64,000 bases of DNA. Source: Salinibacterium sp. (GTDB lineage Bacteria > Actinomycetota > Actinomycetes > Actinomycetales > Microbacteriaceae). This document shows positions 1-64,000 of this stretch, piece by piece; the first letter of the stretch is position 1, and each line of letters begins with the position of its first letter. The position numbers and the translations under genes were made by a program. The notes below the pieces were generated by a model. It ran no database searches, was not told the DNA's origin, and worked only from the letters and a program-made list of their open reading frames with translations. The stretch covers positions 826 to 64,825 of the forward strand of contig SCSV01000081.1 of the NCBI GenBank assembly GCA_004297555.1, given 5' to 3'.

Positions 1-3
1 CGG

Positions 4-687
4 CTACCACCACACGGACACCCTGTCACGCATGTGACGATCGAGTTCATTGTCGAAATAGGAGCTCTCGCTTCCGATAACGCCAGCGTCAGTGACCATA
101 CTGGCCGGGGGCAGGTCTGTCCCGGGAGGCAAAGGCATCGCGCCGCTCGAGAAGGCGCGGAGCGTCTTGATTGTCTCGGCGTATTGCGCCTTCAGCGCGC
201 CAGGCAGGTCCAGGTCCCGCCGGACGCGAAAGGCCACCTTGAGGCAGACCGCGGCGGCCTGACGACACACCGCTAGTGCCTGGGTGTTCGTAATGTCAAG
301 TTGGTACCGTCCGAGGTAGCCGTAGACCTCTGCTGTCACCGCATCGATCATCTCGTCCAAGACGAAAGTGTCAATCGCCGCATCGTCCGGAATGCCATAC
401 ACGGTGTTCCCGCTGGCGGGTGGAGTCAGAAAAATGAGTTGGTCAACGCCGAGCGCCCCGGTGCCACGCGACAGCACGACATTCGGTGACTCGACTAGTA
501 CAACATTCACGTAGACGGTGACGGCCAATGCCCCAAGAAACGGCGTATCGAAAACGGTAGTCGAATTGTCCCCAGTCCCAATCGGCTTCTGGATCATGTC
601 GCACGTGATGCGCGCCGCAGAGTCAGACGAGGCAATCGTCATCACGTCGTCACGGTCCATAAGCTTGATGAACGGTGAAGCCGTCAT
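4..687 (-). CDS. Head-tail adaptor, Mu gp36/DUF1320-like, with inserted beta domain
   Basis: C-terminal IDAVTAEVYGYLGRYQL...YAETIKTLRAFSSGAMPL fits the gp36/DUF1320 pattern; downstream of the capsid genes. Confidence 0.65.
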   Translation of the reverse strand: MTASPFIKLMDRDDVMTIASSDSAARITCDMIQKPIGTGDNSTTVFDTPFLGALAVTVYVNVVLVESPNVVLSRGTGALGVDQLIFLTPPASGNTVYGIPDDAAIDTFVLDEMIDAVTAEVYGYLGRYQLDITNTQALAVCRQAAAVCLKVAFRVRRDLDLPGALKAQYAETIKTLRAFSSGAMPLPPGTDLPPASMVTDAGVIGSESSYFDNELDRHMRDRVSVWW

Positions 688-1178
688 CTGACACTCCTCG
701 GAAGCTCCACGTGCGGCCTATCAATCCTGTCCGGTGGCCAATCACCGCCCCAGATCAAACCCTCGGCCCTGGCCACCGGTCCGATGCGATCGAACTTCTC
801 GATGTCTTCCCACGGAACGAATGGCTTGCCCGTCCCAGGGGCCAAAACATAGGGCGCGAGATCGATCGCCCTCGACAGCAAAACACCGTTGTAGTCAACG
901 CCCTGATGGTTGGATTTGCTATGCACACCGTCGCAGTTGGTAACTGTGCCCTTGTTGGCCTCCGCGGTGATCGGCGCAAAATGAACGGCCAGCCTCAGTG
1001 CGTTGACCTCATCGAGAGACATCCTTCCTTGAGCCCAGAGCGCCCACTGCTCCTGCTGGGTACGCATCACCGGCTGACAAATCGAGAGACCTTCGCCCTT
1101 GTACTGTAATGGGTACATCAGCAGCATGGCCTCGACCTTCTGCACCAGGATGGGGTGGGCGTACCTCTGCCAGTTCAT
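684..1178 (-). CDS. Endolysin, M15-family (L-Ala-D-Glu-type) peptidase
   Basis: RTQQEQWALWAQGR, VTNCDG..SNH, AIDLAP, WGGDW, DRPHVEL motifs. Confidence 0.85.
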   Translation of the reverse strand: MNWQRYAHPILVQKVEAMLLMYPLQYKGEGLSICQPVMRTQQEQWALWAQGRMSLDEVNALRLAVHFAPITAEANKGTVTNCDGVHSKSNHQGVDYNGVLLSRAIDLAPYVLAPGTGKPFVPWEDIEKFDRIGPVARAEGLIWGGDWPPDRIDRPHVELPRSVR

Positions 1179-1181
1179 GCC

Positions 1182-1355
1182 TCAGCCTCCGATTGGGCTG
1201 TGCCTGCGAACGTCGGGACCACCGGTGTCGATCGCCGTCTGTTGCCAGAATGCCTTGTCGGCGTCCGAGAGGGCGTTCCAGGTATCTTCGTTTCCGCCGC
1301 CGGAAGTCAGGAAGAGCTGCTTGCCCTCGGCGTACGGATCTGCTGTTGCTGTCAC
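1182..1355 (-). CDS. Small acidic hypothetical protein (57 aa)
   Basis: GTG start overlaps upstream stop; GGAGG RBS. Confidence 0.5.
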   Translation of the reverse strand: MTATADPYAEGKQLFLTSGGGNEDTWNALSDADKAFWQQTAIDTGGPDVRRHSPIGG

Positions 1356-1939
1356 GGGTGACCTCCTAGAAGTTTGATGATGTGCGGCAGGCCGTCCTGT
1401 ACAATCTTTACGGCCAGGCCTGCCGTCAGTGTGATCGCCAGCCATCTGATGGCTTTGGCGCTTTTTGAGAAGTTGGCCCATTCGATGGCCAGAGTATCCA
1501 CCTTGGTGACGAGGCCATCGCGCCCAGCGTGCGCATCGGTTCCGAGTAGGATGGATCTGTTCGCCGACTCCATTGCCGATCGCTCGTTCATCTTCTTCAC
1601 CGTATCCGCGAATCTGTCTTCCAGCCTATCGAACCTAAGACTCAGATTTCCGACGACCGTGGCGTTCTCGAGCTTGTGACTCTCTCGCCAGCTCTTGAGG
1701 TTTTCGATATCCGCCACCTGGCGCGCGAACTCGCGATCGCGCCAGGTTTCCCAGTTGGCCCAGCCGTGAAATGCCTTGGAGAGTCTTTCGTCGAGCATCT
1801 TGTTGATCTCGTCGAGCTCTCTCCTGACGAGGGCGAAGGATTCCTCTGACCTCTCATCGACTCTGCGAATCTCTGCACCGAGCCGAATGAATTCGGCGTC
1901 GAGCCCTGCTGTTGCATTCTGGTGGTTATGCTCTGCCAC
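1352..1939 (-). CDS. Coiled-coil protein with C-terminal TM helix (holin/XhlA-like)
   Basis: Helical heptad body; C-terminal AIRWLAITLTAGLAVKIV; GAGGTG RBS before GTG at 1939; close to the endolysin. Confidence 0.55.
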   Translation of the reverse strand: MAEHNHQNATAGLDAEFIRLGAEIRRVDERSEESFALVRRELDEINKMLDERLSKAFHGWANWETWRDREFARQVADIENLKSWRESHKLENATVVGNLSLRFDRLEDRFADTVKKMNERSAMESANRSILLGTDAHAGRDGLVTKVDTLAIEWANFSKSAKAIRWLAITLTAGLAVKIVQDGLPHIIKLLGGHP

Positions 1940-2068
1940 ATCGTCACCTCGCTGCCGTCTTACTGCTGGCCGCCATGGTGGCGTAGCCGGTCCTCTCGAC
2001 ATGGTTCACCCCCCTCATCAGGTAATGACACCTAGCGAGCAGGACGTGAGCGGGTCGAGTCGAAAAAT

Positions 2069-2221
2069 TCACAGACGACGGTCCTGAAGGATTTTGATGA
2101 CGACGACGATGAGAACCACGACCAGCAGAATGTGGATCAGCCCTCCGGCAGAAAATCCGCCCAGGAGTCCCATTGCCCACATCAGGACTAGTAGAACAAT
2201 CAGTAGCGTCAATGGGTCCAT
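2069..2221 (-). CDS. lmo0937/DUF5670-like small membrane protein (50 aa)
   Basis: LLIVLLVLMWAMGLLGGFSAGGLIHILLVVVLIVVVIKILQDRR matches the family pattern as recalled. Confidence 0.75.
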   Translation of the reverse strand: MDPLTLLIVLLVLMWAMGLLGGFSAGGLIHILLVVVLIVVVIKILQDRRL

Positions 2222-2222
2222 A

Positions 2223-2651
2223 TCAACTCCCTTCAGGGGCCGAGGCGCCTGCCGCGGCAGCTTCATCCGTTGCGGGTGGATCCTCGAATCCAAGCCAGGA
2301 TCGAATTGCGGTGACGGCTGTTTTGCGCGTCCATGCCGCGCCACCCGCGAGAATACCGATAGCGTAGGTCCTCCAGTCGATCTCCCCCGAATACACTGAG
2401 CTCACCGTATAGTCGATAAAGAAGAGGGCGAGTCCGCAGTAGGCGTTGATCATCCCCTTGGATTTATACCAAGGCACTACCCTTACGGTTACGTGTGCCG
2501 CGGATGCCGGAAGCGGCCCGCTTACGGGCGCTAGGGGAGCTGCGACTATGGCGCCCGGGGCGCTGGTGGTGCTGGCCATCAGCGTGCCAGCGGGGGCGGC
2601 GGCTCCAGGGGCGGGCGTTGGTGTCTCAGTAGCCATGTCCGATCCCATCAC
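2223..2651 (-). CDS. Putative holin (2 TM) with Pro/Ala-rich N-terminus
   Basis: PWYKSKG followed by two hydrophobic segments; lies in the lysis cluster. Confidence 0.55.
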   Translation of the reverse strand: MMGSDMATETPTPAPGAAAPAGTLMASTTSAPGAIVAAPLAPVSGPLPASAAHVTVRVVPWYKSKGMINAYCGLALFFIDYTVSSVYSGEIDWRTYAIGILAGGAAWTRKTAVTAIRSWLGFEDPPATDEAAAAGASAPEGS

Positions 2652-2941
2652 GGCTTCTTGGCCGTCTCCAGTTCGTCCATGATCTGGACGCCAAGCATGA
2701 ACAGCTTCTGCGCCGGAGAGTCGGGACCCATGGTGGCCGCGGCCTTGAGCAGGTCAGTTTTCAATGTGCTGGAGCCGGCCGGTATCGAGGCCCCGTTCAC
2801 GGCGCCAGCGATCTCCTCGACGATCTGGACGACGCGTGGCCCCTCGTTGAGGATCAGCCGCATCGCAGGATTCTTCAGCACGTTCATCACGAAGGTGAGG
2901 ATGGAAGGGCTAAGTACCGGGGGCGGGGCGGTTTCTGGCAT
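2648..2941 (-). CDS. Hypothetical protein
   Basis: Coupled ORF, AAGGAG RBS. Confidence 0.55.
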   Translation of the reverse strand: MPETAPPPVLSPSILTFVMNVLKNPAMRLILNEGPRVVQIVEEIAGAVNGASIPAGSSTLKTDLLKAAATMGPDSPAQKLFMLGVQIMDELETAKKP

Positions 2942-3120
2942 TACGACTCCTTCTTCGGCGGATGGGTTTCGAAATATGGCTCGGCGAGAGGCTTTTCCTC
3001 GGCCGCAGCCTTGATGGCCGCCTTGGTGTCGGCAGCTTTGTCTTCCTTGTTGGGGACAAGCCCCAGAATCTCCACCGCCGCCTGCAGACCGAAGACGACG
3101 GCGTCTACAACGCCAGCCAT
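2941..3120 (-). CDS. Small hypothetical protein (59 aa, MAGVVDAVVFGLQAAVEILG...)
   Basis: Read by hand (below the ORF-track cutoff); TGATG coupling upstream, TAATG downstream. Confidence 0.55.
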   Translation of the reverse strand: MAGVVDAVVFGLQAAVEILGLVPNKEDKAADTKAAIKAAAEEKPLAEPYFETHPPKKES

Positions 3121-3434
3121 CAGCGTAGCCCCTTCGCGACGCGTTCGAACTCTAGAATTTTGGCCTTCGCATCCGCGAGCTGCAGTGGAAATTTTCCACC
3201 GATACCGAGCGCTATACCCGCGGCCTTGTTGGCCGGATCCGCGGCGTCGCCTGCCTTCTTCGTGGCGCGGCAGGCGTCGATCATCTCTTTTGTATACATG
3301 CGCTCGACCCCACAGCTTGCGTTGTACCTGGCCTGATAGAAGTCGTAAGTGTTGCGAAGAGTACGAATCTGATTCGCGGGCGACATGCAGCCGCCCGCGA
3401 ACAGAACAAGGACGAGAGGTCCGGTTCGACGCAT
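3120..3434 (-). CDS. Lipoprotein (spanin-like candidate)
   Basis: MRRTGPLVLVLFAGG-C: basic n-region, hydrophobic h-region, lipobox-like Cys. Confidence 0.6.
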   Translation of the reverse strand: MRRTGPLVLVLFAGGCMSPANQIRTLRNTYDFYQARYNASCGVERMYTKEMIDACRATKKAGDAADPANKAAGIALGIGGKFPLQLADAKAKILEFERVAKGLR

Positions 3435-3439
3435 CCCTC

Positions 3440-3745
3440 TTAGCTGTGCGGCGAGGACGGCGTCAGCGTGGCATCAGCGTTGTAGCCGATCTGAGTCACG
3501 GTCAGCGTGATCTGGTCGACCCCGGCGCCAGGCTGCGCGTCGAACGAGGCCGTCACGTCGCACGGCCCGCCGGCGCTGAGCTGCTTCGCGACCTTGGATC
3601 GCGGATCGGCCGGGACCGTGTCCTCGAGGGCAACGATCGTGGCATTTCCCGTCGTCCAGGTGATCTCGCCGTCCGCCGCGGCTGAGCCGGTGATGGTGTA
3701 GGTGATTTTCTTGCCGACTGGGCAGTAGGTTGTTCCGACGTTCAT
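3440..3745 (-). CDS. Single Ig-like (Big_2-like) domain protein
   Basis: Beta-rich; ITWTTGNATIVAL...GPCDVTASF pattern; AAGGA RBS. Confidence 0.55.
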   Translation of the reverse strand: MNVGTTYCPVGKKITYTITGSAAADGEITWTTGNATIVALEDTVPADPRSKVAKQLSAGGPCDVTASFDAQPGAGVDQITLTVTQIGYNADATLTPSSPHS

Positions 3746-3769
3746 GGTGTGGTCCTTTCGAGGCCGACC

Positions 3770-5386
3770 TCAGTCGGCATTAATGATCAGGAATGTGACT
3801 TGAGTGTTTGAGGTACAAGCTGCTGTCATCGTAATTGTGAATGATCCGGCCGATGGAACTACGGCCTTCACGGCGCATGTTGCATCGACGAAGCTCGCGA
3901 CCGCGAAGACGTGAGTATTGGTGGAGTTGCATACGCTATCGGTTACGACGACACTCGACGCCGAAGCCGCTACGTTCACAAAACCGGAGGCCTTATTGAT
4001 CGTCACGGCACCTACAGTCGCCGTATTAGTATAGTCAAGATATAGCTTCGAAAAGTTGGTATTTGTCCCAGTCCCTAGCGACGTAGCGCCAGCTCCGTTG
4101 GGGATCATCGCACCGTTACCGAAGTAGAATTTTAGCGCGCCTGCGAAACAGTAGCCCCACAAGTTCGCGCCAGCATCAACCCACCCAGAGGTCTGGGCCG
4201 TGCTCATTGAGATAGCTGGTGTACATCCATTGACATCACCCGGGCCGATGACCACTTGACCTGGGCCGCCCGCAGTGCCAGTGCCAACGCCTGCGCCGGG
4301 AGTCAGATTGATGTTTCCGCCCCTTGCGTTTCCAGACGTTTTCTGTGCAGCGGCGCCGCCTGTAATTGTAACGGCCCCGCCGGCCGCTGCCCCAGCATTG
4401 GTAGACCCGGCGGTTGCTGCGGAGGCGGTAAGGCTCGCATTGGCACCTGCCACGGTAGAGGCGGCCTGCGTTGGAGCCGTAGCCGTAGTGCTGATGTCAG
4501 TTCCTGCGGTACTGGTGCGCGCGTTGATCACCGGACTCGTCAACGTCTTGTTGGTCAACGTCTGCGTGTCGGTGTCCCCGACGATGGCGCCGCTCGGCGC
4601 TGTGACGGCCGTGAACGGCGACGTGCCGTTGCCCTTGAGAATCCCGGTTAGCGTCGCGGCGCCGCTTCCTCCCTGGGCGACCGTCACTGCGGCGTTATCG
4701 GTCAGGATCGTCGAGGAGGCGTTGGGAAGGGTGAACGTCTTCTTCGATGTCGCCGGACCGCTGAACGCTGTGAAGCCATTCTCGGTGCCGCCATTCGCCC
4801 CGGGGAGTATCCCTGTTACCTTCGTCGTGAGATCGATCGTCGCGTTGGTGATGTCGGCGTTGACGATCGCTCCGAACGATGGATTACCGGAGGCGTTTCC
4901 GTGCAGGACAGTCGTGGTTGTTCCCTGGTTCGCAAACTGAGCTCCAGCCAGAGTCAGGCCCGTACAGGTCAGGTTTCCGTTCGCGGCGATCGAAGTGGCG
5001 AATAGATTCGACCCGCACGCGGTCGGGGTTGCCGCAAGGGCAGTGGCGGTAGCTGCGTTTCCAGTCGTATTCTGATTCAAAGTTGGAACATCAGCCCCAA
5101 CAAGTGATCTGCATGCCGGCACTGCCGCGCCTCCGGACGTTGCTGAGGCGAGGACCTTGTTGGCCGTGCATGTCGCAAAGTCAAGGTTGAGCCTTGGCGT
5201 CGTCGACGGCGTGTCCCACGTAATCACGAAGGCCGATCCGATCGTAGCGCTTCCGACGTCGGTCACCGTCCCGCTGCCACCGCCGCCGGCCGCACAGTCA
5301 GAGCCGTCCATTTTGCACGGCCCCACCAGGTCCTGCGCGTAGGCAGGCCAGGCAAGCAACATGAGGATCGCGATAAGGCGCTTCAT
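3770..5386 (-). CDS. Fibre-like Gly/Thr/Ala-rich protein with N-terminal Sec signal peptide (538 aa)
   Basis: Coupled ATGA start MKRLIAILMLLAWPAYA|QD; fibre-type motifs NQNTTGNAATAT, TGILPGANGGT, DTQTLTNKTLTSP, TATVGAVTINKASG. Confidence 0.7.
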   Translation of the reverse strand: MKRLIAILMLLAWPAYAQDLVGPCKMDGSDCAAGGGGSGTVTDVGSATIGSAFVITWDTPSTTPRLNLDFATCTANKVLASATSGGAAVPACRSLVGADVPTLNQNTTGNAATATALAATPTACGSNLFATSIAANGNLTCTGLTLAGAQFANQGTTTTVLHGNASGNPSFGAIVNADITNATIDLTTKVTGILPGANGGTENGFTAFSGPATSKKTFTLPNASSTILTDNAAVTVAQGGSGAATLTGILKGNGTSPFTAVTAPSGAIVGDTDTQTLTNKTLTSPVINARTSTAGTDISTTATAPTQAASTVAGANASLTASAATAGSTNAGAAAGGAVTITGGAAAQKTSGNARGGNINLTPGAGVGTGTAGGPGQVVIGPGDVNGCTPAISMSTAQTSGWVDAGANLWGYCFAGALKFYFGNGAMIPNGAGATSLGTGTNTNFSKLYLDYTNTATVGAVTINKASGFVNVAASASSVVVTDSVCNSTNTHVFAVASFVDATCAVKAVVPSAGSFTITMTAACTSNTQVTFLIINAD

Positions 5387-5742
5387 TTGGGAAAATACTC
5401 TAGGTAGAGATTGTCGACGGTACCCGCACTGCGAGTCCATGTGACGCTCGTCAGTGTGCTTGGGTTGAACCAGTAGTATTCAGTGCAGGCGGTCGACGTC
5501 GACAGACTGACTGATTTGGTGGTCACCAGTTTGCCGGTCACCGACCCCTGGTTGAAGGAAACGACGCCCGAGAAACCAGTCGTGCAGAGCTGCCAGTTGA
5601 ACTTGTTCGGGCCGCTGACGTTGAACTCGCCGGTTGTGCCGGACGCACCGCTTGGTGTGGCCGGGGTGATTGTCGTGACGCCAGCGAGGAGAGGAAGCGC
5701 CAGCAGGAGGCAAGCCAGCGGGGGGAGAAGCCTTTTCGTCAT
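5383..5742 (-). CDS. Secreted small beta-sandwich protein
   Basis: MTKRLLPPLACLLLALPLLA| signal peptide; beta-strand-rich mature part; GGAGG RBS. Confidence 0.65.
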   Translation of the reverse strand: MTKRLLPPLACLLLALPLLAGVTTITPATPSGASGTTGEFNVSGPNKFNWQLCTTGFSGVVSFNQGSVTGKLVTTKSVSLSTSTACTEYYWFNPSTLTSVTWTRSAGTVDNLYLEYFPK

Positions 5743-5743
5743 G

Positions 5744-6313
5744 TTACCTCCGGAAGCTCTCGAGATACGTGGCTGCAGCGCGAAGGCGCTCAGGGTTGTC
5801 TTTCATGTGGCCGAGGGCTGTATTACAGGAAACGCACAAAAGGGCGCGGATGGCACCGGTGGCGTGGTCGTGATCGACCGAGAGCAACCTTGGAGTGCCG
5901 CCACGACCGATGGCCGTCTCTGGGTTAGAGCAAATTGCGCAGAGGTCGTTCTGTCGCGAGCGCATAGCCTCGTAGTCGGCGCGTGAGATACCGTAGGCCC
6001 ACTCGCGTTGCCTCGCGCAGGCCTTGCCTGGGTCGGCGGCATGGCGAATTCTGGCCAGCTCATTAAACCTATCTATGTTTTTGGCTCGATACTCCGAGGA
6101 CCAATGCGGATTTCGTTTTCTCCAAGCGTTGGTTCTTTTGCGAGCCATCACCCTCTGCTCTTCTGTCAGCACTGGTTGCTTGCGCATGCGGTCACGGGCC
6201 CGGGCGGCCTCTGGATCGCGCGCACGACGAGCCTTGGCCCACTGGGCAGCCAGCCGACGTTTCGCATCGGCTGGCTGCAGGCTCTTCGGGAAGATTAGGT
6301 TGAGCTTTACCAC
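5744..6313 (-). CDS. Endonuclease VII-type His-Me finger (homing-like) nuclease
   Basis: CAIC...LSVDHDHATGAIRALLCVSCNTALGHMKDNPERL. Confidence 0.85.
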   Translation of the reverse strand: MVKLNLIFPKSLQPADAKRRLAAQWAKARRARDPEAARARDRMRKQPVLTEEQRVMARKRTNAWRKRNPHWSSEYRAKNIDRFNELARIRHAADPGKACARQREWAYGISRADYEAMRSRQNDLCAICSNPETAIGRGGTPRLLSVDHDHATGAIRALLCVSCNTALGHMKDNPERLRAAATYLESFRR

Positions 6314-6331
6314 GTAAGTGCTTTATTTTGC

Positions 6332-7312
6332 TTAGCTTGTCTCGACGGAGAGCACGTGCTTAAGGACATAAATCCCATCATTGCTAAGCACATGCAAATG
6401 ATCCCAGATGTCGACGCTCACCCACGTCCGGAGGACGTCCTGCTCCGCATCGCGGAACACCTTGGTTCCGTACGAGGGCGAGAAGTTGTTCCACCTCATC
6501 TGCGCCATCGCCGTGAAGCTCCGCTTGTTGCCGGCGAAGCCAGGATCGACGTAGACGAGATAGACGTCGTCGCTCGACCATACGCGCGAGAACGCCGCGG
6601 TCTGACCCGCAGCGGCCGTGTCGTGCATTAGGCCTGGGGTGATGATCGGGATACCGACGATGTTGTCCGGGAGGATCCCGCCGAGCTGCATGCGCGAGTC
6701 GGTGTACTTCAGCTTCTCACGTAGGAAGGCGCTGAGCACGTCGGCCACGAGGGGCGGGATGACGATGCGCCAGTTCCCGCTCTTCATGTCCTTGAGGCTG
6801 TTGATCTCCGCCTGGCGTGCTGCCGCCGTGATGTCGGCGATCGGGTCACCAGCGAAGCTGGCCGCGTCCCACTTCGTTGTGGGACTGGCGTTGTGGTTGG
6901 AGACCGACTGCACGGCGTCGAGTGCCGTCTTGACGGCGATCTCCATCTCCATGCGGAGATCGTCGATCTTGTCCTGCTGCTCGGTGATCTCGTTCCCGAG
7001 CAGGTCCCCGTGCGGCTGAGCCCTGACCTCGTCGAGGACGTAGCCACGGAGCGCCCGACGCTCGCAGCGTCCGGGGTCGAACGTCGGGGCCACCGAATCC
7101 TTGACGTTCGGTTTGCCTCCGGGCCCGACCTTGGTGCTCACCTTCTGAAGACGAGCCACCGGTGATGTGAATTTCGGCACCGAGTAGTCCTGCGTGTCCG
7201 TCGGGGTGGGCACGGCGAGGAGCTCGTTGATTGCCGAACCGCCCTGACCCTGTTCGATTGCGAACTGGGTCAGGAGCAGGTTATATGGATACAGATCCGC
7301 GGTGCTTTGCAT
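6332..7312 (-). CDS. Major capsid protein
   Basis: 326 aa after protease and decoration genes; KWDAASFAGDPIADI...IVIPPLVADVL...VWSSDDVYLVY resembles lambda gpE/Mu-type HK97-fold MCPs. Confidence 0.8.
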   Translation of the reverse strand: MQSTADLYPYNLLLTQFAIEQGQGGSAINELLAVPTPTDTQDYSVPKFTSPVARLQKVSTKVGPGGKPNVKDSVAPTFDPGRCERRALRGYVLDEVRAQPHGDLLGNEITEQQDKIDDLRMEMEIAVKTALDAVQSVSNHNASPTTKWDAASFAGDPIADITAAARQAEINSLKDMKSGNWRIVIPPLVADVLSAFLREKLKYTDSRMQLGGILPDNIVGIPIITPGLMHDTAAAGQTAAFSRVWSSDDVYLVYVDPGFAGNKRSFTAMAQMRWNNFSPSYGTKVFRDAEQDVLRTWVSVDIWDHLHVLSNDGIYVLKHVLSVETS

Positions 7313-7343
7313 TTGCGTGTTACCTCATCACGTCATTCAGCGA

Positions 7344-8024
7344 TCAGTTGGCGCTGCGGGCAACTTCGTAGAAGTTGGTGCCGTCGAAGACCAGCGTGAT
7401 CGTGTCGTCTGCGGTCGTCGACATGTTGCCGGCCAGCTTCAGGTTGTTGCCGTCGGTGAAGGTCAAGATGCCGTCGAAGATGATCGTGATCATCGTCCCG
7501 GCCGCGATGCCGGTTGAGGTGATCGACGTGATGCTGGTGGTCCCAGTCACGTGGAAAACGTGACCGGTCGGAACGATCGCGCTGGCGCTGGCCACCGCCG
7601 TGCCGAACGATGCCGCCACGTTCGAGCCGATCGGGGGCCTGCGGCCCACGATGATCGAGACGTAGTCGCCGCTCGAGCCGCCCTTGAGCGCCTGTCCGCC
7701 GACGGGGCTGAACCCATCCCACGTAACGCCGACGCCACTCGCACCCGACTGCACGTACGCATCGTCCGCGACGGTGCCGCCGAGCTTGATGAGAGCGATG
7801 CCGTCCATCCGGATCGTCTGGTCCGAGTTGATGGCAGCGTTGCCCTCGAGAATTCCGTGAATCGCTCCGCCGGCGCTCGAGAGAACGAAGAAGTTCCGAT
7901 CCGTGTCGAGGGTGACGAAGAGGCCGCCCCCCTGGAGCGGTGCGGTGGGATTCCCCGTGACGGCCGCGGTCGCGCGGGCCGAGATCGAGGTGACTCCCGC
8001 CGTCTTGTCGTTGAGCCTTGCCAT
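7344..8024 (-). CDS. Capsid decoration/cement protein (DUF2190-like) with C-terminal extension
   Basis: IRMDGIALIKLGGTVADDAYVQSGASGVGV...GQALKGGSSGDYVSIIV; located between protease and MCP. Confidence 0.65.
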   Translation of the reverse strand: MARLNDKTAGVTSISARATAAVTGNPTAPLQGGGLFVTLDTDRNFFVLSSAGGAIHGILEGNAAINSDQTIRMDGIALIKLGGTVADDAYVQSGASGVGVTWDGFSPVGGQALKGGSSGDYVSIIVGRRPPIGSNVAASFGTAVASASAIVPTGHVFHVTGTTSITSITSTGIAAGTMITIIFDGILTFTDGNNLKLAGNMSTTADDTITLVFDGTNFYEVARSAN

Positions 8025-8052
8025 TTTCTTTCTCTCCTTTGCTTTTCGTTTC

Positions 8053-8685
8053 TTACTGGGCTCGGCAGAGCTCGTTGACGGCCTGCTGGAAGGTCAGCTT
8101 CCGCGCCGGGTTCGCGGCCATGAAGGCCTTCGCGGAGTTGGCGATCTGCGCGGCCTCGTCGGGATCACGCGGGTTGAGGCCAGCGAGCGCTCCGGGTCGG
8201 AGTTCGATGCTCTCGTCGAAGGCTTCCTTCTCGCGTCCGCCCTCGAAGACCTTCGCGGTCGGGATCGTCACGGCGGCATCTGCCAGGAAGGCTTTGAACT
8301 CTTCGGGGGCCTTCGCGGCGAGCTTCTCAGCAGCCTCACGCTGCTTCGAGGTGACCTTCCGGGCAGTCATGGCCTCCGCAACCATCGCCTTCGTGCGGCG
8401 CTCGGTCTCGATCGCGTCGAGCCTCTTCTGGAGCTCGGCGCTGACGATCTTGTCGGTGTTCGTCGCGTGCTCCTCGAGATTTCGCGACAGCTTCGCGATC
8501 TGGTCGTTGAGCGCCTTGACGTCGGCCATGCTGGCCACGGGCGATGGCTCACCCTGCGTGCCGGCACCTGCGGTCGACGCGGACGCCCCCGCCTTCAGAT
8601 GCGTCTGCAGGGCGGTCTCGAACTCTTCCTCGGTCGCACCGCTCGCGAGCCCGAGGAGCTTCAGGGTCTCGGGCGAGACTTTCAT
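8053..8685 (-). CDS. Nested in-frame scaffolding protein (internal start)
   Basis: AAGGAG 5-6 nt before internal ATG (MKVSPETLKLLGL); helical, charged C-terminal region. Confidence 0.55.
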   Translation of the reverse strand: MKVSPETLKLLGLASGATEEEFETALQTHLKAGASASTAGAGTQGEPSPVASMADVKALNDQIAKLSRNLEEHATNTDKIVSAELQKRLDAIETERRTKAMVAEAMTARKVTSKQREAAEKLAAKAPEEFKAFLADAAVTIPTAKVFEGGREKEAFDESIELRPGALAGLNPRDPDEAAQIANSAKAFMAANPARKLTFQQAVNELCRAQ

Positions 8686-9699
8686 GTCGTGCTCCTTCGC
8701 TGATTTCGCCGGTGACGGCGAGGCCTGTGATTCGTGCCCGCGGGCGCGGGCGGTTGAGGTCGACCCGTACTTTTTCTTCATTCCAGGCATGTCGTCGTCA
8801 TCGTCTTCGCAAGGCGTGACGTCGATGCTCAGGTTTGCGGCGGGGATCGTCGGCTCCTCGGCCTCCATCTCGCCCAGGAGCGCCGCGAGAGTCGTCACGC
8901 CATCGACGAAACCCGCACGAACCGCATCGGCCCCGATGTGGATTCGGGCGTCGGCCATGGCCTGCGCCTTGGCCATCGGAATTCCGCGACCGCGGGCGAT
9001 GTCCGCCGTAAAGAGAGCGGCGATGGCGTCGATCTGGCCCTGCACCTCTGCGCGCTGCTCTTCGGTGAGAGGGCCCTCGCGACCCGTCCCCTTGAGAGGG
9101 GTGCTCACGAAGACCTCGTTCTCGATGCCGACGTTCTTCTCGAGACGGCTGTAGTCGACGTACTCACAGACCACGCCGACAAACCCGACCGATGAAGTCG
9201 CATTCGTATAGACCTTGGTGCCTTGCGATCCGATCCAGTAGGCTGCCGAGGCCATCATGTCGCTCGCGAAGACATTCACAGGCTTCACAGAGCGCGCGTC
9301 GAAGATGGCTGCCGCGAGCTCGGAAACGCCCGGGATGCAGCCCCCGGGCGAATCGACCACGAACAGAACACTCTTGACGTTGCTGTCGGCGATAGCGTTC
9401 TGAAGCGCCTCCTGGGTCTGCTCGCAGGCGGCGACACCGCCGAAAAGCCAGCCCCAGAACGAGGTCCGTTTGCAGACCATTCCCTCGAATCGGATGATCG
9501 CGACACCCTTCGGGGTCGTCTCATACCCAACGTCCTCGGGGTCCTCGGGAGGAACACGGCGCTGGAATGCCCCCGCTGGCATGCCAGCGCCCCCGGATGC
9601 CGCGGCGCGCAGGCGTGCCCTTGCCCCCGGCTCCATCAGCATGATCGCGTCCGGCCGCAGGTCCGGCCAGAACTCGAGGTTTTCGGGCGCCTTTTTCAT
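8053..9699 (-). CDS. Prohead protease (S49/SppA family) fused to scaffold
   Basis: VDSPGGCIPG, MMASAAYWIGSQ, SSVGFVGV; ATGA-coupled start at 9699. Confidence 0.88.
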   Translation of the reverse strand: MKKAPENLEFWPDLRPDAIMLMEPGARARLRAAASGGAGMPAGAFQRRVPPEDPEDVGYETTPKGVAIIRFEGMVCKRTSFWGWLFGGVAACEQTQEALQNAIADSNVKSVLFVVDSPGGCIPGVSELAAAIFDARSVKPVNVFASDMMASAAYWIGSQGTKVYTNATSSVGFVGVVCEYVDYSRLEKNVGIENEVFVSTPLKGTGREGPLTEEQRAEVQGQIDAIAALFTADIARGRGIPMAKAQAMADARIHIGADAVRAGFVDGVTTLAALLGEMEAEEPTIPAANLSIDVTPCEDDDDDMPGMKKKYGSTSTARARGHESQASPSPAKSAKEHDMKVSPETLKLLGLASGATEEEFETALQTHLKAGASASTAGAGTQGEPSPVASMADVKALNDQIAKLSRNLEEHATNTDKIVSAELQKRLDAIETERRTKAMVAEAMTARKVTSKQREAAEKLAAKAPEEFKAFLADAAVTIPTAKVFEGGREKEAFDESIELRPGALAGLNPRDPDEAAQIANSAKAFMAANPARKLTFQQAVNELCRAQ

Positions 9700-11132
9700 T
9701 GGAATACCTCTCGCGGAAGGTCGGCTCCCGCTGGGGGCGGCTGCTTCTGAACTGGGGCTCCAGGAACCGGCGCGGCCCCCGGCGGCGGGCCGGCGTCGAT
9801 GCACGGCTCGTTCTTCTCCGGGACGCTCAGGCCGGTGATCTTGTAGAAGTCGGCCTTGGTGACCGGCGCAACGCTGCGCAGGTTCAAGAAGGCCTGCGAG
9901 AGCGCCTGCAGGTCCTGCCGCTCGTAGATCGACATCTCGAACTCAGGCGTGAACTTGTCGGCCCATTCAGGCCCGAAGCGACGAGCTACAGCATGACGAG
10001 CCCACTGCTCGCGTAGCGCGCCGGCGAACTCTTGCATGAAGGCCTCGGCGGTGCGCAGGACGTTGACGTCGCCCACGCCGGCCGAGCTCTGGCTACCGGT
10101 GTCTGACTGGACCTCGCTGGTCTGCCCGTGACCGTGGATCAGCTTCGAGATTTCCCTGCCGGTACTCTCGAAGAGCTTCTGCGCTGGGCTCTCGGCACCC
10201 GCCTTCGTGCTCGACGTATCGAGCACGTTCAGCTTCGTCCCCTCGAGAAAGACTCCGGCGCCATCTGGGCCGAGGCGCTGCATACCCTTCTGCAGGTTAC
10301 GACGGCTTTCCTCGCCGGCGGCTCCATCCTCGCGCGGAACGGTGGCCCACAGAATTGGGATCGTGAACTTCTCGGCGAGACGAGCCCACCAACGCACCGC
10401 GGAATCGCGCAGAATCCATAGCGGTAGAAGCGCCGCCGTGATCCCGCGGAGCGAGGGGTCCGGGATGTCGGCATCGAGCTCGACAAGCATCACGCTGCTA
10501 CCGAGACTCTCAACCGTCGGGGCCTCAACGATCGGCTGAGTCACCTTGTAGCGCAGGACCATCTGGCCGCCGCGATTCCAGTCCCACCCAAAACGCTGGC
10601 CTGGTATCGGGGTTAGGCTCTCGAGACGCTCCTCATCGCCTGCCGGGCGCGTCGGATCGACCGAAGAGATGACTTCGATGCCGCCCATGCCGTGCAGTAG
10701 AACCGCGCGCGCCCACTTGTAGAGGACCGAGCGCAGCTTCACGCTGGGCGCCGCGAGCTGGTCCTCGACCCATGACCGCACCTGCGCAGCGGCATCCGTG
10801 TCGGGCCCCTTGATGACACCCCACCCGCGGTACTGCTTCGGCTCTTGGATTGAGATCCGAGCCGTCGAGACAAGACCAGCCGCCTTTTTGACGTCGGCCC
10901 GAATCTGAGAGTCCCGCATCGACTCGTTCGCGAGCGCGAACCAGCGCGAGGGATCCCCGAACTGGACCATTGCCCTGGCCTGCTGCAGGACCTTGGCGGT
11001 GGGCCGGTGGAAAACGCTAAAGACGAACTGATCCGCCTGACCCGTCATCCAGACGCTCGTCACGGGACGACGCAGGAAAGAGATGACGCTCGAGGCGGCT
11101 TTGGCGAGACCGGAAAATTGCATCACATGCAC
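9696..11132 (-). CDS. Portal protein, Mu gp29/DUF935-like
   Basis: Follows TerL; WARLAEKFTIP...REISKLIHGHGQTS...FGPEWADKFTPEF resemble DUF935 motifs. Confidence 0.8.
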   Translation of the reverse strand: MHVMQFSGLAKAASSVISFLRRPVTSVWMTGQADQFVFSVFHRPTAKVLQQARAMVQFGDPSRWFALANESMRDSQIRADVKKAAGLVSTARISIQEPKQYRGWGVIKGPDTDAAAQVRSWVEDQLAAPSVKLRSVLYKWARAVLLHGMGGIEVISSVDPTRPAGDEERLESLTPIPGQRFGWDWNRGGQMVLRYKVTQPIVEAPTVESLGSSVMLVELDADIPDPSLRGITAALLPLWILRDSAVRWWARLAEKFTIPILWATVPREDGAAGEESRRNLQKGMQRLGPDGAGVFLEGTKLNVLDTSSTKAGAESPAQKLFESTGREISKLIHGHGQTSEVQSDTGSQSSAGVGDVNVLRTAEAFMQEFAGALREQWARHAVARRFGPEWADKFTPEFEMSIYERQDLQALSQAFLNLRSVAPVTKADFYKITGLSVPEKNEPCIDAGPPPGAAPVPGAPVQKQPPPAGADLPREVFQ

Positions 11133-12634
11133 GCTTCTTCGTATGACGGGTTGGCGTATCCATCGTCGTACGGCGATTCGTTGTCGTAGGCAAACGAGTC
11201 CGGGGTGCTGTAATCGACCCCGAAGACGCGGAACGATTTGTAGCTCGGAGAGGCGTCGACATCAAGATACATGGCCGCGTAGCGCATCGCGTCCATGCCG
11301 TGGTTGTTGAAGTCGACTGGAGCTTCTTTTTTAGACCTGCCGTACGGGTCCTTGCTCCACGAGTACGACTCAAACTCCTGGACGGTGCTGATCGGCTTGC
11401 GCTTCCGATCCAGCTCTTCGTCCCGCTCGTGGAGTGCGTCATCTACGAAGAAGATTCGAGGCCTACCGTCGGCCTGGATCCGCAAGCGCTCCTGAATCCT
11501 CTGAATGCCCGGCGAGATGTCCTTGATTGCTTTGCGCGACACGAAGCCGGAGTCTTCGAGAGTTTTTCGGTCCTCCGCATCGTGGTCAACGACCGTCGCC
11601 TCGAGACCGGCCCCGCCCGGGAGCTGGCGCATGATCTCTTTCATGACCTGGGCGTGGTCGTGAACCGTGACTCCGGTCCGGTAAATCTCGTGGATCAGGT
11701 ACATCCGCCCGTCGTTGTCGACAGCCCAAAGCTGCCAGACGAAAGCGTTCGTAAACCCGAAGTCGATAGAGGCGATGTAGCGCCGGCACTCGGGTACCTC
11801 ATGCCGCTTGATGATGTGCACCTTCCGAATGAACCCCTCATAGACGATCCCCTCGGCCTTGACCCAGCGGCCGAAGAAGTACCGTTCCTTGCGAACGCCC
11901 GTGAGGGCCTGGAGCGGCGCCATGCGCTGTTCGTACTTCGCCGTGGGCTTCCCGTCGTCATCGAAAAGCTCAGGGTTGTCCTCATGCCTCGACTCGAGGA
12001 GCATCAGCGGGCCAGCAGGGGACTGCTCGGTGGCGGGTCGTCCGCGGCTGAGAAGCCAATGGAGCGGGTGCGTCGGGTTGGCGTCGCCCCAGATCATGGG
12101 CCACTCCGTGACAGCGCCACGACCCGTCGTGCGCGACTGCAGAGTCTCCCAGTCCTCTTCCTCGAGCTCCTCGGCCTGGCAGACGTAAACGCCGTCCGGC
12201 TCGCCGGAGAGGAAACGTGACGGGCGATCGAGACCTGCAATCCAGACCTTCGCGCCGTTGTCATAGACGTAGCAGTATGGGTTGGTACCGCCGATCGGCC
12301 TGACGCCACTCCCACGCTGGATGATGGTGTCCCAGCGCTTCATGATCGTCGTCTTGAAGTCGGCCTGGGTCTTCCGGACGATGCCGTATTGCCCGTTAGG
12401 GTGAGTCCTGGCCTCGTGATCGAGACGCTGCATGCACCCGTAGGATTTTCCGGTATCGGCCGGCCCCCAAAGTACGATCTCGTGGTGCTTCAGGGTCTGC
12501 ATCGCGAGGGCGGCTCCGCGGAACTTCGGAGCAGTGACGATTGCCCTCTCCGCTGCCTTCTTTTTGCGCAAAACCAGCATTGCCGCCGCGTACGGAGCGA
12601 TTTCGGCGATGGCTTTGTCTGGAGCGATGCTCAT
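11123..12634 (-). CDS. terL: Terminase large subunit
   Basis: Walker A GPADTGKS, QAEEL, DANPTHPLHW, nuclease SIDFGF and NHGMDAMRY. Confidence 0.93.
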   Translation of the reverse strand: MSIAPDKAIAEIAPYAAAMLVLRKKKAAERAIVTAPKFRGAALAMQTLKHHEIVLWGPADTGKSYGCMQRLDHEARTHPNGQYGIVRKTQADFKTTIMKRWDTIIQRGSGVRPIGGTNPYCYVYDNGAKVWIAGLDRPSRFLSGEPDGVYVCQAEELEEEDWETLQSRTTGRGAVTEWPMIWGDANPTHPLHWLLSRGRPATEQSPAGPLMLLESRHEDNPELFDDDGKPTAKYEQRMAPLQALTGVRKERYFFGRWVKAEGIVYEGFIRKVHIIKRHEVPECRRYIASIDFGFTNAFVWQLWAVDNDGRMYLIHEIYRTGVTVHDHAQVMKEIMRQLPGGAGLEATVVDHDAEDRKTLEDSGFVSRKAIKDISPGIQRIQERLRIQADGRPRIFFVDDALHERDEELDRKRKPISTVQEFESYSWSKDPYGRSKKEAPVDFNNHGMDAMRYAAMYLDVDASPSYKSFRVFGVDYSTPDSFAYDNESPYDDGYANPSYEEACM

Positions 12635-13440
12635 TTGACCTCTGGCTGGGGCGGAGAGCTCGCGGCCTGGGTGGCTTTCAGCGCCGCCAGCTTTTTCGTG
12701 AGCGCCTCCACCTCGGCCGCAATCTCCTCGGGCGTAAATTCGCTCGCGACCACCTCGGCATCGATCGGAGGATCCCCTTTCGGCAGAAAACGCATCTTTT
12801 TCGGGTCCGCCATCTCACGGGACTGCTGCACGATCTCCTCGACGCTCACCCCGGAGATCGCGGCGAGGCCCTTGAGCATGTCCCCGAGAGGAAGCCTCTC
12901 CTCGTACCGTTCACGGTATTTGGCGGGGGCCGCAGCCTTCAGCGCGACACCGAGCAGGTAGTCAGACTTCTTCCTGATTGAGCCGATCTGGCCCGATCCG
13001 GCCTTGATTGTCACGATTCTGCCCTGCGCGTCGCGCTCCAGCTTGCCGTCGTCGTCCAAGAACGTCTTGTCAGGAAGCTGGCCAAATACAGGCTCTTCCC
13101 ATCCGTTCACGGCGCGGTCGAAGAGCTCGTGCTCAAGAAGAACCAGGGTGACATCCAGCGCCTCCTGGAGGGCAGCGTTGAACGTCGGATCGAGCTTTTT
13201 TAGCCGGTGGACCGCGCCAGACGTGATGTTCAGCGTCTTGCAGGCCGCACCGATCGAGCCCTCTTTCGTGATTTGACGCAGAACCGGTCGGGCCCAACGC
13301 GGCCAAGGCTTCCCTGGGTTCTGCTTGGTGGTCCAGGGATCGTCAGGGTAGTCCTCGCGCGGGGCTTTCAAGGCCAGCCGAGGCGCTGCCGCCGACTGGG
13401 TCTCGATGATCGCGTCGAAATCGGGCTCGGTAGAGCTCAA
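12631..13440 (-). CDS. terS: Terminase small subunit
   Basis: HTH (GSIGAACKTLNITSGAVHRLKKLDPTF), ELFDRAVNGWEEPVF, RKKSDYLL; overlaps terL start. Confidence 0.8.
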   Translation of the reverse strand: MSSTEPDFDAIIETQSAAAPRLALKAPREDYPDDPWTTKQNPGKPWPRWARPVLRQITKEGSIGAACKTLNITSGAVHRLKKLDPTFNAALQEALDVTLVLLEHELFDRAVNGWEEPVFGQLPDKTFLDDDGKLERDAQGRIVTIKAGSGQIGSIRKKSDYLLGVALKAAAPAKYRERYEERLPLGDMLKGLAAISGVSVEEIVQQSREMADPKKMRFLPKGDPPIDAEVVASEFTPEEIAAEVEALTKKLAALKATQAASSPPQPEVK

Positions 13441-13724
13441 GCGGGCGGAGCCGCCTTGATTTTCGGTTCGGCAGCTACGGCCGTCTCAGGAACCGCGTTT
13501 CCGGTGGCGTCACGCGCCACGGGCGCCTCTGAAAGATGCGCTCCGAGCTGCTTTTCCGTGACCACCTGACCCTTTTTGAACTGAAAAATAGCGTATTTGG
13601 AGCCGATTTTCTGCTTTCCGTTGCTGTCGAGGATGGGTTTACCCGCCGCGTCCTCGAGAGGCAGTTTTCGACTCCCCTGGACCATAAAGTCATCCAGGAG
13701 CCTATATTGCGCCTCTGATGCCAT
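13437..13724 (-). CDS. Hypothetical protein, first gene of the late operon
   Basis: AGGAGG RBS; coupled to terS. Confidence 0.6.
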   Translation of the reverse strand: MASEAQYRLLDDFMVQGSRKLPLEDAAGKPILDSNGKQKIGSKYAIFQFKKGQVVTEKQLGAHLSEAPVARDATGNAVPETAVAAEPKIKAAPPA

Positions 13725-13746
13725 GATGATGGCCTCCTGAGGAGCA

Positions 13747-13776
13747 AGCCTATAGACGAAATCAATTTGATGTCAA
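13747..13776 (-). promoter_or_regulatory. Sigma70-type promoter for the packaging/head operon
   Basis: TTGACA (13771-13776), 18 bp, TAGGCT (13747-13752); followed by an SD. Confidence 0.55.
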
Positions 13777-13835
13777 GAGAAAAAAGTGGGGCGCCACACG
13801 GCACCCCTTATGGAGGAAGCGAATGATCGGTCTGG

Positions 13836-14087
13836 TCAGAACGTGGGGCGTCTCTGCTCGGATGTCAAGGTCTTTGTCGCCGGAAAAACACGTCCGGCGG
13901 CGTCAGAGAGCAGAATTCCGCGAAAGACCATGTCTACGACGCGCTGCAGGACGAACTTGCGCGTAAAACTGGTCCTCCGGAACACTTGATGCGCTAGCTG
14001 GCGGGCGCGAAGCCCAGGATGGGCCAAGCTTTGACCCAAAATCAGGGTTTCGAGGTTACGACGAGGCGCTACCGGCTTGAGGGTCAT
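13836..14087 (-). CDS. Small winged-helix-like DNA-binding protein
   Basis: LAHPGLRARQLAHQV...VLQRVVDMVFRGILLSDAAGRVFP pattern; start uncertain. Confidence 0.4.
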   Translation of the reverse strand: MTLKPVAPRRNLETLILGQSLAHPGLRARQLAHQVFRRTSFTRKFVLQRVVDMVFRGILLSDAAGRVFPATKTLTSEQRRPTF

Positions 14088-14298
14088 TCTGAACCTTTCT
14101 CGGCGTTCGAAGAACGGCCTTCGCCAGGGCCACGGCGGGATGACCCGCCAGGCACCCGGGGAAATGGTGCTCGCCACGATACCCCGGAGGACACAGGCAG
14201 GTGGTGCAGGCGATCTCGGTCAGCGTTCGAAGAAAAAGGATGTGTTCGGCGAGCACCGCGTCGATCTCGGCATAGTCCGGAGGATGCCCGTCCATCAA
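14056..14298 (-). CDS. Hypothetical Cys/His-rich protein
   Basis: CTTCLC...HHFPGC; coupled upstream. Confidence 0.45.
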   Translation of the reverse strand: MMDGHPPDYAEIDAVLAEHILFLRTLTEIACTTCLCPPGYRGEHHFPGCLAGHPAVALAKAVLRTPRKVQNDPQAGSASS

Positions 14299-14846
14299 TC
14301 CTGCCCCTGGCCGTCCAATCGATTCTCGCGATCGATCCAGGCGTTGAACCTAGAGAAATGACGACCGACGAGGTACCACCAGATCCTGCGAGCCAGCGGC
14401 TGCTGGCGGGGCATCAAGCGCTCGAGCGCCTCCAGCTCGGAGGCGGAGAGGTAGAGGGAGGTCTCCTCGGATCTTGCGGCTTGGGGCGATTTGTACTCTA
14501 CGTACTTTTTGATCGCAGCGAGAGCCAGGTCGTCGAAGATCACGAGCTCCACAAAGTGCCCGTGCGTCTGGCGCTGACGCTCGCAACCGAACTGATCGAT
14601 GCAAGGCACCTCGAGCCTGAGACTCCTGACGCTGCCGTGCGAGCTGGCCTGCGGTTCTGGGGGCGCCGCTGGCCAGGCCTGGCGCCGCTCGACCTCCTCG
14701 GCCCACTCCTGCCTAGCCAACGAAAGCATCTCGTAGATCGCTAGGTCGATGGCAGGATCCGGAGGCAGATCGATCGCCGGCGTTTTCCACCTCAGAAGGC
14801 TGGACCGGAGGATGTGACGATACCTACGGATCGATTCTTCGTTCAT
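14295..14846 (-). CDS. Hypothetical protein
   Basis: ATGA-coupled start MNEES. Confidence 0.55.
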   Translation of the reverse strand: MNEESIRRYRHILRSSLLRWKTPAIDLPPDPAIDLAIYEMLSLARQEWAEEVERRQAWPAAPPEPQASSHGSVRSLRLEVPCIDQFGCERQRQTHGHFVELVIFDDLALAAIKKYVEYKSPQAARSEETSLYLSASELEALERLMPRQQPLARRIWWYLVGRHFSRFNAWIDRENRLDGQGQD

Positions 14847-15163
14847 TTCGGCACCAGCTCGAAGCGGTAAGTTGTCCTGGCGTGATGAGGAGATCGGTAA
14901 GTCGAGAACCTCACCTCGAAGTCGGGTCTGAGAGCCAGCGCCTGGTCCGACACGTTGAACTCGAAGAAGCGCTCGCCGTCGGCACAATGGCGCACGAGCT
15001 CCTCGATAATCTGGCTCTTCCAGGCGTCGCGCCTTTCCGCGTTCTGGATCGTTTGAACCAATATTTTCAATGGTTCTGTTCCGGCTGGGCCGGCAAGGCG
15101 GCTCAACGACGTCAGGGCCTCCAGCGCGTCGGCAGCGCTCGCCACATACCCGTTCATCTCCAC
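14843..15163 (-). CDS. Hypothetical protein
   Basis: GGAGG RBS; coupled ORF. Confidence 0.55.
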   Translation of the reverse strand: MEMNGYVASAADALEALTSLSRLAGPAGTEPLKILVQTIQNAERRDAWKSQIIEELVRHCADGERFFEFNVSDQALALRPDFEVRFSTYRSPHHARTTYRFELVPK

Positions 15164-15924
15164 GTCAACACCACCTCCGTCGTCTTGTCGGGGTAGACGG
15201 CCACCTCGTCGGCAACGACACCGCCCTGAGTCTGCTTAATCGGTACACGCAACGCGTAGCCGATCGTCGCGCTCCATGTCACCTCGGTCCGGACGTAGTA
15301 CCGTCCTGGCGTGATTCGCTCGAACCTGAAGCGCCCGTCCGCGTCGGCGACTGTCGTGCGGCGCGCGGCCATGAAGGCGTCGGGCGCGGGCGCCGGATGG
15401 CAGTGGTAGTCGCGCGCGCAGGTGTCCCACCACGGTTTGGACAGCCGGGTCACAGGGTCGAGGGTCACCTCGCGACCCGCCGCCGGCTTCACTGCGCCGG
15501 CGCGCGTGCGCAGGAAGGCCTGGCCTGTGAGCTCGCCGGTGGAGCCCATGGAGAAGGCCGCAGATGGAGGCAGGATGTCATGGGCGGGCACAGCAGGCCA
15601 GGCCCAGGGAGACCTCGAGGAGGAGCAGGCCGTGGCCAGAAGCAGAACAGGGAGCAGCGCCATCACCAGAGATTTTCGTCCATAGGCCTTGAGCGCTTCC
15701 AGGAAAAGCGTCGGATCAACCAATTGGGCCTCTCGCCATCCCAGTGTTCCCCGTTGCTCGATTTTGAGTCCCTCTTTCGCGAACGGCTTGAGCGCACGAC
15801 GTAGCCTGGCCACGCGCGCCTTTTGGCGCCGAAGGTCGCTGTCGCACATCAGTGTGTGGGTCTCGAGCTTCCTGATCTTCCTGGCGGCCCTGGCCGCCTC
15901 ACCGTGACGATCGGTCGCGCTCAT
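15154..15924 (-). CDS. Lipoprotein-like protein (carboxypeptidase-regulatory-like beta domain) with basic N-terminal extension
   Basis: Internal LLLATA-C lipobox; ELTGQAFLRTRAG...TTVADADGRFRFERITPGRYYV. Confidence 0.6.
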   Translation of the reverse strand: MSATDRHGEAARAARKIRKLETHTLMCDSDLRRQKARVARLRRALKPFAKEGLKIEQRGTLGWREAQLVDPTLFLEALKAYGRKSLVMALLPVLLLATACSSSRSPWAWPAVPAHDILPPSAAFSMGSTGELTGQAFLRTRAGAVKPAAGREVTLDPVTRLSKPWWDTCARDYHCHPAPAPDAFMAARRTTVADADGRFRFERITPGRYYVRTEVTWSATIGYALRVPIKQTQGGVVADEVAVYPDKTTEVVLTWR

Positions 15925-16238
15925 GTCCCCGCCCCCAGGTAGCTGGCGTTGAACTCGTCGGGAGTCGCCTTCGTGAAGGTCCCGTCGGAGCGTTTGATCA
16001 GAAACTCGCCGTGCTGGATGACAAGCGAGACGCACCTCGGATTGAACGTCCCGGAGTTCTCGATGACACCGCCGCGGAGGGCGAGACGCAGGAAATACGG
16101 CCCCTCTCCGCAGTCGTCGGTGCGGACCGAGACGCTCTCTGTTTGGAACTCGGGCTGCCGGTCGCCCATGAGCTCCTCGAGCGCACCCCAGTTGCGCCAG
16201 TTGACTTGAACGGCGTCGACCCTCTCGTAATACCTCAT
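15921..16238 (-). CDS. Conserved phage protein (PGDYG-like)
   Basis: GEFLIKRSDGTFTKATPDEFNASY; GGAGG RBS. Confidence 0.6.
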   Translation of the reverse strand: MRYYERVDAVQVNWRNWGALEELMGDRQPEFQTESVSVRTDDCGEGPYFLRLALRGGVIENSGTFNPRCVSLVIQHGEFLIKRSDGTFTKATPDEFNASYLGAGT

Positions 16239-16243
16239 GAAAA

Positions 16244-16651
16244 CTAAGCCTCCTTTTTTACTGTCAAGCAGCGCGCACAGGTCACGCCGCGGTAGTCGAT
16301 GGTGAAGTTGGTGTACGGTGCCGGGAGGCGGATGCCGCAGCCGGTGTAGGGCGAGGACGTCGGGGTAGTCGGCCCCACCCAGAGGTGCAGGATCCGAAGC
16401 TGGCCGCTGTCGACGCGCTGGCGGTCGCGGCCATCGGCGAGGATCGACGCGTCGGGGAGGGCCTTTCCGATGGCCTCGGTCAATAGGGAGAGGTCGGTCG
16501 GGCACGTGGACTGAGTGGGCCGTATCAGCACCTGACCGGCGCGACGCGCCGTCTCGAACGAGGAGGACGGTACCCTGAGGAAACGGGCGATCATTGACCG
16601 GTCCTCGCTGGCGTGCGGTGAAGTCTCGCCGAAGTTGTAGTCTTTATTCAT
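16244..16651 (-). CDS. Hypothetical protein with C-terminal Zn finger
   Basis: H...C...VTCARC. Confidence 0.5.
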   Translation of the reverse strand: MNKDYNFGETSPHASEDRSMIARFLRVPSSSFETARRAGQVLIRPTQSTCPTDLSLLTEAIGKALPDASILADGRDRQRVDSGQLRILHLWVGPTTPTSSPYTGCGIRLPAPYTNFTIDYRGVTCARCLTVKKEA

Positions 16652-16944
16652 GGAAGTTTGACGCCCTTCAGTCTCTGGACAAAAAACAATGAATTGACGT
16701 CGCCACGGATGGCCGAGCAAAGCCTGGCCGTCGTGACGCCGAGAATACGAGCGGCTCGTCCATGCCAGCCACCGGGCACGCGATTATCGACAGCACTAAC
16801 GAGCAGCTCAAGCCTTATGCCGGCTGTGATGCGTTCGGCCATGAGTTTAGTCACGTAACCCCCGAATCGACAGTATTCGCAATACTTGACTACCGGGGGA
16901 CACGCGTAACAACGCGGGCACTGGACCTTAGCCGGCATTTTCAT
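16648..16944 (-). CDS. Zn-ribbon plus HTH-like protein
   Basis: CPRC...CEYC; RAARILGVTTARL. Confidence 0.5.
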   Translation of the reverse strand: MKMPAKVQCPRCYACPPVVKYCEYCRFGGYVTKLMAERITAGIRLELLVSAVDNRVPGGWHGRAARILGVTTARLCSAIRGDVNSLFFVQRLKGVKLP

Positions 16945-17278
16945 GTGCCTTCTTTCTTGCCATCGCGAGCTCGCCCTCGCGGGCCACCTCGGCCCAGTCC
17001 TGCGCTGCGCTTCGCATCGCAATGGCCAGCTTGAGCGTGATTACATCAGCCGCATCATGGATACAGGCGGTGGTCTCGAGGCCCTTGGCGCGGGCACGTT
17101 TGGCATATAGACGTTCGTTACGAGCCTTCGCCATGAGCTCCTCGGCTGCCGAGCCACAGGCGACTGCCGATTCGCGTGCTTCACGGTAATGCGCCTGGGC
17201 GTCCGCCGAGGTTCGGCCGCCGTCGATGGGTTTGGGTTTAGCTTTCACTTTCACTTTCACTTTCACTTTCACTTGCAC
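16928..17278 (-). CDS. Hypothetical protein with (VK)5 N-terminus
   Basis: ORF track; starts at the microsatellite. Confidence 0.45.
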   Translation of the reverse strand: MQVKVKVKVKVKAKPKPIDGGRTSADAQAHYREARESAVACGSAAEELMAKARNERLYAKRARAKGLETTACIHDAADVITLKLAIAMRSAAQDWAEVAREGELAMARKKAHENAG

Positions 17279-18584
17279 CCCCGACGGTACGGTAGTCGCC
17301 GGCGCCTGGATCGATACCGATCAGCGGAGAGACGAACGCGTTGCAGACACATCCGCTGAGGCAGCCCAAGCTGTGGTGCAGCTCCTTGCCGTGGCCGCAG
17401 CCAACACGTGCGCAGCGCTCGTCGTGCGGCTTGGTCTCCAAATCTGCAATGATGTGGCTCAGCACATCGAAATCCTCGAAATGGCACCTAGCACGGACGG
17501 GCCTCAGGCGTTTCGCTATGGCCTTGCGCTGCGCGAGGAGGATATCGTGATCGCTTTTTCTGACGTATTCTCGCCGGAAATCCTCGTACCGTTCGTGCTC
17601 TTCGCGCAGCTCTCCGAGTAGTTGCTGTATTCTTTTATCGCTGCCACGTAGTTGGGCCTTCATGTCCTCCAGCGCACGCTGCGAGGAGTTGACGTAGCGC
17701 TCACGCGATGCCACTGCCTCCTGCAAATCCTTCAGTTTTTTAACGATGAGACATGAGGGGCACGTGTTGACTGCTGGATAGCCAGGGGTAATGTCCACAC
17801 AGGGAAGGCCGTCGGGGTTGCGGTCTTCGGCAGAGCAGGTGGTCGGCTGTCTTTGCCAGCACGCGAGCGCCTGTTCGGCGACCATGGCGCGGTCGCGCCA
17901 GGTTTCTATGTCGGCACTGGCCTTCTCGGACATGTTGCCCTTGGCCATCGCCAGCTCGGCCTCGACGCGCTCTTGGCGCGCCTCGAGGCGTTTGCATCCC
18001 TCGCGCTCTGCGTCGAGTTCGGCGGTGAGGCCTTTGATCTCGGCGTCGCGCATGTCCACGTTTTTCTTGGCCCAGGCCTGTGTACGCCGTAGACCAGCCT
18101 GGAGGACCTCGACCAAGAGTTCGTACTCGCCAATGGTCTTGGGTTTGTCAACCATGGCTGGACCCGCAGTGGTCGCAGGGGGCGTCGGTTCTTGAGGCGC
18201 CACAGTTACGGCAGGCGTGGGAGTCGCCTGTGGGGGCTGATGGAGGAGGGGCCGGAGGAGGGACGTATCCGTCGAGTTGCATGTATCTCCTTTCGCCTTG
18301 GCGACGAGCTTGATCCATCGGTCGTATAGGTCACGCGTAGCATATACACGCCAGTTACCACCAATAAAGGATCGATGATGCTGGACGATCTTCTCGAGCG
18401 CATCGAGGAGATCCGGCGCGGCGGACACGAGTGCCGCGTTGGAGTTTGACTCACGAAGACCTTGCCAAACGAAGCCAACGCAGACCCCGTTAGGCGCAAG
18501 GATGGCGGCATCACCTGCCTCTGGGGCGCGAAACTGGTCTCCGTGGTCGATTACGTGGCTGTACCACGGTCCGGAGGTACTCAT
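17238..18584 (-). CDS. Composite phage protein (N-terminal AAPDLL domain, coiled coil)
   Basis: MSTSGPW...NAALVSAAPDLLDALE; long heptad region; (ES)5 tail. Confidence 0.6.
   Translation of the reverse strand: MSTSGPWYSHVIDHGDQFRAPEAGDAAILAPNGVCVGFVWQGLRESNSNAALVSAAPDLLDALEKIVQHHRSFIGGNWRVYATRDLYDRWIKLVAKAKGDTCNSTDTSLLRPLLHQPPQATPTPAVTVAPQEPTPPATTAGPAMVDKPKTIGEYELLVEVLQAGLRRTQAWAKKNVDMRDAEIKGLTAELDAEREGCKRLEARQERVEAELAMAKGNMSEKASADIETWRDRAMVAEQALACWQRQPTTCSAEDRNPDGLPCVDITPGYPAVNTCPSCLIVKKLKDLQEAVASRERYVNSSQRALEDMKAQLRGSDKRIQQLLGELREEHERYEDFRREYVRKSDHDILLAQRKAIAKRLRPVRARCHFEDFDVLSHIIADLETKPHDERCARVGCGHGKELHHSLGCLSGCVCNAFVSPLIGIDPGAGDYRTVGGASESESESESES
17242..17271. repeat. Hexanucleotide microsatellite (CTTTCA)5
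   Basis: Read directly from the sequence. Confidence 0.95.
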
Positions 18585-18823
18585 ACCGACCACTCGTCGA
18601 TCAGCTTCTGTAGCCGATCGCGCTCTTGTACATTGTGAATGAAGTCGGCGATCTCTAGGATTGCATCTGCCGGCAGGTACATTTGAGACATGATCGCGAC
18701 GCCAGAGGCCTTAGTTTTAGTCAGCACAACCTGGTCATCTTTGTGTAAGAGCGACGCCACAACCGACCAGTCGTCGTGCAGCGCGAATCGACCGCGAACG
18801 TAATACTGGAGATCACCCTTCAT
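18581..18823 (-). CDS. Hypothetical protein
   Basis: GGAG RBS; coupled ORF. Confidence 0.55.
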   Translation of the reverse strand: MKGDLQYYVRGRFALHDDWSVVASLLHKDDQVVLTKTKASGVAIMSQMYLPADAILEIADFIHNVQERDRLQKLIDEWSV

Positions 18824-19034
18824 TTGTGCTCTCCAGGTACTCGATCACTCGGAGATCGTCAGCAAATCGCATCAACGTGCTGAGAGGCATCGGCACGGAG
18901 TTAATGAGGTCTGGGAACACGGCGGGGCTCGCGGAGGCACGGTAACGCGTGAGAGTGACGTCGTCGCCGAGACCCTCCTGTGTCATCGAGATGGCCGTAC
19001 CATCCTCGAGGGTAGTCTTGCGGTGAACTCTCAC
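18813..19034 (-). CDS. Hypothetical protein
   Basis: GTGA-coupled start at 19034. Confidence 0.5.
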   Translation of the reverse strand: MRVHRKTTLEDGTAISMTQEGLGDDVTLTRYRASASPAVFPDLINSVPMPLSTLMRFADDLRVIEYLESTNEG

Positions 19035-19453
19035 TGACGCTCCGCCCTGTACTCGTAACCGTGCAAATCGAAGGCGGTAGTTGTAGTCCCGGCGGAGCTG
19101 AGCATGGCGTGCCCCTTGAGTCTGACGTAATCGGTCGGATGAAGATTGCGATGAACGAATGCTTGCTCGCATTTCATCCAGATCCAGTCGCCCCTCCAGC
19201 GGTACCACCAAGAGATGGAAGGAATGCTCGCGATGGCTGGTGGGGTGGGTGCTGGGGTGGGAGTGTTGGTGGGGATTGAGGAGTCTTGACTCTCAGGACA
19301 GCCATCGCGAGCTGAGAAGTAGTTGGCGAAGTAGATCAGGTCTGGCACGGTGATCAAGATGATGGAGGCGCCCTGCGTGAAGACGATACGACGATCGGAG
19401 ACGGAAGCGCGAACGGTGTCTACACCGGCGCCACGTTGTATCCACGCCGTCAC
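19031..19453 (-). CDS. Hypothetical protein with Pro/Thr linker
   Basis: Coupled ORF. Confidence 0.5.
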   Translation of the reverse strand: MTAWIQRGAGVDTVRASVSDRRIVFTQGASIILITVPDLIYFANYFSARDGCPESQDSSIPTNTPTPAPTPPAIASIPSISWWYRWRGDWIWMKCEQAFVHRNLHPTDYVRLKGHAMLSSAGTTTTAFDLHGYEYRAERQ

Positions 19454-19884
19454 GATCGCTCCTTCTTCGGCCTAGCCCGCTCGAGCTTCGCAAGACGCTT
19501 GATGTCGGCCATGGCGTCGTGGGTAGAGGAGAAAAAGTCCGGGACCTTACCTCTGAGCTCCGGGCACGAGGCAACCGTGATCAGCGCCCCGGCAAGCTCT
19601 GGGCCGAGATTGCCCTCGAGGGCGATGCCCGGCTCGCCAGCGAGAGCCACCGCCCAGCCGGCGCGACAGTGCGTCGAGCCGCACGAATACTTGTCGGATC
19701 CCCAACTGTCGTGCCATGAGCCCATGTCGAACCCGGCGCCACGCTTGAGCGCCGCGAGAATCTTGACGTTCAACTTGGGCACGACAGGGACCGTAGAAGC
19801 CAGGGCCTTGGTCAGCCGATCGGGATGCCAGTCAATGCCTCTGGGAACTTGCTTCACCACCGAAGCGATCTGCCTCTTGTTCAT
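19450..19884 (-). CDS. Conserved phage protein (domain usually C-terminal to pentapeptide repeats)
   Basis: FDMGSWH...CGSTHCRAGWAVALAGEPGIALE...VPDFFSSTHDAMADI. Confidence 0.65.
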   Translation of the reverse strand: MNKRQIASVVKQVPRGIDWHPDRLTKALASTVPVVPKLNVKILAALKRGAGFDMGSWHDSWGSDKYSCGSTHCRAGWAVALAGEPGIALEGNLGPELAGALITVASCPELRGKVPDFFSSTHDAMADIKRLAKLERARPKKERS

Positions 19885-20252
19885 GTCGTTTTGTCCTCCT
19901 GTGGTAAGAAGCACTGAGCGGCCGTAAAGGCGAGCGTCTCAGCGTAAAGGTTAGCATTGTAGCCAGCCAGCCGGGCCTCGGCCATCAGGGCGGTTGCCTT
20001 GGCCTGGAGGGCGTTGTCGACGTTGCTCATGAGTCGCGCAGCCCACGACATGTCTTTGGTATGTTCGCGGGCGTAGTCGGCAAGGTCGTCAGAGAACTTG
20101 CCGATCGGAAGACCGGAGAGACGCTTGAGCTCCCAATAGACGCGGATCATCTCGGCGGTCCCGGGGACGGACTGGAAGGACAGGGGGATTGGGTTAGCGT
20201 TGATCTGCTCGACCAGAGCGGCGGCGCGTACCACGAAGACGGAGCGTATCAA
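19881..20252 (-). CDS. Hypothetical protein
   Basis: Coupled ORF; start uncertain. Confidence 0.5.
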   Translation of the reverse strand: MIRSVFVVRAAALVEQINANPIPLSFQSVPGTAEMIRVYWELKRLSGLPIGKFSDDLADYAREHTKDMSWAARLMSNVDNALQAKATALMAEARLAGYNANLYAETLAFTAAQCFLPQEDKTT

Positions 20253-20322
20253 GTGCCGGTCCTCGGTGTCCTGGCCTCAGCGATCAGGTCTGGCCAGGAG
20301 GGGGCGGGGGTGCGGAAGAAGC

Positions 20323-20631
20323 TCATCGGAAGAGCACTCCAGACGCTATGGCAGCTATGGCGCCCAACAGAAGCGTTGCGACGACGATATAGGCAATCAT
20401 CAAGGAAGTGGGGATTTCCGCCGGCGGAGGCGGGGGCGGCGGAGACAGTTGGCGCTTGATCTCATCGATACTCTCGGCCTCGATGAGCGTCGCATGGTCG
20501 TGGTGGTATACGACGAACTTCGTCGGACCATCGCCCTGCCTGATGAAATGAATTGTCGTAGGGTCGACCAAGAGGTTCGAGCCGAGGCGAACGAGGGTAC
20601 GGCCGCTCACGGCGTCACCTTGTGGTTCCAC
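20323..20631 (-). CDS. Small protein with C-terminal TM helix
   Basis: Beta domain, poly-Pro linker, hydrophobic C-terminus. Confidence 0.55.
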   Translation of the reverse strand: MEPQGDAVSGRTLVRLGSNLLVDPTTIHFIRQGDGPTKFVVYHHDHATLIEAESIDEIKRQLSPPPPPPPAEIPTSLMIAYIVVATLLLGAIAAIASGVLFR

Positions 20632-20939
20632 GCGGCCGCGCCGCCGTGTAGGATCGCTGCGGCCCAGTAGAGGGCTCTGGCCGTCTTCGGGGAGCTGGGG
20701 TTGATGAGCTCGGCCAGGAGGACCAAGCCCAGGGAGGCCCCGAGCTGGTAGGCCACCGGAGAGGACGTCGAGGCGGCTACGGGGTTTCCCTCCTTGAGTC
20801 CTGCAGAGAGGCCTCGAGAGGTCGTCAGGGTGTCGGCGGCCACGGAGAGGACGAAGGCGACGCGTGGGGCCGCCGAAGAGGAGCAGGCAGCGGACGAGAG
20901 AAGGGAGATGGAAAGGAGGAGGGGGAGGGCGCGTCTCAT
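20607..20939 (-). CDS. Membrane lipoprotein-like protein (DUF5658-like E-x-NP motif)
   Basis: MRRALPLLLSISLLSSAA-C; ADTLTT...KEGNPV. Confidence 0.55.
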   Translation of the reverse strand: MRRALPLLLSISLLSSAACSSSAAPRVAFVLSVAADTLTTSRGLSAGLKEGNPVAASTSSPVAYQLGASLGLVLLAELINPSSPKTARALYWAAAILHGGAAAWNHKVTP

Positions 20940-21595
20940 GCGATGTAGCCGGCGCAGTTACAGTCAGGTTGGGAGCACCGCGGAGCGCGCGGGTCGGGGT
21001 CGAACGTCACGCGGTGGGCGAATCGAGAATGCTCGCAAGAACGGCAGGCGGTCGAGGCGGAGGGCGTGAAATAGAAACCCCGGCAATCGCAGCCGAAATA
21101 GGTGCATAATTCGGGCGTCTCATCCTTGGGGTCGCCCTGTGTCTTAGCAACCTTAGCAACCTCCAGACTGTCCTCCAGGCTATCGATGCGACTCTCGAGG
21201 TCCTCGATCTCGTCCAGCAGGGCGCAGACGGAGGCGCGCCGATCGCTAGAATGTGGCTGGAAGTGGGTGTTGAGCTGGTGCGTGGCGCTATCGCGGGCGA
21301 TACGGAGAAAGCCGAGTACCTTGTCGACGTTGAGCTGTATGGGTGGGTCGGGGGCCGGTGCCGGGTCGGGGGCCGTGGTAGATACCGAGGCGGTGGCCTC
21401 GCGCAGGGCGTCGGCCGCGGCGAGGAAGGACTCGCGAGGGACGCTCATCGCCACGATCACGTCGCGGTGAGGGTGCTCCTGGCCGTGCGTCACGATGGCG
21501 CAGGTCACGAGGGAGACGGGGTATGGCTGGACCACCTCGAAGAAGCGATCTGGGCCAGGGCCTGGGGCGTAGAAGCGGAAGGGGTGGGTGCTCAT
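20936..21595 (-). CDS. Hypothetical protein with two C-terminal Zn-binding repeats
   Basis: CTYFGCDCRGF...CRSCEH; CSQPDCNCAGY. Confidence 0.55.
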   Translation of the reverse strand: MSTHPFRFYAPGPGPDRFFEVVQPYPVSLVTCAIVTHGQEHPHRDVIVAMSVPRESFLAAADALREATASVSTTAPDPAPAPDPPIQLNVDKVLGFLRIARDSATHQLNTHFQPHSSDRRASVCALLDEIEDLESRIDSLEDSLEVAKVAKTQGDPKDETPELCTYFGCDCRGFYFTPSASTACRSCEHSRFAHRVTFDPDPRAPRCSQPDCNCAGYIA

Positions 21596-21903
21596 CGCTG
21601 GTGCCTCGGGTTGACGCAGGCGCCACCCGGGCCGCTGTAGTCGCACGGGTCAGCCACGTTTGGGAGCTGGACGCTAACCAGGAGACGAAGATGGCGGGTC
21701 TCTTGGTTGAGGGGGGAAGGAGCAACCAGCATGATCGTACCGTCGTCCGGAGTTGGGTTCCTGGCTACGAAGTCAATCTCGGTCCCCGGAACACGAATCC
21801 ACAGCGGAGCATCAGCGGACACCTTCAGGCCGCGACGCAGTAGGTCGATCTCTCCCCGGCTGGCTCGCGGATCTAGGGAGACGGGTGGAATGGCGGCAAT
21901 CAT
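21592..21903 (-). CDS. Hypothetical protein
   Basis: Coupled ORF. Confidence 0.45.
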   Translation of the reverse strand: MIAAIPPVSLDPRASRGEIDLLRRGLKVSADAPLWIRVPGTEIDFVARNPTPDDGTIMLVAPSPLNQETRHLRLLVSVQLPNVADPCDYSGPGGACVNPRHQR

Positions 21904-22160
21904 CGGTGACTGGCTCTCCTTTCGCGGCAGATGTAGCAAAGGTCAATGTCGGTCGTGTCGCGGGTGAGTGGTGACGGGTGGGCGATAATGTGCGCGTAGT
22001 GATTGGCGACGCGGAGCTCGTGAAGGATCAGCTCGAGGTTGGAGTGGACGGGGGCCGAGGCCTCGTCGCGCGCGATGCGGTGGGCGGGGTCGTTGCTAAC
22101 CTGAGCCTGCCACGCATCGAGCGCTTTCCACGCTTCCTCGTCGGGGTCGGGGCGGCTCAC
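21900..22160 (-). CDS. Hypothetical protein
   Basis: Coupled ORF. Confidence 0.5.
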   Translation of the reverse strand: MSRPDPDEEAWKALDAWQAQVSNDPAHRIARDEASAPVHSNLELILHELRVANHYAHIIAHPSPLTRDTTDIDLCYICRERRASHR

Positions 22161-22636
22161 CCTGACACCTCGGGGTAATCGGACAACTTGTAAGCTGGGT
22201 CGTTGTACCAGAACACCTGGTAGGTCACCTCATCGTCAAGGATTGCCTGCTCGAGAGTCTTGTACGGACCGTCGGCGGTAGAGTTGAACCTCTCGGCGAC
22301 AGGATCGGTCGTCAGCAGCTTGGACAGCGGAAGACGCAGCGAGAAGCGTGTGTCCTTGCGGTTCGCGGTCGAGACGCGAAAGACGACCATGGTGTCGCGT
22401 AGGAGAGGGAAGTTCGGATTGTTGTCCAGGAAGGCCTTCTCGCGGTCGTGGAGGTCGGCCAGCTCGTCCGTGAGGCGCATGAGATGCTCGCGCTCCATCT
22501 GATACATCGGACGCCCCTGTGATCTAAACTTGTCCATGGCGTCTATGATCCCCTGGCTCACCGTCTGCATGCAGAAGCGAATGGCGGCGAGAGCCGGGGG
22601 GTCGCTGGTGGGGTCGTCAATGGTCATCGTGCGCAC
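22157..22636 (-). CDS. Hypothetical protein
   Basis: Coupled ORF. Confidence 0.55.
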   Translation of the reverse strand: MRTMTIDDPTSDPPALAAIRFCMQTVSQGIIDAMDKFRSQGRPMYQMEREHLMRLTDELADLHDREKAFLDNNPNFPLLRDTMVVFRVSTANRKDTRFSLRLPLSKLLTTDPVAERFNSTADGPYKTLEQAILDDEVTYQVFWYNDPAYKLSDYPEVSG

Positions 22637-22959
22637 CTCGGAAGAAAGTTGTTGAGTAGGGCGTTGGTCGTGCGGTCGAAGTGAATCTTGATGCCGAACA
22701 CGTCGTGCGTGAAGTCAAAGTCGTCGGCGCGCAAGAGGCGCTCCAGGTTGAGCTGGGGACAATTGGGGCTCGTGTGGTAGCTCGTTAGGATGTAGGTCAG
22801 GGCCACCGAGTCGTACTGAGGGATGTTGTCGGTGGGCGGAACGACCGCCTCGGCCATGGCCTTTGCGCGCAGAACGATCTTGGCGATGAGGCGCGCGTCC
22901 TCGGCCGGGACGTAGGCTGGGCGGGGACGAGGGGAGCGTGGATGAGGAGGTGTTGTCAT
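22624..22959 (-). CDS. DUF6874-like phage protein
   Basis: LNLERLLRADDFDFTHDVFGIKIHFDRTTNALLNNFLPRC. Confidence 0.7.
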   Translation of the reverse strand: MTTPPHPRSPRPRPAYVPAEDARLIAKIVLRAKAMAEAVVPPTDNIPQYDSVALTYILTSYHTSPNCPQLNLERLLRADDFDFTHDVFGIKIHFDRTTNALLNNFLPRCAR

Positions 22960-23312
22960 GGTCTTGTCCAGATCCTTTTGATTGGCTGGTGAGGGACCTG
23001 CCTGGTGTCAATCACGTCGACATACAACGGCGACACCCACATGTAGACGAAAGACGGGAACGGAGGGCAGGTCGCTAGAAGACCGACGTCGTTGGCTATG
23101 TTGGCCAGTAGCTCAACTGGCTCATAGTTGGTACGCAAGAAAATGACGTGGACGGTGTCTGAGTAGAGCTGGAGCGCCTGGGTTATTGACAAGTAGAGGT
23201 GGTTGCGAAAGTCGAGCACGAGAGGGGCGTGGTCGGTGTCGGAGCGAATGGCGTCGGCCCACCAGTTGGCCGCGGCGTTGGCGGCCTCGGCGGCGAAGAG
23301 AGAGGTACTCAT
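22956..23312 (-). CDS. Conserved phage hypothetical protein
   Basis: AANAAANWWADAI...TNYEPVELL...FPSFVYMWV pattern. Confidence 0.6.
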   Translation of the reverse strand: MSTSLFAAEAANAAANWWADAIRSDTDHAPLVLDFRNHLYLSITQALQLYSDTVHVIFLRTNYEPVELLANIANDVGLLATCPPFPSFVYMWVSPLYVDVIDTRQVPHQPIKRIWTRP

Positions 23313-23662
23313 CGGCGGACCCTCCCACCGAGGGTGGCCTTGGCCTCAGCAATGCGCTCGAGCGTCATGTCGTCAGGCGGGTGAGTCCGGCCCATGTACA
23401 GGGCGAGCTCCACCCAGTCCGACAAGACGGTTAGCGCGTACTGGTAGGCTGACCGGCTTGACCACAGCTTGCCGTTCCCGTGCTCGGCCAGCATTGTCTT
23501 GACGCTGAAGCGACCCAGTGGAGTTGAGACTGGAGAGGAGTCCCATTCCGGCGCGGACGTAACCGTCAGCCACTTGCGACCGACGGTCCAGACGATCACA
23601 TCGCGCCCTGAGCCGAGACGTGACTCGAACCACAACCTTTGCCCAACGACAGGCTTGCTCAT
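23309..23662 (-). CDS. Small beta-barrel phage protein
   Basis: PVVGQRLWF...VWTVGRKWLTV; coupled start. Confidence 0.6.
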   Translation of the reverse strand: MSKPVVGQRLWFESRLGSGRDVIVWTVGRKWLTVTSAPEWDSSPVSTPLGRFSVKTMLAEHGNGKLWSSRSAYQYALTVLSDWVELALYMGRTHPPDDMTLERIAEAKATLGGRVRR

Positions 23663-23973
23663 ATGTGGCAGTCCACCACGGTCAGCCACGAGTCGGCCGG
23701 GAGGGCCTGGATGGCCGCGTTGACCTGGGCCTGCCAGGCGTCAGGGTCGGCCGGGCTGGACACGGCACCCCACCAGCCCATCTTGCCTCGCTCGACCCAC
23801 TGGCCGTCGTGCAGGATGGCGAAGCAGGTAACGGCACGCTCGCTGGCGCGGGCGATCACCTGGTCGCGGGTGAGCGAGGCGAGGTTGAGGGTGGCCTCAG
23901 GGAGACGGTTCGTACGGACGGCCTCGAGAAGGTCGATCATGACTTGCGTATCGCCTTCATCAGGTAGGCGCAC
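23659..23973 (-). CDS. Conserved phage protein (VVDCHI C-terminus)
   Basis: FAILHDGQWVERGKMGWWG...LPADSWLTVVDCHI. Confidence 0.65.
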   Translation of the reverse strand: MRLPDEGDTQVMIDLLEAVRTNRLPEATLNLASLTRDQVIARASERAVTCFAILHDGQWVERGKMGWWGAVSSPADPDAWQAQVNAAIQALPADSWLTVVDCHI

Positions 23974-24336
23974 ACGGTGAGCGCGCCGGGGCTGGTGCCA
24001 GCCATGAGTATCGCCGCGTCCCTGGTTGACATTGTTAGGTTCGTCAATCTTTGAATTTGAAACCTCCTAATCCTAAAAGGGTAAAAGGGAAAATGGGTGA
24101 GGGAGGGACACTGTATACCTCGCAAGGCCGATGCCATTCCGAGAGACCGAGGCCACCGGGGAGGGTCACCGCTTGACCCTCCGTCCGCTTCGGGTGACGC
24201 TACTCTTCGCGTCGTCGCTGTTGCGCCTTGCGGTACCGCTCCGACCCGGCTCGGGACACGGTTCACCGGTTCGCTTGTTGCTTGTCATTGTCGTTTCCCC
24301 CATGTCCCAAACATAGGCGGCCCCCTGGGTCAATAT

Positions 24337-24624
24337 CTACACCTTTGCCACTTTTCTTGATCTTTTTTTAGGGGTCAACGGTCGACCCGCCTCGATGTCA
24401 TCGGCGACACGACGAAGGTCGTCAGCTGCTCGCGAGTGAGCAAGAGCGAGTCGCGCATCAATCACGGCAATCGCCGTCCGCGCGTCGCTCCATGTCGACC
24501 CCTCCGGATACTTGGACGCGCGCAGCACGTAGGCTCGCGCGCTTTTGCGTAGTCTGATCTCAGCGCTCACGTGGTCCGCTGCTACCGCTCGCAACCAGGA
24601 CGCGACCTGATCCCGCTCGGTCAT
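24337..24624 (-). CDS. Early hypothetical protein
   Basis: Last gene of a coupled operon from the 26.05 kb promoter. Confidence 0.55.
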   Translation of the reverse strand: MTERDQVASWLRAVAADHVSAEIRLRKSARAYVLRASKYPEGSTWSDARTAIAVIDARLALAHSRAADDLRRVADDIEAGRPLTPKKRSRKVAKV

Positions 24625-24800
24625 GCGCCTATCGTCCGTCGGACGTACTCGCGCACGATTGCTCGATCACGCTCGGTCACTTCGACGACGACGACCCGCG
24701 CCGTCGTCGCGCGCAGTCGCTCGCGCGCAAGACGGAGTCGCTCCACCCGTCGCTCGTCTTGACGGTCGCGCTCTCGCGCGAGCCACTCGCTGTCACTCAT
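24621..24800 (-). CDS. Early hypothetical Arg/Glu-rich protein
   Basis: AGGAG RBS; coupled ORF. Confidence 0.5.
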   Translation of the reverse strand: MSDSEWLARERDRQDERRVERLRLARERLRATTARVVVVEVTERDRAIVREYVRRTIGA

Positions 24801-25057
24801 CTCGTCCTCTCCTCTCTTCGTTCCTTCCACGCTTCCACGGCTCTATCGAGCCATGACCTGACCCTCTCCTCGTCGCTCACTCTCCAATGCTGCTCGTCCG
24901 CTCCACGCTCGATGCGTCCGTCTCGCTCTAGCCTCAGTAGTGTCGCCTCGATCTCGCTCGGGCTCGCGCCCGTGATCTCTACCAGGTACCAGGTCGAGCA
25001 CGTCCCACGACCCGCCTCGATCTCCGACAGGACGCGAGCGACGAGAGGACGCGTCAC
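24797..25057 (-). CDS. Early winged-helix-like protein
   Basis: STWYLVEITGASPSEIEATLLRLERDGRIERG...HWRV. Confidence 0.55.
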   Translation of the reverse strand: MTRPLVARVLSEIEAGRGTCSTWYLVEITGASPSEIEATLLRLERDGRIERGADEQHWRVSDEERVRSWLDRAVEAWKERREERTR

Positions 25058-25843
25058 CTAATCTCTCGTCTCTTCGCTGGCCCGCACGGTCGCTCGACGC
25101 CCGACGATGAGTCGCTCGCGCGGACCCGGTGTGCGCATCGCCGCATGCGTTGCGTGCGTCACGACGCCATCGATCACGACGTGTCCAGCCGGTAGCGTCT
25201 CGCTCCGTCCGCCCCCGCTTACGAGCGCGACGTCACCCTGACGCTCGATAATAGCGTTCTCGCGTCCGCGCCAAATCCAAGAGACCGCCTCTCGTACCGT
25301 CACACACTTGACCGACACGGCATGCGCGAACCAAGTACCGGTCTCGTTGCGTCCGATCAGGTACCGTGTCGCCACGCTCGACGGGCCCCACTTGCACGAG
25401 CGTGCGTACCGCCTCGTCCGTCTCACCTCGACGAGCGCTAGCCCAGCTCTCCCCTTGTCAAGGTACGGTGACAGCACACTCACCGTCGGGCCAACGTAGT
25501 CCAGACCGTAGGTCGTGAGATAGTCGCCTCGTGTCGACCCGTGCTCGTCGTAGAGCATCCCGGCGTGCGTGGTCATGGCGCGCGCCTTGTCGCGTCGGCG
25601 TTGATCGCTCCAATACGTCCCTACCCGCGGGTCGCGCTCGGGCCTCGGCCCGAGAAACGTGCGCATGAAGCGCACGCGGTCGAGCGCGGACGCGCGCTGG
25701 TACGCCGCCTCGAGACGGGCCCTGCGCTCGACGTTCCCACGGCGCCCGCGCTCGGCCTCGACGCGTCGAGCGAGCGGGACGAGCGAGCGCACCGCAAGGC
25801 CTTGCGCGCGAGCCAGGGCGGAGGACGTCAGGGCCGCGCTCAC
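25058..25843 (-). CDS. Early protein with RQGD...H...H C-terminal motif
   Basis: IERQGDVALV...GHVV...THATH; GTGA-coupled start. Confidence 0.55.
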   Translation of the reverse strand: MSAALTSSALARAQGLAVRSLVPLARRVEAERGRRGNVERRARLEAAYQRASALDRVRFMRTFLGPRPERDPRVGTYWSDQRRRDKARAMTTHAGMLYDEHGSTRGDYLTTYGLDYVGPTVSVLSPYLDKGRAGLALVEVRRTRRYARSCKWGPSSVATRYLIGRNETGTWFAHAVSVKCVTVREAVSWIWRGRENAIIERQGDVALVSGGGRSETLPAGHVVIDGVVTHATHAAMRTPGPRERLIVGRRATVRASEETRD

Positions 25844-26025
25844 TTGCTCACCTCCGTCACCCTGATCTCGCTCTCCGCGTATCCGCAAAAAGCGATAACC
25901 CCGCGGCGCTCGCGGTCCGCCTCTTCGCGCGTGGCGAATTGGTCGGAGCCAAGAGCAAGCCAGCGGGGAGATCCGTCAGGCATCTTCTCCAGAGTTTCGA
26001 GCTCGTACATGTTCGCGTTCTCCAT
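25840..26025 (-). CDS. Early hypothetical protein (first gene after promoter)
   Basis: ATG at 26025 sits 5 nt after the -10 box; alternative ATG at 26010. Confidence 0.55.
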   Translation of the reverse strand: MENANMYELETLEKMPDGSPRWLALGSDQFATREEADRERRGVIAFCGYAESEIRVTEVSK

Positions 26026-26030
26026 ACCAC

Positions 26031-26080
26031 AATCTAGGGCCCGCTTCGGCACGTGTCAAGAGGTTTTCTCTACTATTTCA
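26031..26080 (-). promoter_or_regulatory. Early promoter (family member)
   Basis: TGAAATAGTAGAGAAAACCTC-TTGACA (26054-26059), 17 bp, TAGATT (26031-26036). Confidence 0.8.
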
Positions 26081-26111
26081 CGCTCTCGCGCGGTCGAAAG
26101 AGCGAGTGACT

Positions 26112-26254
26112 GACAAAAATTGTCTGCCAAATCGGCGCGGGCTGTCTCCCTCCAACTATTTGGACCTCCAAGAGCCAAAACCGACAATTTTTGTCACTTT
26201 TCCGACAATTTTTGTCGCTTCGACCTACAATTTTTGTCAGTGTGACATCTTGTC
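26112..26254. repeat. Array of GACA-N5-TGTC sites (iteron/operator-like)
   Basis: GACAAAAATTGTC 26112; GACAATTTTTGTC 26183 and 26204; TACAATTTTTGTC 26226; variant GACATCTTGTC 26244. Confidence 0.85.
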
Positions 26255-26904
26255 TCACTTACACTTCTTTGCCTCAAAAGTGCGACACCATGCCCAAATC
26301 AAAGAAGTCCAAATCGAAACCCAAAGAAGTGGGCCTTTCGTCGCACTCAGACCTCTCGCAGAGCCCACTTCGAGTCCAATGTTTCCCGCGAAGTTTCGCC
26401 AAAAAACGCCTTTTTCCGAGAATTTCCCGTAAACTCGACCCCGACTTACACCGGTATCGTCCGAGCGTGCGTGTCCTCCGTCCCATTTTCGACCACTCAA
26501 TACTTTCCACTTTACCCTCCCCGAGACCTCGTTTGGCGCGTCCTCTATACGCGCAAAACCGTTCGCCTTTTTGCAAATATTTCACTCTTGCATTCTCCGC
26601 CCATTCAAATATGGGCTTCCTCAGCGACTCATCTCCTACCATATATACGTTCCCGCCCTAATCAAGTTAGTAAACTACTCTCGTCATCTCCCCAGTATCC
26701 ATGCGGGTCTAGCCTCAAAGAGTTTTCCTAGAGGCTAAAATTTTAGCATTTCCCCGCCTCCGTCACTTTAGCTCTTATCATACTCTATGACCTAGACTTA
26801 CCCTCTCTCAGCCCCGGAAACTACGTCCTCAAATTCTGCCAGAAGAAGACGCGTCCAAACCGTCTAACCCCGCTCAGTTCCACGTCCAATCTAGCCCAGT
26901 TTCG

Positions 26905-26941
26905 CGAAAACCTTGACACGCGCCGAGCCTAACCCTATCTT
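26905..26941 (+). promoter_or_regulatory. Early promoter (family member)
   Basis: GAAAACC-TTGACA (26913-26918), 17 bp, TATCTT (26936-26941); ATG 6 nt later. Confidence 0.75.
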
Positions 26942-26947
26942 AGGCTC

Positions 26948-27598
26948 ATGCTTATCTACATCATTCAAGATCAAGGTCCACGGCTCCATGAGACCGACGA
27001 AACCGCACTTTTGCAGGCATGGCGTGAGACGCTCGGAGCAAAAATGGTGACGCTTCGGGAGGCCGTGCACCATCCCGCCTTGACCCCGTACTTCGGGCAG
27101 GCTCCTAACCTACGCAGTTTAGGGCACTTATTCCGACGCCTCTCGCTCCGTCACCTGATTTACCGTCACGGGCGCTCGAAGCCTATCCTGTGGAGCGCCG
27201 TTCCACTCTTCGAGTCGACCACGGCTAGCCTCGACCTTATCGCGTCGATCCTAGCCGTCCTAGGGCCCGTCCCGCGCTCTACCAGGTCGCTCCAAGGCGA
27301 GCCTAGCCTCTCCGCCCTATCCCGGCTCTCCACGCGCTCCGTGGGGAAGCTACTGGCCCGCCTAGCGTCCGACCCACAGTCAGGCATCATGCGGGCGCCC
27401 GTCAAGCGCTCCAACGTCATCCTCTGGTCGGCCTCACCCTACACTCGCCCGGTGCCGGTCCACTCTCCCGATCCAGCCTCCGCGCTCACCCTCGCTCCCG
27501 TCGACGTAGCGTCCGCCACGCGAGACGGCGATGACGCGGGCGCCACGCGTGAGGACGATGAGGCTATCGGCACGTCCGCCCTCGACTTCGACTTCTAA
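26948..27598 (+). CDS. Tandem winged-helix-like protein resembling the primase C-terminal domain; acidic DFDF tail
   Basis: Internal duplication RSLGHLFRRL/RSVGKLLARL and RSKPILWSAVP/RSNVILWSASP. Confidence 0.6.
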   Translation: MLIYIIQDQGPRLHETDETALLQAWRETLGAKMVTLREAVHHPALTPYFGQAPNLRSLGHLFRRLSLRHLIYRHGRSKPILWSAVPLFESTTASLDLIASILAVLGPVPRSTRSLQGEPSLSALSRLSTRSVGKLLARLASDPQSGIMRAPVKRSNVILWSASPYTRPVPVHSPDPASALTLAPVDVASATRDGDDAGATREDDEAIGTSALDFDF

Positions 27599-27847
27599 CG
27601 CCTCGCGCGTCCGCGCGTCTCGCGCCCGACGACCGGTGACGAGCACGAACCGCGGGAGCCATCCCGCCGACGTCGACACTCTCCCCGTGATCGCCGTCGC
27701 CCCATGCCATGGCTCGACCCGCACGCGCCGACCGCTCTCATACGCGGCCCGGACCGTCTCGTGAGCCTCCAGGAGCTCCGAGGGGTCGAACCGATGGCCC
27801 CAAACCATCGGGCCCCATCTCAGGCGACGAGCGAGACGCGTGCTCAA
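27434..27847 (-). CDS. Conserved phage hypothetical protein
   Basis: RFDPSEL...YESGRRVRV...GRVSTSAGWLPRFVLV pattern; coupled to upstream ORF. Confidence 0.55.
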   Translation of the reverse strand: MSTRLARRLRWGPMVWGHRFDPSELLEAHETVRAAYESGRRVRVEPWHGATAITGRVSTSAGWLPRFVLVTGRRARDARTREALEVEVEGGRADSLIVLTRGARVIAVSRGGRYVDGSEGERGGWIGRVDRHRASVG

Positions 27848-28116
27848 AGCGTCACACTGACACGGTCAAGGCCTTCGACACGCGTCCAGCGGACAAGCCT
27901 ATCGGTCCACGCGATGCGCACCTCCAGCGCTCCGTGACGCGTGCGTGCTCCGGTGACGCGTATAGGCCTGTCCATTGTCGACATGGTGTATAGAATGTGC
28001 CGACGAAGCGTGACGCTCCTGCCGTCCGCCAGCGCCCGATTGATCGCGCGCGCCGTCACTTCGTCACTTCCCAGCAGACGATCAGGCCTTGACGTGTAGT
28101 TGCGTAACCTTCGCAA
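27844..28116 (-). CDS. Early hypothetical protein
   Basis: Coupled ORF; start uncertain. Confidence 0.45.
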   Translation of the reverse strand: MRRLRNYTSRPDRLLGSDEVTARAINRALADGRSVTLRRHILYTMSTMDRPIRVTGARTRHGALEVRIAWTDRLVRWTRVEGLDRVSVTL

Positions 28117-28159
28117 GGTACGTCAAACTCGGCAATATGACAGACTGAGCATGCTAACC

Positions 28160-28444
28160 TCACGAGTCGACCTCATCAGCGACCTGTTTCTCAGTAAACA
28201 TCCAGCTTCCCCAGCCTTTAATTGTATTGGGCTCGCGAACGCCGACATACTCAACGTATTCCGCTAGAGCGCTCAGCTCCACGCATTGGCGCTCGTCATC
28301 CTGTTCTCCGCCGTCGCGCGTATACTCGACCTCACTTAGCAAGTCTTCGGAGATAGCGCCCGACGACATGAAAGAGTACATCTCGCTCGCTTGCCCGTTA
28401 TGCCACCAAGAGGCGATTGTATAGGCGCACGCGTGCGAGATCAC
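28160..28444 (-). CDS. Conserved phage hypothetical protein
   Basis: ISHACAYTIASWWHNGQASEMYSFMSSGAI; GTGA-coupled start. Confidence 0.6.
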   Translation of the reverse strand: MISHACAYTIASWWHNGQASEMYSFMSSGAISEDLLSEVEYTRDGGEQDDERQCVELSALAEYVEYVGVREPNTIKGWGSWMFTEKQVADEVDS

Positions 28445-28977
28445 TTCGGCACCATCACGAGTACGTCGGATGGGAAACAGTCCTCGACCGAGTCGTACTC
28501 TAGAGCATGCCACGGATTACCGTCCTCGTCGAGTCGATAGACTTTCCAAATTCGCCACGCGTAGCCGGGCCCGTCTCGGCCATCCTCAAGACACTCGCAC
28601 GTGTCGTCGCCGTGGAGACACTCGGGATATTCTCCGTTTGGGGTTTCGGCCGGTGGAGCCCCTAGACTAACAGTGATACCGTATTCTTCGTCGCCGTCGG
28701 GTCCGTCGAGATTATCGAGAACCCACTTGCGGACCCTAGGGTAGAACGCTACAAGCGCCGCAAGCTGCGCGAGTCGCCATGGGTCGTCTGTCGTCACGAC
28801 ATAGTCGGGGTGGAGCGTGTCGACTCCATCGTTACCGTCGCCGACAGACACACCATACCGCGGCAATACGGCATCGTTCGAATCGCCCCCCGCTTCGTCG
28901 AGGTTCGTGACGCTCAGTCTGTTAAATCCTCGCGAGCGTAGCAACGAGCGCTCGCGATCTGCTTCGGTTTTCTTCAT
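28441..28977 (-). CDS. Early acidic hypothetical protein
   Basis: Coupled ORF; Asp/Glu-rich. Confidence 0.6.
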   Translation of the reverse strand: MKKTEADRERSLLRSRGFNRLSVTNLDEAGGDSNDAVLPRYGVSVGDGNDGVDTLHPDYVVTTDDPWRLAQLAALVAFYPRVRKWVLDNLDGPDGDEEYGITVSLGAPPAETPNGEYPECLHGDDTCECLEDGRDGPGYAWRIWKVYRLDEDGNPWHALEYDSVEDCFPSDVLVMVPK

Positions 28978-29189
28978 GATTTCACCCTTTTGGCCTTCGG
29001 AACACGGACGAGTCTGCGTACTTCGCGGACCAGGACCATCGGCTCATCGTGGCACGTAAAAATCGCGTCCGAATCTTTCCAGAACGAATAATCTCCACGT
29101 GTCGCACTCGCGCGACTTTGACAGCTATGGCAAAATAGGAAAGCGCCGTTAGTCGGTTCCGGGAGATCCGGCCATGTGATACCGCTCAC
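28974..29189 (-). CDS. Small Zn-ribbon protein
   Basis: FCHSC...TCHDEPMVLV. Confidence 0.6.
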   Translation of the reverse strand: MSGITWPDLPEPTNGAFLFCHSCQSRASATRGDYSFWKDSDAIFTCHDEPMVLVREVRRLVRVPKAKRVKS

Positions 29190-29347
29190 GCCGCACGCTC
29201 CTTTCCGAGTTTCTTCATGATCTCCCTGACAAGTCCGCTCTCGCTCCGAAACGACCAGAGTGCCAAGCTAGGGCAGTGATACACGGTACCGTCTGACATG
29301 ATCTCATGTCCTCGGAGCGTGCCGACGACGTGGACGCGCGTGCTCAC
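29186..29347 (-). CDS. Small early hypothetical protein
   Basis: GTGA-coupled start. Confidence 0.45.
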   Translation of the reverse strand: MSTRVHVVGTLRGHEIMSDGTVYHCPSLALWSFRSESGLVREIMKKLGKERAA

Positions 29348-29490
29348 TTGACGGCTCCACTTCGGCCCGTATAGGCTCCGATGCGTGTCTCCGGGAGACT
29401 CTCCGCCTTGCTCCACTTCGTGACGCGCCCGATAATCGGGCGCCCGAACTTGCGCGGATTGTAGTGTGTGGTTTCGAGGGTGATTCGCAT
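29344..29490 (-). CDS. Small early hypothetical protein (48 aa, MRITLETTHYNPRKFGRP...)
   Basis: Read by hand; GGAGG RBS. Confidence 0.5.
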   Translation of the reverse strand: MRITLETTHYNPRKFGRPIIGRVTKWSKAESLPETRIGAYTGRSGAVK

Positions 29491-29541
29491 TTCGTGTTCC
29501 TCCAGATTAGGCGCAGCTTACCGTGCGCCTATCGCGCAGTC

Positions 29542-29739
29542 TCACGCCCGAAAATACCACTCTTCTTTGACCGCGAATCTTCCGACGTCCTCGCCGTCGC
29601 TGGTAAAAATTGTCTTGAAGAACGAGACGTCTTCTCCACTCTCGATCCTGTCGGCCGCGAGGCGAAGCGCGCGGACGAATTCGGCGGTCATGTCGGCCCC
29701 GTCCTCTAGGGCCATTTTTAGCAAGAGAGTCTTTTTCAT
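29542..29739 (-). CDS. Conserved small phage protein
   Basis: EFVRALRLAADRIESG...IFTSDGEDVGRF. Confidence 0.6.
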   Translation of the reverse strand: MKKTLLLKMALEDGADMTAEFVRALRLAADRIESGEDVSFFKTIFTSDGEDVGRFAVKEEWYFRA

Positions 29740-29740
29740 C

Positions 29741-29896
29741 TCACGCCACTTTCCGCGCCATCACGAACGGCGCTACGTATTCGACGTGCTCGATAAGATC
29801 CTGAGTCGCCTCGAACAGTTCCGAGAGTGCGAGCGCTCGTTCCGCGATTCCCTGAGAGACTTCCAGGAGCTCTTGCGTGTTCTGGTCGATCTTCAT
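29741..29896 (-). CDS. Small early protein (51 aa, MKIDQNTQELLEVSQ...)
   Basis: Read by hand; ATG 7 nt after the -10 box. Confidence 0.55.
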   Translation of the reverse strand: MKIDQNTQELLEVSQGIAERALALSELFEATQDLIEHVEYVAPFVMARKVA

Positions 29897-29903
29897 ACTC
29901 TCA

Positions 29904-29952
29904 ATCATAAGCCTGCCTCACGGTCTGTCAAGAGGTTTTTTCTACTATTTCA
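29904..29952 (-). promoter_or_regulatory. Early promoter (family member)
   Basis: TGAAATAGTAGAAAAAACCTC-TTGACA (29926-29931), 16 bp, TATGAT (29904-29909). Confidence 0.8.
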
Positions 29953-30274
29953 GGTATTTTTTAACGGTACGCTCGAAGGCCTGTGCCGTCCGATTCTCTC
30001 CGCACCATCGGAGCCTCTCAGCATACGCAGCCACATGCTCAGGGCACTCTCCGCAACGCGCCCTAGCGGTCTTCTTAATCCAGGCTGACACAGTCTCCCG
30101 TGCGTACCTGGTAGCTTCAGCCGTCCAGGAAGTGTCGAGCAAGGCGTGGCACTCGTCGCACGTGTCCGGACAATCTCCGCTCTCATCCCATGAGTACAAT
30201 GCCATCATTGTCTTGTCGTCGCCGTGGTCGGGACAGTAGAGCGTGGAGTCTCCCGCGTATGCGACGATTCTCAC
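29945..30274 (-). CDS. Early Zn-binding hypothetical protein
   Basis: LYCPDH...CPDTCDECHALL. Confidence 0.6.
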   Translation of the reverse strand: MRIVAYAGDSTLYCPDHGDDKTMMALYSWDESGDCPDTCDECHALLDTSWTAEATRYARETVSAWIKKTARARCGECPEHVAAYAERLRWCGENRTAQAFERTVKKYLK

Positions 30275-30474
30275 TCTTCACACTCGCACTGTTCCCGAGT
30301 CTGTTCCGGATACGATTCTGACCCCGCGTTGACGTATCCGCTCGTCAAGTAGTTCGCTTCGATCTTACTCACTTGCTTTTGCCTCCACAAAGAATATGTG
30401 TCGTGTCCTGGGTCAAAAGCTACACACTTCAGAAGTTTTCTTAAAATAGTTTCGGCTCAGAGAATGACCAGCTC

Positions 30475-30524
30475 GAAATAGTTGAGAAAACCCCTTGACA
30501 GGTGGAGCGGACGGGCCCTAGATT
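30475..30524 (+). promoter_or_regulatory. Early promoter (family member)
   Basis: GAAATAGTTGAGAAAACCCC-TTGACA (30495-30500), 18 bp, TAGATT (30519-30524); ATG 6 nt later. Confidence 0.8.
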
Positions 30525-30530
30525 CTTAAT

Positions 30531-30929
30531 ATGAGCGAGCGAGACACCAAGCTTGAATTGATCGACGATGTTGACGGGATGACGTATCGTGACGTGCTCG
30601 TGGATTTATGCCTGTCTCGTGCACGCGTCTTGACAAGCGCGGGCCGAAGCTCCATATTGCTAGAGCGTGTCGAGCTCCGGCCCGACGCGTGGTCGACCCG
30701 GAGCTCGCCCCCCACCCCGGGGGCCAGCTCACGGGCGCGCGCGAAACCGCGCGGCAGGACCCGGCCTGGGGGCGCCCTGAAAAGCGCGCGGCAGGACCCG
30801 GCCAAGGGGAGTTTTAAAAACCGCGCGGCAGGACCCGGTATAAAGGCTTTTCAAAAAGTGCGCGGCAGGACCCAGGGAAAACCTCTTGACAAACCTGTGG
30901 CGCCGGCCTATGTTCGAGTAGATGAATGA
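30531..30929 (+). CDS. Hypothetical protein; C-terminal half runs through the repeat array
   Basis: Plausible N-terminus after the promoter; low-complexity C-terminus. Confidence 0.4.
   Translation: MSERDTKLELIDDVDGMTYRDVLVDLCLSRARVLTSAGRSSILLERVELRPDAWSTRSSPPTPGASSRARAKPRGRTRPGGALKSARQDPAKGSFKNRAAGPGIKAFQKVRGRTQGKPLDKPVAPAYVRVDE
30749..30873. repeat. Four direct repeats GCGCGGCAGGACCC(GG), 37-bp period
   Basis: Copies start at 30749, 30786, 30823 and 30860, each preceded by an A-tract. Confidence 0.95.
30877..30914 (+). promoter_or_regulatory. Early promoter (family member)
   Basis: GAAAACCTC-TTGACA (30886-30891), 17 bp, TATGTT (30909-30914); ATG 7 nt later. Confidence 0.8.
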
Positions 30930-31266
30930 AACTCTGACCGGCCTCGCTCGCCCTTGGGGCAAACGTCGCGCCCTCGCGCGCCAGCTCAGCGGACCACCAC
31001 ACAATCTCACGCAGGAGCAGATCGCGGAACAGCTTGGCGTAACGCGCCAGCGTGTCGGGCAACTCCTAAAGGTAAAGCAGCAGCGCGCAGGAAGGCCCAG
31101 GACGCTGCGCACGCAACACAATCAGGTCTGCGGCAAGAAGATGTCGCCGAAGGTTGTTGCTGCTGTAAGACGCTTCTCTGGCGAGAAGGAAATCTCTCAC
31201 CTGGCCGCTCTCGAATACCTTGCGTCGGTCGGTGCTGCCAGTGTCTATCCAGAGGCAGGCACGTGA
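30922..31266 (+). CDS. HTH DNA-binding protein (sigma-70 region 4-like HTH)
   Basis: LTQEQIAEQLGVTRQRVGQLLK. Confidence 0.75.
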   Translation: MNETLTGLARPWGKRRALARQLSGPPHNLTQEQIAEQLGVTRQRVGQLLKVKQQRAGRPRTLRTQHNQVCGKKMSPKVVAAVRRFSGEKEISHLAALEYLASVGAASVYPEAGT

Positions 31267-31358
31267 GCCGCAGGCCAAGTGCTGCAGCATCGATCCTTGT
31301 AGCTATAGCAGCGACAGCGCTAGCTGTAGCGATCGTCTTCGGGGTGATGGGTTGGTAG
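31263..31358 (+). CDS. Small single-TM peptide (31 aa)
   Basis: GTGA-coupled start; ILVAIAATALAVAIVFGVMGW. Confidence 0.45.
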   Translation: MSRRPSAAASILVAIAATALAVAIVFGVMGW

Positions 31359-31423
31359 GCAGAGCATTGCTGCTTGGCCTTCTGCTACTTGCCAACGTGG
31401 CTGGTGCGCCACTTAGGAGAAAC

Positions 31424-31696
31424 ATGGCTTCCAAGGAAACGACCGCAAACATCTCTTACAACCAGCACTACAGCAAGTGGACATACAGCTTCCAGGACTC
31501 AACAGGAAGACATAGGTTCGGGGCTCTTCCTGGGATGTCAGACACGTCTCCGCAGACAGTCCTAGAAGAGTTCAAGACCCTACTGACGGTCGACGACCTG
31601 CACCACCTCGAGGAGATCGTGATCCTGATGCCACCGTGTCCTGAGGGCTGCATCGCGCCGCACACGTTGAAGATTGGGCCAACGGCGTTCAGATGA
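31424..31696 (+). CDS. Hypothetical protein
   Basis: AGGAG RBS before MASKET. Confidence 0.55.
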   Translation: MASKETTANISYNQHYSKWTYSFQDSTGRHRFGALPGMSDTSPQTVLEEFKTLLTVDDLHHLEEIVILMPPCPEGCIAPHTLKIGPTAFR

Positions 31697-32094
31697 CGAG
31701 CGTCTGGTGGATTGAGGACGGCGCGTACAGTAACTACGCCGTGCTAGGCGTCTTCTCGTCAGAGCAGAACGCACACACTGCGTTGCAGGAACTGCGCAGC
31801 AAAACAGCTGACATCGTCGAGGTAACGCTCGATGGTGGTATCGACATGCTGAAACAGGGTTTGCATATTTTCGTCGTCACAATGTGTCGCGACGGCAGTA
31901 TTGAGAGTCTCCTGCAGCCACACACATTCAACGTAGATGATGATGATGTGAAGCCGCACCTGTACAAGGACGCGCTGAGCGAAGGGTTCCTAATGCACAT
32001 CAACGTGTGGGCGAAGTCAGAGAAGCACGCCATCAAGGTAGCGAACGAGCACAGAACAATGCTCGTCGCCAGCGGAAAGTGGCCAGGCGCGTGA
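31693..32094 (+). CDS. Conserved phage protein (DUF7336-like N-terminus)
   Basis: VWWIEDGAYSNYAVLGVFSSEQNA. Confidence 0.6.
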   Translation: MTSVWWIEDGAYSNYAVLGVFSSEQNAHTALQELRSKTADIVEVTLDGGIDMLKQGLHIFVVTMCRDGSIESLLQPHTFNVDDDDVKPHLYKDALSEGFLMHINVWAKSEKHAIKVANEHRTMLVASGKWPGA

Positions 32095-32456
32095 AGAAAA
32101 AGCATGCCACTAGAGGCGCCACTTATTTAGGTAGCATTTGCCGGAGATGCGGCGCTGGTGTTCGGTATGTCAGTACTGGCAGGTGCGTCGGCTGCATGAA
32201 ATTGTGGGTTACTAAGTCGTTCTTGGTATCGACGTTACGTGCCCTAATGCGTGGGAAGCCATGTCATATTTGTCAACTTCCGATGACGCATCCATGCGCC
32301 GACCACGATTCAAGATTTAGTGATGTCCGTGGTTGGCTTTGTCATAAGTGTAATCGTGGCCTTGGACAATTTAACGATGACCAACGTCTAGTGCAGCTTG
32401 CCGCCAACTATTTGTTGATGCATCGGACCACTCACGCTTTCCGGGAATCAGCATGA
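32091..32456 (+). CDS. Endonuclease VII-type His-Me finger nuclease
   Basis: CHIC...CADHDS..SDVRGWLCHKCNRGLGQFNDD. Confidence 0.8.
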   Translation: MKKKHATRGATYLGSICRRCGAGVRYVSTGRCVGCMKLWVTKSFLVSTLRALMRGKPCHICQLPMTHPCADHDSRFSDVRGWLCHKCNRGLGQFNDDQRLVQLAANYLLMHRTTHAFRESA

Positions 32457-32659
32457 GTCCGGCCCACGCCCCAGACCCGTATCGGATCCCCTACACGCGC
32501 AAGACCGCAAGGCCTCGCAGCGCCCGCTATTACGGCTTCGCGCTGGACCCGAAGAATCTCCCACCCCTAAAGCCCTACCGGCCGGGACCAGACCCTGGCT
32601 TGCCGGATCCGAAGGACGAGCACGAGGACCTTCCCCTGAGAGACTGGAGTAAGCGATGA
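32453..32659 (+). CDS. Small Pro-rich protein with EHEDLPLRDW motif
   Basis: Coupled at both ends. Confidence 0.5.
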   Translation: MSPAHAPDPYRIPYTRKTARPRSARYYGFALDPKNLPPLKPYRPGPDPGLPDPKDEHEDLPLRDWSKR

Positions 32660-32997
32660 TCATCTACACCGATTGCACGTGTGGCCGCGGGAACCCGCGC
32701 GACGATGAGAACGATGCCGAGCTCATGGACCTAGGGCATTGCTGGCACGACGAGAATTGCCCGGTGATGGCGGAGTTTCTACGAAGAGAGGATGATCTCG
32801 ACCCACGACTCACATGCGAGATCACGGCTGTCGACGGTACGGATCGCTGCATGTTCATCATCACGCACGCCGAGCTCGGGAAGCTGTTGGGTGTCCAAGA
32901 CCCTGTCGCCGCAAAGATTTCCCTGGAACGCGCCGCGCGCTACGTCGGCCGCGCCCTCGCCGAGGGCAGGGCCGCACACGACTGGTGTGTCGGATGA
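32656..32997 (+). CDS. Hypothetical Cys/His protein
   Basis: CTC...HCWHDENCP; coupled ORF. Confidence 0.55.
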   Translation: MIIYTDCTCGRGNPRDDENDAELMDLGHCWHDENCPVMAEFLRREDDLDPRLTCEITAVDGTDRCMFIITHAELGKLLGVQDPVAAKISLERAARYVGRALAEGRAAHDWCVG

Positions 32998-33200
32998 GAG
33001 GTAAGCCCGTGCGGGACGCGAAGAGCCAAAACGCGCCCCCATGCGACAGGCTGTTCCGCGGAGAGCAGTGCGGCGCGCCTTCGGTGGGACGAGTCCGAAG
33101 CGCTCGCGGGCAGGAGTTCAATGTGTGTATTGTCCATAAGGGCCTGTGGGAGTCAAACCAGCGCGGACAGGCGACGCATCGCGGTCGTCTTGCTAGATGA
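32994..33200 (+). CDS. Small Zn-finger-like protein
   Basis: ATGA coupling; C..C...C..H. Confidence 0.45.
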   Translation: MRGKPVRDAKSQNAPPCDRLFRGEQCGAPSVGRVRSARGQEFNVCIVHKGLWESNQRGQATHRGRLAR

Positions 33201-33439
33201 ACGCTCAAAAGCGCCGAGTCCGAGCGATGCGTGCGACTCTGCCCGAGCGTGTTCGAAAGAGGACCCTGTTCGGTTTGCTTTGTACACCACGCAACTGGTG
33301 CCGCGCCCAATACACGCACGTAGGCAAAGTCACCACCACTATGGATCTGCCGCTCGATAAGATCGAGTTGCTGGATTGGGTTGGGACCAACGAGGAGGTG
33401 AGTTTCAATCTCATGGCCGACGGTACCTGGAGTTTGTGA
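33197..33439 (+). CDS. Hypothetical protein
   Basis: Coupled ORF. Confidence 0.55.
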   Translation: MNAQKRRVRAMRATLPERVRKRTLFGLLCTPRNWCRAQYTHVGKVTTTMDLPLDKIELLDWVGTNEEVSFNLMADGTWSL

Positions 33440-33666
33440 TGATCAAGCACCCGTGGCGTCGCGGCAAGGGCTCAAGCAACAAGGCTGGCGGCTCCCACTG
33501 CGAGCGCCTCCATCAATGGCCACGCTTCGCGACTGTCCACGAGCCAATCCCAGTTTTTATCCCCCCGATAGAGCATGAGGATGTTCCGCTCGGGCAGTGG
33601 GCGGCAACACCAGCAACTCCAATCCGACCATTCAAATTCGAGGAGGCCAGATGTCGGTCAAAATGA
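33439..33666 (+). CDS. Small protein with EHEDVPLGQW motif
   Basis: TGATG coupling; GGAG RBS. Confidence 0.5.
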   Translation: MIKHPWRRGKGSSNKAGGSHCERLHQWPRFATVHEPIPVFIPPIEHEDVPLGQWAATPATPIRPFKFEEARCRSK

Positions 33667-33971
33667 CGCTCCCGGCCGGCACCGAGCTCGAGCTTGAGTC
33701 TCCGGTAATCAACGATGGGGTACAACAGTATCTCAAAAAAGTAATCGGGCGCGGCGAGGCTCTGACTCCGGAATTCGCAGAGGCCTGCAGGCAAGAGCTG
33801 GTCGCGTTAAGGGTACGCCACGCCATCGCATGTGACAAGGTGCTCGGGCTCGAGAAGAAGATTGCGGACGCCAAGGCTCGTGTCGAAAGTCTCGAGCGGG
33901 AGATCGCTAACCAGCGCCGCACAGCAGACCCGGAGGACATACCCATCGGAAAATGGACGACGCGGACGTGA
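33651..33971 (+). CDS. Coiled-coil protein with PEDIPIGKW motif
   Basis: GAGGAGG RBS. Confidence 0.6.
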   Translation: MSVKMTLPAGTELELESPVINDGVQQYLKKVIGRGEALTPEFAEACRQELVALRVRHAIACDKVLGLEKKIADAKARVESLEREIANQRRTADPEDIPIGKWTTRT

Positions 33972-34252
33972 GTGTCGAAAGGGTGAGGCTCACCCTGGAC
34001 CAGCTCGACCTCGACAAGAACGTCCTAAAGCAAAGCGCTCTCGAGTTCGCCTCGAACCCGGGGTTCAATGAATGGGTGGATCTGCGCGACCAAATGGCGA
34101 CCGTAGAAGCGCGCCTGAAAACGTTGCTACAGCAGACGCACGAGTCGTCGGTCGACGAGAAGGTGAGGCTTCTGCACGAGCGCGATACTTGGCCCTGGAT
34201 CTACACGCTCAGCGAGGTTGCGTTCCTGATGTCTCCTGACGAGGGCTCCTAG
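33968..34252 (+). CDS. Hypothetical helical protein
   Basis: GTGA coupling; last gene of the rightward operon. Confidence 0.55.
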   Translation: MSVERVRLTLDQLDLDKNVLKQSALEFASNPGFNEWVDLRDQMATVEARLKTLLQQTHESSVDEKVRLLHERDTWPWIYTLSEVAFLMSPDEGS

Positions 34253-35841
34253 AGCTTCATCCACTGCCCGTCGACAGGGAGAGGCCTGCCCGCCACCTTC
34301 ACAGTCGCCCTGCCAGCCCCTGGCCCGCTGGCCTTCACGCGGTTCTCTAGCGAGTCATACTTCACGCTAACCTCGGCAAGATCGGATCCCAGGTCCCAAA
34401 CGGCCACGATCCTCGAGGAGGCCTTCAGATTGAGCGTGGCCGCCTTTCCGTCGATGGTGGCGGTGACGGCGATCCCACCAGCCAGACAGGCCGTAAACGC
34501 GTCCTGGGCACACAGGGCCTGCCAGGCCATGGCCGTGGGCGTGGCCCCCGGCGGGGCGGCTGTCGGAACCGCCGTTGGCGTGGCTGTCGGCACCGCCGGC
34601 ACCGTTGGGACCGGCGTGGGTGGCCTCGTTGGCTCCGGCGGCGCGAACCCCAGCGAACCCCACCAGGTACCCGCAGGCGAAGCGACGTAGATCGCTGCGG
34701 CCGTCACGAGTGTCTGGCTAGGCGCTATCCCCGCGTCCCCCGTCGTGGCCTGCAGCCAGTTCTCGAAGAGCACCGCGGCCCCATCGGCCTGGCGTTTCTC
34801 CCAGACGTAAGGGATCCCGTTCGGCGAGATCCCGGGCGCGCCTACAAACCCCCGCAGGCCAGCGGGGGGCAACCATACGACCAGTGGGGTCAGCGCCGTG
34901 CCGTTGATCGCTAGCAGCGCCACGCCCCTCGAGACGCCGTCCGTGGACGTCGCCTCGACCATCACGTGGTCCCCGACCGCCACGACCCCAACGAGCTGGG
35001 AGAGCGACTGCAGCCCCAAGGCGTTTGAGTCGAACGTGACGAAGGTCTGTGCCTGCAGGTCGACACGTACCAGCAGAGCCCCCGTCGAGTACCAGAGCCC
35101 CCCAAGCGTGATGCCAGAGCTCGAGGGCATCGAGGAGTTGACCGGAACCGTCAAACGGCTCGAGACATAGCTGCCGCCGGCGGCGCCCAGTGTCGTCAGG
35201 TCGGCGCGGTAGGCCCCGGCGACCGAGATCGAGTACCCGACGTATTTCCCGGGACTGGGCTGGTCGACCTCGACCACACCCTTGACCCCTGTCCACGGAG
35301 CTCCAAACTCGCCGCGAAGCTGCCATTTCGAGTCGTAGACAAGCACACCATGCGTCGTCCGGTGCGTCGCGGCGATGATTCGCTCACCATCCTGGCTCAT
35401 GGCGACGCGTGTCACCGTCTCCTGGCCGTCACCGTTCGGCGGATAAGGCGACTTGATGCCGAACTTGAACGACGGCGCCGGAGCCAGGCTCCAGACGTCG
35501 AACCCGTAGGCCTTTTGGGCGATCAGCACGTTTTTGGTGCTAGAGATGGCGATGTTGCCGCTGCCGATCGGGACCGACGACTGGGCCACCGGCTCGAACT
35601 TCGTCAAAACCAGCGACGAACTGACGGCCGGTATTGCAGTCAGGGTGGAGCGTGCGAAGCCCAGCCTCGTGGTGGGCTCGGCCGGCGGCGTGTACGACGT
35701 TGCGGCGCCCGGGGTGACAATGGCCTCCTCGAGCGATTTGGTCGTGACCGGCGTCTGCGTTCGCAGGACCGCGGTTAAGACCCCAAGTCCAACCGCCGCG
35801 CCGAGCCCTGCTGCTGCCGTGGCCTTTGTTTTAGCTTCCAT
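34249..35841 (-). CDS. Membrane-anchored/secreted beta-propeller-like protein with Pro/Thr linker and C-terminal Cys-containing domain (530 aa)
   Basis: GGAGG RBS; N-terminal hydrophobic segment; repeated beta blades; PTRPPTPVPTVPAVPT linker; CAQDAFTACLAGG. Confidence 0.65.
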   Translation of the reverse strand: MEAKTKATAAAGLGAAVGLGVLTAVLRTQTPVTTKSLEEAIVTPGAATSYTPPAEPTTRLGFARSTLTAIPAVSSSLVLTKFEPVAQSSVPIGSGNIAISSTKNVLIAQKAYGFDVWSLAPAPSFKFGIKSPYPPNGDGQETVTRVAMSQDGERIIAATHRTTHGVLVYDSKWQLRGEFGAPWTGVKGVVEVDQPSPGKYVGYSISVAGAYRADLTTLGAAGGSYVSSRLTVPVNSSMPSSSGITLGGLWYSTGALLVRVDLQAQTFVTFDSNALGLQSLSQLVGVVAVGDHVMVEATSTDGVSRGVALLAINGTALTPLVVWLPPAGLRGFVGAPGISPNGIPYVWEKRQADGAAVLFENWLQATTGDAGIAPSQTLVTAAAIYVASPAGTWWGSLGFAPPEPTRPPTPVPTVPAVPTATPTAVPTAAPPGATPTAMAWQALCAQDAFTACLAGGIAVTATIDGKAATLNLKASSRIVAVWDLGSDLAEVSVKYDSLENRVKASGPGAGRATVKVAGRPLPVDGQWMKL

Positions 35842-35861
35842 TCGACCCTCCTTGATGATCA

Positions 35862-36185
35862 TCAGTAAACCTCCGGGATCCAAGCTACAGCGCCATCCCA
35901 CTTCCAAGACACGCGACGATTTCCGCAATCGCACCTCCGCTGCAGGCCGTCCCATTGCCCGCACTCGGTGCAATCGACAGGGAAGTACATCGTACATTCG
36001 ATGCGTTCCTTTAGAGCATGAAGAGCCGCCATTGCCGCACGGTCCTCGCTGAACGACGTCGCCGCCTCTTCGAGACGGTTTTGCCCTTCTGCGTTCAGAC
36101 CGCGTACTACGTTAACGCAGGCAGTCCAGTTTGGTTCGCCCCCGGCTGCGAGCTTGGCGCGTGTCATGGCCATATCATCGCGCAC
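35862..36185 (-). CDS. Zn-binding phage protein
   Basis: CTECGQWDGLQRRCDCGNRRVSW; start uncertain. Confidence 0.6.
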   Translation of the reverse strand: MRDDMAMTRAKLAAGGEPNWTACVNVVRGLNAEGQNRLEEAATSFSEDRAAMAALHALKERIECTMYFPVDCTECGQWDGLQRRCDCGNRRVSWKWDGAVAWIPEVY

Positions 36186-36327
36186 GCGAGGCTCAACGCC
36201 GAAAAACTTATGAAAAGGCGATCACACTCACGCGTCAAGGACGGCGAATCGTCGGGAGTAGCCAAGAGTCGATTCCAGAGGAACAGCGCGGCTGGGAGAA
36301 GTCCGAACCCATGGCCGAAGTAGCTCA

Positions 36328-36600
36328 CTACGCGTCTCCGGCCGGCCTGGCTTCACTTCGAATCCACCACTGCACCGCGTCAGCCGCATCGAGGTACTCG
36401 CTCGACGGAGTCATTGTGATCTCCTGCCCCACGCGATAGGTGCTCCAAATGCATTGCCTGAGATGAGCCGGCAAGCGAAACCAGTGCATCTTGCACCCCC
36501 ACATCGCGGGCGGAACTTGTGCCACGCACCCCGGCCAGTGACAGGAGTGCGAGCGCGTCTGCTTAGACGCGAGGACGTGGCCGACCTTACCGAGCGGCAT
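36328..36600 (-). CDS. Conserved Zn-binding phage protein
   Basis: HSCHWPGC...VPPAMWGCKMHWFRLP..LR..IWSTYRVGQE. Confidence 0.7.
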   Translation of the reverse strand: MPLGKVGHVLASKQTRSHSCHWPGCVAQVPPAMWGCKMHWFRLPAHLRQCIWSTYRVGQEITMTPSSEYLDAADAVQWWIRSEARPAGDA

Positions 36601-36604
36601 TGCC

Positions 36605-36838
36605 TTACTCCTTCGCCGCCTCGACGAGCGCGTGTAGCCCGCCGTGCCTGCTCTCGAGGGCGTGCCGCTGCCTTGCGTTTTCGGCGTCAGACTGCCACAG
36701 GAGATACTTCGCGGTGCAGAATACGCACGGCGGGTCATTCGCGTCGCCACAGTCGCAGCCGAGATTCTCCTCTTCCATGAGCGCTACGGCGTTTCGTAAA
36801 CAGTCTGTGAGCTGCTCCAGGAGCGTGAGGCCGCTCAT
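36605..36838 (-). CDS. Hypothetical protein
   Basis: Coupled ORF; Cys cluster. Confidence 0.5.
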   Translation of the reverse strand: MSGLTLLEQLTDCLRNAVALMEEENLGCDCGDANDPPCVFCTAKYLLWQSDAENARQRHALESRHGGLHALVEAAKE

Positions 36839-37041
36839 TTCGCCGCCTCGACGAGCACAGCCTTGCGTTTACACCGTGCGCATGTGATCGGACCGTCGAA
36901 GCTCCACCGGATCTTGCTCTTATTGTGGCCGATGAAGACCCATGGAGATCGGCACAAGATGTGGATCGCCAGGCCAATACCGACGGTGTTGTTACCATGA
37001 GTGGCGCGGTGGATTGGGGCGCGATGGAGTGGGCGCGTCAC
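36835..37041 (-). CDS. Small Zn-finger protein
   Basis: HILC...ITCARC. Confidence 0.5.
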   Translation of the reverse strand: MTRPLHRAPIHRATHGNNTVGIGLAIHILCRSPWVFIGHNKSKIRWSFDGPITCARCKRKAVLVEAAK

Positions 37042-37304
37042 GACTTGCTCGCCTCGACAAGCGCCAACGCTTGGCGCGAGAGGTCGGTATCGAGCGGGCC
37101 ATTCATCGAGTCAGAGATGAGTAGCCCATCGCGGGCAGCGATCGTCGCGAAGTCCTGAACCCACGCTAGGTCCGAATCGCTCGACATTGCCAATCGGTCC
37201 CTGACATCCGCCCAGAACCGCGCCAACGCGAGCGTGAGCGCGGCATCTGCCTGTCGGCTCCGAATGTCATCCAGCTCGCCTAGGCCAGCCAGCGGGTTAC
37301 CCAT
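37038..37304 (-). CDS. Hypothetical protein
   Basis: Coupled start MGNPL. Confidence 0.5.
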   Translation of the reverse strand: MGNPLAGLGELDDIRSRQADAALTLALARFWADVRDRLAMSSDSDLAWVQDFATIAARDGLLISDSMNGPLDTDLSRQALALVEASKS

Positions 37305-37684
37305 TACCCCTCCCTCTCCGGCTTTGCCGCGAGGTCCCAGTCGGCGCGCTGGAGGGCGTCCTTGATAACAGCACAGGCCCAGCACAGAACGTCAACGTTG
37401 AAACCATCGAACCCGCACGATGAGCCAGAACCATGCCCAGGCAGACACAACGCATCCCTCAGTAGCTCGATCGCCTCGCGCCGGCCCTCGCGCCGGCCCT
37501 TGTCGCGCGCGGCATCCTCCAGGTCACGCCGCAAACAGTCGCCGGCCTGCTTGAGACCATTGCGCTCGGCAGACTTTCGCTCTAGCTCGGTAAGCTGCGC
37601 GTGTTTCCCCGCCTCATACCCGTCCCGTCGCGCCTGCTCGCAAAGCGAGGCGGCCTCGGCAATGGTCACAGTTAGCTCAGCCAC
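37304..37684 (-). CDS. Hypothetical protein
   Basis: GTG start inferred from coupling. Confidence 0.45.
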   Translation of the reverse strand: MAELTVTIAEAASLCEQARRDGYEAGKHAQLTELERKSAERNGLKQAGDCLRRDLEDAARDKGRREGRREAIELLRDALCLPGHGSGSSCGFDGFNVDVLCWACAVIKDALQRADWDLAAKPEREG

Positions 37685-37910
37685 GGGCGCCGCCCTTCGG
37701 ATCCTGCAGCTCGTTCCAAGGGTTGGCACCATCCGTGTCGCGCGACGACACGCTCCCGTTGTTCCTGATGTTAGCCCAGCTCCACGACTCGGCGCCGTCC
37801 ACGTGAAGTTGGAATTGGATTTCATGGCCTGGCAGTTCCGGATGATTCGTAGCACGTAAAATCTTCTGGACGGCGTCAGCGATCTCGCGTTTTTGTCTAA
37901 CACTAAACAT
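37677..37910 (-). CDS. Conserved small phage protein
   Basis: MFSVRQKREIADAVQKILRATNHPELP...LHVDGAESWSWANIRNN. Confidence 0.65.
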   Translation of the reverse strand: MFSVRQKREIADAVQKILRATNHPELPGHEIQFQLHVDGAESWSWANIRNNGSVSSRDTDGANPWNELQDPKGGARG

Positions 37911-37913
37911 GCG

Positions 37914-38189
37914 TCATCCTTCCATCGCCACAAACTCGAAGGTCATCGTCGTGAGCTCAGGATCCGGCGGTGCGAAGCCCGCATGCCTGAAGATGGCCGC
38001 TATACGTGGCCAATTCTCTGGCGGGATAACACGATCTACGGTTGCCTCATCCCGACAGTTAATGCAGAGGTAAATATCCATGACAAGACGAGCGGGCGCC
38101 ATCGGGTTGCGAGAGCAACGCGCCCAAATGATGGGCGTCCATTCCGCTGGCTTACCCGTGGCGCACGCCATCTTGTCACATTTGCGCAT
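37914..38189 (-). CDS. Zn-binding hypothetical protein
   Basis: CDKMAC...LCINC. Confidence 0.55.
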   Translation of the reverse strand: MRKCDKMACATGKPAEWTPIIWARCSRNPMAPARLVMDIYLCINCRDEATVDRVIPPENWPRIAAIFRHAGFAPPDPELTTMTFEFVAMEG

Positions 38190-38190
38190 T

Positions 38191-38820
38191 TCAGCCTCTG
38201 CCAGCCTCGTTCGGAACGAGTGACGCCAGGTACGTATCGATTGTGTTCTGCGATCCCCCCGGGCCGGTCAGAGCATAGCCCAAATCGTTCGATGGGCACG
38301 GACGCTGGAAGAGCCCGACATTGCCCTCGTCGTCCGGAACGATGATGCGGTTGAGCATCAGGAAGATGCAGCAGTCGTGGTCCCATTTGGCCGGGATGAT
38401 TTCCCTGCCCTCCTCGACATCATGCAGCCATTTGTATACCGAGGGCAACTTCGTCCAGGAGACGCCACGATAGCCGAACGGGCTGAACCCGAATCGCGCC
38501 CTCTTGAGCGCCTCGCTGCGGTCGAACGGCGGCGCCAAGAGCGGGAGAACGAGCTGCTGATTGGTCGGATCGTGCTCGGCGCCGAAAACCTGCTTGAACT
38601 CCTCGGCCGTAGGAGGGACGCTCGAGAAGGTGGGCGTCGCCGGAGGCTTCGCGGGCTGCGGATCTGCGTTGATCGCGTCGAGGATGTCTTGCACGCTCAT
38701 CTCGGCCGCGCGCTGCGCCCACGCCGGCAACGGGGATGCCCCTTCTGGCGTGCCGAACCTAGCCATTGTCATGTCGTTCAGGACTATGCCTACAAGCTCT
38801 TTCTGGGTTCCCATCTTCAA
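38191..38820 (-). CDS. Hypothetical protein
   Basis: AGGAG RBS; ORF track. Confidence 0.6.
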   Translation of the reverse strand: MKMGTQKELVGIVLNDMTMARFGTPEGASPLPAWAQRAAEMSVQDILDAINADPQPAKPPATPTFSSVPPTAEEFKQVFGAEHDPTNQQLVLPLLAPPFDRSEALKRARFGFSPFGYRGVSWTKLPSVYKWLHDVEEGREIIPAKWDHDCCIFLMLNRIIVPDDEGNVGLFQRPCPSNDLGYALTGPGGSQNTIDTYLASLVPNEAGRG

Positions 38821-38940
38821 CTCCTTTTAAGCACGGCCGGTGTGACCCGGCCGCCCGGTACGCTCGCGAGATTCTCGTCCCGCGTCAATCGCTGATCGGC
38901 AGCGCGGCCGTCGTCGACACGGAGGCCCGTGGCGACGCGT

Positions 38941-39030
38941 CTATTCGGGTCTTTTGACAATTTCCACGATGACAGAGGCTGCGAAGCAGCCCAGGAAAAA
39001 TCCGACAGCGAACCCCAAGATGTAGTTCAT
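38941..39030 (-). CDS. Small TM peptide (29 aa, MNYILGFAVGFFLGCF...)
   Basis: Read by hand; coupled to upstream stop. Confidence 0.45.
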   Translation of the reverse strand: MNYILGFAVGFFLGCFAASVIVEIVKRPE

Positions 39031-39371
39031 CGCTTCGCCTTCCCGAGCGCCCGAGCGGCGCGACGGAAGTCAGACTTCCCAATCAACGATCGCGCTGTAT
39101 CTAGCCAAAAGCGTCCGACTGAGTCGGTATCGATCGCTGCATCAACGAACGGCCTCAACGCCCTTTCGAGCTGCAGAATGCGGCGTTCCAGCCACAACCA
39201 TTCCGCAACGTGATGGACACGGCAACTTTCAGAGCGACACGGAGTAGAAACTGCCCCGCCGGCACGATGCCGAACGGGGCCTGTGCCGGTAGCGAGCGCG
39301 TTAGCCTCACCTCGAGTCTTGGCGCGTCGATTGAGACGTACTGTTCTTGAGGTTGCCCCGGCATCACTCAT
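39027..39371 (-). CDS. Hypothetical protein
   Basis: C-terminal ILQLERALRPFVDAAI pattern; start uncertain. Confidence 0.4.
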   Translation of the reverse strand: MSDAGATSRTVRLNRRAKTRGEANALATGTGPVRHRAGGAVSTPCRSESCRVHHVAEWLWLERRILQLERALRPFVDAAIDTDSVGRFWLDTARSLIGKSDFRRAARALGKAKR

Positions 39372-39494
39372 GCGATTCTCCTAACGTCCCGGCGCTAGCT
39401 GGGCGGCTCAGCCAACGCACCGGTCCGTTCAAACATAGAGTCCTTTTTTCTCCACGCTCGCCGGTTGCCCGGTCGTCGCGTCCGCCTGGAGCTC

Positions 39495-39701
39495 TCATAC
39501 TTCCGTCCCGGCTTCCGTATATTGGAAGAACTCGTCGCCCGGCTCCATATCTAGCTCGCCGTGCTCATCCGGATCATACCTCTTGCTGCAAAGAAGACCG
39601 GATCGAACCGCAGCATCATGCGCAGCCTCGGCAGTCAGCGGCTGATGCATCGCGACGCACCTTTTTATCATGTTCCAGAAGGTGACGTGTTCCTTGCTCA
39701 T
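39495..39701 (-). CDS. Hypothetical protein
   Basis: ATGA coupling. Confidence 0.5.
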   Translation of the reverse strand: MSKEHVTFWNMIKRCVAMHQPLTAEAAHDAAVRSGLLCSKRYDPDEHGELDMEPGDEFFQYTEAGTEV

Positions 39702-39973
39702 GAGATTGGGGTCAGGTCCTTCAATGATTCCGGGTTCTCGCCCTTGCGGATCGAGTCCGCAATGACGACTGCCTCCTTGAGCATCTGCTTGAGCAGCGTC
39801 AGGTCGGTCATCGCTGGCCACTCGCCAGCCAGAGAGACGCCGGCGCGGGAAGCGTTCACTTCCGGCTCTGGCTCCCACAGCGGGCTCGGTGTCTTGCCAC
39901 CCTCCTGGCGAAGGAGAAGCCTGTGGACTATGCCGTCTGCGATCGTCATCTCTACAACTCTGACTATTACCAT
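39698..39973 (-). CDS. Hypothetical protein
   Basis: AAGGAAAGG upstream; ORF track. Confidence 0.5.
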   Translation of the reverse strand: MVIVRVVEMTIADGIVHRLLLRQEGGKTPSPLWEPEPEVNASRAGVSLAGEWPAMTDLTLLKQMLKEAVVIADSIRKGENPESLKDLTPIS

Positions 39974-40347
39974 GGCCTTCCTTTCCGTGTGTGCGTGAAT
40001 GAATCTGCATTTCCGGAGAACGTCGGTACCTGGGTCATTGTCATGAACTCGTGCTGTAGCCCGATGGTGGCGTTCGACAAACGGCCGCCGTCGTCAGCGA
40101 TCTCGAGTGGAGCGCAGGCGAGAAGATGCGAGCGCAGGACAGCCCCGGGCCGGCCGTCTGTAGCAGCCTGGCGTGCCAGCAGGAGCGAGGCCCGGATGCA
40201 CGACTCCAGGGAGTCGTCTTTGGTCGTAGCCCATACCAAGGCCTTCGCGTCGCTCATGAGCCTGAAATACTCAGGCCCGAGCGTTTCCTTGAGCGCTCGT
40301 CTACGACGAACTATCTTCTCGAAGGCCACATCGGCTTCGTTCATCAC
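39967..40347 (-). CDS. Hypothetical protein
   Basis: GGAGG RBS; coupled to the primase stop. Confidence 0.55.
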   Translation of the reverse strand: MMNEADVAFEKIVRRRRALKETLGPEYFRLMSDAKALVWATTKDDSLESCIRASLLLARQAATDGRPGAVLRSHLLACAPLEIADDGGRLSNATIGLQHEFMTMTQVPTFSGNADSFTHTRKGRPW

Positions 40348-43202
40348 CCCTCCGGCCAGCACGTTGTGCAAATTTGAGTGTTAGTTTTCTTGGACAACCT
40401 GAACTCGGTCCCATCGCAGGATTTGCACTGGAAACGCTCGATGCCCTTGATGACTCTCCAGACCCTGACGCCCTGAGCAGTCCCTGCCGCCCTGATCTGC
40501 ATGCCGCGCTCGATTCTACCAACATTCTTGATGACGTAATTGGTGAACGTGCGCGGGTTGATTTCGCGTCCAGCGTGGTCGCCGGCGCACTGTAGCAGCG
40601 TCTGCCTGAGTTCCTCGTTCGAGGAGATGTTCGCGCATTTCATGACGTCGGTTAGTGTCACCGGGCGATCGTTGAAGACGTTCCACCACTGCAACATCAC
40701 CTCACCAAGATAGCTGCGAGTCGAATCCTTGTCCTCGACCTCGCGTCGACTGTCTGCAGGGTCTGGCATGCCGTAGGCGACGATTGTGCCCGCCACCATC
40801 GCCTGCCACTCGCCAAAGCCAGCCCAGTTTTTTAGATTGGGTCTATATACCCCAAGGCAACCGCTGCGATGCGCGACCAGAGTCGTCAGTGCGGCGGCCA
40901 CCAGTTCGGCACGATGCTTCAGGGCGTAGGCCGCAATGTCGCGCGTGAACGTCCGTTCCTCGGGATGCTCGAGCTGGGGGTCCAATCGCGATAGCAGCAC
41001 GCGGACCGTGATGTCTCCGGTGAACGTCAGGTTGTTGCCGGTAGCCAGGAAAGTCGCGTTCGTGGGTGCATAGACCTGCCGAGATTCACCGAGAATCCGA
41101 TCGCTGACCACCTGTTGCGTGAGCGCCTGGCAAATCGCCGGATCACCAAAAGGTCGCTCGATGTTGTCGTAGCAGATGACTGCGTCGCCGCCGAGCAGTA
41201 CCGCAAGTAGTCGCTTCTTCTCTTCCTCTGGTCGAAGTGCGTTTGGAGGCAGGACCGGGCACGGACGTCCGGTGGCCAGTAGGGCGACGACGTCAGCCAG
41301 CATCGTTTTCCCGGTCCGCATCTTCGGAGCTGTGAACGCATGCATCGGCGCGCTCGGCAGGCTCTTGCGAACCAGCGCTGTCAAGATGGCGCTGATCGCG
41401 ACGCTGCGATCGACCTTCGAGACGAACGGAAACTCCTCGAGGAGGTCCGTGAGTCGCGTCATCGCCGCGCGCGCCTCTTCGATCGTCGGCTTTTCACTGA
41501 TCGGCGAGAACTGCGCTTGCCCAGGATCGTAGACCAGCCCCGTGGCCTCGTCGTAACCAGGGTCCTGCAGGATCGACCCGTCCGGTCGGATCGTCGGGGC
41601 CTCGATGATCCCCAGCATCGGTCTTGCCGTCCACTCGCCCGCCATCGACAGCAGAACCGAGCAGACCTGCTCCGGCGCGTCGCAGGCCACGAGCTCCTGG
41701 CTGCGCGTTTCTATCTTGCGCCAGTGGGCCGCCGCAGTGAGACGGGCCAGCAGGTAGGGCGTATCGAGGGGCCTGATGACCAACGCCCCAATGGGTCTCT
41801 CGACCTCTCCGGAGCGCCGTAGCGCCAACGACTCTGTTCGGTAGAGCCTGACGAGGGTGCCTGTCCTCTGATAGACTTCGGCCCCAGCAGAAGAGATAAG
41901 GGCGGCCTCCGCGGCCACGACTGTCTCGTGTAGCTTACCGGGCTCGATCACGATCGTCGGGGCTCCCGGGCGGTCTGGGCCCTCTCGCTTCACGAGCGAG
42001 AGGAGCTTGCGTCTAGGGTTCGCGAGGCGTAGCGCCTGCTTCAGGACGGTCTTCGAGATTTTCCGTTCATAGGCCAGGCGGTTGCTCAGAATCTCACGTT
42101 CGACGGGATCCGCGATGAGCGCGAGCACCGGGATGATCTTGTCGTGGTGCTCCCCAGACGTCAGCATCGCCCTAACGGCGTCAGCCGGGGCCGCTACGGG
42201 AGCATCGTCCGGCTCCGGCTCTTCCAGCTCCGGCGCCTTGGCCGCCGGCCGCGGAACGGCACCTCTCGGGCTCGCGCCGCGCCCGTCCTTCTCGAGCAGG
42301 AACCCGATCGGCAACTTAGAGTCGTGCGTCGCGCCCTCGATCTTGTGGATGAGCTCGTCGTCGGACCACGGCGGGATGCACCGCGGATTGTAGGCCTCGG
42401 CCAGTACCTCGAACGCCGCGCTCGGGGTCAGGTTGAACCCTCGCACGACCTTGATGGCTGTATTCCACGTGTCGTGGTGTCCGTTCTGCCCGCTGACGGC
42501 ACCATCGATTTTCTCGCAGTAGCGTTTCGCCCTGAAGATCCGCTTTTCGAGATCATCATCCGACGGTGTCCTGTTGGCCTTGACTACGTGCGCTCGCTTC
42601 GGCGGATCGACCTTCTTCTCGATCGGATGCGCAGTGAGTACCTCGTCAATTGTATATTTGAGCTGCGGCCGAACATCAACCAGGTCTACGCGAAACGGTT
42701 GACCCTTCTGATGCCAGAACCCCGGGATCCGCATGACCCGGTTGAGGCCGAGAATGTTGGTGTCCGACTTGTAGTACGCGGCAAGGTGTAGCAGCGCAGG
42801 AGCGAAGCGCTCCAGTAATTCGCCTGGCTTCAATAGCCAATAGCGATGCAGACCATGCCCGGAACGAACCACGATCGACGGCTGCAGTGGGGTCTCGCGA
42901 GCTTCTCCGTCATCGTGGTCCACGAACAGCGCACGGAGTCCGACTACGTTCGCGAGCTTCCTGCCCTTCAGGTCAGTTTCCGAGATTGTCAAATACGCGC
43001 CGGCCCCCGCCTTGTTCAGCGCGACGAGCTCCTCGAAGTTGGAGGCCAGCGTCCCGTGGAATACGCGGGCGACATCCTTCCGATCCTTGACCGAATCATG
43101 GAAAGTCTGAAACGTGCAGGGGGCGGCCGGAGATCCGGCAAGCGCCGCGATGAAAACCGCTGCTGCTCTGTAGTCCGGTTGAATCACCGACTCACCGTCC
43201 AC
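40344..43202 (-). CDS. Primase-helicase (RepB-like prim domain, primase C-terminal domain, P-loop NTPase, C-terminal wHTH)
   Basis: FVDHD, SIVVRSGHGLHRYW, NRVMRIPGF; NPRCIPPWSDDEL; Walker A APKMRTGKT; CYDN. Confidence 0.85.
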   Translation of the reverse strand: MDGESVIQPDYRAAAVFIAALAGSPAAPCTFQTFHDSVKDRKDVARVFHGTLASNFEELVALNKAGAGAYLTISETDLKGRKLANVVGLRALFVDHDDGEARETPLQPSIVVRSGHGLHRYWLLKPGELLERFAPALLHLAAYYKSDTNILGLNRVMRIPGFWHQKGQPFRVDLVDVRPQLKYTIDEVLTAHPIEKKVDPPKRAHVVKANRTPSDDDLEKRIFRAKRYCEKIDGAVSGQNGHHDTWNTAIKVVRGFNLTPSAAFEVLAEAYNPRCIPPWSDDELIHKIEGATHDSKLPIGFLLEKDGRGASPRGAVPRPAAKAPELEEPEPDDAPVAAPADAVRAMLTSGEHHDKIIPVLALIADPVEREILSNRLAYERKISKTVLKQALRLANPRRKLLSLVKREGPDRPGAPTIVIEPGKLHETVVAAEAALISSAGAEVYQRTGTLVRLYRTESLALRRSGEVERPIGALVIRPLDTPYLLARLTAAAHWRKIETRSQELVACDAPEQVCSVLLSMAGEWTARPMLGIIEAPTIRPDGSILQDPGYDEATGLVYDPGQAQFSPISEKPTIEEARAAMTRLTDLLEEFPFVSKVDRSVAISAILTALVRKSLPSAPMHAFTAPKMRTGKTMLADVVALLATGRPCPVLPPNALRPEEEKKRLLAVLLGGDAVICYDNIERPFGDPAICQALTQQVVSDRILGESRQVYAPTNATFLATGNNLTFTGDITVRVLLSRLDPQLEHPEERTFTRDIAAYALKHRAELVAAALTTLVAHRSGCLGVYRPNLKNWAGFGEWQAMVAGTIVAYGMPDPADSRREVEDKDSTRSYLGEVMLQWWNVFNDRPVTLTDVMKCANISSNEELRQTLLQCAGDHAGREINPRTFTNYVIKNVGRIERGMQIRAAGTAQGVRVWRVIKGIERFQCKSCDGTEFRLSKKTNTQICTTCWPEG

Positions 43203-43235
43203 CCGTTCCCCCTGGCAGCGTCGACTTCCAGGATT

Positions 43236-43460
43236 TCATCTGACTCCTCTCCATGTCTTACCGATGATGATGTTGCGAACGGTCGTGATTGAAACGCCGT
43301 GAAGGTCTGCCACGAGCTGGAGAGATTTCCCGCGCCTGACCTGCGCTCTGATGTCCGGCACGTCTTCTGTCGTTAGCTTGGAAGCGTGATGCGCCTCTCC
43401 GCGCCGGCGTTTATCGGGAGTTTTCGATTTGCTGTATTTTTTCAATACGCTGTATTTCAC
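43236..43460 (-). CDS. Stand-alone HTH like the DNA-binding tail of HNH endonucleases
   Basis: RGEAHHASKLTTEDV..IR...VADLHGVSITTVRNIIIGKTW. Confidence 0.6.
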   Translation of the reverse strand: MKYSVLKKYSKSKTPDKRRRGEAHHASKLTTEDVPDIRAQVRRGKSLQLVADLHGVSITTVRNIIIGKTWRGVR

Positions 43461-43734
43461 GTTTCACGTACCATTCTGCCTTGCGAAGGTCCGTTAGTCT
43501 GTCCTGCTTGGTAGAGCCGCCCTTGAGGCCGCATCGCCAGAGGTATTTGATGGTGCTCCCGACGTTGAACCCGAAGTGCTCGACGACGGTGATGCACTCG
43601 ACGCCGCTGGGATGGCTTGTATAGTGCGTCGGGTGGTTGATGGCATCGTCGACCTGATCGACGGTGAGCTCAGAAGCTGGCTCCGCTGGATGTTTGACTA
43701 GTGAGGACTGTGACTTTTTGGGATTGTAACGCAT
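43411..43734 (-). CDS. DUF3310 protein (T7 gp1.7-like nucleotide kinase candidate)
   Basis: DAINHPTHYTSHPSGVECI...FNVGSTIKYLWR...DLRKAEWY; start uncertain. Confidence 0.8.
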   Translation of the reverse strand: MRYNPKKSQSSLVKHPAEPASELTVDQVDDAINHPTHYTSHPSGVECITVVEHFGFNVGSTIKYLWRCGLKGGSTKQDRLTDLRKAEWYVKREIQRIEKIQQIENSR

Positions 43735-44110
43735 ACTTCTCCTCTAGGAATTTAAGTACCAACGCTGCCGTGGCAACGGCGCTACTGGAGATGCAATGGA
43801 AGGCTCCGACCGCTTTGGCGATCTCGCCGAAAGCGAGCTGCTCCTGGGTTGTTTTGCTGTTCTTTGGTCGCTTGGTTTCGCAGTAGAAGGACCAGCCGCC
43901 GTACAGTGTACCGACTAGGTCCGGATACCCGTCCTGGCCCATTTGAATCACGCCCTCGCCATGAAGATGCCGATAGAAGCCAACGTGATTCACCCAGAGA
44001 ATCGGGACTGCTCTTCGGCCGCGAAAGACCATGGCTGTCAAAAGAGACCGATGCTCGGCAACGACAAACGACTCGCGGTTTGGCCAGTTGGGAATTGTCT
44101 TAACCTTCAT
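43670..44110 (-). CDS. VRR-NUC (PD-(D/E)xK) nuclease
   Basis: GYPDLVG...FYCETKRP...TQEQLAF. Confidence 0.8.
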   Translation of the reverse strand: MKVKTIPNWPNRESFVVAEHRSLLTAMVFRGRRAVPILWVNHVGFYRHLHGEGVIQMGQDGYPDLVGTLYGGWSFYCETKRPKNSKTTQEQLAFGEIAKAVGAFHCISSSAVATAALVLKFLEEKYALQSQKVTVLTSQTSSGASF

Positions 44111-45537
44111 CGACCGACGATCTCCAGTGCCGATTCACGCACACTCTCGTCGACGGGACGACCAAACATGCCGCGGTACTTTGCGTATGGAGCGCTCGGG
44201 TGATGGCCGAGGCTCCTGGCCTCGAGGATGAACTTGGCGAGTAGCTCGGCCTGTCGCTGCGGCTCCATCTTCTGGATGCTCGCCTTACGCATCTCGCGTA
44301 GCTCCCCGGGAGACTCGATGATAACGCGCTTTTTCTTCTCGAAAACGTGAAGACACTCGCGACCGTCCCAGGTCAGGCCTGGGCACTTCTCGACGCTCGA
44401 TGGCACCACGGACAGGCATTTAGGGCACGTCTTCTGGGACGGAGGCTTTGGCACCCCGCTGGCACGCGGTTCGCCCAAGAGTGAGAATGGGCGATGGTCC
44501 GTGATGCTGCCGTGGCGCCCGGTGTTGCCTGCGTGGTCAAGCAGGATGCAGTCGACCTTGCCCTCGTTTGGTCGCAGTGGACGACCACACATTTGCACGA
44601 AGAGACTTTCGGAGAGCGTGGGCCTGGCCATGATGCCGCATGAGAGTCTTGGCATGTCCCAGCCCTCTGTGAGCACAGTGACGTTACTGATGATTGTTGT
44701 CTGGCCAGAGGCGACTCTGCCCAGAATCGCGACGCGCTGATCGTCGGGCGTATCGGCGTCAAGATGCTCGGCGGTGATTCCCTCTTTGAGGAAACGTTCA
44801 ACGATGTGGCGTGAGTGCTCTATGCCAACAGCGAACACGACCGTGGATCGACCCGGTGCCCACTTTTTCCAGGTCTCGACGAGATTACCAATCAACGTTG
44901 GTCTGTCCATGGCCCGGCCGAGGTCTTTCGAGTTATAGTCCGCGGCTGTCTTTCTGATTCGACGAAGGTCCGGATCGTACGGAGCGAACTCGCGGGCCGG
45001 GACCAGATAGCCTTGCTCGATGAGCTCTGGGATCTGCGCAACGACGACGATTTTCTGGAACCCAGCCTCGGCTAGACCTGTTCCGTCGCCGCGGTACGGC
45101 GTGGCTGTCCAGCCAATGATCCGTGCATTAGGATAGGCCTGAATGATCGTGTGCCAGGTCTCGGAAGTTGCATGATGCGACTCATCGGGTACCACATAGT
45201 CCGCCTCAGGAAACTGCGGCCTATTGATCAACGTTTGGACGCTCGCCACCTGTACTGGCTGCCACGGTTGCACTCGGTAGTGCCCCGCCTTGATCACGCC
45301 GTGAGGTACCTCGAGCGCATCGAGCTTCGCGCTAGTCTGGTCGATCAGCTCCTTACGGTGCGCGAGAACCAGAACCTTTTTGCCGGCTAGGCGGATGCGG
45401 TCGATCATGTCGGCGAACATCACGGTCTTGCCGGAACCGCAAGGCGAGACGACAACGATGGCACGGTAGCCCTCGAGGAGGGCGTTGCGTAGCTCTTTGA
45501 GACCGTTGCGCTGGTAGGGACGGAGCTCAGGCCTCAT
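44107..45537 (-). CDS. SF2 DEAD/DEAH-box helicase with C-terminal Zn ribbon
   Basis: SPCGSGKT, DESH, TATP, LTEGWD, QMCGRPLR, CPKC. Confidence 0.92.
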   Translation of the reverse strand: MRPELRPYQRNGLKELRNALLEGYRAIVVVSPCGSGKTVMFADMIDRIRLAGKKVLVLAHRKELIDQTSAKLDALEVPHGVIKAGHYRVQPWQPVQVASVQTLINRPQFPEADYVVPDESHHATSETWHTIIQAYPNARIIGWTATPYRGDGTGLAEAGFQKIVVVAQIPELIEQGYLVPAREFAPYDPDLRRIRKTAADYNSKDLGRAMDRPTLIGNLVETWKKWAPGRSTVVFAVGIEHSRHIVERFLKEGITAEHLDADTPDDQRVAILGRVASGQTTIISNVTVLTEGWDMPRLSCGIMARPTLSESLFVQMCGRPLRPNEGKVDCILLDHAGNTGRHGSITDHRPFSLLGEPRASGVPKPPSQKTCPKCLSVVPSSVEKCPGLTWDGRECLHVFEKKKRVIIESPGELREMRKASIQKMEPQRQAELLAKFILEARSLGHHPSAPYAKYRGMFGRPVDESVRESALEIVGR

Positions 45538-45891
45538 TCAGGATAACCTCAGCGGCGAGCCAATTCGTTCAGAGATTTCATTCCACTTCGAGGCGGTAAG
45601 AACTCCAAGATCCGGAAGACCGGCCGCAGCAGCCAGAAGATCGAGATAGACAACAACGTCAGCAATCTCTCGTCCCAATTCCCGCACCAGCAACTCCCTG
45701 GAGGGTTCTCCGGCATTTCCCGGGAAGCCACCATCGATGCGTCGCAGCTTTTTCGCGATGTTCGCGGCCTCGCCCATCTCGCCGGCAGCCGCGCCCGCCC
45801 ACTCCAGAAGTGTCCAGTCGCTGAGCTGCTTGCGGTAACCTTCGCGGCACCGCACGATGTTCTGCTCGCGAAGGTTGAGAAAAGTTGTCAT
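45538..45891 (-). CDS. MazG-like NTP pyrophosphohydrolase
   Basis: GEMGEAANIAKK...GREIADVVVYLDLLA. Confidence 0.8.
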   Translation of the reverse strand: MTTFLNLREQNIVRCREGYRKQLSDWTLLEWAGAAAGEMGEAANIAKKLRRIDGGFPGNAGEPSRELLVRELGREIADVVVYLDLLAAAAGLPDLGVLTASKWNEISERIGSPLRLS

Positions 45892-46748
45892 CGCATATTC
45901 TCCACTGCCTGGATTGCTCTACCGATCATTTCGGCACACTGCGGGACAACCGAGTTTCCCAAAGCCTTGAGACGGTTTTTTCTGGCAAAGCTGTCCAGGA
46001 GACGGGGAAGCCCTGGAGCGTCTCGACCCAGTCTGGGTTTAGCTCGTGGAGGTTCCCACGCACGCTGTGGTTCGTCGCGCCCCGCTGGAAAGCGCAGGCC
46101 TGCTCGTTCAGTGGACGCGAATTCTTGGTCGAGGTTTTGACTGAGGCTCTCGCGTCCTTGCAATCTCTCGCCTGCGGTATCGCGAATAAACTGCCGAGAC
46201 TGTGCCGGATCTTCCCCACCCTGCCGGCCGCTCCGCCGCGATTGGAGCCGTATGTTGTCGCTGATGGCGTGGGCCACAATCCAGACGCGTCGCCTAAGGT
46301 GCGGTGCGCCGATGTCGTGAGCCCCCAGAACCACCGCTTCTGTTTCGTAGCCCGCTTCTTCCAGCTTCGACAGAATCCAGTCAAGCCCGCGAGGTTGCAA
46401 AGAAACGAGACCAGGAGGATTCTCTGCCACGACCCAGCGCGGGTGGCATTCAGAAACCACTCTGAGAAAATCCGGCCAGAGCCATCGTTCATCATCTGCA
46501 CCGCGCCTTTTGCCCGCAACGCTCGCCGGCTGACAAGGCGGGCCGCCGCTGACGAGGTCAACATATCCTCGAAGAGCGGTAGCTGAGTAGGTCTTGATGT
46601 CGTCATGCTGCGGCACCATCGGCCAATGCTTTTCCAACACAGCCCTGCACCACGGGTCGATCTCCACAAAGCCGACATGTTCCCACCCTAGTCGCTGCCA
46701 AGCTAGTGGGAACCCGCCGATACCAGCGAAGAGCTCCAGACATCTCAA
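45888..46748 (-). CDS. C5-cytosine DNA methyltransferase, alpha polypeptide
   Basis: LELFAGIGG (I), GGPPCQ (IV), VAENPPG (VI), RRRVW (VIII), LKALGNSVVP (X); TTG start coupled at 46748. Confidence 0.9.
   Translation of the reverse strand: MRCLELFAGIGGFPLAWQRLGWEHVGFVEIDPWCRAVLEKHWPMVPQHDDIKTYSATALRGYVDLVSGGPPCQPASVAGKRRGADDERWLWPDFLRVVSECHPRWVVAENPPGLVSLQPRGLDWILSKLEEAGYETEAVVLGAHDIGAPHLRRRVWIVAHAISDNIRLQSRRSGRQGGEDPAQSRQFIRDTAGERLQGRESLSQNLDQEFASTERAGLRFPAGRDEPQRAWEPPRAKPRLGRDAPGLPRLLDSFARKNRLKALGNSVVPQCAEMIGRAIQAVENMR
45926..46606 (-). CDS. C5-cytosine methyltransferase, beta polypeptide in an alternative frame
   Basis: LWPTPSA and motif IX-like LNPDWVETLQGFPVSWT; that motif is absent from the alpha frame. 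Confidence 0.75.
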   Translation of the reverse strand: MTTSRPTQLPLFEDMLTSSAAARLVSRRALRAKGAVQMMNDGSGRIFSEWFLNATRAGSWQRILLVSFLCNLAGLTGFCRSWKKRATKQKRWFWGLTTSAHRTLGDASGLWPTPSATTYGSNRGGAAGRVGKIRHSLGSLFAIPQARDCKDARASVKTSTKNSRPLNEQACAFQRGATNHSVRGNLHELNPDWVETLQGFPVSWTALPEKTVSRLWETRLSRSVPK

Positions 46749-47089
46749 GCCGACCCCTCTGTGGCCAAACACTCCGGATGCTTCACCGGTCCATCGCCCA
46801 TCGTGGCCGCAGCGGCAGCGGTGACCTCGACCGGTCCTCCGCAGCCAACGCACTTTCTCACAGTTGCAAGCCAGGGGGCAAGCTCCTCTCGAGGGAACAG
46901 CGAGGCGTTCGCGTGGTACCCCTTGAGCGGTTTACCGAGCATGTCACGCCTGACCTCCTGGAGCTCGACGAGGACGTCCATCGCCAACGGGTCGCGTCCC
47001 CTCGATCGCTCCTCCCACTTCCTGATTCGCTTGTCCAGCCGCAGGATTACGGCTCGAGATACCCCGGAGTTGGAGCGAGTTTTCTTCAT
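46745..47089 (-). CDS. Hypothetical protein with Zn motif
   Basis: CVGCG...KHPEC; coupled ORF. Confidence 0.55.
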   Translation of the reverse strand: MKKTRSNSGVSRAVILRLDKRIRKWEERSRGRDPLAMDVLVELQEVRRDMLGKPLKGYHANASLFPREELAPWLATVRKCVGCGGPVEVTAAAAATMGDGPVKHPECLATEGSA

Positions 47090-47370
47090 ACGTCCTCGAA
47101 GAGCGAGCCCTGCGGCCCGGCGGGTGGTTCAGGCTTTCGCGACGACTTCCTGGACACGTAGTCGTCATCGCCCGGTTTCGCCACCCGCCGGGCGGTCGGC
47201 GTTTTAACAGGCTCCTCCTCCTCGAACCCGACCAAGTCTTTCGCTAGCAGGCGTAGGCCCGCCTCGACGTCCTTCTCGGCATCGCGCCGAGCGTCGAGAT
47301 CCTTGAATCGCAAGTACCGCACGATGTTGGCGGTCCGGCTCTTGAACTCGAGACGAGTGAGGAGAAGCAC
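47086..47370 (-). CDS. Hypothetical protein ending in QGSLFEDV
   Basis: Coupled ORF; possible clamp-binding motif. Confidence 0.55.
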   Translation of the reverse strand: MLLLTRLEFKSRTANIVRYLRFKDLDARRDAEKDVEAGLRLLAKDLVGFEEEEPVKTPTARRVAKPGDDDYVSRKSSRKPEPPAGPQGSLFEDV

Positions 47371-47383
47371 TGATCAGTTGCCC

Positions 47384-47851
47384 TCAGAACGGAACGTCGT
47401 CATCGTCTGTGGAGGAAGAGGCTGCGGCTCCAACCGGATCGGCCGCCCTGAGCGCCTCACGTACGTTGATCTCGACGTCGGCTGTTACCGCGGTGACGCC
47501 CCTGACATTCACCCAGCCATTCTTCTCGACCAGCCTGACCTCTGCGATGGCGCCAATCGGCGCCGAGTCATCGAAAGAGAGCTGGTTCGAGCCGGATTGC
47601 TGAAGCTCGACGCCAAGCGTCTCCATGCGGCGTAGGAGGAAACCCTTGCCCATGTCGCTGTCGAGATCGAAGCGTTCGTATGCGCTTTTGCCGGCATTCT
47701 CGCCGGATGCCACGACCCACTTCATGATGTACTTGTTGTCGCTCTGTTTGGTCCAGGCCTTGGCGACATACATGATATAGACGCCTGCAGGCGCTGGCTC
47801 GCTGCCAGCGGATGCTTTCCTGGCCTCGTCAACACTTCCGATCCTTGGCAT
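47384..47851 (-). CDS. Single-stranded DNA-binding protein (DUF669-like)
   Basis: PAPAGVYIMYV...OB-like strands; acidic tail DDDDVPF. Confidence 0.75.
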   Translation of the reverse strand: MPRIGSVDEARKASAGSEPAPAGVYIMYVAKAWTKQSDNKYIMKWVVASGENAGKSAYERFDLDSDMGKGFLLRRMETLGVELQQSGSNQLSFDDSAPIGAIAEVRLVEKNGWVNVRGVTAVTADVEINVREALRAADPVGAAASSSTDDDDVPF

Positions 47852-49369
47852 TCAGTCTCCCTCCGTTTTTGTATTGATCGTTTCGAACTTCAGGCCTTCG
47901 AGCGGGACGGTCCCGCGTTCCTGACAAGTGGCGCACGACAGTCTCTGCGGATCCTGGCCCTTGCACGAGGGGCACGGCTCTGTGTCGGCCACGATCGTGA
48001 CGAAGGCCTGTAGCCCGGACTCCTCGACGAATTGCTCGAAGAGCTCGCGATGCCGCGAGTCGAGCGCTTCGAACCCATCCGCACACACGAGTGGGCAATC
48101 GCCCGCCCGCATCCGGGCAAGTTGAAAACAGATTTTGATTTTGGTCTCTTCGTTGAGACGGTCGAAGGCGACGCCGTTGATCCAGATGTCCCCGTCCCGA
48201 ATCTCTAGACCAGGGATGCCGACACGCGTGATGAGCTGCTCCTTGAGCGAGTCGATGCCATCGATCGCCGCGGACTGCTGGTCGGCGTGGGTAGAGAGTT
48301 CAACGATCTCACGTTTATACTTCTCGATGGTCTGGCGCGTGTTGCGCGTCACAGCGATCGAGGACTCGGCTACCTCTGCCTTTGCGATGGCTGCAGCTAG
48401 CTCCGCGAGCTGGCCCGAGAACTGTTCGTCCGCCGCAGAGCGGTCGGCGAGTGCCTTGGCGTTCAGTTTTTCCGTGAACTCGGCGAGTCGAGCGTTCAGA
48501 GCCGCCGTGGCCTTCTCCTGCTCGAGCGCGGCTGCGTCCTGCAGCTCGCGGGCCGCGCGCCGCGCCTCGTCCACGATAGCGCTGGCTTTCCGGTCGGCCT
48601 CAGCGCGGTCCGCCTTGATCGACTCCATCTTCGCCCGGAACTTCTTGTCGAGAGCTACCTCCGCCGCGCTCTTCTCGCCGGCGATACGGGCACGCTCCGA
48701 CTGGCGTCCAGACTCGAGCTCCTGCTGTCGTTGCCTCAGCTCTGCGAGACCACCTATCGACTCCGGATCGACCTCAGGAAGCGTTCTAGTGAGCTCCTCG
48801 CACGTCTTCTTCTTCGCCGTGATCTGACCATTGATCCCCGTGCGCTCGTCATAGAAGGCCTTCCGTAGGCGGTAGAGGAGGTCGAATCCGTTGCGCTCCT
48901 CGCCAGTCTGACGATACGGGAATCCCGTGGCCTTCGTGATCTCCTCGGCCGAGACGTTGACCGGCACAGTCTCTATGAACCATGAGACCCGCTGCTTCGG
49001 CGGAGCGTGGAAGAAGGCGAGCGGATTGAGGCTCAGAGCGTCGGCTAGGGCCGAGAGGAACTTCGCCCCACTCCCCGGGAGCTTCTTTCCGGCGGGGTCG
49101 AAAATCTCGACCTTGTTCGAGCCATCGGCATCGTAGACGCGACGACCGCGGTACCCGTCGTCGAACTCGACCGCGACTTCTCCGGACTCGGCTCCCTTTC
49201 GGACGATGGTGACGTCCTTGCCGCCCGTGAAGAAGGCCTTGATGATTTCGACGATCGAGGTCTTACCACACTCGTTGGGACCCTTGGCGATCGTCAGGCC
49301 GCTCCCGAGCTTGACCTCTAGGTCCTCGAAAGCTAGGAGCTGACGAGTGGAAACCTTGGTGACCTTCAC
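47852..49369 (-). CDS. SMC/Rad50-like ATPase with central coiled coil
   Basis: Walker A GPNECGKT; signature-like LNEET; Walker B VCADGFEALD. Confidence 0.8.
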   Translation of the reverse strand: MKVTKVSTRQLLAFEDLEVKLGSGLTIAKGPNECGKTSIVEIIKAFFTGGKDVTIVRKGAESGEVAVEFDDGYRGRRVYDADGSNKVEIFDPAGKKLPGSGAKFLSALADALSLNPLAFFHAPPKQRVSWFIETVPVNVSAEEITKATGFPYRQTGEERNGFDLLYRLRKAFYDERTGINGQITAKKKTCEELTRTLPEVDPESIGGLAELRQRQQELESGRQSERARIAGEKSAAEVALDKKFRAKMESIKADRAEADRKASAIVDEARRAARELQDAAALEQEKATAALNARLAEFTEKLNAKALADRSAADEQFSGQLAELAAAIAKAEVAESSIAVTRNTRQTIEKYKREIVELSTHADQQSAAIDGIDSLKEQLITRVGIPGLEIRDGDIWINGVAFDRLNEETKIKICFQLARMRAGDCPLVCADGFEALDSRHRELFEQFVEESGLQAFVTIVADTEPCPSCKGQDPQRLSCATCQERGTVPLEGLKFETINTKTEGD

Positions 49370-49647
49370 TTGCGCAGATCCTCCACGAGTTCGAGTAAGA
49401 ACTTGATATCCTGCCAGGCCTTCGCCATGAACTCCAGATCCGATCGTTGCACATTGAGGTATTCCGAGGCACCAAGGACTTCGTGTCCGGTCGCATCAAC
49501 GATGCAATCCTCTTGCGTCTTCGCTATGAACGAGGTTCCGTTTGCCGTATAGCGTACCAATTCCCCGGTCTCCACGATTTTCCATGGGCCGGGTTTCGTG
49601 GTCGAGCTGAACCTGGCCCTTATCTGGGCTAAAATTTCCTCGTTCAC
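49366..49647 (-). CDS. Ead/Ea22-like small phage protein
   Basis: TKPGPW...DLEFMAKAWQDIKFLLELVEDLR. Confidence 0.6.
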   Translation of the reverse strand: MNEEILAQIRARFSSTTKPGPWKIVETGELVRYTANGTSFIAKTQEDCIVDATGHEVLGASEYLNVQRSDLEFMAKAWQDIKFLLELVEDLRK

Positions 49648-50864
49648 GCCGTAGCCTTCACGTCATCGAAATTGAAGTCGAGATCGGGATCCGCGGGCGG
49701 CTTGGCCGCCTCGACGGGCTTGGCGAACTCCCTAATCTCTGTCGTTGCCACGGTCGGCGCAGGCTTTTCAGGCTTCAGAATCGCCAGAAGCTTCTGCCGG
49801 CCCACACGGAGTTCCTCGACCGACATCGCCTCGAGTTTCGCCCAGGCGCCCGTATCGAAGGCCTTCCTGAGGGCCGAGGCCTTCGCCCCCTTGGCCACGT
49901 CCGTGATGCCAGGGTGCGCCAGCATCAGATCGTTCTTGATCTCCTCGAGGATCGTCTTGCGCTCACGCACCTCGCGGTCCGCGCTACCCTCGCCAGACTC
50001 GTCGAACCCGAACTTGCTCTTCAGGGAGACGTCTACACCCGGCGTACTGCCGGCGGTTAGCAGGCGAAGATGAGGCCCGAAGAACTTCTTCACCTCGGCC
50101 AAGGCCTTCGCATTGTCCGTGGTCGATGTGAACGACCACGACTGGCCGTCGAGGACGTTGAACCTATCACCGAGGACCGTGGCTCGGCGCGTGATCTTAG
50201 GGACCTTCGAGCCGGCGACGAATTCCTGCTCCGCTTCCATCTCGATGAGCAGGCTTGGCTCGTACGAGAACTCGCCCTCGACTTTCATCTTGACACTGTC
50301 GCGCACGAGCTCTTTGTTGCCGGTCTCTTCGTCCTTTTCCATGTGAACGTCGAATCCGGCACGACCACAGACGACGATCGAGATTCCGGTGTTCAGATAC
50401 CAGTCGGACCACGCAGCCCACCGAGTCTTGATCGCGTCCCAGTCCTGGAACTCGAGCTTTTTCTTCTGGTACTTTTTCCCGGCGGCGGCCAGCGCCTCAT
50501 TGCGCTCCTTCAGGTAGGCAGCGCAGAGCTCCCTCCACGGGTGGGTGATCGAATCGACGACGATCGCGCCGACATTCGCCTCTTCGCACGCACGAGCAAA
50601 GGCGATTAGGTCCGGAAACGATCGCGCCTTCTTCACGAGTGGGTCGAGACCAGTCAGCTCCTTGATGATGTGTTTGGTGTACAGCGAGCCAGTCTCGGTA
50701 TCGAAAAAGGCGATCGGCCCCTTCTGCCCGAGAGCCTCGCGAGCAGCGATGGCGAGCATAACGGCCGTGTAGGTCTTTCCGCTCTTTCCGAAGCCGAGAA
50801 TCCCGGCCTTGGCCGCGCCAGCGCCCTCGGAGACATCATCCCAGGTGAATTTCAATTCAGGCAT
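49644..50864 (-). CDS. AAA_24/Sak4-like ATPase (recombination/annealing)
   Basis: GFGKSGKT, FFDTE, IVVDSITHPW; adjacent to SSB-like and SMC-like genes. Confidence 0.8.
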   Translation of the reverse strand: MPELKFTWDDVSEGAGAAKAGILGFGKSGKTYTAVMLAIAAREALGQKGPIAFFDTETGSLYTKHIIKELTGLDPLVKKARSFPDLIAFARACEEANVGAIVVDSITHPWRELCAAYLKERNEALAAAGKKYQKKKLEFQDWDAIKTRWAAWSDWYLNTGISIVVCGRAGFDVHMEKDEETGNKELVRDSVKMKVEGEFSYEPSLLIEMEAEQEFVAGSKVPKITRRATVLGDRFNVLDGQSWSFTSTTDNAKALAEVKKFFGPHLRLLTAGSTPGVDVSLKSKFGFDESGEGSADREVRERKTILEEIKNDLMLAHPGITDVAKGAKASALRKAFDTGAWAKLEAMSVEELRVGRQKLLAILKPEKPAPTVATTEIREFAKPVEAAKPPADPDLDFNFDDVKATA

Positions 50865-50876
50865 TTTTCTCCCTTC

Positions 50877-51077
50877 CTATTTTAGAGTTGTAAACAAGGC
50901 GACGGCCAAGCCGATGCCGAAACAAATAATTGACAAGATGATCGAAAACCCGGCCAATTGTCGTTGGGTTCGATGTGGCCAGGAATGGTTATTGGTGTAA
51001 GTCAGCGCAATATAGAGACAGCCGGTCAAGACGATGTATTGGGTCAAAAACTCGCAGCAGAATTGGAAATTCTTCAT
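50877..51077 (-). CDS. Small 2-TM membrane protein
   Basis: Two hydrophobic segments; lower GC. Confidence 0.5.
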   Translation of the reverse strand: MKNFQFCCEFLTQYIVLTGCLYIALTYTNNHSWPHRTQRQLAGFSIILSIICFGIGLAVALFTTLK

Positions 51078-51345
51078 GGCCGCCGCCGCCCACGCATCAG
51101 CATGCGCTGGAAAAGCAAGCGACCTGATCGCTGCTTGTCGTCTGGGGCCGGATCGCTGTCGAGCCTACCTGTGCGATCTCTGAGGTGAGCGGTGCGCTCG
51201 AACCACGGAACGTATTCAGTGACGGAATCGATGTCTACCTTTGGGCTCCAGCCCTTTGGTGACATCGCGTCGCCAAGGGCAATGCGTTCACGCTGGAGCC
51301 TCGCGAAAGAGGCAAATATGGCCTTGACCTCTCGTTGAAGCTGGC

Positions 51346-51846
51346 TCAAGATGCCGCTCGTAAGGTTTCGAGTGGTCGATCGCTTTCGTCGTCCGGGAGC
51401 GCGATGAGCTGCATCGTACCCACCTCGACAACCCATCCACGTGTGAGACCAACAAGATCGATCTTGATCTTGGCCTGGTCGCCGAGGTTGGTGTCATACA
51501 GAATGGCCTCGACGCGATCGGGAGTGATCGTTTCCCACTCGGAGAATCGGAGCCAGCGACCGTCACGGTGGACGGAGCGAACGCGGTACGAGAAGCTGAC
51601 GTCGCTACCATCGATGAGCCCTGTGACCCTCGGTCCAGAGTCCGCAAGGTCCTCGATCCTGAGCGTCGGGTCCGCAAGATTCTCTCGCAGGACTGGAGCC
51701 AGGATCGACGCTTCGAGCAGGCTGAAGCATCGGCCGCTTCCGTCCAGCATTCGCGAGACCGTGGCCTCTGACAGCCCCAGAAGAACACCGAGCTCACGTT
51801 TCTTTAGGTTCGCTCGCTCACAAAGGCCTCGGATCTTTTCGTTCAT
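51346..51846 (-). CDS. XRE-family HTH transcriptional regulator
   Basis: LKKRELGVLLGLSEATVSRMLDG. Confidence 0.75.
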   Translation of the reverse strand: MNEKIRGLCERANLKKRELGVLLGLSEATVSRMLDGSGRCFSLLEASILAPVLRENLADPTLRIEDLADSGPRVTGLIDGSDVSFSYRVRSVHRDGRWLRFSEWETITPDRVEAILYDTNLGDQAKIKIDLVGLTRGWVVEVGTMQLIALPDDESDRPLETLRAAS

Positions 51847-51856
51847 CGCAGACCCG

Positions 51857-51885
51857 AAGATAGGGCGTAGTTTTCAAAAATGCAA
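51857..51885 (-). promoter_or_regulatory. Promoter of the HTH/replication operon
   Basis: TTGCAT (51880-51885), 17 bp, TATCTT (51857-51862); ATG 10 nt later, no SD. Confidence 0.6.
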
Positions 51886-51914
51886 GGGTCGGTAGATCAA
51901 AACTGAAAAATAGA

Positions 51915-52259
51915 TTACGCAGGAGTGTTCGAAATTGGGACGGCAGCCAGACGCCGCGCCGTAAACTCGGCCACCCAGTCGTCATTCTGCTTTGAGACCT
52001 CGCGGCAGCGCGCGATCGCGATGGCCTGACGCCGCTGGCATGCCTCGCGAAGCGCCTCGACCATGCCGATGACTATGAATTTATTCTCAGGAGCCTGTAG
52101 GGCAAAGGCGGCGATCTGATTGGCTACAGGCCTGGCCAGCGCGTCCATGCGTTGAAACTCGGCCTCAACCGATTCAAGGTCCGTGAGTGTGGGGCCAGAG
52201 AGGATCTCTGAGACGGTGTTTTCGACGGTTTTCGTGAGGAAATGGAGCGGTTCGTTCAT
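51915..52259 (-). CDS. Hypothetical helical protein
   Basis: ATG 6 nt after the predicted -10 box. Confidence 0.55.
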   Translation of the reverse strand: MNEPLHFLTKTVENTVSEILSGPTLTDLESVEAEFQRMDALARPVANQIAAFALQAPENKFIVIGMVEALREACQRRQAIAIARCREVSKQNDDWVAEFTARRLAAVPISNTPA

Positions 52260-52265
52260 GCCGCC

Positions 52266-52294
52266 AACATGCGCCCGCAAGCCAGCGAAGTCAA
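52266..52294 (-). promoter_or_regulatory. Promoter, probably leaderless
   Basis: TTGACT (52289-52294), 17 bp, CATGTT (52266-52271). Confidence 0.5.
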
Positions 52295-52298
52295 GAGT

Positions 52299-52333
52299 CG
52301 GAGCCGGCAGAACCGCCCGGAGTGCCGGCTCCG
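52299..52333. repeat. 11-bp perfect inverted repeat at the end of the tail operon
   Basis: CGGAGCCGGCA-N13-TGCCGGCTCCG; no U-tract. Confidence 0.7.
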
Positions 52334-52385
52334 GCGCGGATCCGCCCCGCACTGTGCGCCCGGCACCCAGCCGAGAGTCGGGTTC

Positions 52386-53747
52386 TCAGACCGCAATTCC
52401 CGGAAGAGTTGATCCCGTGAAGAAGACGCTGTCCGTGTAGATGTCATCGCTGTACTGCCGGATCGCCACGCTCCACTCCCCGCTCGAGTCTGGACTGAGA
52501 CCGGTCACCGTGAACGAGTTGTCGATTCCGCCGCTCTTGCGAACCAGCCGAATCCGCATGCCAGGGGTCAGGAGTGCCCCGCGTGTCCAGGTCTTGAAAC
52601 CACCCTCGAACTTGAACTGTGCCTGATTCGCATAGATCGCGGCAACTCTGAGGGCCACCTTCGGATCGTTGATGGAGGCGATGTTGAGCTCGGCCGGAAC
52701 GATCGCGATGTCCCCGGTTGAGATCCCCGGGTTCTCCACGACGGCCGTGTTGGGTGCGTATTCATTGGTCGAATCCGAGTAGTTGATCTTGACTTGCGTT
52801 GGACGATCGCGCTTCACCTCTCGAATGACCACTTCCTTCGCGTCGATCCCCTCATAGAAAGTATATGCGTCTTCGGGCTGGGCGACGCCGACCCGTACGC
52901 GCCACTTCCCGCGATACTTGAAGCTCTCGCCAGCGAATGATGCACAGAAGACGTCCTTCCAGGCTCTCATCGTCGCAGGCTGGATCATGGCGAGGCCGAT
53001 TTGATAGCGCTTCTCCCCACCGACCAATTCGTCACAGGCGTCGGCGCCGTCGTCGAAGCTGGCCTCATCGATCTCAGATGAAGTTGCATACCTGCTGCGC
53101 AGCAGGGCATCGCGCCAACAAAGGACAGGGTTCGTGGAGAACGCTGTCGTTGGGCCACGGTGGTCGAAAATCTGGTTGAAACCCTGAACGTCGAAGGCGT
53201 ATTCCGTAGAGTTCACTTGGTCCCGAGTCGGCGGGTCGGTGTCGACGCGCGTGATGATGAAGCGCGCATAGGCGTCCGACGGCTGCCCAGTGACGTCGAA
53301 CGGGGCGTAGAGATCGTGAGCCTGGGTTGGCGGCCCCGTAAAGATGTCGGGTGTGCCGGGTCCAGCAACGCAAGTCGCGCCCTCGATCTCACCCTTGCAC
53401 AGCATTACATAGATGGCGTGAGTAACGCTGGTCGGGGCCGGGTTGTAACCGATGACCTTTCCGGCGATCCGCGCGTTGCCGTAGACCCAAATTTTCATAT
53501 CACCAACAGAGAGCGCGTGCGTCGCGCTGGCCCCGCTCGATGTGAAAGTTGGGTTGACGCTTCCCGGGGACGGCTGCCCGCCGGGCCGGACAAAGCCGGT
53601 CATGATCCGCCACCACTCCCAGTCTCCAGTGACAGGTTGCTGTGGCTTCTCGATCTCTTTTGTGATTGGGGCCGGGTCTGGATTCAGCACTTCCTTCGGG
53701 TTGCCACCGAAAGCAGTACCGGGATCGTCGGGGAGTCGGCGCGGCAT
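52386..53747 (-). CDS. Tail tip/central baseplate protein (gpJ/Phage-tail_3-like core)
   Basis: STNPVLCWRDALL...IDEASF..AD.CDE; VKINYSD..NEY; GMRI...FTVTGL..SGEWSVAIRQY. Confidence 0.75.
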   Translation of the reverse strand: MPRRLPDDPGTAFGGNPKEVLNPDPAPITKEIEKPQQPVTGDWEWWRIMTGFVRPGGQPSPGSVNPTFTSSGASATHALSVGDMKIWVYGNARIAGKVIGYNPAPTSVTHAIYVMLCKGEIEGATCVAGPGTPDIFTGPPTQAHDLYAPFDVTGQPSDAYARFIITRVDTDPPTRDQVNSTEYAFDVQGFNQIFDHRGPTTAFSTNPVLCWRDALLRSRYATSSEIDEASFDDGADACDELVGGEKRYQIGLAMIQPATMRAWKDVFCASFAGESFKYRGKWRVRVGVAQPEDAYTFYEGIDAKEVVIREVKRDRPTQVKINYSDSTNEYAPNTAVVENPGISTGDIAIVPAELNIASINDPKVALRVAAIYANQAQFKFEGGFKTWTRGALLTPGMRIRLVRKSGGIDNSFTVTGLSPDSSGEWSVAIRQYSDDIYTDSVFFTGSTLPGIAV

Positions 53748-53750
53748 GAT

Positions 53751-55736
53751 TTATATCAGCGTGGTGTCTAGAATAAACTGGAAACTTAGGCTTCCGGTGC
53801 AACCGTTTGCATCGGTAGCGGTGAAGGTCAAGGTCCTGGTCTCTGAGTTATCACAGAAATTACCAGTGATGGTTCCGTCGGAATTTAATGTCCATCCGGT
53901 AGGCATAGTACCAGTTTTTGAGTATGTGTATGGAGCGATGCCGCCGGTAGCCAGAAGATGATGCAGGGCAGCTAGGCAATCGATACTGTGGTTCGTGAAA
54001 CTGTACGGACTGTTCTGTGTCGATCCATCACTGTTTTTCTTCATGAGCAATGTGATCGTTGGGCAGATCGTTACATTGTAAGCCCTTGAGCCAGTGCAAC
54101 CGTACGCATCGGTAGCCGTAATCGTGAAGCTAAAAACCCCACTCGCAGTAGTTGACCCGCTCAGTGATCCCCCGCTAGAAAGCGACGTCCCCGTCGGCAA
54201 TGTTCCGGAGGTGACAGCGAATGTGTAGCTCGCAGTACCGCCGCTCGCGGTGATAGTGGTCGTGGCGAGTGCAGCTCCGACAGTCACGCCGCTGATCGAT
54301 GAGGGCGAGACCGTGATACCTGGACAACTCGCAACGATCTCGAATTCTTTCTCGCCAGGGCAACCGTTGTCGTCGGACACTATCACGTTGAATGTGTATG
54401 TTCCGGAGGTCGTTGGTGTCCCCGAGAGAACGCCGCTGCTCGAGTCGATCGAGAGTCCCGGCGGAACGCTCCCGCTTGTCGAGAAGGTATACGGCGAAGC
54501 GCCACCAGTCGCTCCGAAGGTTCGCGAGTAGGCGGTACCGAGTGTCGCAGCAACCGTCGAGCCGGTGATTGTGATGGCCGGGCAATCGGGCGCCAGGACA
54601 TACTCACGATGGCCCGTGCAACCATTTGCGTCTGTCGCCGTGATTGTGAATGTATGCGAGCCAGCACCAGTGGGCGTCCCCGAAATGATCCCCGTGTCCG
54701 GATCTAGCGATAGTCCGGACGGGAGCGTTCCGGTTGTGACCGCGAACGTGTAGGGCGCCACGCCGCCGGACGCAGAGACGGTATCAGAGTAGGAGGCATC
54801 GACAGAGGCAGCGGCGAGGCTGGTCGGCGAGACGGTGATTGTCGAGCATCCAATAGCAATCAGGTACTCGTTGTCCAGGTAGCACCCACGTGCGTCCATG
54901 GCCCTCAGGATGAACTCGAAAGACCCAGTCGCAGTTGGCGTTCCGGTGACCTGGGCAGTGTTTGGTGGCGTTGTCTCGAGTGTCATCCCTGTCGGCGGGC
55001 TTCCGGAGAGGATACTGAACGTAAATGGGAAAAGTCCGTGCGATGCTATGATTGTCGCGTCAGTGTAGTCCATCAGCAACGTGCCGTCCGGAAAACTGCC
55101 AGACCCTGGATTCAAGACGACGTGACAGCCTCCGCGACGCTCCTTGATCTCCACCCCGCGAACCGACACGAGCTCATTCGCGAAGTGATCGATAGAGAGC
55201 AGGTCCTGCGTAAACGCGGCATCAACGCACTGCAGGCCTCTGCCGCCGACCACTTTAATGATGGAGCCGTCACCTGGTGGCGTATCGAACGTCGCGGTGT
55301 CACGCCCGTCACGACCAGACCCGGACGTTGCGCCCCAGCCGGAGCCGATCTCCATCGGATCCCCAGAATCGATTTGCAGGACTAGCCCAGAACTGAATCT
55401 TACCGGCAAGTCGAAGAGCGTAGAGACGCCATCGCCCTTTTCGACAAGCAGCGGTACCGGCAGTAGCGGTTTCGTCTCGGCATCCCACCCATTGTAGTCG
55501 GTGAACGTAAACGCCCTGAAACGCCCGCGGCATTTTCGATAGAAGTCGTAGAGGTAGGCGATCTCGTCGAGTTCGCGAATTGGGTACATCAACCTGGCAA
55601 CGAACAGCGAGAAGTCGCGACCGACTCTCGACTGAGTGACGGAGTTCTGAGCGTAGGACAGCACAGTCAGATGCTCTCGCATCCCGACGTAGCCCTCCCC
55701 AGGCGCCCTCAGATCGCTGATGCTTGGAAAAATCAC
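53751..55736 (-). CDS. Distal tail (DUF2460-like) protein fused to five He_PIG-type Ig repeats
   Basis: LYDFYRKCRGRFRAFTFTD; five repeats with ASGG.APYTF...SGTPT...TITATDANGC. Confidence 0.8.
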   Translation of the reverse strand: MIFPSISDLRAPGEGYVGMREHLTVLSYAQNSVTQSRVGRDFSLFVARLMYPIRELDEIAYLYDFYRKCRGRFRAFTFTDYNGWDAETKPLLPVPLLVEKGDGVSTLFDLPVRFSSGLVLQIDSGDPMEIGSGWGATSGSGRDGRDTATFDTPPGDGSIIKVVGGRGLQCVDAAFTQDLLSIDHFANELVSVRGVEIKERRGGCHVVLNPGSGSFPDGTLLMDYTDATIIASHGLFPFTFSILSGSPPTGMTLETTPPNTAQVTGTPTATGSFEFILRAMDARGCYLDNEYLIAIGCSTITVSPTSLAAASVDASYSDTVSASGGVAPYTFAVTTGTLPSGLSLDPDTGIISGTPTGAGSHTFTITATDANGCTGHREYVLAPDCPAITITGSTVAATLGTAYSRTFGATGGASPYTFSTSGSVPPGLSIDSSSGVLSGTPTTSGTYTFNVIVSDDNGCPGEKEFEIVASCPGITVSPSSISGVTVGAALATTTITASGGTASYTFAVTSGTLPTGTSLSSGGSLSGSTTASGVFSFTITATDAYGCTGSRAYNVTICPTITLLMKKNSDGSTQNSPYSFTNHSIDCLAALHHLLATGGIAPYTYSKTGTMPTGWTLNSDGTITGNFCDNSETRTLTFTATDANGCTGSLSFQFILDTTLI

Positions 55737-56368
55737 GGCATAGCCTCGACGGGGATGTTTCTGCGCTCGACGATTCGAACTCCCTGGACTGAGGTGAGCC
55801 GAGCCGCGAAGCGCTCAATCGGCATGGCCTCGAGATCGAAACGACAGGTTGTTGTCCAGCGTCCGCGCGTAGGCGTGACAAGAGTGATGATCTCGTAAAT
55901 TCCTGGAGCAGAATCGAACGTGATCAAGTCACGCAGCCCGTCAGAGCCGCCGGCCAGCGTGAGCGTGATCCCGGACCCGTCAGTGAATGTGTCGATACCA
56001 GCGCGCACGGTCAGCTCCTGCGTCTCTGAGCTCGGGATGTCGTAGGCGACAGTGGTCCCGTCTGACACGCCGACCAAAAGAGGCGAAGCAGCGATGTCAG
56101 GCATCGTGTCGCTACCAAGCCCGCGAACGTCGGGAAAAGTGAATGTTCCGAATCGACCATGCATCTTCTCGAAGAAAATGTATAGCGGTTCGAGGTACTC
56201 TAAATCCTTATCCTGGAACTTCAGCGTGCAAGCGAAAGACGGGAAGAGCTTCATGATCCGACTGTACTGATACCCCTCGGAGTACCCATCCGACACAAAC
56301 GTGGAGCACTCGACATCGCTCGTACAGCCCTCGTCGGGTATGAGTTCGGCGGGGAAAATATCAGACAT
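55733..56368 (-). CDS. Distal tail protein (DUF2460-like)
   Basis: LYIFFEKMHGRFGTFTFPD; start MSDIFP overlaps upstream stop. Confidence 0.7.
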   Translation of the reverse strand: MSDIFPAELIPDEGCTSDVECSTFVSDGYSEGYQYSRIMKLFPSFACTLKFQDKDLEYLEPLYIFFEKMHGRFGTFTFPDVRGLGSDTMPDIAASPLLVGVSDGTTVAYDIPSSETQELTVRAGIDTFTDGSGITLTLAGGSDGLRDLITFDSAPGIYEIITLVTPTRGRWTTTCRFDLEAMPIERFAARLTSVQGVRIVERRNIPVEAMP

Positions 56369-56984
56369 CGGTCTTCCCGCCGAAGTGAGACTCGTTGCTT
56401 CCGCCGGTTCGGGTTTGACAGGAAACGAGATCGCGAGGGCAGAAGGTATCTGTCGAAGTGCTTTGGCATGACAGGGCGTTCTTGTATTCGAACGAGCAGG
56501 CGCGACTGATCTTTTCGTTAGGGAACGTCCTCGAGTCCGGGTCGGCCTCCTGAAGCTGCATCCGGAGCGTTTCCTGCTCATTGTTCACCGGCAGCTCTGG
56601 CTCGCCGCAAGTGCCGCTGAAGATGAGCTCGTCTTCCTTGACCGTGGTATTGGTCGGCTCCGGATCGAGCCAGGCTCCATAGATTTTGATGGCAGCTTCA
56701 GAGAAGACCTCGGTCAAGAAAAGGTAGTTCGGCCCGAATGGAGCGTCCAGCCAATCGGCCGATGCCAGCTCGATGCTGCCGAGACTGTTGATCGTGACGC
56801 TCTGTATAGACAGGCCGGAAAACGACCACTGCAGCGGCTTCCAGACGCCAGCAGGGGCATCGAAGTCTCCGGTGGTCCTCAGCGGAATCTCACAGTTGGT
56901 CCACTTGCGCTCTGTCCCGACAATTTCAATCAGGTGGAAGAAGCAAACCTCTGTCTTGCCTAGACTGTCAGCGATATAGCCCAT
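56361..56984 (-). CDS. Minor tail/hub protein (DUF2163/lambda gpL-like)
   Basis: Directly after TMP; C-terminal Cys cluster CSFEY...C...CPRDLVSC...HFGG. Confidence 0.7.
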   Translation of the reverse strand: MGYIADSLGKTEVCFFHLIEIVGTERKWTNCEIPLRTTGDFDAPAGVWKPLQWSFSGLSIQSVTINSLGSIELASADWLDAPFGPNYLFLTEVFSEAAIKIYGAWLDPEPTNTTVKEDELIFSGTCGEPELPVNNEQETLRMQLQEADPDSRTFPNEKISRACSFEYKNALSCQSTSTDTFCPRDLVSCQTRTGGSNESHFGGKTDV

Positions 56985-56987
56985 CGT

Positions 56988-59900
56988 CTATGAGCCCGTC
57001 CCGGTGTATCGATTGTCAAGCAGGCCAGGGTTGGCCCGGTTGATTCTTGCCGCGGAGTAGCCGTCTGGCGTTCGCGCTGGGTTACCGGCCGGCGGGATAG
57101 CTGGGCCGGTCCCGGGTGTCGCCGTCGGCGCCGGGGCACCCCCGGCAGCCGCTGCTGCGGCGTTGAGGGCATTGGCAAGATTATAGGCTGCTGCCGTCGC
57201 CGCGGCATGAGACGCCACGAGCCCGTCCTCACCGGACACCGAATTGTATACGGCGGTGCCGCTGTCTGTGAAGAGCTTCATGGCGTCTGTCATCGCCTGT
57301 CCGAGCGGTCCATTCGTGGCGAGAATCTCATCGACGAAACTGTTCAGCTTGGTGTCGACGGAGACCTTGAGAGCATCGGCGCTGGCCGCGAGTTGGTCGA
57401 GCTTCAGTTTGGCGAGATCGATCGAGGACCCGAGGTTCGTGGTGACGCTCTCGCGGATCTGCAGGAGGGCCGCGTCGAGCATCCCGATCTCGGTGGTCGC
57501 GTCGGTGATGTTGGTTTGGAGGAGAGTACCCGCCGCCTCGAGAATTCCGGCCATCTGGTCGTTGGCAGCCTTCATCTTGTCCGTCATGACGGCGTAGGCG
57601 AGTGTCCCGACGCGATCGGTCTCGGCCAGCACCTTGTCGGCCCAGGCGTAGGCCGCCTGACGGTTTGAATCGCCTTCCTTGAAGAGTCCGAGATACTGAG
57701 TGATGTCCCCCTGCTGCGCGTCGGTGATTTGCTTGATGCGCGCCGGATCGGTCACCCCCTCGAGCTCCTTCCCGAGGCGATCTATCTCGGCATGTAGGAA
57801 GTCGGCCTGCTGCCCTGGATCCATCTGGGCAAGCTGCATCTCGCGACGCTGCTGGGCGATGGAGGTATGAAGGTCCTGGGCTTGCTGGACGATCTGCTGG
57901 AGCAGGGCCCTCTGCTGGTCGTACATGGTCTTCGCAGCGGCCCCGACGTCCTGGATTGCCTTGACCTGAGCCATCCCGGAGAGCTGGGCCGCGGCGCTGA
58001 GCTTTGCCTGGAGCACTGTCGCCTGGGTTGCGAAGTCAGCAAATGGGTTGGCGTTCGCGGAGGTTACACCCTGGCCCGCGCCCGGCGTCACCCACGCGTG
58101 AAGATCGGGAGACCCAGAAAACATCCCGCGAAATTGACCCGCTTGATCATTGATGATCGCGAGCTCGTCCTGGCCCGCCTTGACCTGGGCCGAGAGCCCG
58201 TCGAACAGAGTCTTGATTGCCGCGATCCCAGCGTCAGCAGCCTTCTGGACCCCCGACGCGTCCGCAGCGTTCGCGATCTGATCAAAAACACCGGCCAACG
58301 TGTCGCGCGCTTCTTCGGTGACCTGATCCTGCGTCAGCATCGACTGGCGCATCGTCTCGCGCGCGGCGTCGACCGAGGCCACGACCTGGTTCGCGATTTG
58401 GATTTGATTCAGGAGATCCTTGAAGAGGGCATCGATCGCGCCCTGGGCCTGTTGCGCGATCTGCTGAACTTCCTCAGGCGTCGTGGCGACATGAATCCTC
58501 TCGCGGGCCCCGGTGACGATCGTCTGGTTTTTGGCGTTGACGTCGGCCTGCGTCTGGAAGGCGGTACGGATCGTTTCGGCCTGTTGCGTGAGCGAGGCAT
58601 CGAGTGAGTCCATGATGCCTTTGATTTTGGTGATGTACTGCAGCTCGAGGTCGTACCTCTGCTTGATTTGGTCGACCACGGCCTGCGTCTGCTTGATGAG
58701 TTCGTCGCCACTGTAGAGCGAAAGGTCGTTCAAGCGTCCGACAATCGCGTCCGCGTTCTCCTGAAAACGGCTCGCTGGCGACCGCGTCGCGTCGGTCGTC
58801 ATGTCGTTGTAGAGGTCTGTGCGCGTCTTCGCGAGTTCCTTCCCGAGGTCGCGCATCGAAACTACGATCGAGACCAGGCTGTTCAGCGAGGCCATGAACT
58901 GCTTCGGATCTGCGTTGACAAGCTCTTGGCTGAGGCTCTTGATCGTGTCGGCCGTGAATCCGAGACCTTTAAGCATTTTCGGAATCGGAGCGTCAGGGTC
59001 ATACAGTTTCTTCACGGCGTCCGGCCAGTTGCCCGCCTGATCCATTCCGGGAAGCCAGAAGTTGAACCCCGCAATCCCGCCCGGAGTCGTCTGCTGGCCA
59101 GCGGTGCCGGGCGTCCCCGGTGTGTATTTGCCGCTGCCGGGCGCATCGCGGTTCCCCGGCGAGGTGTACCCGACCTGGCCGAACGCCGCCTGCAGCGAGA
59201 ACTTGGGCAGCGTCGTTGTCAGAAACGTCTGCCAGTCTTTCTGGATGTCCTCGTTCGACCCTGCCCCGATGTCGAACCTGCCTCCGACGAGCATGTTCGC
59301 GAGGTTCTTCTGATACGACTCGGTAAGCGCGTGCGCGCTGTCTGGCGCTGCCATTCGGAAGATGTCAGTAAGGGACCCGAGCATCTCGTCGAGGACCTTT
59401 TTCCCTGCGATGTCGGTGGCGTTCGCGGGTGCATATCTCGAGTAGTCCGTCGGGATGTCGTGTGGGCCAGGGAGCGCCACCGGTGCGTTGGGGTCGAAGA
59501 TGTCAGTAGGACCGCCGATGGCACCGCCCCCCGGTGTGCCGGGGCCGCCAGGGGCGCCAGGAATGTATGGGAGAGTCGCCGGCCCCACCGGCGTATTCCC
59601 CGCGACCATGGCGTTGAACTGACCGAGAACGTGTTTCTCGGTGTTCGGCGCCATCAAGACACCCACGATGCCGCCGATGATGGCTCCGATCAGAGCCACA
59701 ATCGGTCCGCCGATAGAGCCCATCGACGCGCCGAGGCCTGCCCCTGCCGCGATCCCGCCGAGGACGCCACCTACGACCGCTCCTCCGGAGAATCCAGGAG
59801 CTCCACTCATCCCGCCCACCGCCGAGCCGTATCCGGCGCCCTGCAGGCCCCCGCCGACCGGTCCACCGCCGAAGTTGGAGCCAGCCCCGCCGCCGCCTCC

Positions 59901-62900
59901 TGCCCCAGGCGTGTTTCCCATCCATGGCTGCCCCTGTACCAGATCGTCCTGCGCCGCACCGCCCACATAGGTACCGCCAAAGCTACCGCCCAACTTCGAG
60001 GCATCCTTGGCGTTGCCCATGTCGGTGAGGTTCTTGATCCACCGCATCAGCATGTCGGACATGCTCTTCGCCCACTCCTTGACCATTGTCTGGCGGAAGT
60101 TATCCCAGGCGTCGGCGAACCCGTGTATGCCCTTGGTGGCCACATTGACAAAGAGGTCCTGGAATCCTGCCCCGAGGTCGGCGAAAATTGCCTTGGTCTG
60201 CGTCGCAGCGCTCTGGGCCTCCGTCGGGATCGAAGCCATCGCCTGCTTGATCCCTGCCGTGATGCCAGTCGCGGCGTCTCGGCCCCAGCGCTCCATTGTC
60301 TGGCCCATCTCGTTCAGGCCCTCGTTGTTTGTGATGAGGCCCTCGGAGACGCGCTTGTTGATGTCGGCCTGGATCGCGCCCCAGTCGTTGCGCATCCCGG
60401 CCCAGCTTAGGCGGATCTTCTGAGTTGAGAGCTCGGTGATTCTGGCCTTCTCGTCCTCCCCTGCCTGCCAAATCGTGACCATATGGGCGACTTCGTCGTC
60501 GCTCATTTTCATGATCTCTTGTGTGGTAGTCGTCTCCAGCGTCAGACGCTTCACGCTGGCGTCGATTCTGGCCTCGGCGAGCTTGGCCTCGCCCGCGATT
60601 TGTTCCTGGATGGTCAGCGCGTTTTTGTCGCGCATTTCCTCGAGACCCTTGTTCATCTTATCGAGGGCGAGCGTTTGCGCCTCGAGAGCCTCGGCCGCGG
60701 CGTTGTTTTTCCATAGAGCACGGTCAGACTCGGCAAGGGCCGCGGCCTGCTCACTAATCTTCCCAACCTTCGCTTCCTTAATGAGTCTCTGATCGAGCGC
60801 CTCATTCAGCTTGGCATATTTGAGGTTGATCTCGTCGATGGCTTTGGCGAGACCTGTCTCTGTGTTCGGTGCGATTCGGGCGAGGTCATTTTGTTTCTGG
60901 AGGTATTCGGTCAGCTCATCGTTAGCCTTCTGTACCTTGTCGGCTTGGTCCTTCCAAATCTTGCTGACTTCCATTTTGCTAGCTGTCTGCTGTAGCGCGA
61001 TGACCTTCCCCTGAGCAATCGCCGCATCGTCCCCGACGCTTCGGATCTTATTGCCCCACTCATCATATTCCTTGATCGTATTTACGTCGATGCGCGAGAC
61101 GCCGCCATTCGGATCCTTGACGGTCTTCAGCACCTTCCCGTTCACGTAGTCGTACTGATCCCCGAGCTTGTGCAGCTCCTCGACCTCCTTGACAATTTGC
61201 GACTGGTTTTGGAGCTGGGCCTGCAGGACCTTCCCGCTGAGGTCGCCGCTGTAGCCTGCGATCTTCGCGCGCAGAGACAGCGTCTTTTCTTCGATGCGTG
61301 CCATCGCCGCCATCTGCTTGTCGGTGGCCTCAGTGTTATCTTTGGTCGACTGTGTAACGGCCAACGTCATCGCGTTGAGCTCTTGGAGGGTGATGACGTG
61401 GGCGCGGGTTTTGCCATCTGCCGCACTCATCTTTTCGAGCAGCGCCTGCATCACCTCGGTGCGTTTGGCCATGGTCATGCTAAGGAGTTTCTCGGTGGCC
61501 TCGTCCGTTAGGCTGGCCCCGGTCTTCTGGGTGATCTGGTTCTTGAAACGCTCGAGGACCAGTCCATACTCATCCCACGATTGCTTGGCCTCTGCCTCGG
61601 CGTTGAACTTCTGGAGTAGTGGAATCGCCAATATTAGCCCAGCGACAATAGCCGAAATGCCTACGTACACAGCGATCAACGGTGCCGCGCTCATGGTCAC
61701 GCCGCCGATCGCTATCTCCATAGCGCCCAGAGCCTTGGTAACGCTGGCGATCGTCGCCACGACGCCAGACAGCGCGTTGAACGCATAGAATCCGGCGACG
61801 ATGGCGGGACCCATAGGTCCAAGCGCATCGATCAAATTGGTAGTACCATTGATAACGGCAGTGATCAACGGTATGGCTGGTCCAAGCGAATCGAGGAATG
61901 ATGCGCCAGCCTTCGCAATGGCAACACCAAGATTAAAAAATGCCGCAGCTAGCGGTGCCATTTTCTGGACAACCGAAGCTATGATTGTGCCAACCTCTTT
62001 GAGCGGCTCGAGCACTGCAGGATTGAACGAGACACTCTGCCCGCCGATAGTGGCAACGCTAGACATGACGGTTGCTAGCTGACGTTTTATGGAGTCAACT
62101 ACCGGCTGCATTGACCTACCAGCAATTTGCTCGATAGCGTCCTTCACCTGACTGACGAGCCCGGTGAAGGTGGCCTGAAGCCGCGGCCCCATCTGAAGGA
62201 ACTGGTCGAGCTTGCCCTGCAGGTTCTGGACGGCGTCGCCCTGCTCACGCCAGGAGCGGATCGTAGCGCCGTCGATACCCATCGCCTTGATGAAGGCCCC
62301 TATCTGTCCACTAGCGCGCGGGAAGCCCTCGAGAGCAAGCTGGATCTGACGGAAGGCCGCCTCGAACGGCACCTGCATCGTGCTGGCCAGGTTGGCCACG
62401 GTCTGCGTGAGGCGGACGATCTCCTCGGTAGAGGCCTTCTGATTGCCGACGCCAGCCAGGATCCGCTCATACCCCTGCTCGAGCTGGCTGAAGGTTGCGT
62501 TCGTCTGGAAAGCAGCGGCGCGCAGGCGGTCCTGCGCGTCAGTGGCGATGTCGAGCGCAGCCGCATAGGCCTTGGCCCCGGTGATCAGCTCGCCCTGGGA
62601 ATCGTGGAGAGTATGGAAGGTCTGGACCATCGCGGCGATGCCGATCCGCGACACCTCCAGCTTCCGGTCGAAGTCGATGCCTTCCTTGATCCATGCCCCG
62701 AACCCAAACGAGAGGCCGGCAACCGTCGCAACCGTAGCGACAATCTGGCGCATGCTCGATAGGACCTTGTCGAACCCTCCCGAGATTTTGTCGGTTACCT
62801 CTTGGGCGGTAGCGCCGAGAGCGGTCGTCTTACCAGAGAGCTCATTGATCGCAGACAGTACCTTCCGAACCGCAGCCTCGGCCCCGGAATCGGCACCATC

Positions 62901-62930
62901 GACCTCAAGCTCGAGAACCGCGTCGCTCAT
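56988..62930 (-). CDS. Tape measure protein (1980 aa)
   Basis: Long helical Ala/Gln-rich ORF after the chaperones; N-terminal LELEVDG; tape-measure-type N-terminal domain; Gly-rich hydrophobic segment. Confidence 0.92.
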   Translation of the reverse strand: MSDAVLELEVDGADSGAEAAVRKVLSAINELSGKTTALGATAQEVTDKISGGFDKVLSSMRQIVATVATVAGLSFGFGAWIKEGIDFDRKLEVSRIGIAAMVQTFHTLHDSQGELITGAKAYAAALDIATDAQDRLRAAAFQTNATFSQLEQGYERILAGVGNQKASTEEIVRLTQTVANLASTMQVPFEAAFRQIQLALEGFPRASGQIGAFIKAMGIDGATIRSWREQGDAVQNLQGKLDQFLQMGPRLQATFTGLVSQVKDAIEQIAGRSMQPVVDSIKRQLATVMSSVATIGGQSVSFNPAVLEPLKEVGTIIASVVQKMAPLAAAFFNLGVAIAKAGASFLDSLGPAIPLITAVINGTTNLIDALGPMGPAIVAGFYAFNALSGVVATIASVTKALGAMEIAIGGVTMSAAPLIAVYVGISAIVAGLILAIPLLQKFNAEAEAKQSWDEYGLVLERFKNQITQKTGASLTDEATEKLLSMTMAKRTEVMQALLEKMSAADGKTRAHVITLQELNAMTLAVTQSTKDNTEATDKQMAAMARIEEKTLSLRAKIAGYSGDLSGKVLQAQLQNQSQIVKEVEELHKLGDQYDYVNGKVLKTVKDPNGGVSRIDVNTIKEYDEWGNKIRSVGDDAAIAQGKVIALQQTASKMEVSKIWKDQADKVQKANDELTEYLQKQNDLARIAPNTETGLAKAIDEINLKYAKLNEALDQRLIKEAKVGKISEQAAALAESDRALWKNNAAAEALEAQTLALDKMNKGLEEMRDKNALTIQEQIAGEAKLAEARIDASVKRLTLETTTTQEIMKMSDDEVAHMVTIWQAGEDEKARITELSTQKIRLSWAGMRNDWGAIQADINKRVSEGLITNNEGLNEMGQTMERWGRDAATGITAGIKQAMASIPTEAQSAATQTKAIFADLGAGFQDLFVNVATKGIHGFADAWDNFRQTMVKEWAKSMSDMLMRWIKNLTDMGNAKDASKLGGSFGGTYVGGAAQDDLVQGQPWMGNTPGAGGGGGAGSNFGGGPVGGGLQGAGYGSAVGGMSGAPGFSGGAVVGGVLGGIAAGAGLGASMGSIGGPIVALIGAIIGGIVGVLMAPNTEKHVLGQFNAMVAGNTPVGPATLPYIPGAPGGPGTPGGGAIGGPTDIFDPNAPVALPGPHDIPTDYSRYAPANATDIAGKKVLDEMLGSLTDIFRMAAPDSAHALTESYQKNLANMLVGGRFDIGAGSNEDIQKDWQTFLTTTLPKFSLQAAFGQVGYTSPGNRDAPGSGKYTPGTPGTAGQQTTPGGIAGFNFWLPGMDQAGNWPDAVKKLYDPDAPIPKMLKGLGFTADTIKSLSQELVNADPKQFMASLNSLVSIVVSMRDLGKELAKTRTDLYNDMTTDATRSPASRFQENADAIVGRLNDLSLYSGDELIKQTQAVVDQIKQRYDLELQYITKIKGIMDSLDASLTQQAETIRTAFQTQADVNAKNQTIVTGARERIHVATTPEEVQQIAQQAQGAIDALFKDLLNQIQIANQVVASVDAARETMRQSMLTQDQVTEEARDTLAGVFDQIANAADASGVQKAADAGIAAIKTLFDGLSAQVKAGQDELAIINDQAGQFRGMFSGSPDLHAWVTPGAGQGVTSANANPFADFATQATVLQAKLSAAAQLSGMAQVKAIQDVGAAAKTMYDQQRALLQQIVQQAQDLHTSIAQQRREMQLAQMDPGQQADFLHAEIDRLGKELEGVTDPARIKQITDAQQGDITQYLGLFKEGDSNRQAAYAWADKVLAETDRVGTLAYAVMTDKMKAANDQMAGILEAAGTLLQTNITDATTEIGMLDAALLQIRESVTTNLGSSIDLAKLKLDQLAASADALKVSVDTKLNSFVDEILATNGPLGQAMTDAMKLFTDSGTAVYNSVSGEDGLVASHAAATAAAYNLANALNAAAAAAGGAPAPTATPGTGPAIPPAGNPARTPDGYSAARINRANPGLLDNRYTGTGS

Positions 62931-63348
62931 TTCGGTTGGGCTGCTCCGTCTGCTTCTTCTGGGCCGCGATCAGCTCGGCGGCCTTGTCTCTGTTTACCTT
63001 GAGATATGCACCCTCTAGGATGAGTAGGTATTTCAGCGCCCAGTCGAAGTCTAGACCCTCCGCTTTGGCTATGAGCCTCGTCTCTACCAGGTCAAGTTTG
63101 GAGAGGCCGTTTGGCCCCATCTCCCATCTATTCCTGGCAGCGCTGAAAATCCGATATGCCTCCCTGGCGCGCCTGCTTAAGCGCTTCTGCGCCTGGTTTG
63201 CAATCTCCTCCTTCTGACATTCTGGAAGCCCGCCGTTTCGAGCGCAGGCTTCCGTGCCGAATGGTGGCTTGAATTTGGTGCGCCCGTGGAACCGACAACG
63301 GACGCAGTTTGGGATGATGTGGTCCCCGTCGGCGTCCCAAGCCCTCAA
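62905..63348 (-). CDS. Tail assembly chaperone, frameshifted extension (gpT-like)
   Basis: -1 frame is open from the slippery site at 63363-63369 to the stop at 62905. Confidence 0.7.
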   Translation of the reverse strand: MRAWDADGDHIIPNCVRCRFHGRTKFKPPFGTEACARNGGLPECQKEEIANQAQKRLSRRAREAYRIFSAARNRWEMGPNGLSKLDLVETRLIAKAEGLDFDWALKYLLILEGAYLKVNRDKAAELIAAQKKQTEQPNRNERRGSRA

Positions 63349-63356
63349 CGCGACGG

Positions 63357-63722
63357 TCAGGAGTTTGGGATGTCTTCTTCGAGTATTTCATCGCCCTCCT
63401 GGCGTGCCAGTGAGAGCCCCTTCGAAATGATGGCCCCCACCAGATCGGAGTTTTTGAGGATGGCCCTGGTCTCGTTTACGTCTTTCCCGGCGAGAAGGTC
63501 CTTCGCGTCCTTATCTAGTAGGCTCTTGGTTGCCAGCCTGGCGAGCTCAGCGTTGTAGAGCATCTTGACGTGGACCGGGTCGGAATCTCCCCCCGAGAAG
63601 TTGATTCTGTCGATCTTGAGCAGGTTTTTCGAGGCCTGCTCCACGACGCGGTCGGTGATGGCCACGATTTCGATCGAGCCACCGTTTTTAGTCTTGAACC
63701 TGGATGATTTTTCGTTGGGCAC
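63357..63722 (-). CDS. Tail assembly chaperone (gpG-like)
   Basis: Between tube and TMP; GGAGG RBS. Confidence 0.75.
   Translation of the reverse strand: MPNEKSSRFKTKNGGSIEIVAITDRVVEQASKNLLKIDRINFSGGDSDPVHVKMLYNAELARLATKSLLDKDAKDLLAGKDVNETRAILKNSDLVGAIISKGLSLARQEGDEILEEDIPNS
63363..63369 (-). promoter_or_regulatory. -1 programmed frameshift heptamer C CCA AAC
   Basis: X XXY YYZ in correct phase, one sense codon before the chaperone stop. Confidence 0.75.
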
Positions 63723-63750
63723 GGGCGGTCCCTCCTGGTGTTGATGCCCT

Positions 63751-63999
63751 TTACGGGGCGTAGAATGTGCCGGCGCGGGAATTCACGCCGACCGCAGTGA
63801 TCTGGGTCCCGGCGCTCGTGTTTTTCGAGGCCAGGAAAGGAACATGCAACATCAAGGGGCCATCGTTTTCAATCTTCGGGTCGTTGACCTCGAGGCGCAT
63901 GTCGAAAATCTTGAGATCGGCGCTCCGGTTGGTTGCCTGGATCATCTTAAACTCCATGGTAACCAACGTGGCGGCGGTAATGAGGTCTCGTACCGTCAT
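63751..63999 (-). CDS. Tail tube protein, C-terminal fragment (cut by window edge)
   Basis: Position; beta-rich FDMRLEVNDPKIENDGPLMLHVPFLAS. Confidence 0.65.
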   Translation of the reverse strand: MTVRDLITAATLVTMEFKMIQATNRSADLKIFDMRLEVNDPKIENDGPLMLHVPFLASKNTSAGTQITAVGVNSRAGTFYAP

Positions 64000-64000
64000 G

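Follow-up and report, generated by a model that had tools for sequence, protein, structure and literature searches.

Four exact copies of GCGCGGCAGGACCC lie at 30749, 30786, 30823 and 30860, all on the plus strand and each 37 bp from the next, just upstream of a small HTH gene in the early region of a tailed-phage genome. The repeats are real, exactly phased and constrained at the DNA level. We read the four units as head-to-tail sites for one sequence-specific DNA-binding protein, forming a private cis-regulatory array of the rightward early operon, a reading that we put at about even odds. Binding, the identity of the binder and the sign of the regulation are what we infer; the product of the adjacent HTH gene (30922-31266) is probably the binder, as the likeliest and most economical candidate, and autoregulation by this protein is plausible.

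The window, i.e. the whole 64-kb stretch of DNA analysed, covers bases 826-64825 of a contig (C263; 65,759 bp) that is the second longest of a fragmented 2.25-Mb metagenome-assembled genome. The assembly is 93% complete, and GC content is 60.8% in C263 versus 64.8% in the remaining assembly. The contig is a tailed-phage genome of roughly 66 kb, with structural genes for the small and large terminase, portal, a protease-capsid fusion, scaffold and tail proteins, and with genes for a 952-aa primase-helicase, a helicase, a Sak4-like protein and a C5 methyltransferase; with few exceptions these genes are on the minus strand. In the Logan assembly of run SRR8426595 the phage is found on a 65,900-bp contig, which agrees letter for letter over 28922-33266 but is rotated by about 10.8 kb, and we infer from the two contigs that the phage genome is complete, and circular or circularly permuted. 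Neither a tyrosine integrase gene nor a CbiA/ParA-type gene was found on C263, and the contig has the appearance of a lytic tailed-phage genome that lacks lysogeny and plasmid modules. The best identity of the primase-helicase to proteins of isolate phages is at most 32%; the phage is uncultured and has no close relative. The array sits in the sole strand-switch region, among small early genes. On its left, operons read leftward have their ends at 30274-30376; the rightward operon extends from 30531 to about 34252, and its downstream ORFs are small unknowns or endonuclease VII. The array and its parts are as follows.

Whole array: 30733..30880, plus strand, four head-to-tail 37-bp units in the register 30733/30770/30807/30844 (repeat search and Tandem Repeats Finder).
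37-bp register unit starting at 30733, plus strand: GGGCGCGCGCGAAACCGCGCGGCAGGACCCGGCCTGG.
37-bp register unit starting at 30770, plus strand: GGGCGCCCTGAAAAGCGCGCGGCAGGACCCGGCCAAG.
37-bp register unit starting at 30807, plus strand: GGGAGTTTTAAAAACCGCGCGGCAGGACCCGGTATAA.
37-bp register unit starting at 30844, plus strand: AGGCTTTTCAAAAAGTGCGCGGCAGGACCCAGGGAAA.
Copy 1: 30743..30764, plus strand, conserved unit GAAACCGCGCGGCAGGACCCGG, centred at about -169 relative to the ATG and predicted transcription start at 30922.
Copy 2: 30780..30801, plus strand, conserved unit AAAAGCGCGCGGCAGGACCCGG, centred at about -132.
Copy 3: 30817..30838, plus strand, conserved unit AAAACCGCGCGGCAGGACCCGG, centred at about -95.
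Copy 4: 30854..30875, plus strand, conserved unit AAAAGTGCGCGGCAGGACCCAG, centred at about -58, in the place that GAAATAGT takes in three sister promoters.

The first-pass annotation had reported a core recurring exactly every 37 bp, and Tandem Repeats Finder agrees (period 37, score 134), as does the independent Logan assembly, in which all four copies are present without a difference in sequence. Conservation extends beyond the 14-mer to a unit of about 20-22 bp, which can be written (G/A)AAA-NN-GCGCGGCAGGACCC-(G/A)G, with a GG about 10 bp upstream of the A-tract; conservation by column is gGGcg.....aAAA.cGCGCGGCAGGACCCgG...a. over the 37-bp register, where the 20 invariant columns are GG at 2-3, AAA at 12-14, the 14-mer at 17-30 and G at 32. 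Cores are asymmetric and keep a single strand orientation. Within a unit the three conserved blocks are about 10.5 bp apart, which places them on one face of the helix, while successive units are offset by half a turn: 37 bp is about 126 Å, and the earlier figure of about 3.5 turns is correct arithmetic, so that neighbouring units look out from alternating faces. The linkers had been described as A/T tracts. An A-tract (A4-5) does precede every core, 2 bp from its GC-rich sequence, but linker GC drops toward the promoter from 0.74 through 0.48 to 0.30, and the first linker is thus GC-rich. The array as a whole is the richest local stretch, with GC of 0.68-0.81 against 0.54-0.66 just downstream.

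Identity from copy to copy is 90% over the 22-column unit and 41% over the linker columns. When the invariant and variable labels were shuffled, a run of 14 invariant columns arose in 27 of 200,000 trials (p about 1e-4), and this clustering points to conservation of a specific word rather than to leftover identity from a recent duplication. The word is particular to the array. At up to two mismatches the 64-kb window has only two further weak matches to GCGCGGCAGGACCC, and a count of six was reached in none of 100 shuffles; the best other match in the phage to the array unit scores 20/27 (63797-63833, minus strand). The remaining 2.25-Mb assembly has three one-mismatch matches compared with four for a reversed control pattern, and hence shows no enrichment of the word. 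A CRISPR mini-array or RNA anti-CRISPR, for which we required a repeat of at least 23 nt with spacers, matching a host CRISPR repeat, was rejected: the unit here is 20-22 nt at period 37, too short a period for such an array, and a k=18 scan of the assembly found no repeat array of any kind.

The promoters and other features around the array are listed next.

P30495: 30475..30524, plus strand, GAAATAGTTGAGAAAACCCC-TTGACA-N18-TAGATT with the full upstream element and an ATG (30531) 6 nt later.
ORF30531: 30531..30929, plus strand, a 132-codon open frame, predicted to be leaderless from P30495, that crosses the array in three phases.
P30630: 30630..30658, plus strand, TTGACA-N17-CATATT, a consensus-like candidate promoter without the upstream element of the family.
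Palindrome: 30671..30707, no strand assigned, a 37-bp imperfect palindrome with 16-nt arms and a 5-nt centre, between P30630 and the array.
P30886: 30877..30914, plus strand, an extended -35 GAAAACCTC-TTGACA, a 17-bp spacer and the -10 TATGTT.
HTH gene: 30922..31266, plus strand, encoding a 114-aa orphan HTH protein with the HTH at residues 27-50, a basic AGRPRT arm and a helical C-terminal half.

P30886 and P30495 belong to a promoter family of four that share GAAAACCYCTTGACA (GAAAACCYC-TTGACA), at 26059 (minus), 29931 (minus), 30495 (plus) and 30886 (plus); the window has these four occurrences where none is expected, since shuffles give none. Each of the four has an ATG 5-7 nt after its -10. 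About 10 bp further upstream, three of them carry GAAATAGT; only P30886 is without it, and there the core of copy 4 stands in its place. The claim that the last copy abuts the promoter of the HTH gene holds: the -35 TTGACA of P30886 starts at 30886, 12 bp past the end of the last core (30873), and the ATG at 30922 follows the -10 by seven nt, so the predicted transcript is leaderless. By its sequence P30886 is a leaderless sigma-70-type promoter, and its TTGACA-N17-TATGTT matches the consensus at 10 of 12 positions. With 30922 as +1, the array reaches from -179 to -49. The core promoter is free of copies, including degenerate ones in phase; a putative fifth copy over P30886 was rejected, as its score of 11/27 lies within the top 10% of the background and is not significant. 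P30495 lies 390 bp upstream of P30886, and its transcripts should run through the array.

The palindrome between P30630 and the array is not followed by a T-run, and could be a second operator or an RNA hairpin. It shares the 7-mer GACCCGG with the core, a likeness that we discount since this 7-mer occurs in the window at chance frequency (19 observed, 16.5 expected).

ORF30531 is probably translated, since its ATG is 6 nt past the -10 of P30495, as in the other leaderless starts of this phage; the frame is also called as a gene in the Logan record. Its first 50 or so codons look coding and the remainder does not. The former show a coding-type GC pattern by codon position (0.62/0.40/0.66) and an in-frame score that beats the out-of-frame scores, while over 30681-30929 the pattern is flat (0.66/0.67/0.66) and the log-likelihood falls between the coding and off-frame ranges. 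In a low-confidence AlphaFold model (pLDDT 54), everything but a single helix (residues 19-36) is disordered. Pfam and PHROG profile searches gave no family match, and the possibility that the ORF encodes a folded DNA-binding protein was set aside on these grounds, a VirB-like HTH echo being non-significant (E = 1.7). The frame reads the successive cores differently, as noted before (RGRTR, ARQDP, RAAGP, RGRTQ). By our estimate, a frame that stays open across the array has a chance probability of about 0.08, no more than mildly unlikely, which together with the flat codon signal argues that the array was not shaped by coding. The first-pass annotation had placed selection at the DNA level; the clustering of invariant columns, the lack of a codon-position GC signal and the predicted disorder of the encoded tail all favour this.

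The HTH protein stands alone. Among about 40 early-region proteins scanned against Pfam it is the only one to exceed the cut-off of an HTH family; the protein of 24797-25057 has a sub-threshold winged helix. Its match is to Sigma70_r4 (PF04545; E=2e-5, 24.4 bits with a cut-off of 24.1), limited to residues 27-50 and to 24 of the 50 profile positions, and a dozen other HTH families match the same residues; the protein also matches PHROG HTH families. A word-indexed protein search returned only the protein itself, but a full HMMER pass over 1.8 billion representatives gave three remote matches. P0002, which is among the three, and the related P0005 and P0006 are phage proteins with at least six tandem HTH modules of about 48 residues. 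Aligned by module, the query and these relatives share a layout of helix, HTH and, at constant spacing behind the recognition helix, a basic R-P-R arm, which is AGRPRT in our protein and YRRPRR in the relatives. A single-sequence AF2 model of low confidence (pLDDT 67) has two three-helix bundles joined by a basic linker; Foldseek of this model against the PDB found nothing below E = 1. Arms of the G-R-P type, such as AT-hooks and the GRPR arm of Hin, occupy the narrow minor groove of A-tracts beside a site read in the major groove. The AGRPRT arm would fit a unit made of an A-tract and a GC core, a correspondence that is suggestive only.

The first-pass annotation had also proposed to look for the core in host genomes and related phages, and that search came back empty of relatives. 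Among GenBank phages nothing matched 29.5-32.5 kb by blastn or the HTH protein by tblastn. IMG/VR had nothing for the double core, the HTH protein, a 582-aa neighbour or one of the remote homologues (P0003), and the downstream 133-aa protein matched only itself in a word-indexed search. Two cores with a gap of 10-40 nt gave nine matches in JGI metagenomes and nine in GTDB genomes. All 18 belong to unrelated tandem repeats that are rich in GC, mostly actinobacterial and of periods from 15 to 54; one of them has the word as an arm of a terminator-like hairpin, and the two with period 37 have different linkers and lack the A-tract, promoter and HTH context. Thus no related array was found in GenBank phages, IMG/VR, JGI metagenomes or GTDB genomes. 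Near the multi-HTH remote homologues (loci L017-L019), which lie in tightly packed phage operons, there is no non-coding array.

Several other accounts of the repeats were weighed. Since the unit length is no multiple of three and the array lies inside an open frame, the repeats might be a product of slippage, either functionless or serving as a frameshift or contingency switch in which one unit more or fewer would put the tail of ORF30531 into stop-bearing frames; the other two frames do have five stops over 30733-30929, and similar GC-rich words make tandem arrays of many periods in unrelated genomes. We think this quite unlikely. An exact core between linkers of 41% identity is a strongly non-uniform divergence, unlike that of a recent neutral duplication, and leaves only 14-22 bp of identity for slippage; moreover, the tail that would be switched lacks a coding signature and is predicted to be disordered, and both assemblies have four copies. 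The predicted transcripts of P30495 and P30630 carry the array in the sense direction, so it might instead act as RNA, either as reiterated sites for an RNA-binding protein (e.g. a CsrA sponge with GGA in loops) or as a translational brake on ORF30531. The CAGGAC in each core could sit in a short CGG/CCG stem-loop. This account we hold to be very unlikely, as the RNA folds no better than shuffles (z = -1.03), has no Rfam match even at E = 10, and has an exact 37-nt phase and a conserved A-tract that are more typical of DNA sites. Its CsrA-sponge version is unsupported, the 93%-complete assembly having no CsrA gene.

The remaining accounts give the array a role in replication or positioning. 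As a second or auxiliary origin, its units would be iterons for a phage initiator, e.g. the primase-helicase or the solo primase-C-terminal-like protein of 26948-27598, and transcription from P30495 or P30886 would activate it as pR does at lambda ori. The phage has the primase-helicase, the linkers become progressively AT-richer toward the promoter, and four direct repeats with A-tracts, in a reading frame beside promoters, recall lambda ori. Nevertheless, this is unlikely. The array is GC-rich, and DNA of 40-43% GC is reached only 250-400 bp upstream, at the divergent promoters; the surrounding 3.9 kb are without a DnaA box; the repeats recur every 37 bp rather than at the two-turn 21-24 bp typical of iterons, which are direct repeats of 17-22 bp; and intrinsic curvature is average in a dinucleotide wedge model, an approximate result with wedge angles after Bolshoy et al. 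1991. An iteron origin should have its initiator gene at the iterons, and no initiator-like gene was recognized, the neighbours being the orphan HTH gene and an ORF that could not be assigned, neither of which matches a Rep or O family, although their orphan status limits what this excludes. Finally, 26180-26239 appears from its sequence to be the better candidate: it is the other array of the phage, with 21/22-bp palindromic repeats GACAATTTTTGTC / ACCGACAATTTTTGTC at a period of 21/22 bp in an 850-bp non-coding stretch, adjoins the primase-tail-like gene and coincides with the window-wide maximum of curvature (about 26.19 kb). A centromere-like or genome-positioning site, with the HTH protein as adaptor in the manner of sopC/SopB, parC/ParR or tubC/TubR, had been suggested as well. 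A tandem direct-repeat array upstream of the gene for a small DNA-binding protein has that general look, and the HTH protein has weak, sub-threshold matches to HTH_ParB (E = 0.039; 14.6 bits with a cut-off of 22.6) and KorA (E = 0.003). F plasmid sopC, likewise, is made of 12 direct repeats of 43 bp with one 16-bp SopB binding motif each (PMC3177203). We regard such a role as highly improbable here: beyond that HTH_ParB match, the Pfam profile search placed the protein in none of the ParB, RHH-ParR and TubR families, the missing CbiA/ParA-type ATPase and tyrosine integrase and the lytic appearance of the genome speak against a partition system, and where such systems have a motor NTPase gene (ParA, ParM or TubZ) in the same operon, the operon ORFs of 31424-34252 are small, with none of NTPase size and no NTPase family match in the Pfam and PHROG scans.

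Returning to a regulator-site array, we can ask which kind it might be. A Cro/CI-type autoregulated repressor, whose operator covers the -35, -10 or start, was rejected, as the sites end at -49 and the next in-phase position is the insignificant one scoring 11/27; so was its dyad-symmetric operator for a dimer, as the cores are asymmetric and on one strand, the palindrome at 30671-30707 being separate. Classical repression of P30886 is not evident because no site overlaps the core promoter. For the wrapped operator proposed earlier, the same lack of a site over the core promoter is unfavourable, as is the average predicted curvature, which also led us to drop an intrinsic bend as the basis of the array. 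An array for class I-type activation should have all its sites beyond the -35 and the nearest of them close to -60, and the centres at -58, -95, -132 and -169 agree with this. It should also serve a weak, activator-dependent core promoter; P30886, with a perfect -35 and a good -10, does not look activator-dependent.

In the mechanism that we propose, the copies at -179 to -49 of P30886 are putative docking sites for the regulator. Because copy 4 takes the place of GAAATAGT in the sister promoters, a protein bound to it would stand at the upstream (alpha-CTD/UP) position, from which it could contact RNA polymerase or displace it. The array would thereby give P30886 its own control input in place of GAAATAGT, and its occupancy would tune P30886 separately from the other early promoters. 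Proteins on the array may also obstruct transcription and translation from P30495. If the HTH protein is the binder, the GC core would be recognized by its HTH through the major groove and the A-tract by its AGRPRT arm through the minor groove, and binding upstream of its own gene would make a self-regulating module. On straight DNA, the half-integral spacing of 37 bp would keep neighbouring small proteins out of contact, so the sites are either additive or occupied over about 30 bp per unit, with the three conserved blocks on one face. It could also be that the HTH protein acts on GAAATAGT of the other promoters and that the array is left to another factor. A more elaborate version is a long shot: a new kind of early switch made up of the array and the two leaderless genes on either side, in which a regulator polymerises on 3.5-turn sites that face alternate sides and are embedded in the coding sequence of the upstream early gene. 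Occupancy would then block transcription and translation from an immediate-early P30495 and take the alpha-CTD position of P30886, and the operon would be handed from the former promoter to the latter.

If the regulator-array reading is true, the phage supplies a compact pair of regulator and site from a lineage without a cultured relative, and possibly an orthogonal part for promoter control. The half-integral phase of 37 bp and the two-part site would make it a test case for the roles of spacing and minor-groove arms in cooperative binding. The general picture would be unchanged, as arrays of binding sites beside small regulator genes are common and this is a fairly ordinary kind of element. 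A more useful by-product may be the map of the early control region, with a four-member family of predicted leaderless promoters, one of them apparently rewired by the array, and an origin candidate at 26.2 kb.

Direct-repeat regulator sites upstream of promoters are known from OmpR/PhoB boxes, the TTGC-N6-TTGC of lambda CII and the p4 sites of phi29, with periods of 10-22 bp. Our array resembles these in being asymmetric, head-to-tail, and upstream of and near the -35; in having its proximal site at about -58, where such regulators meet alpha-CTD; and in having the candidate regulator gene in the same early circuit. It differs in its period of 37 bp (3.5 turns), in its promoter with a consensus -35, in the lack of sequence relatives for both protein and site, and in lying inside an upstream open frame. 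The iterons of lambda ori, which are bound by the O protein, are dyad-symmetric, closely spaced and curved, with an AT-rich flank for unwinding. The likeness there is in the four direct repeats with A-tract linkers within a reading frame and in the transcription that would pass nearby, whereas the array has neither dyad symmetry nor close spacing, and neither intrinsic curvature nor an AT-rich flank. With sopC/SopB the array shares a unit much larger than the binding motif, a conserved core with a freer linker, and an HTH protein as the (candidate) binder, but sopC motifs are inverted repeats located downstream of sopAB, which include a ParA-type motor, while the cores here are asymmetric and abut a promoter, and no ParA-type gene was found. 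In Hin, the GRPR arm is N-terminal to the HTH and the protein has a recombinase domain. Recognition by Hin/Gin and other HTH proteins assisted by AT-hooks nonetheless offers a parallel to an HTH followed by AGRPRT and to an A4-5 tract placed 2 bp from a GC-rich core; since the arm of our protein comes after the HTH and no homology was detected, this resemblance would be one of mechanism only.

The full contig of this tailed phage (C263) is 65,759 bp long and its counterpart in an independent assembly, Logan contig SRR8426595_1942, is 65,900 bp; these near-equal lengths, together with ends rotated by ~10.8 kb, suggest a complete genome of ~65.8 kb that is circular or circularly permuted. The best origin candidate of this phage is a non-coding stretch of 850 bp, where the wedge model of DNA curvature places the strongest predicted bend in the whole window, ~130 degrees over 63 bp, at the ACCGACAATTTTTGTC repeats. 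It is flanked by a leftward early promoter, P26059, and on the other side by a lone rightward gene (26948-27598).

26060-26912: non-coding stretch carrying 21/22-bp repeats of ACCGACAATTTTTGTC
26180-26239: array of ACCGACAATTTTTGTC repeats, with an inverted copy near 26112

P26059 belongs to a family of four early promoters sharing the extended -35 GAAAACCYCTTGACA, a number to be set against zero expected by chance in the window. Three of the four have GAAATAGT upstream of this element, and since in every member an ATG lies 5-7 nt downstream of the -10, their transcripts are predicted to be leaderless. An abbreviated form of the family -35, GAAAACC-TTGACA, is found at P26913.

26054-26079, minus strand: early promoter
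29926-29951, minus strand: early promoter
30475-30500, plus strand: early promoter
30877-30891, plus strand: early promoter

In contrast to the neighbouring genes, one small ORF is not leaderless; its stop codon overlaps the GTG start of 29945-30274 (GTGA).

30272-30376, minus strand: ORF of 34 codons, MSKIEANYLTSGYVNAGSESYPEQTREQCECEE, with ribosome-binding site GGAGG

A possible second operator lies between a promoter-like site at 30630 and the array of four 37-bp units, beginning 13 bp past the -10-like CATATT of that site. No T-run follows this palindrome, which has GACCCGG in common with the repeat core, a 7-mer occurring at chance level in the window.

30671-30707: imperfect palindrome of 37 bp, its 16-nt arms 88% complementary around a 5-nt centre

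Outside the array, the closest look-alike of the 37-bp unit sits in coding sequence, and the resemblance is probably due to chance.

63797-63833, minus strand: look-alike TGGCCTCGAAAAACACGAGCGCCGGGACCCAGATCAC, matching the consensus at 20 of 27 columns

The 14-mer core itself, GCGCGGCAGGACCC, recurs in tandem arrays of many periods (15-54 bp) at loci L021-L029 and L008-L016, from unrelated, mostly actinobacterial genomes and soil metagenomes; in Actinosynnema (L027) it forms one arm of a terminator-like hairpin. We take these arrays as convergence of GC-rich repeats, not homology.

P0002, a remote phage homologue of the HTH protein encoded at 30922-31266, and its relatives P0005 and P0006 consist of HTH modules of ~48 residues repeated six to nine times in tandem, each closing with a basic RRPRR arm.

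L017, 5826-7145: tandem-HTH protein P0005
L018, 1343-2662: tandem-HTH protein P0002
L019, 981-1856: tandem-HTH protein P0006

An AcrVA2-like gene lies directly 3′ of the poly-HTH gene in L017 and L018. No tandem DNA array is present on the short contigs L017-L019; for poly-HTH proteins of this kind, such an array would be the expected target.
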